From Candidatus Saccharimonadales bacterium (GTDB taxonomy: Bacteria; Patescibacteriota; Saccharimonadia; Saccharimonadales; EFPC-124), in the NCBI GenBank assembly GCA_035280785.1, contig DATEFF010000098.1, positions 1 through 15,973 of the forward strand: DNA of 15,973 bases. The letters are read 5' to 3'. Under the pieces are notes generated by a model, which saw nothing but the letters and a program-made list of their open reading frames with translations, made no database searches and was not told where the DNA came from. How positions within the stretch are numbered: the first letter of the stretch is position 1; each line of letters opens with the position of its first letter. Below, piece after piece: positions 1-15,973 of this stretch. Both the position numbers and the translations under genes were made by a program.

Positions 1-1231
1 GTGCGTAGTTGCGAGCTTTGTAGCGAACAAGCAATGCCTGGAGACGTTCGTCGGCAAAACCAGGGTTAAAGTCCGCCAAGGTCGTACGGTCAGCGGCTCG
101 GACAGCACTCATCTTTGGCTTGTCGCGCTCATTCACAAAGCCGTCGTATAGCGCAGCATCGACGTCTTTAGCTTTGGGGAAGGCACCGTCACGAGTGAAG
201 ACAGCGCGCATTGTATCTAATATTCCAGCTGTGCGCAGCGCAGATAAGTGCTTTTCGACTGTGGCAACATCAAGTTTAATTCGTTCCTGCGTTGGCCCGT
301 CCAAAACGCCGAGTGGCGCAACGGCCGGGCACTTGTTGAGCGCCAATTCCTTGACCGGCAGCGACACGAAGCCAGGCTTCTGGCGGTCTTCCCACTTTGC
401 AAATCGAATTGCTTTGAGGTCATCCACCGTTTTGCCCACCCACTGAGTTGGGTCAGAGCGCAGGTCGTACACCAACATTGAGCCAGGGTTGCTGCCTGGA
501 CCTATTGGCAGCGCAACGGTCGTATGCAGAACATCCTTCGGGTAGCGACCAGATGCATATACAAACGGTTTGGGGTCGTCCAGGTTTACGATCTTTGCGA
601 CTTCCTTTTTGTCACGCATCTTGAGCAAGTGGTCAAAGATACGCGGCTGCTTTGTCTTGATAAGTTTGGCTACGCCTATCAGCGCCACAACGTCACTGAG
701 CGCGTCGTGCGCTTGCTCGTGGTCGAGGCCGTTGATGGCCGATAATTTCTCGAGGCGATTCATGGGCTGGCCGTTTTCGTCGAACGGCCATTCAATGCCG
801 TCTGGTCGCAAAGCGCGAGTCATGCGCACAACGTCCAACATGTCCCAGCGCGAGCGGTCTTCCTTCCAGGCCCATTCGTAAGGGTCATAAAAGTTACGAT
901 ACAACGTGTAACGCATAAATTCATCGTCAAAACGGACACTGTTAAAGCCCAGGATGATCGTGCCCGGCGTCAGTACTTGCTCGTGCAGCAAACGCAAGAA
1001 ATCCGCCTCGCTGTAGCCCTCCTCGAGCGTTTTCTGCGGCGTAATGCCCGTCAGCACAACAGCCGCCGGATCAGGCAGAACTTCGTCACTCAGAGCCACC
1101 AGAATGTTTATAGGGTCGCCAATCGGATTCATGTCCATGTCGGTTCGCTGACCAGCAAACTGCATGATGCGCTGGCGCTTCGGGTCAAATCCAGAGGTTT
1201 CGAGGTCGTAGAAAAAGAATGTCGGTTTCAC
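1..1231 (-). CDS. sbcB: Exodeoxyribonuclease I (DEDDh 3'-5' ssDNA exonuclease), C-terminus cut by the window edge; GTG start
   Basis: My own minus-strand translation from 1231 gives VKPTFFFYDLETSGFDPKRQRIMQFAGQRTD...ILGFNSVRFDDEFMRYTLYRNFYDPYEWAW...LDHEQAHDALSDVVAL...LVRYKARNYA. This tracks E. coli ExoI motifs (YETFG, NNVRFDDE, FYRNFYDPY, AHDAxxDV, YRARNF) along the whole length. It is absent from the ORF track because it starts with GTG and runs off the edge. An in-frame stop lies at 1252-1250. No clear SD, so the start is uncertain. Confidence 0.85.
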   Translation of the reverse strand, partial: MKPTFFFYDLETSGFDPKRQRIMQFAGQRTDMDMNPIGDPINILVALSDEVLPDPAAVVLTGITPQKTLEEGYSEADFLRLLHEQVLTPGTIILGFNSVRFDDEFMRYTLYRNFYDPYEWAWKEDRSRWDMLDVVRMTRALRPDGIEWPFDENGQPMNRLEKLSAINGLDHEQAHDALSDVVALIGVAKLIKTKQPRIFDHLLKMRDKKEVAKIVNLDDPKPFVYASGRYPKDVLHTTVALPIGPGSNPGSMLVYDLRSDPTQWVGKTVDDLKAIRFAKWEDRQKPGFVSLPVKELALNKCPAVAPLGVLDGPTQERIKLDVATVEKHLSALRTAGILDTMRAVFTRDGAFPKAKDVDAALYDGFVNERDKPKMSAVRAADRTTLADFNPGFADERLQALLVRYKARNYA

Positions 1232-1258
1232 TCCACTAGTGTAACGCAGCTACCCCTG

Positions 1259-1283
1259 CAAAACAAAAACGCCCGCTTGGGCG
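1259..1283 (-). terminator. Intrinsic terminator (minus strand) just upstream of sbcB
   Basis: The minus strand reads CGCCC-AAGC-GGGCG followed by TTTTTGTTTTG. The stem is short (5 bp, all GC) but the U tract is good. Confidence 0.45.
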
Positions 1284-1307
1284 CCTTTGCGATAAGTTCA
1301 TGAAAAC

Positions 1308-1321
1308 CAAGCTAGATAGAT
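1308..1321. repeat. Left arm of perfect 14-bp inverted repeat CAAGCTAGATAGAT
   Basis: Exact reverse complement of 1924-1937. It sits exactly at the AT-rich to GC-rich transition. Confidence 0.8.
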
Positions 1322-1923
1322 TGGGCGGAGCCCCCGGGCGTGTTGCCCGGGGGTCCGTCGTCGATCGACTCGTGGTCGGGGTCGGATGTCCGATGCGCAC
1401 GGATCGCGTGCCCGCTCTGTGGCGGAGGTCCGTCGTCTGTCCCCTGATTCCACGTCGCCGTCCTGAGTCGCGGACGGCGGCGGGGGCGTACCATGTTCGG
1501 TTGTCCGTTCCAGTCGCTGGAAGCGGTTGGAGCCAGAGCTCACCCGCAGCGGCTCGCTGCACGGTGGAACTCAGTAACTGGACCGAGACCACGGCCGCCA
1601 TGTGCCCCGCGTGGGCAGTGGCGTTGGTGTCGGGCCAGGTCGCGGCGGTCGCGCCGGCGGTCAGAGCCTGTGGTTGGTGGTGGGCGCCCCGTAGGGCCTC
1701 GGACTTCGCATCTCGGATGCTCCTTGAAGGTCTCGTTACTACTCTTGCAGAGGCTCTCTCGGTGAGAGGGTGAAGTCCTAGGGTTGTCGCATTACCACTC
1801 CCGATAGGGTGTTGATTCCCGCACATGTCGGCTGCCTCGTCGGTTGGCCGAGCCGATCATTCGATTTGGCGGGGCTTACCAGCGGCGCATCATGCGTGCG
1901 CCGTTCGTAAGCCCTGCCAAATT

Positions 1924-1937
1924 ATCTATCTAGCTTG
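1924..1937. repeat. Right arm of perfect 14-bp inverted repeat ATCTATCTAGCTTG
   Basis: Exact reverse complement of 1308-1321. Partial further complementarity continues inward (TTGG at 1917-1920 with CCAA equivalents near 1321-1324). Confidence 0.8.
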
Positions 1938-1939
1938 TT

Positions 1940-1973
1940 AAAAAACACCGATGTGCATTGCTGCCCAATCGGT
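1940..1973 (-). terminator. Intrinsic terminator (minus strand)
   Basis: The minus strand reads ACCGAT-TG-G-GCA GCAA TGC-A-CA-ATCGGT. This is about an 11-bp stem with one mismatch and a GNRA loop, followed by G-TTTTTT. Confidence 0.55.
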
Positions 1974-1984
1974 TAACAAAAGCT

Positions 1985-2013
1985 ATTTTACAAGAAATAA
2001 GTTCATAATGCAA
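1985..2013 (-). promoter_or_regulatory. Sigma70-like promoter (minus strand): TTGCAT - 17 nt - TAAAAT
   Basis: The -35 TTGCAT lies at 2013..2008 and the -10 TAAAAT at 1990..1985, with a 17-nt spacer. The predicted TSS near 1978 sits directly in front of the 1940-1973 terminator. Confidence 0.4.
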
Positions 2014-2028
2014 GAGTTTTTGCGGTGC

Positions 2029-2070
2029 GCCGGTGGCGGGCTGGGAACTGAGTCCCTACCCGCCACCGGC
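2029..2070 (-). terminator. GC-rich hairpin without U tract, downstream of the 2098-2436 ORF
   Basis: A 12-bp perfect stem GCCGGTGGCGGG / CCCGCCACCGGC with an 18-nt loop, 28 nt after the stop codon. No T run follows on either strand. Confidence 0.45.
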
Positions 2071-2097
2071 AGTGGCGCGCCCCAGAGGTGCTGGGAC

Positions 2098-2436
2098 TTA
2101 CGCCGGGAGGATCGCCTCGACCTGCGCGATCACGTCGTTGGGCAGCGCCGGGGACCCCATCGGGCCGAAGGCGGTGCCGCGCGCGACGCGGAACCGGGCG
2201 TAGTCGACGTGCTTGTTGGTCGGCTGGCCGCTGACCAGGTGCTTGCGGTGGTGCGTGTACGCGGCCTTGACCCGGAGGTCGGCCCCGTCGCGCTCCACCC
2301 AGCAGACCAGGTCGGTGACGTTGTGCGTCGTGTCCCGATCCATCAGGATCCGGTGGACACGCGTCACGACCCCCAGGGTCGCCAGACGGTCGTGCATGGC
2401 CTGCGCGTTGGCAGGCACCTCACGGTGCTGAGGCAT
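2098..2436 (-). CDS. Hypothetical 112-aa soluble protein encoded in GC-rich DNA
   Basis: In 2161-2220 the third codon position of this frame is 20/20 G/C, against 11/20 and 12/20 for the other two positions. GAGAGGGG lies 8 nt upstream of the ATG. The composition is protein-like (MPQHREVPANAQAMHDRLATLGVV...), unlike the overlapping plus-strand ORFs. I do not recognise the family. Confidence 0.7.
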   Translation of the reverse strand: MPQHREVPANAQAMHDRLATLGVVTRVHRILMDRDTTHNVTDLVCWVERDGADLRVKAAYTHHRKHLVSGQPTNKHVDYARFRVARGTAFGPMGSPALPNDVIAQVEAILPA

Positions 2437-2484
2437 GGTGTAAACCCCTCTCGATGAAGTCGCTCACACGGCGACAACCTTATA

Positions 2485-2512
2485 ATTCTACATATTTATG
2501 AAGTTTTTGCAA
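2485..2512 (-). promoter_or_regulatory. Sigma70-like promoter (minus strand): TTGCAA - 16 nt - TG-n-TAGAAT (extended -10)
   Basis: The -35 lies at 2512..2507 and the -10 at 2490..2485, preceded by TG. It sits in an AT-rich 75-bp spacer between the obg stop and the GC-rich ORF. Confidence 0.45.
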
Positions 2513-2537
2513 GTATAAGTTCAGGTGAGCTAAAGAG

Positions 2538-3833
2538 TTAGTCACCAAAAGTCATGGTGTGCGTACCAGAGCGACCGATTGCGACAGTGTTGCCCTCGGT
2601 AAGACCTTGGCGCTCGAGCTCATGCATAATGCCCATTTTGCTCATGATATCCCACAGGCGTCGGCGACCTGGTTCGCTATCAAAGTTAGTGCGAGCAGCA
2701 AACTTCTCAATTTTCTGTCCGCTTACTACAAATCGGCCACCGTCATGTGTCACCTTCCACGAATCACGCTTCTGGGTGTCGTCGAGACTAATAACTGGAA
2801 TGCCAGTCGCTTCCTCTTGTGCTTCAGCAGCTTCGAGCTTCTGCGCGCGAACACGCTTGACCTCTACATCTAGTGCGCGTAACAGATCAGTCAAGCCGGC
2901 ATGTGCTGATGAGGAAATAGCAAATAACTGAGTGCCTTCAGGTAGCACCTTGGCCAGTTCGGCCTTCTTCTGTTCGACGCCGTCCTCTGGGAGGCCCTCA
3001 ATCTTGGTAAGGGCAACAATCAGCGGACGCTTGGCCAGTTCGGGACTGTAGGCAGCCAGCTCGTTCTGGATAGTCGTAAAGTTCTCGGCGACATTGTCGT
3101 CATAAATGTCCACCAAGTGCAGCAAAACAGCGGTGCGCTCAACGTGGCGCAGGAATGCATCGCCAAGGCCCTTACCTTCGCTGGCGCCTTCAATAAGACC
3201 AGGGATGTCAGCAATTAGCAGAGAAGAACTGTCAACGTCGGCTACACCAAGGTTAGGCGTGAGGGTCGTAAACGGATAATCAGCGATCTCTGGTCGCGCG
3301 TTTGTTACAACAGACAGGAATGTCGACTTACCCGCATTCGGTAAACCAACCAAGCCAACGTCGGCCAGGAGCTTCAACTCGAGGATCAAGGTAAACTCTT
3401 CACCTCTTTCGCCGAGCTCTGCAACCTTTGGCGCCTGGCGAGTCGACGACTTAAAGTGGGCGTTGCCAAAACCACCATCGCCACCGCGAGCAACGATAGA
3501 TCGCTGACCAATTTCGGTCAGGTCGGCAACTAGCTTGCCTTCCAGATAGACCTGCGTACCAACCGGTACTTTAACCAACAGGTCGTCGCCGCTCTTGCCG
3601 CGCTTGTTACGCTTGGAGCCGGCTTGACCGTGCTCAGCGTCGAGTTCTTGCTTGTAGCGGAAACCCAAAAGCGTGTTGAGGTTCTGATCGCCCACAAACA
3701 CAACATTGCCACCGCGCCCGCCGTCACCACCGTCAGGGCCGCCTCGGTCGATGTATTTTTCCTTACGAAAACTAACGGAGCCATTGCCGCCGTTACCTGC
3801 TCGTACCAATACTTCAACTTTATCTACAAACAT
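2538..3833 (-). CDS. obg: GTPase Obg/CgtA
   Basis: N-terminal glycine-rich Obg fold (MFVDKVEVLVRAGNGGNGSVSFRKEKY...GGPDGGDGGRGG). G1 motif GLPNAGKST and G3 motif DIPGLIEGA. C-terminal OCT-type extension (FVVSGQKIEKFAARTNF...). Confidence 0.95.
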   Translation of the reverse strand: MFVDKVEVLVRAGNGGNGSVSFRKEKYIDRGGPDGGDGGRGGNVVFVGDQNLNTLLGFRYKQELDAEHGQAGSKRNKRGKSGDDLLVKVPVGTQVYLEGKLVADLTEIGQRSIVARGGDGGFGNAHFKSSTRQAPKVAELGERGEEFTLILELKLLADVGLVGLPNAGKSTFLSVVTNARPEIADYPFTTLTPNLGVADVDSSSLLIADIPGLIEGASEGKGLGDAFLRHVERTAVLLHLVDIYDDNVAENFTTIQNELAAYSPELAKRPLIVALTKIEGLPEDGVEQKKAELAKVLPEGTQLFAISSSAHAGLTDLLRALDVEVKRVRAQKLEAAEAQEEATGIPVISLDDTQKRDSWKVTHDGGRFVVSGQKIEKFAARTNFDSEPGRRRLWDIMSKMGIMHELERQGLTEGNTVAIGRSGTHTMTFGD

Positions 3834-3854
3834 ACGTTACGCCCCATTATACAG

Positions 3855-3885
3855 AAAACCGCCTCAGATTGACAGAGGCGGTTTT
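3855..3885 (-). terminator. Intrinsic (bidirectional-type) terminator after the LysM/CHAP gene
   Basis: AAAACCGCCTC - 9-nt loop - GAGGCGGTTTT, an 11-bp stem with A/T runs on both sides, 20 nt downstream of the stop at 3905. Confidence 0.75.
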
Positions 3886-3904
3886 CTATTTTACAAATGT
3901 GCTA

Positions 3905-5077
3905 CTAATGGATGTAGTTGTAGCTGCCAACAGACGAGGCAGGGACCGTACGGGTTGAGATAACATTCCAACCAGCGTAGTTCATGTCCGACACCAGCAG
4001 GCTACCATCGGCGTTGACGCGCTCGACGATACCAACGTGGCCGTAACCACCCCAACCACCACCGTTCTGAATGACGGCGCCAGCTTCAGGCGTGTGGTCT
4101 ACGCGGAAGCCCTGAGCACGGGCCATCGCCGACCAGCTCACAGCGTTACCCCAGTTACCACTGATCGGACGACCGATCTCGGCACGGCGGTTGTATGCGT
4201 AGTATGTACAGTAACCGTAGGCGTAACCGTTACCAGCTACGAATGTCGAACTGACAGATGTAGAGGTGACACTGCTCGAGCTACTTGAGTAGCTACGTGG
4301 AGCAACATAACCAGGACGCTCGTTCTCTGGCAGGACACCATCTGGGATGATGATCTGCGAGCCGACCTTCAGGCCGGAGAGTTCAGCGTCGTTAAAGGTA
4401 ATAATACGCTCCTTGTCGGCCTGGTACTTTTCGGCCAGCTTACCGGCATCGTCACCGCTTTTAACGGTATAGACAACACCAGTTACGCTAGGAATGGTCA
4501 GTTTGGTACCAGCCTTCAGCGAGTCAGATGTTAGGTTATTTGCCCAACGGACGGTGTCTTCTGAGACACCAAATGCGGCAGCGACAGACTTAACGTTGTC
4601 ACCTTCCTTGGTTACATAGCTCGTTACACCCTTGCGGCCAGTGGTCTGGCTGACGATCTGAGGCTTGCTAATGAAGCTGTTGTCGGTCTGGGCTAGCTCT
4701 GTCTTGCTATTGAGGGAAATAGCCAAGCTTGCCACCTGAGCGCTCACCAACATGTTGGTGCTCTCGGCAACAGAAGCGGCCACATCAGCAGCCGCCACCT
4801 GGTCAACGCTTGGCTTGTCTTGCTCGAGAATCGACTGAGCTCCAGCCGTCTGCGATGCTTCAACAGGTGCGCGATAACCAATGGCTACGATGGCAATGAT
4901 AAAGGCTACGACCACAACTTGAGACGTAACCAGGGCGAAATTCAACTTTTTAGTGCGAGCACGAAGTCTCGCTGCATTTTTAGTAGCAATCTCTGTTAGT
5001 TTTGGACTGGTTTGGGATACCGAGGCACGTTGTTGAGCCTGGCCCAGAGCAATATTGTTACTAATATGCGTCTCCAT
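3905..5077 (-). CDS. Membrane-anchored peptidoglycan hydrolase with two LysM repeats and a C-terminal CHAP (Cys/His amidohydrolase-peptidase) domain
   Basis: N-terminal TM segment (LVTSQVVVVAFIIAIVAIGY). LysM-like repeats (YVTKEGDNVKSVAAAFGVSEDTVRWANNL...LTIP and YTVKSGDDAGKLAEKYQADKERIITFNDA...IIIP). CHAP-like tail (GYCTYYAYNRR...GHVGIVERV...SDMNY). Confidence 0.85.
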   Translation of the reverse strand: METHISNNIALGQAQQRASVSQTSPKLTEIATKNAARLRARTKKLNFALVTSQVVVVAFIIAIVAIGYRAPVEASQTAGAQSILEQDKPSVDQVAAADVAASVAESTNMLVSAQVASLAISLNSKTELAQTDNSFISKPQIVSQTTGRKGVTSYVTKEGDNVKSVAAAFGVSEDTVRWANNLTSDSLKAGTKLTIPSVTGVVYTVKSGDDAGKLAEKYQADKERIITFNDAELSGLKVGSQIIIPDGVLPENERPGYVAPRSYSSSSSSVTSTSVSSTFVAGNGYAYGYCTYYAYNRRAEIGRPISGNWGNAVSWSAMARAQGFRVDHTPEAGAVIQNGGGWGGYGHVGIVERVNADGSLLVSDMNYAGWNVISTRTVPASSVGSYNYIH

Positions 5078-5273
5078 TATCGCTTGTTTCCAAGCGAATT
5101 TACTTCCGTTCGTGTCTTTCTTCCAATGTTTGTGTTGGAACAGAGATGTGTCGACCTTGAGTTGCTAACTGTGTATGTATTATAGCATCTCGTGCGACAC
5201 GACTTGGGAAGAACACTGATGTACGTAAAACACTTACTTTAGGGGCGTTTTACCCACCCGAGCGTACATGTTT

Positions 5274-5302
5274 ATTGTACCCAAGCTTGACATAAGTGTC
5301 AA
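5274..5302 (-). promoter_or_regulatory. Near-consensus sigma70 promoter (minus strand): TTGACA - 17 nt - TACAAT
   Basis: The -35 lies at 5302..5297 and the -10 at 5279..5274. This gives a leader of about 190 nt in front of the LysM/CHAP start at 5077. Confidence 0.6.
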
Positions 5303-5328
5303 TACGTTAGGACGTATGTCTACCCCTG

Positions 5329-6546
5329 TTATTCGGCGCAAAGTTTCGTACAATATCGGTCGATATTTGACTGGTGTTCGGCCTCTGTTCGAGCAAAGTA
5401 GGTCGTACCGTCGTCACCCGCTACAAAGAACAAGTAGTCACCTGGCGCGGGGTCAGCAACCGCCGTCAAGGCCGTAATGTTGAAGTTGGCAATTGCCCCA
5501 GGAGGCAATCCTGTATAACGACGTGTGTTGTACGGCGAGTCGATATTAATGGCCTCTTGTTGGCCCAAAAGTTCAGCCGCGTACATAAACGTTACGTCAG
5601 ACCCAAGCTGCATTCCATCTTTGAGACGCTTCTCGAACACCTGCGCAACCTGGCGCTGGTCAGAATAGGTCGACGTCTCCCTCTGGATTATTGATGCTAG
5701 CGTGATGCCCTGGTGCAGGTTAAAGCCCTTTGCGGCAAGCTGTGGTTGCAGGCCTTTCTCTTGAATCTTGGCGTAGAATTCGTCAAATGTGCGCACCAAG
5801 AGCTGCTCGGCGGTTGTGTCCGAGCTGATCTGATAGGTATCGGGGTAAATATAACCATCGAGGTTTACACCATCCGGCTTGCTCGCGAGCAATGCGTGGT
5901 CGTATTTTTTTGTGAAGGCTGCATCAATATCTGCTTCAGCAAATCCATCCTTTATCAAATTCTTCTTGATACCAACCAGTGTCTGGCCGGGCAAAATGGT
6001 GACATTAAACGTGTCGACCTTGCCCTCGACCAACCAGGTCAAGATCTCTCGGGCAGGCTGCTTAGGAGTAAAGAGGAACACACCGGCCTGAAGCTTATCG
6101 CGGTCGCCACTCTGGCGCATCAGTAGCTGGAACGCAAAACTGCTTTTGATAACTTCTTTTTGCTCGAGCTCGTCGGCGATCTGTTCTGGAGTCGCACCTT
6201 GCTCAATCACAATACGGATACGACGGTCTTCGCTTGATCGCGGCAGCAAGGCGTCGTTGTACCATGCAAAACCAGCAATAATCGCCGCGACAATCACCAG
6301 CAACAGCGCGCCCAAAATACCCAAAATCCACCACTTCTTACGTGACTTAGGAGGGTTTTTGGCCAGGATTAAAGGCGTCTTGTGCCCAGCTTCGAGCAAC
6401 TCTTCAGGGACGTTTAAAGGTTCGCCTTCAGCGGTCGTTGCCGAGGATTGGCGAGGTTGAGGCTTTTGTGGCTGAGGTCGCTTGGGCGGGATTGGAGGCT
6501 TGCCGTTACCCTGCCTCTTAAACGGTCGTAGTGGCTTAATGTCCAT
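5329..6546 (-). CDS. mltG: Endolytic murein transglycosylase MltG (YceG-like) with Pro/Gln-rich N-terminal tail and one TM segment
   Basis: YceG-like body (...VFLFTPKQPAREILTWLVEGK...DGYIYPDTYQI...ITLASIIQRET...VFEKRL...LGSDVTFMYA...SPYNTRRYTGLPPGAIANF). I prefer the ATG at 6546 because GGAGG lies 6 nt upstream. The ORF track starts 7 codons earlier, at 6567. Confidence 0.88.
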   Translation of the reverse strand: MDIKPLRPFKRQGNGKPPIPPKRPQPQKPQPRQSSATTAEGEPLNVPEELLEAGHKTPLILAKNPPKSRKKWWILGILGALLLVIVAAIIAGFAWYNDALLPRSSEDRRIRIVIEQGATPEQIADELEQKEVIKSSFAFQLLMRQSGDRDKLQAGVFLFTPKQPAREILTWLVEGKVDTFNVTILPGQTLVGIKKNLIKDGFAEADIDAAFTKKYDHALLASKPDGVNLDGYIYPDTYQISSDTTAEQLLVRTFDEFYAKIQEKGLQPQLAAKGFNLHQGITLASIIQRETSTYSDQRQVAQVFEKRLKDGMQLGSDVTFMYAAELLGQQEAINIDSPYNTRRYTGLPPGAIANFNITALTAVADPAPGDYLFFVAGDDGTTYFARTEAEHQSNIDRYCTKLCAE

Positions 6547-6955
6547 AAGTTGCCTCCATGTAATCATCTAAAATGTACGTCGCAGCCAGGGCGTCAACGT
6601 CACCTTTTGCGAATGGTTTTTTACGATTTGTCAGTTCTTGCTCGGCTTTTACAGAGGTCAGCGATTCATCCTGAAAATGAACCGACTGGGTAAGCCCTTC
6701 AAGCCTACGGGCAACAAACTGCCGGATCGATTCGGTCTGTGCGGTCTCTTCGCCCGACATATTGCGTGGCAGGCCAACAACAACATCGGTAACTTCGTTC
6801 TCGAGCATTAAGCGTTGCAGCCGAACCAACTCTAGTCCGTCAACGTCGAGGGTCGTGAGCGGCGAAGACAATCGTCCGATACTATCACCGATAGCCACGC
6901 CAATGCGTCGCTCACCCACATCGAGGCCGAGGAGTACGCGTTTACTTTCCGTCAT
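6536..6955 (-). CDS. ruvX: Putative pre-16S rRNA nuclease / Holliday-junction-resolvase-like protein RuvX (YqgF)
   Basis: The N-terminus RVLLGLDVGERRIGVAIGD and the ...VVVGLPRNMSGEE...Q motif are typical YqgF signatures. The gene overlaps its upstream neighbour by 14 nt and mltG by 11 nt. Confidence 0.85.
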   Translation of the reverse strand: MTESKRVLLGLDVGERRIGVAIGDSIGRLSSPLTTLDVDGLELVRLQRLMLENEVTDVVVGLPRNMSGEETAQTESIRQFVARRLEGLTQSVHFQDESLTSVKAEQELTNRKKPFAKGDVDALAATYILDDYMEATYGH

Positions 6956-8621
6956 TTTTAATCGAGAATTTTATGTCTACCTTTTTAGGGTCGTTCGGCG
7001 CACCGTTCACCCAGAAGGGCGAAAACTTGATGTCAACATTCTCAACATTTGGAATCTGATTCACGATAGCCTGGATCTCGCCGTAACGCTTTCCAGCAAC
7101 TTGCTTGGCCAGTGCGTCGGTGTCGATCTTGCTGCCGATGTAGCCGGTTGTGCTCAGACGAGCAGAGTACGTACCGTTATCAAACTTCTGGAAGTTACCG
7201 AAGGCAATGGAGTTACTGCCGTTGCTAAAGATACTTTGGTTTGGCTTGGTGTCTAGTGCAGACTTGAGCGCAGAATTCAGCATTTCGTTCACGTCCTTGC
7301 GGGCTAGACCCAGGAGTGTGTAGGTTGTTTCGACGGTCAATTTAGCCTGCTTGGCCTGTTCGTCAACGTTCGGGCTGACCGATGGACTGCCCTGGTCAAC
7401 CGTGAAGCTCTCGTCAATGATGATGTATTCGCCATTGAATTGCTTCTTCAACTGATCTTTTGCGGCGTTGTTGTCTTGGGCTGCAAGTTGCGTCTTTGCT
7501 TTGTCGACGTCTGCCTGGGAGACGACCGTGACGGTCTGCTTGTCGCCACCGCTCATGGCCGACCCGCTAGCATTGAGCGATGCGTAGCCAGTTACGCTGT
7601 AGGTCTGAGCTGGAACGTTATATTCGTTGCCAATGTCGGTCGCCTGGACCTGTACGCTTGCTTGACCGGGATGGATACTACCGCCCGAGACGCTGGCGCC
7701 AGGGACGGTAACGGCTGCGGAACTGGCAAACTTGTGACCGCTTGCACCCGTAAAGATTGTGCCAGCCGGGACAGACTTAGCGTCGCTGTCGAATGAGTTG
7801 GTGATCGTAACACTGCCTGTCGCTTTGTTGCCAATGTCTTTTGTGCCTGTGGCGGTGAAGTCAGCCGAAACGGACTTTTTGAGCTGCTGTGGGTTGGCCT
7901 TAAACTGAAGCTCAGTTGCCTTGCTGGCAGCCAGCTTAGGGTCAAGACTTAACGTCTGGTCGATACTAACAGAGGTAGTTTTAGCGCTAATTGTAACCGT
8001 TGCTCGTGGCGCAATCGCGAACATCCACCACAACAACACGATAAGCGCCACCGCGCCACCGCCGATAATGAAGAATTTTTTGCGGAACGAATTAAAGTTT
8101 GGCACCTTAATCAGCGACTTCATGTCTTTGCCCGGCTTTTTGGCGACAGCGCCAGCGCCCGCAGCGCCGCTCGGTTTGTTCATAGTGCGGAGGTCGATCT
8201 GCGAGCTAATATCGTCGGCTGCCGAGACAGAGGCAGGCTTTGCTTTGTCCGCGACTTCTGCAACACCTGCGGCCGCAGCCAACTCGCCTACTGGCAAGTC
8301 TTCACCGTTGATCACTTCTTCGTCGGCAACTTCTGGAGCGTCCATCTCTGGAATTTCTGGACGCGACTGAAGATTCTTGGCAACAGGGATCTTGAGGCCA
8401 GCAGCGAGTGCAGTCAGCGAGTGATCGCTCGTGATCAATACGACACGCTTATCGTTCTCTGTCGCGCTTTTAGTCAACAACTTGAGGTTAACGGCGCTCT
8501 GAAGCACACCAATTCGCTTTGGAGGAACAAGTGCGACGATTTTTGCGCCAGCTTCTTTTACCTTACCGATAATGCTGGTGATATCGTCTTCGATGTCGAT
8601 GTAGATTACATCTTTTTTCAT
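6942..8621 (-). CDS. 559-aa bitopic membrane protein of unknown function: cytoplasmic N-domain, Ala/acidic linker, one TM, large beta-rich outer domain
   Basis: N-domain MKKDVIYIDIEDDITSIIGKVKEAGAKIVALVPP.... Low-complexity residues about 96-170. TM segment FFIIGGGAVALIVLLWWMFAIAP. The outer domain is rich in T/S/V/G beta-like repeats (ATGSVTITNSFDSDAKSVPAGTIFT...). From memory it resembles proteins labelled baseplate J/gp47-like in CPR genomes, but I have not verified this. Confidence 0.7.
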   Translation of the reverse strand: MKKDVIYIDIEDDITSIIGKVKEAGAKIVALVPPKRIGVLQSAVNLKLLTKSATENDKRVVLITSDHSLTALAAGLKIPVAKNLQSRPEIPEMDAPEVADEEVINGEDLPVGELAAAAGVAEVADKAKPASVSAADDISSQIDLRTMNKPSGAAGAGAVAKKPGKDMKSLIKVPNFNSFRKKFFIIGGGAVALIVLLWWMFAIAPRATVTISAKTTSVSIDQTLSLDPKLAASKATELQFKANPQQLKKSVSADFTATGTKDIGNKATGSVTITNSFDSDAKSVPAGTIFTGASGHKFASSAAVTVPGASVSGGSIHPGQASVQVQATDIGNEYNVPAQTYSVTGYASLNASGSAMSGGDKQTVTVVSQADVDKAKTQLAAQDNNAAKDQLKKQFNGEYIIIDESFTVDQGSPSVSPNVDEQAKQAKLTVETTYTLLGLARKDVNEMLNSALKSALDTKPNQSIFSNGSNSIAFGNFQKFDNGTYSARLSTTGYIGSKIDTDALAKQVAGKRYGEIQAIVNQIPNVENVDIKFSPFWVNGAPNDPKKVDIKFSIKNDGK

Positions 8622-8626
8622 GAGTT

Positions 8627-9895
8627 TTACTGACTGAGGATTCGATTAAATTTGTCTTTTAGGCCATCGCCGCCTGTACTGCCTACAATCGTATCATATC
8701 CGACTCGCAGCAGGCCCATTGGCGTAATGAAGGTGTGATCTGTTACATCACCAGTCGTATCTGTTATACCAGCAACTTGGCTTGGCTGGATGCGTTGGAC
8801 CGTCGGCTTTTTGGTAAATGGCAGGTTTTTGTGCCAGTCTTGCTCCTCCAGAGCCTCGATAAGCTTGCTAAGGCTCGCGCCACCGCCACAGAGGAAGATG
8901 CGGTTGGGCAGGTGATCAATTGCGTCAAACTCGCCCAGGGCAAGCTCGACACCGTTGAGCCAGACTTCGAGCGTCTTATCAAGGGCGGTCGTGAGACCCT
9001 TCTTGATATCTGGCTTGAGGTTGGCTTCGTCGATGGACAACTTGAGCTTCTCGGCGTCTGTAAATGACACATCCAGCTCGGCGGCGATTGTCTTGGTAAA
9101 GCTACGCCCACCGATGCCAAACATCTTGGTTCCTTCGACGCCGCCGTCATTCACGACTGCGATGTCGGTCGTACCGCCACCGATGTCAGCCAAAATAGCT
9201 GTAAAGTTACTACTAGCGTCGACGCCCAAAACAGATCGACTAACAGCAAAAGGTTCGGCTGCAACGGCCAGCAGGTCGAGGTCGAGTTCGCTGGCGGTTC
9301 GCTCCAGCGCCCCAATGTGCACCATTGGCGCAAACGCCGTGTAGATCTGGATCGCCACGTCCTTACCCTGGAATCCAATCGGGTTGCTAATCTTGTAGCC
9401 ATCGATGTGAATGCTGACGATCGCGCTGTTAACCAGCTTGATCTCAACATCAGCATTGCCGGTCTCCCAGGCAATTTCCTTTTGGGCGCGAATCTGAGCA
9501 CGCTCTTGGACCTTCTCGATAATAAATTCCATCTCGGCCATGTCCAGCGGCTTGTCTGGCTGAGGTCGCTTGTAGCGGATAGTCTGCGTAACACCCTTCA
9601 CGAGCTCGCCAGCAATACCAATAACAGCGCGCTTGGCCTGGACGCCAGCTTGCTCCTCGGCGTCGCTGAGCGCCATCTCGCAATTACGGACAACACCGGC
9701 AATATCGGCAATCGCACCAGAGTGCATGTCGCTGAGTTCCTGATGTGCGCGGCCAACGCCAATAATCTTCAACTCGTCGCCTTCTACCCGAGCGATGAGT
9801 GCTTTGACATATTCAGTACCAATATCCAACGCTACGAGGTGTTGGTCACCACTGGAGGAACCTGGCAGCGCTGCCTTAAGTTTGTTGAGAATCAT
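8627..9895 (-). CDS. ftsA: Actin-fold ATPase, FtsA-like cell-division protein
   Basis: Phosphate-1 motif LVALDIGTEYVKALIA, phosphate-2/adenosine motif ILADIGGGTTDIAVV, and LCGGGASL near the C-terminus. FtsA-type inserted domain and a short C-terminal amphipathic tail (GLKDKFNRILSQ). Confidence 0.8.
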   Translation of the reverse strand: MILNKLKAALPGSSSGDQHLVALDIGTEYVKALIARVEGDELKIIGVGRAHQELSDMHSGAIADIAGVVRNCEMALSDAEEQAGVQAKRAVIGIAGELVKGVTQTIRYKRPQPDKPLDMAEMEFIIEKVQERAQIRAQKEIAWETGNADVEIKLVNSAIVSIHIDGYKISNPIGFQGKDVAIQIYTAFAPMVHIGALERTASELDLDLLAVAAEPFAVSRSVLGVDASSNFTAILADIGGGTTDIAVVNDGGVEGTKMFGIGGRSFTKTIAAELDVSFTDAEKLKLSIDEANLKPDIKKGLTTALDKTLEVWLNGVELALGEFDAIDHLPNRIFLCGGGASLSKLIEALEEQDWHKNLPFTKKPTVQRIQPSQVAGITDTTGDVTDHTFITPMGLLRVGYDTIVGSTGGDGLKDKFNRILSQ

Positions 9896-9955
9896 CTCGC
9901 TTAAGTATACAACATAACCACGGACGGTTTCTATAAGATCAGTTTGTTGCCTTGA

Positions 9956-9998
9956 CCTCCGGCCCGCATGCCCAGAATCGGGCGTGCGGGGCCGGAGG
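9956..9998 (-). terminator. Long GC-rich hairpin without U tract, downstream of the 10005-10280 ORF
   Basis: CCTCCGGCCCGCATGCCC - AGAAT - CGGGCGTGCGGGGCCGGAGG. This is about 17 bp with one bulge and one G-U pair, starting 7 nt after the stop codon. Confidence 0.45.
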
Positions 9999-10004
9999 CC
10001 ACCA

Positions 10005-10280
10005 TCAGCAGGTCATGGCGTAGGGACGGTAGGTGCCCGGGCTCACGACCTCTTGGAGCGCACCGCCCTTGGCCAGAACGACCTTGGGCTTGGGACTGGC
10101 GATCCGGGCGGCGTCCAGTGCGACGCGCTCGCTCGCGGAGGCCAGGATGACCAGGGCGAACTCCCCGCCAGAGAGTTCGTGCATCAGGCCGTACAGCTCC
10201 TCCTCGGTCTCCACCTGGGCCGTCTGAACACTGCGCACCCCTCGCGGCGCCTCGCCCACTCCGTAAACCACGACTTTCAT
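10005..10280 (-). CDS. Hypothetical 91-aa protein encoded in GC-rich DNA
   Basis: The third codon position is 18/20 G/C in 10081-10140 for this frame. GAGGAG lies 9 nt upstream of the ATG. The sequence MKVVVYGVG...EEELYGLMHELSGGEFALVILASASERVALDAARIA... has a loose, unverified resemblance to small alpha/beta proteins such as V-ATPase subunit F. Confidence 0.65.
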   Translation of the reverse strand: MKVVVYGVGEAPRGVRSVQTAQVETEEELYGLMHELSGGEFALVILASASERVALDAARIASPKPKVVLAKGGALQEVVSPGTYRPYAMTC

Positions 10281-10353
10281 CGCTAATCACTCCTCGCTGA
10301 GTGCCTGTGCTGACAATACTTATTATAGCGCCTTACTACCCCTGTTACGAGTG

Positions 10354-10361
10354 CTTATGTT
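10354..10361. repeat. Target-site duplication CTTATGTT (left copy)
   Basis: Identical 8-mer at 14918-14925. Each copy directly abuts a terminal inverted repeat. Confidence 0.8.
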
Positions 10362-10385
10362 CGCGAGTATCCCTTGACGTCATGG
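10362..10385 (+). repeat. Left terminal inverted repeat CGCGAGTATCCCTTGACGTCATGG
   Basis: It matches the reverse complement of 14894-14917 (GGCGAATATCCCTTTACGTCATGG) at 21/24 positions. It contains TTGACG, which could serve as the -35 for the transposase, with TACACT 17 nt downstream. Confidence 0.8.
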
Positions 10386-10409
10386 AACATATGAGATACA
10401 CTTAGAGTA

Positions 10410-11276
10410 ATGAAGGCTCCACGCTACACCATCGACACCCTGCACCAACAATTTCCTGACGATGACGCTTGCCTGGACTACATGTTTCAAAAGCAATATG
10501 GCGAACTAAAAGCCTGCCCGAAGTGCGGCGTAGTTAGCCCTAGATACTACCGTGTGCGGAACCGCAAATGCTATGAGTGTAACGACTGCGGCTACCAACT
10601 AAGTCCACTGGCTAACACTATCTTTCACAAGTCCGATACCCCGCTCAAGAAGTGGTTCTATGCCATCTATCTATTCGGCGTCGGTAAGAACGGCGTCAGT
10701 GCCAAAGAAATAGAACGACATCTCGGCGTTACCTACAAAACTGCTTGGCGCATGGCAAAACAAATTCGTCTCATGATGCAGCAAAACGGCAGCATACTGT
10801 CCGGCATCGTCGAAGCTGATGAAACATATATCGGTGGTAAGGCTAAACTTGATCGGAAGTTTAATAATAAGACCGCTGTAGTCGGGATTGTTGAAAAGAA
10901 GAAAGGTATCGGCCAAGTCAAAGCCTTTACCACAAAACAAGCAGATGCAACCGTGACGCTGCCGTTCCTTCGAGCTAATATTGAAGCCGGTTCAATCTTG
11001 CATACAGATGACAGCCGTATTTACTCGCGAGTTAAACGAGACTTCGCCCACGCATTCGTCAACCACAGCAAGCTAGAGTATGTAAGATCCGGCGTCCACA
11101 CCAACACTATTGAAGGCTTTTGGGGTCAGCTCAAACGCTCCCTAGACGGAACATACCACTGCGTTAGTCCGAAGTATCTTCAGTATTACGTGAACGAGTT
11201 TGTGTATCGGTATAATCATCGCGACGTGGCTGCTTTTCCTGCTTTGATGGAAGCGGCTGTGCGGCGCGTTCAATAG
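10410..11276 (+). CDS. IS1595-family (ISXO2-like) DDE transposase with N-terminal zinc ribbon
   Basis: Zinc ribbon CPKCG...CYECNDCG. HTH-like segment GVSAKEIERHLGVTYKTAWRMAKQIR. Catalytic motifs VEADETYIGG, LHTDDSRIY and HTNTIEGFWGQLKR, followed by YVNEFVYRYNHR. Confidence 0.92.
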   Translation: MKAPRYTIDTLHQQFPDDDACLDYMFQKQYGELKACPKCGVVSPRYYRVRNRKCYECNDCGYQLSPLANTIFHKSDTPLKKWFYAIYLFGVGKNGVSAKEIERHLGVTYKTAWRMAKQIRLMMQQNGSILSGIVEADETYIGGKAKLDRKFNNKTAVVGIVEKKKGIGQVKAFTTKQADATVTLPFLRANIEAGSILHTDDSRIYSRVKRDFAHAFVNHSKLEYVRSGVHTNTIEGFWGQLKRSLDGTYHCVSPKYLQYYVNEFVYRYNHRDVAAFPALMEAAVRRVQ

Positions 11277-11617
11277 TCTCCTCAACATCTTTTTGAACAT
11301 TGGGGTTACGCTCGGAGTCAGGTAGCGACTCCTCGTACTTCTTGATACTTTTTCGGATTTCTTCGTCAGATTTATCAGGCATATCTATATTTTAGAATGT
11401 TTGCCCTTATCCGTAATAAGTGTCAGTAGATTGTATCTGTTACAGGCGTTAGAATATTCTCCTAAGCAGAAACCTAACATAAGATAATTACAGGTATATA
11501 TGGACTAGATTATCGTAACCGAAGATACCCTTTTCGAGCATATCTTTATCTGTTAATCACTTTTTCTTTTCTTCTTCCTTTTATATATACTATATACAGA
11601 AACTATTACTTACCCAT

Positions 11618-12463
11618 ATGCCAGTAAATACAGTAACTCGAACAAGCAAGAATCCTACGAGTAAACAACTAGCAGTCTTAAAATTATTGTATCGATTTAG
11701 ATTTGGTACTACCGACTTATTAGCAAGAAGTTTAGATTTAAAAGATGGTAGGTATATTCATACAAGGTTAGAAGCATTAGTAAGTCAGGGATATATTGGC
11801 AAGAACTACGACAGCAGCTATAAGCTGGACGGCAAGCCAGCAACATACTACCTACTGCCAAAAGCATTTAAGGCACTCAGACGGCAGCACAAAGTTACCG
11901 GCAAAGAACTATCCGACAAAACTCTGCGAAACGCCTACAAGGACAAAGAGGCCTCCAATGAGTTCATTGACCGCAAGCTCGCAGTATTCACCATCTACGA
12001 CAAGCTACGAGCCACACATGGCACAAGCCTGAAGCTCTGGACGAAAGACCAGCTCAATTTCGACAAGTATGATTACTTCCCGCAGCCAAAGCCTGATACT
12101 TACTTAACCATTTTGCCGGAAGGCATACGACCCCGCGAACGGTGCTTCTTTTTGAACTACTTGGACGACGATACGCCATTCTTTGTGCATGTGCGGCGAT
12201 TACAAAAGTACATTGATTACGTCGAAGCCAGGGAATGGGAAGATGCGACTAACTCAAAGCTGCGCGGCGTACTGCTCGTTTGCGAATCCACCAGTCTGCT
12301 CAAACGTATTCGTAAAAAGCTGGCTCAAGCAGTAGACGAAGACGAAACGCCACGGTTTTGCTACACAACACTACAGGCGCTCACAAACACCACGCCAGAA
12401 GATGACGAGGTGTGGCAGATGATTGGGAAGCCATTGGAAGTGTTTGGGTTAAAGGATATTTAG
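11618..12463 (+). CDS. Replication-relaxation (Replic_Relax) family protein, wHTH plus nuclease-like core
   Basis: N-terminal wHTH pattern (LAVLKLLYRFRFGTTDLLARSL...RLEALVSQGYIGK...YYLLPKAFKAL). Downstream motifs W..DQL...PKPDTYLTI and FFLNYLDDDTP are typical of this plasmid/ICE-associated family. Confidence 0.75.
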   Translation: MPVNTVTRTSKNPTSKQLAVLKLLYRFRFGTTDLLARSLDLKDGRYIHTRLEALVSQGYIGKNYDSSYKLDGKPATYYLLPKAFKALRRQHKVTGKELSDKTLRNAYKDKEASNEFIDRKLAVFTIYDKLRATHGTSLKLWTKDQLNFDKYDYFPQPKPDTYLTILPEGIRPRERCFFLNYLDDDTPFFVHVRRLQKYIDYVEAREWEDATNSKLRGVLLVCESTSLLKRIRKKLAQAVDEDETPRFCYTTLQALTNTTPEDDEVWQMIGKPLEVFGLKDI

Positions 12464-12532
12464 TAACTCAGCTTTGCGAAGCAAGGCGGAGTTGGCCTGT
12501 CCCCAGAAACCAGGATAGTATTTACTTAGGCA

Positions 12533-12561
12533 TTGACCTAATTAAGTCAATAACTTATAGT
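12533..12561 (+). promoter_or_regulatory. Promoter TTGACC - 17 nt - TATAGT overlapped by an 18-bp palindromic operator (TTGACCTAATTAAGTCAA)
   Basis: The palindrome at 12533-12550 is 16/18 self-complementary. The -10 lies at 12556-12561 and the ATG at 12568, only 6 nt after the -10, so the mRNA would be leaderless. Confidence 0.55.
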
Positions 12562-12567
12562 TGCAAT

Positions 12568-12888
12568 ATGAATCCATTTATCGCCTTGGCCGATCCGACA
12601 CGTCTCAAAATATTTGAGTTGATTGCCCAGGGTGAGAGAAGCGTGGGCGAAATCGCGCGGCAGTTTACCTTTAAAGCACCTACTATCTCGCAACATTTGC
12701 GTATTTTAAAGCAAGCCAAACTCGTGCATGTCCGGGCGGAAGCTCAAAAACGGCTATACACGGTCGACCAAACGGGGCTGCAAGAAATGCAGCTTTGGCT
12801 GGCTCGCATGCAGCGCGAATGGAACAGCCACCTGGATGCGCTAGAGCATGCTTTGCAAGAAAATAAACGTAACCAAAAGGAGATATAA
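12568..12888 (+). CDS. ArsR/SmtB-family metalloregulator-type transcriptional repressor
   Basis: MNPFIALADPTRLKIFELIAQGERSVGEIARQFTFKAPTISQHLRILKQAKLV is the canonical ArsR wHTH. The start is taken at the internal ATG at 12568 because the upstream part of the ORF covers the promoter. Confidence 0.88.
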   Translation: MNPFIALADPTRLKIFELIAQGERSVGEIARQFTFKAPTISQHLRILKQAKLVHVRAEAQKRLYTVDQTGLQEMQLWLARMQREWNSHLDALEHALQENKRNQKEI

Positions 12889-13317
12889 ATGTCAGAAATT
12901 ACTAACCCATTCGTCATAGAGCGGCTTATGGACGCGCCTGCTGATCAAGTCTGGAAAGCGCTTACCGACATCGCAACACTCAAGCAATGGCTGCCGTTCT
13001 TTCCTGATTTCAAGCCTGAGATAGGTTTTGAGACGCGTTTTATGCTTGGTCCTGAGGGGCACGAATATGAGCATGTGTGCCAGGTCACCGAGGCCGAGGC
13101 AGAAAAAAAACTTACCTACAGCTGGCGTTATAGAGGCTATCCAGGTGACGCATATGTAACCTATGAACTTGTGCCGCAAGGCAGTAAAACCAAGGTCATT
13201 CTTACCTACCGCATTACCGAGCCCTTCCCAGCCGACAACCCGGACTTTAAGCCAGAAATGGCCGCCGAGGGCTGGAACTTCACCCTTGATAACCTCAAAA
13301 AGTTCGTTGAGGCGTAG
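12889..13317 (+). CDS. SRPBCC / AHSA1 (Aha1-like) domain protein
   Basis: ERLMDAPADQVWKALTDIATLKQW...YSWRY...YVTYELVPQGSKTKVILT...GWNFTLDNLKKFVE fits the SRPBCC fold family that is very often paired with ArsR. The ATG immediately follows the ArsR stop codon. Confidence 0.8.
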   Translation: MSEITNPFVIERLMDAPADQVWKALTDIATLKQWLPFFPDFKPEIGFETRFMLGPEGHEYEHVCQVTEAEAEKKLTYSWRYRGYPGDAYVTYELVPQGSKTKVILTYRITEPFPADNPDFKPEMAAEGWNFTLDNLKKFVEA

Positions 13318-13323
13318 ACCTTC

Positions 13324-14826
13324 ATGGCATCACAAAAAGCTACTAATAAAGAGTGGGCCGGGCTTGGTATACTTGGGCTTACCTCGCTCGTAGTCGCTGT
13401 TGATTTGTTCGTCGTGCTTTTGGCGCTGCCCAAGATTGCTACCGACCTGCATGCCAGCGCTACGCAGTTGCTTTGGATCACCGACATATATGGCTTTTTG
13501 TTGGCCGGCTTCATGATAACCATGGGTACACTGGGTGACCGCATCGGGCGGCGTAAAGTGTTAATGATGGGCAGCGCGGCCTTCGCGGCCACATCCCTTC
13601 TGGTGGCGTTTTCGCAGAGCACCGGTATGCTCATCCTTGCCAGAGCGTTGCTTGGTATAGCCGGTGCTATGATAGCGCCGGCTGCGCTATCGCTTATTCG
13701 GCATATGTTTGCCGACCCCAAAGAAAATGCGCGCGCTATTGGCATCTGGTTGAGTTGCTTAATGGGCGGTTCGATTTTGGGGCCGATTGTGGGAGGCCTT
13801 TTGCTGCAGCATTTCTGGTGGGGGTCGGTTTTCCTGGTAGGCGTGCCGCCGATGTTGCTCGCCCTGGTGCTGGGCCGAAAATTTTTGCCGGAGTATAAAA
13901 ATCCGCACGCTGGAAAACTGCACATACCCAGCGTCCTGCTGTCGCTGGCCGCAATCTTATCACTTATGTATGGCATTAAGGAGTTGGCCGCCTACGGCTG
14001 GAGCACCCTGGCCGCCCTAGCATTAGCCGTGGGAATATTCTGTAGCATATGGTTCATTCGCCAACAGGCAAAGCTGGCCAATCCTCTTCTGGACCTATCT
14101 CTGTTTAAAAAGCCGGCATTTACCATCATGCTGACAGCCATGCTGGTTAATACCATGCTGCCTGGCGGCGTCATGGTGCTGACGACGCAATTTATGCAGC
14201 TTGTAGCCGGCCTATCCCCGTTGCAGGCGGGGTTATGGATGATTCCAGCTATGCTCGCATCTATTGTTGGGTTTATGGCCTCCCCCCGTTTGGCGCAAAA
14301 AGTAGCACCCCGATACCTTATAGCACTCGGTCTTTGCTGCTCGATTGTAGGGATGCTGATACTTTGCCTGACACGTGTAGACGGAACCATTACGCCGCTG
14401 ATTATTGGTTTTGCGCTTTTCAATTTGGGCGCAGGGCCGCTCGTCACGCTCGGCACAGGTATTGTTATCGGTACCGCACCGCCTGAGAAGGCTGGGGCGG
14501 CTGCGGCGCTATCACAAACCAGCAATGAGTTCGGCTTTGCCCTTGGCATAGGAATTGTCGGCAGTATTGGGACGGCCGTGTATCACCACGCACTTGGGAC
14601 GCTACCCTCGGAGCTTCCTGGAGGCGTAGCTTATAGCGTACAGGACACGCTTGCCTCAGCGGCCAAGGCGGTACAATCACTGCCAGAGCCTCTTAGCACC
14701 TCTGTACTTCACACTGCCCAAAACGCATTCGTGCAGGAATATCATATAGCCGCACTGCTGAGTGGAGGCGTACTGGCTATAGTAGCAGCGGTTATTGTCT
14801 TGAAGCTAAGGGTGAAGCAAAGCTAG
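13324..14826 (+). CDS. MFS transporter, DHA2 (EmrB/QacA-like, 14-TMS) drug:H+ antiporter family
   Basis: 500 aa with about 14 hydrophobic segments. MFS motif A is GTLGDRIGRRKVLMMG. The DHA2-type N-terminus is LVVAVDLFVVLLALPKIATDLHAS...LLWITDIYGF. Confidence 0.9.
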   Translation: MASQKATNKEWAGLGILGLTSLVVAVDLFVVLLALPKIATDLHASATQLLWITDIYGFLLAGFMITMGTLGDRIGRRKVLMMGSAAFAATSLLVAFSQSTGMLILARALLGIAGAMIAPAALSLIRHMFADPKENARAIGIWLSCLMGGSILGPIVGGLLLQHFWWGSVFLVGVPPMLLALVLGRKFLPEYKNPHAGKLHIPSVLLSLAAILSLMYGIKELAAYGWSTLAALALAVGIFCSIWFIRQQAKLANPLLDLSLFKKPAFTIMLTAMLVNTMLPGGVMVLTTQFMQLVAGLSPLQAGLWMIPAMLASIVGFMASPRLAQKVAPRYLIALGLCCSIVGMLILCLTRVDGTITPLIIGFALFNLGAGPLVTLGTGIVIGTAPPEKAGAAAALSQTSNEFGFALGIGIVGSIGTAVYHHALGTLPSELPGGVAYSVQDTLASAAKAVQSLPEPLSTSVLHTAQNAFVQEYHIAALLSGGVLAIVAAVIVLKLRVKQS

Positions 14827-14850
14827 TATCCACTAGCTTTGCTCTTTTTA
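14816..14850 (+). terminator. Intrinsic terminator of the MFS gene
   Basis: AGCAAAGCTAGT - ATCC - ACTAGCTTTGCT, a 12-bp perfect stem overlapping the stop codon, followed by CTTTTTA. Confidence 0.8.
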
Positions 14851-14893
14851 GTCATTTTCTGTAGCAAGTTGCTTTATCTCCGTCGAAAGTTAC

Positions 14894-14917
14894 CCATGAC
14901 GTAAAGGGATATTCGCC
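14894..14917 (-). repeat. Right terminal inverted repeat (reverse complement GGCGAATATCCCTTTACGTCATGG)
   Basis: Matches 10362-10385 at 21/24 positions in inverted orientation. Confidence 0.8.
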
Positions 14918-14925
14918 CTTATGTT
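14918..14925. repeat. Target-site duplication CTTATGTT (right copy)
   Basis: Identical to 10354-10361 and directly abuts the right inverted repeat. Confidence 0.8.
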
Positions 14926-14929
14926 AATA

Positions 14930-14958
14930 TTGACTTTCTGAGACAATAATGGTAATAT
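14930..14958 (+). promoter_or_regulatory. Sigma70-like promoter TTGACT - 17 nt - TAATAT
   Basis: The -35 lies at 14930-14935 and the -10 at 14953-14958. It is followed by a roughly 45-nt leader with GAGGGAG (14994-15000) 8 nt before the ATG at 15009. Confidence 0.55.
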
Positions 14959-15008
14959 ACTTTGTACGCCCATTTCTTGACCGTTTACTTCCCGAGGGAG
15001 CACCTGAC

Positions 15009-15359
15009 ATGACTACGACGCTTGACATCACCGCCCTGTACGGCGGGACCCTGCCCAACGGCCGGTTCCAGACCAACGCTCGCGAGCGGATGACCAAGGC
15101 CGCCTACGACGAGGCACGGGCCGGCCGGCTCCAGACCGTCATCTGGTCCATCGTCGCGGTGGTCCACATCATGATCGTCATCTTCGGCCTGGGCATCCCG
15201 GGCTTCATCGACGAGCTGGTCGCCAACCCGGCCTACGCCTTCGGTCTGGCCATCTGGATCGTCGGCGACATCACCTTCCTGATGTTCGCACCGACGCTGT
15301 ACCACGACTACCAGGCCACCATGGACAAGCTGGAGGGCAAGACCCCCCAGAGGCGCTAA
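15009..15359 (+). CDS. Hypothetical 116-aa membrane protein (2 predicted TM helices) encoded in GC-rich DNA
   Basis: The third codon position is 18/20 G/C and the second is 10/20 in 15061-15120. TM segments are VIWSIVAVVHIMIVIFGLGIPGF and YAFGLAIWIVGDITFLMFAP. The start is set at 15009 (SD present, GC shift begins here) rather than the track ATG at 14949, which lies inside the promoter. Confidence 0.75.
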   Translation: MTTTLDITALYGGTLPNGRFQTNARERMTKAAYDEARAGRLQTVIWSIVAVVHIMIVIFGLGIPGFIDELVANPAYAFGLAIWIVGDITFLMFAPTLYHDYQATMDKLEGKTPQRR

Positions 15360-15421
15360 CGCGCCGCGCACGTCAGTCAACAACCCACAGCAACCTCGGA
15401 GGCAAGCGCGCCAAACGGGCG

Positions 15422-15503
15422 AAGCCAGGATAGTAAGAGCGGTGGCGTCTTCGGACGCCCCACGGCACATCGACGTGCCCTCTCGCGACTCCTGGCTTTT
15501 CGC
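15422..15503 (+). terminator. Branched terminator-like structure (closing stem, two internal hairpins, then a U tract)
   Basis: The closing stem is AAGCCAGGA (15422-15430) / TCCTGGCTT (15490-15498), followed by TTCGCTTTC. Internal hairpins are GGCGTC-TTCG-GACGCC (15444-15459) and GGCAC-ATCGAC-GTGCC (15464-15479). Confidence 0.45.
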
Positions 15504-15521
15504 TTTCTGTGAAATTATATG

Positions 15522-15550
15522 TTTTAAGATAAGTTAACAAGTAGTATAAT
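15522..15550 (+). promoter_or_regulatory. Promoter-like TTTTAA - 17 nt - TATAAT
   Basis: A perfect -10 lies at 15545-15550, 6 nt before the ATG at 15557. The -35 is weak. Confidence 0.4.
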
Positions 15551-15556
15551 ATTCGA

Positions 15557-15973
15557 ATGCTCATGGCAACCCGGCCGGAGCAAAACACCATCGAGGTGGT
15601 ACGTATGGCGATTGTCATCGCTGCCCTGGCGGGAGTTCTGGCCGCGCTACTGGCCACGAAGGGCAAGAAGGGTCTCGCGATCGTTCTGTCCATCATCTCC
15701 GCCGTGTCACTGTTCATCGCTTTCCCGGACATCCTCCAGCCCGACTTCGTCAACCTGGGGCAGTACGGGAACATCATCGCGGGGCTCATCGGCGTCATCC
15801 TGGCGCTGTCGGCCGTGGCGGCCAAGAAGATGCCTACGGCGTTCCTGCTCGTCGGCATCCTCATCGCCATGTGGGCGCTCTGCCGCCTGGTCCCCACCGT
15901 CCCGCCCGCCTTCGCGCACCTGGCGCCGGAGCTGGGCAAGGGCGGCGAGATCATCTGGGACGCCAGCGTGGCG
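15557..15973 (+). CDS. Hypothetical multi-pass membrane protein (at least 4 TM helices) encoded in GC-rich DNA, 3'-truncated by the window edge
   Basis: My own translation gives MLMATRPEQNTIEVVRMAIVIAALAGVLAALLATKGKKGLAIVLSIISAVSLFIAF...IIAGLIGVILALSAVAAKK...AFLLVGILIAMWALCRLV.... Third codon positions are almost all G/C. It is not in the ORF track because it has no stop inside the window. An alternative start is the ATG at 15605, with GAGGTGG 5 nt upstream. Confidence 0.7.
   Translation, partial: MLMATRPEQNTIEVVRMAIVIAALAGVLAALLATKGKKGLAIVLSIISAVSLFIAFPDILQPDFVNLGQYGNIIAGLIGVILALSAVAAKKMPTAFLLVGILIAMWALCRLVPTVPPAFAHLAPELGKGGEIIWDASVA

Follow-up and report, generated by a model that had tools for sequence, protein, structure and literature searches.

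A probable large structured RNA carrying mini-ORFs between obg and sbcB in Candidatus Saccharimonadales

Between obg and sbcB of Candidatus Saccharimonadales (Saccharibacteria/TM7) we found a GC-rich element that is probably a new structured RNA gene. We read it as a single-copy, independently transcribed RNA of ~605-650 nt, confined to a single clade known from soil and rhizosphere and bearing mini-ORFs that are probably translated, which would work as a dual-function or translation-gated molecule. The analysis started from one stretch of DNA of 15,973 nt (the window; Table 1), and the element was located at the same position in 11 distinct genomes, i.e., the window genome and 10 related metagenome genomes. 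Its length among the homologues is 605-652 nt, and the identity to the window copy is 72-87%, about the same as that of the flanking genes. Collection scans returned one match per genome or contig, and the arms of its terminal repeat occurred only as one pair per locus.

Table 1. Positions of the RNA element, its parts and its surroundings in the window (all on the minus strand).
Feature	Position	Details and evidence
Whole structured RNA element	1308..1937 (-)	Read 1937 to 1308, 630 nt; 11 syntenic loci, covariation, no Rfam match
Terminal helix, 5' arm	1924..1937 (-)	Perfect repeat; helix 1, 92% of cells paired, compensatory changes in 5/12 pairs
Terminal helix, 3' arm	1308..1321 (-)	Perfect repeat; helix 1 covariation, as for the 5' arm
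5' hairpin (helix 2, 23 pairs)	1864..1922 (-)	94% of cells paired, compensatory changes in 13/23 pairs
Minigene with SD-like motif	1777..1802 (-)	GGGAG 1802-1798, 5 nt, ATG CGA CAA CCC TAG 1792-1778 (MRQP*); overlaps CCUAGG palindrome 1782-1777
sORF with SD	1661..1727 (-)	AAGGAG 1727-1722, 8 nt, ATG 1711 to TGA 1661; 16 codons, MRSPRPYGAPTTNHRL
GCCC-UACG-GGGC hairpin (UNCG tetraloop)	1686..1697 (-)	Inside sORF; encodes P-Y-G
Variable central region	1528..1660 (-)	Length and sequence vary by clade; aligns poorly; 53% paired vs 34-41% in controls
Conserved 3' domain	1327..1526 (-)	Longest invariant alignment blocks; helices 21-28 76-95% paired, with compensatory changes
CGGACAAC motif	1507-1500 (-)	In conserved 3' domain
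Hairpin with GACUC loop	1479-1456 (-)	In conserved 3' domain
Multi-helix domain (helices 22-26)	1454-1371 (-)	In conserved 3' domain
Strong GC hairpin	1356-1327 (-)	In conserved 3' domain
Predicted promoter	1985..2013 (-)	-35 TTGCAT 2013-2008, 17-nt spacer, -10 TAAAAT 1990-1985; A-run before it
Leader hairpin and U6 tract	1940..1973 (-)	Hairpin 1973-1946, U6 1945-1940; terminator-like, between promoter and 5' arm; read from sequence
Intrinsic terminator ending the RNA (predicted)	1260..1285 (-)	GGCGCCC-AAGC-GGGCG + U5GU4; overlaps sbcB promoter region; kept in all loci
112-aa orphan protein gene	2098..2436 (-)	Facultative neighbour, outside the RNA; GC3 0.94

A sequence-only reading of the window had described a segment of 68-75% GC closed by an exact 14-bp inverted repeat. 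The repeat (CAAGCTAGATAGAT / ATCTATCTAGCTTG) is indeed perfect, at 1308-1321 and 1924-1937, and the interior is GC-rich, though less so than described: 65% overall and ~70% at maximum (0.68, 0.68, 0.705, 0.65, and 0.585 in 200-nt windows; ~0.52 in the flanks). Its two arms are the sole copies in the window at ≤2 mismatches, against an expectation of 0.06. The argument that such a repeat is rare by its length did not hold; perfect 14-15-bp repeats are not rare in 16 kb, and another occurs at 6813/9252. The significance of the terminal repeat lies in its position and covariation, not in its length. The segment had also been described as lacking coding signal, which is correct for long frames: codon-position periodicity is absent, in contrast to the adjacent ORF 2098-2436 (third-position GC 94%), every frame contains stops (2-7 per frame in the window copy, 1-11 over all 11 homologues), and 83 of 112 indels between homologues are not multiples of 3. 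It is not fully right for short frames, as the interior holds a conserved SD-led 16-codon sORF and an SD-led 4-codon minigene.

The predicted fold comprises 28 helices. Over the alignment of 11 sequences (~8 effectively independent, all of one clade, with the central third unreliably aligned), 80.5% of the cells at predicted pairs are paired compared with 33-42% in slid controls, and compensatory double changes occur in 66 pairs compared with 21-33; none of 500 shuffles reached any of the pairing measures. A structure derived from six close sequences and tested on six more distant ones gave 69% paired (34-40% when slid), and the corresponding out-of-sample value for the 3' domain was 73% (36-40%). 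On the close set alifold returned 160 pairs, 28 of them compensatory. Both strands folded far more stably than shuffled controls, with MFE z-scores of -8.8 and -6.5. Covariation is strong in the terminal helix, which stays paired via five covarying positions, and in the 5' hairpin, whose outer stem (GGCAGGGCUU/AAGCCCCGCC) hardly varies and includes a conserved A.C mismatch. A hairpin noted earlier at 1863-1920 corresponds to this covarying helix 2; two others, at 1829-1857 and 1564-1592, were weakly supported or fell within the variable region. An anti-SD (CUCC) near the 3' end is better read as part of the 3' hairpin. We concluded that the proposal of a large structured RNA with a helix joining both ends is supported by synteny, by folding relative to shuffles, by out-of-sample pairing, and by covariation among the window copy and its 10 syntenic relatives. 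That proposal needs amendment in two respects: the strand, and the presence of a mini-ORF whose frame is conserved and which is preceded by a ribosome-binding site (RBS).

The comparative features place the RNA on the minus strand of the window, and this choice is based on tetraloops, on the promoter and terminator, and on the sORF. Folding or alifold energy was ambiguous for this purpose; the absolute folding energy is -343 kcal/mol for the plus strand and -295 kcal/mol for the minus strand, the former being lower because it is G/U-rich. The minus strand has 16 C(UNCG)G tetraloops and the plus strand 1, and for stable tetraloops the figures are 43/335 vs 23/509; within the UNCG loops N varies while U, C, and G are fixed. 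Like the lower plus-strand energy, the conserved A.C mismatch of the 5' hairpin counts against the minus strand, as it would be a G.U pair if read on the plus strand. Alignment of 10 upstream regions showed invariant TT(G) of the putative -35 and TA...T of the -10 hexamer, with an extended TG at the -10 in most relatives. A consensus promoter/terminator scanner missed sites that were later backed by conservation, the window promoter being below its threshold. Both minus-strand hairpin and T-run sites reported previously can be seen in the sequence, at 1940-1973 and 1259-1285, and relatives keep them; the simple scanner flagged neither. The first of these, the leader hairpin, is kept in relatives with differing sequences, and its T-run in most. 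Such a terminator-like hairpin followed by U6 should halt much transcription, which counts against our preferred reading. The second, the predicted 3' terminator, is also present in locus L023, which is without the element, and therefore predates it. The consensus scan, a weak test, detected no plus-strand promoter-like site within 1150-2600.

The SD and the ATG/GTG start of the sORF fall at one alignment column in all 11 sequences. The AGGAG-to-start spacer is 6-8 nt and varies freely within that range, the ORF is 13-21 codons long, and TGA, TAG, and TAA interchange as the stop beside the same landmark. The distance from start to internal hairpin is 15, 18, 21 or 24 nt, and that from hairpin to stop is 21-39 nt and always a multiple of 3. 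Length changes inside the sORF (at least eight independent ones) are all multiples of 3, compared with 29 of 112 elsewhere in the element. Together the RBS, the multiple-of-3 indels, and the stop interchange form a strong comparative signature of translation; judged from the alignment, the reading frame is under selection. The RNA is probably not purely non-coding, because it has a frame-conserved mini-ORF with an RBS. In the alignment, a conserved SD with a start is confined to two columns, which counts in favour of the sORF. As a caution, most genes in the window are without a clear Shine-Dalgarno, so the SD-like motifs could serve another purpose. For the upstream minigene, the SD and start are at the same column in 10/11 sequences and exactly four codons are followed by TAG in 11/11, but the minigene may be coincidental because its stop belongs to the CCUAGG palindrome, the first five bases of which are invariant. 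Possible likenesses between GUG-CGA minigenes and the 23S rRNA E-peptide, and between the peptide tail ...HRL and apidaecin, were not supported across homologues. Pairing of CCUAGG with downstream bases and the first sORF codons looks good in the window clade; as L017, L020, and L024 do not conserve it, it is not proposed as a general switch.

Searches against known families were negative. Rfam 15 at gathering thresholds gave zero matches in the window or in any of the 10 related loci, and inside the element only chance-level matches of ≤21 bits appeared at E ≤ 10 (window) or E ≤ 5 (six loci); the same Rfam search found the TM7-specific lysM-TM7 motif nearby at 51 bits. ARAGORN detected no tRNA or tmRNA, and Pfam searches with the region's six longest ORFs gave nothing beyond a chance BMC match (E = 0.13). 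The Rfam families covered include RNase P, SRP, 6S, tmRNA, group I/II introns, OLE, ROOL, GOLLD, HEARO, and riboswitches; the sequence-only reading had likewise not matched the segment to tmRNA, RNase P, SRP RNA, group II domain V or the common riboswitch cores. The element resembles tmRNA as a structured RNA with paired 5' and 3' ends and a short internal ORF with a normal stop between structured domains. It differs in having no tRNA-like domain or CCA, in its AU-rich terminal helix of 12-15 bp, and in that its ORF has its own SD (AGGAG) and ATG/GTG and encodes peptides without a hydrophobic ALAA-like degradation tag.

The element could instead be an mRNA for a micro-peptide of 13-21 aa, whose structured 5' and 3' regions and end helix control stability or translation in the manner of hok; we regard this as unlikely, though it accounts for the conserved RBS, frame, and stop, for the conserved end-to-end helix, and for the further SD-led minigene upstream. 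The peptides themselves argue otherwise, being basic, hydrophilic, poorly conserved, and not membrane-toxin-like. Between the window and L002, four nucleotide changes in the last three sORF codons all alter the amino acid. The conserved peptide core R/K-P-Y/F/S-G-A gives no evidence for a functional peptide, because the RNA hairpin explains it: the hairpin loop is UACG, UCCG or UUCG in 9/11 sequences, and L019, which has no peptide motif, retains another hairpin in that position. Conservation also extends beyond the ORF, the 3' domain being better conserved than the sORF. Among dual-function RNAs, RNAIII, at 514 nt, is likewise large and multi-hairpin. The reviewed examples (RNAIII/delta-haemolysin, SgrS/SgrT, SR1/SR1P, AzuCR, and VcdRP; PMC12612679, PMC12310071) share with the element a structured RNA bearing a small ORF, whose translation is predicted in our case. 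Their peptides are 26-50 aa, conserved, and of known activities, whereas the ORF of the element has 13-21 little-conserved codons, and in size and conservation the structured part of the element far exceeds that of typical sRNAs. The hok mRNA provides a precedent with its tac/fbi 5'-3' pairing and with a mok leader of which the translation, not the product, matters (PMC9841398). Here too the 5' and 3' ends pair over a long distance and so close the full-length RNA (92% of cells paired, five covarying pairs), an upstream leader ORF is present, and 3'-end processing is a possible trigger. Unlike hok, the element has no hydrophobic toxin ORF (compare MRSPRPYGAPTTNHRL), no antisense RNA gene was found by the plus-strand consensus promoter scan, the element far exceeds hok mRNA in size, and its conservation is highest downstream of the ORF.

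OLE (~610 nt), ROOL (~580 nt), and GOLLD (~800 nt) are large ornate bacterial RNAs, and to our knowledge none of them has a frame-conserved sORF with an RBS. The element might be a purely non-coding RNA of this type, with SD-AUG and frame as by-products of structural, ligand-binding, protein-binding or palindrome self-association constraints; we rate this as improbable. Its size class, its richness in GC relative to the genome, its many covariation-supported helices and junctions, its narrow range, and its predicted independent transcription unit all fit, and it falls within the class as defined by length (≥ ~500 nt) and a complex, covariation-supported multi-domain fold. The only bacterial RNAs above ROOL in size and complexity are rRNAs, GOLLD, and group II introns (PMC5737381). 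ROOL, GOLLD, and OLE form homo-oligomers (PMC12286853), and the conserved palindromes CCUAGG and CGCCGGCG, the latter near-invariant and directly after the sORF, hint that the element RNA may do so as well. Weak SD use in the genome also favours a non-coding RNA. That indels are consistently multiples of 3 only within the sORF, that three stops interchange as do ATG and GTG, and that the SD spacer is free in sequence and constrained in length are hard to explain without translation. The element furthermore has no homology to the OLE, ROOL, and GOLLD families or match to their Rfam models, occurs in Saccharibacteria and not near tRNAs or prophages, and differs from them in its single end-to-end closing helix.

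Like OLE with oapA, the element sometimes adjoins a small orphan protein gene. This gene is next to the RNA in eight of the distinct loci examined (window, L001, L002, L005/L014, L013, L016, L017, and L024) and absent in L018-L021. The small-protein family counts 26 members. It has a promoter-like site of its own (2512-2485) and a 3' hairpin (2070-2029); family searches with the 112-aa protein gave no match, and its AF2 model (pLDDT 82) matched no PDB fold. On the other side, sbcB (exonuclease I) is always directly downstream of the element in the same orientation. This arrangement, and the leader-peptide-like mini-ORFs, could suggest a cis-acting leader or attenuator of sbcB, which we consider highly unlikely: a conserved strong terminator intervenes, as does the conserved sbcB -10 TACACT, which precedes the start codon by 6 nt, both are present in L023 without the element, and 630 nt with a predicted promoter of its own and a closing helix is unlike known leaders.

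The obg/sbcB site is variable among genomes. L022 and L023, considered as possible empty sites, turned out to hold other inserts and so provide no clean insertion boundary. Inert DNA, either a decayed GC-rich gene from a high-GC source (e.g., actinobacterial) or a MITE, would suit the foreign composition, the perfect 14-bp terminal inverted repeats, the odd composition of the adjacent ORF, and the variable site, but it is a scarcely credible reading and largely refuted, given that compensatory changes between lineages preserve the repeat and the internal helices, that the collection scans found the element as a single copy per genome or contig, with no dispersed copies, and that there is no target-site duplication (the flanks GAAAAC and TTAAAA differ), that no frame is free of stops, traceable as a decayed protein gene or similar to a protein, that BLASTN against phage and plasmid collections and an exact-pattern scan of viral contigs gave no match, and that conservation is at the level of coding genes. 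Flanking inverted repeats (a1/a2) are also found in retron ncRNA (msr-msd), but no RT domain was present among the called neighbours at any locus, and the length of the element is 3-4 times that of retron ncRNAs.

For the structured RNA with translated mini-ORFs that we favour, the following mechanism may be proposed. Transcription on the minus strand would start from the element's own sigma-70-type promoter (2013-1985) and end at the intrinsic terminator (1285-1260). In the folded transcript, a 5' domain with the strongly conserved hairpin would be followed by a central module and then by a 3' domain of several helices that is conserved in sequence. The AU-rich 12-15-bp helix would join the first and last nucleotides, and the closed fold would give a compact, nuclease-resistant particle. 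This terminal helix is likely an RNase III or end-protection element, and RNA processing there is plausible. Of the two RBS-like units in the central module, GGAG-N5-AUG leads into 4 codons and AGGAG-N6-8-AUG/GUG into 13-21, and ribosomes would load internally at these sites. The act of translation, not the peptide, probably matters, because conservation extends to the RBS, frame, length, and stop but, within the peptide, only to the hairpin-encoded part. Ribosome transit through the UNCG hairpin would then change the fold of the RNA, much as happens with leader peptides or with mok in the hok mRNA. A bolder and speculative version, to which we give little weight, is an ornate RNA whose fold and activity are switched by ribosomes crossing the two mini-ORFs; this would combine an ornate RNA with leader-peptide-style translation sensing, possibly with self-assembly via the palindromes.

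Large complex bacterial RNAs are rare, and each class so far has proved unusual in biochemistry or architecture. Our literature search found no earlier report of such a large RNA in Saccharibacteria, which are ultra-small episymbiotic bacteria with ~1-Mb genomes and little dispensable sequence. The finding indicates that scans of GC-rich intergenic regions still reveal unrecorded RNA classes in candidate-phyla genomes, and the embedded mini-ORF would offer an experimental handle on the coupling of translation and RNA folding.

The inverted repeat that closes the GC-rich element (1308-1937, read here on the minus strand from 1937 to 1308) was confirmed as an exact match of CAAGCTAGATAGAT and ATCTATCTAGCTTG at 1308-1321 and 1924-1937, and no further copy with up to two mismatches was found in the window (0.06 expected). 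A second perfect inverted repeat, of 15 bp, is present at 6813-6827 and 9252-9266 with arms 2.4 kb apart within coding regions; it is probably due to chance, and length alone thus gives such repeats no significance. The sequence-only reading described the GC-rich segment accurately but slightly overstated its GC content, which is 65% for the enclosed DNA (0.68-0.705 in 200-nt windows from 1301 to 1700) in a window of ~52% GC. Its statement that coding signal is lacking was borne out in part: codon periodicity is absent from the element (the adjoining 112-aa ORF has 94% GC at third codon positions) and the long GC-induced ORFs gave no Pfam match, but an internal Shine-Dalgarno (SD) sequence and a frame-conserved mini-ORF were found. 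ARAGORN detected no tRNA or tmRNA, and the Rfam search proposed in that reading gave no family match for the element, with nothing at the gathering thresholds of Rfam 15 and only chance-level matches at E<=10.

Features of the element and of its surroundings in the window
Feature	Position	Strand	Remarks
sbcB/exonuclease I	start 1231, continues past the left end of the window	minus	
Terminator, canonical hairpin and U5GU4	1285-1260	minus	conserved, downstream of the element
Internal sORF (16 codons)	SD 1727-1722; ATG 1711; TGA ending 1661	minus	product MRSPRPYGAPTTNHRL
Minigene (4 codons)	1792..1778	minus	MRQP, then stop
Predicted promoter	-35 TTGCAT 2013-2008; -10 TAAAAT 1990-1985	minus	conserved positions
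112-aa ORF	2436..2098	minus	
obg	3833..2538	minus	

A search of 5.8 billion proteins yielded only five close relatives of the orphan 112-aa protein, all in the order obg, small ORF, ~850-bp gap and sbcB, and these gaps align to the reverse complement of the window with 81% column identity. A 20-mer taken from the block of highest conservation had one true match in 185,579 species genomes (L013, a Candidatus Saccharibacteria MAG), and a related pattern gave one more metagenome locus, L014. Obg homologues place the organism in Candidatus Saccharimonadales. Eight Obg relatives (69-92% identity) were traced to their contigs, yielding four more diverged full copies (L017, L018, L019 and L024), L020, and, at the contig end of L021, a copy whose 3' end (5997-6129) is aberrant; L022 and L023 have other content between obg and sbcB. 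The alignment comprises 11 distinct versions of 605-652 nt, the window included, all from one clade. The element occurs once per genome or contig and was not found in phage, plasmid or viral collections.

The slot between obg and sbcB is variable among genomes. L022 (Obg 74% identical) carries at 5338-6030 two short promoter-plus-terminator units without Rfam match, which could be other unannotated small RNAs, and L023 (Obg 69%) an unrelated 97-aa ORF at 5288-5830. The element tends to be a point of breakage or mis-joining in assemblies: besides L021, the L016 contig ends (5759) just short of it and the L013 scaffold is interrupted at the strong GC-rich 3' hairpin by a run of 100 Ns, with an overlap of 55 nt duplicated, so that the element may be under-sampled in MAGs. 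The GC content at third codon positions of the 112-aa gene is 0.94 vs 0.55 for obg; it is inflated also in L001, L002, L005 and L016 (0.87-0.92), less so in L024 (0.76) and not in L017 (0.53), and the GC content of the element RNA is higher in the same lineages. Only 26 representatives of the 112-aa family were found among 1.84 billion proteins. An AF2 model (pLDDT 82) has the order helix-helix-three long strands-helix and gave no match in the PDB.

Next, we examined the fold. In the comparison with dinucleotide-shuffled controls suggested by the earlier reading, both strands folded far better than shuffles (z = -8.8 for minus, -6.5 for plus). RNAalifold on the six closest sequences gave 160 pairs, 28 of them with compensatory changes, and this structure was transferred to the 11-sequence alignment without refitting. 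Standard pairs amounted to 80.5%, vs 33-42% in controls with helix partners slid by 1-3 columns; 66 pairs had changed on both sides (21-33 in slid controls), and none of 500 shuffles reached any of five pairing measures. In six distant sequences outside the structure derivation, pairing was 69% (controls 34-40%) with 100 compensated cells (controls 35-42). The terminal helix is 92% paired with five covarying pairs, its arm reading CAAGCUAGAUAGAU, CAAGUUAGGUAGG, CAGGUUAGACAAAGU or CAAGUUAGGCAGAUU by lineage, the partner arm matching in every case. In the adjacent 5' hairpin, pairing reaches 94% and 13 of 23 pairs covary; the central third is variable, poorly aligned and 53% paired, and invariant blocks are longest in the 3' third, which also has a multi-helix domain (helices 21-28). 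The proposal of a large structured RNA with paired ends is thus supported by covariation. A MITE was rejected, as the ends are kept complementary through substitutions, the copy is single and there is no target duplication; in a transposon relic inherited vertically as a single copy, end complementarity would not be preserved in this way.

Several local features accompany the fold. A conserved A.C mismatch in the otherwise near-invariant 5' hairpin (~1915 with ~1872, minus; alignment A5, columns 25/69) is present in eight of the 11 sequences, whereas L017 and L018 have G-C instead and L024 has A-U; read on the opposite strand it would be a G.U pair, and an A+.C wobble or a feature for recognition may explain it. 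The palindrome CCUAGG (1777-1782, minus) is invariant in its first five bases in all 11 sequences, and the perfect palindrome CGCCGGCG (~1651-1658, minus) is conserved just past the sORF stop. Both could belong to hairpins or serve in self-association.

Folding energy leaves the strand undecided because the plus strand is G/U-rich. Promoter and terminator, tetraloops and internal frame all place the predicted RNA on the minus strand. Across 10 aligned loci the predicted promoter is invariant at exactly TT(G) of the -35 and TA...T of the -10, with an extended TG and an upstream A-run in most loci. C(UNCG)G tetraloops number 16 on the minus vs 1 on the plus strand, UNCG and GNRA loops together 43 of 335 candidate loops vs 23 of 509, and the hairpin GCCC-U[A/C/U]CG-GGGC, found in 9/11 sequences, varies at the N position only. 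A conserved terminator-like hairpin with U6 (1973-1940, minus) lies between promoter and 5' arm; it covaries across loci and may serve to stop transcripts running on from obg or the small ORF, or as an attenuator. The element is also flanked by a 10-nt direct repeat, ATAAGTTCAT (ATGAACTTAT on minus), at ~1291-1300 and 1999-2008, kept in L001 and L002. The first lies just past the 3' arm and the second within the promoter spacer; neither abuts the inverted repeat, nor do they form a target-site duplication of the usual kind.

In a scan for an SD core followed after 4-10 nt by a start codon, only two columns were common to most sequences. The first, in 11/11 sequences, consists of [A/G]AGGAG or GGA[A/G]GGA, 6-8 variable nt and ATG or GTG, and opens an sORF of 13-21 codons. 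From its start codon to the conserved hairpin there are 15, 18, 21 or 24 nt, and from hairpin to stop 21, 24, 27, 30, 33 or 39 nt; at least eight independent length changes are all multiples of 3, vs 29 of 112 pairwise indels in the whole element, which has stops in every frame. The stop (TGA in nine sequences, TAG in L001, TAA in L017) is always 0-9 nt ahead of one conserved CCGCCGGCG-like landmark, and the other two frames at the sORF are mostly open. By these comparative signatures the sORF appears to be a translated frame, and the element to carry an internal ribosome-binding site whose frame is under selection.

An mRNA for a micro-peptide with elaborate UTRs would account for these signatures, yet the peptide is poorly conserved. 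Its common core, R/K-P-Y/F/S-G-A, is the exact coding of the GCCC-UNCG-GGGC hairpin, in L019 both hairpin and peptide differ, and the four nucleotide changes between the window and L002 in the last three codons all change amino acids. Ribosome-binding site, frame and length are therefore conserved and the product is not. The second column has GGAG(G) and then ATG/GTG in 10/11 sequences, with a spacer usually of 5 nt (8 in L020; the SD of L019 is only a weak AGAG), and opens a minigene of exactly four codons and TAG in 11/11; it may be coincidental, since the TAG falls within CCUAGG. Clear SDs are rare among the ordinary genes of the window, so the two strong internal ones stand out, and a non-ribosomal role for them is possible, as it would be in an ornate, purely non-coding RNA.

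A leader of sbcB is a weaker alternative. At all loci (window 1231-1243, minus; L017-L024) the conserved sbcB -10, TACACT, stands 6 nt ahead of the start codon, a spacing suggestive of a leaderless mRNA; the predicted -35 falls within the T-tract of the upstream terminator. Terminator and -10 occur also in the element-free L023, so both are older than the element, and sbcB does not simply follow it as a downstream cistron. Inert foreign DNA is an unlikely reading, given a fold that covaries in 11 sequences. From these comparisons we consider the feature real and the ordinary explanations excluded. The element appears to be an independent minus-strand unit with a conserved multi-domain fold closed by an end-to-end helix.

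Such a closed fold would give a compact RNA resisting exonucleases. The AU-rich terminal helix (12-15 bp, between leader hairpin and terminator) is a plausible RNase III site, comparable to those of stable-RNA precursors. Ribosomes would start internally, and their transit, melting the UNCG hairpin, is probably the event that counts, since the product is not conserved; leader peptides and mok in hok mRNA follow the same logic. In hok mRNA a 5'-3' helix locks the full-length RNA (PMC9841398), and the element is likewise closed.

By comparison, the element would work most like a dual-function RNA (PMC12612679, PMC12310071) and in appearance comes closest to the large ornate RNAs. ROOL has a mean size of 581 nt and, among bacterial RNAs, is surpassed in size and complexity by rRNAs, GOLLD and group II introns only (PMC5737381); OLE, ROOL and GOLLD form homo-oligomers (PMC12286853). 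No covariance model of the compared families matched the element. We rejected tmRNA (no tRNA-like domain), a type I system (neither a hydrophobic toxin nor an antisense gene at the element) and a retron (no reverse transcriptase nearby). The TM7 motif lysM-TM7 (RF03005) matched at 5072-5212 (minus), upstream of a LysM/CHAP gene, at 51.4 bits (gathering score 61.5, E = 1.7e-8), sub-threshold but clear, and at 36-51 bits in L005 (3226-3369), L018 (2033-2182), L019 (1957-2093), L017 (1988-2121) and L024 (2205-2349); these matches seem to represent a diverged branch of this candidate cis-regulatory family. As Rfam holds TM7-specific motifs and one was detected, the absence of the element from Rfam does not stem from unsurveyed TM7 genomes. 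A literature search found no relevant report of non-coding RNAs, structured or large, from Saccharibacteria or the candidate phyla radiation. We concluded that the element represents a putative new RNA class of narrow distribution, known from 11 sequences of one clade, to which the alignment adds an unusual property: a conserved mini-ORF with apparent translation signatures inside an ornate, end-closed RNA.
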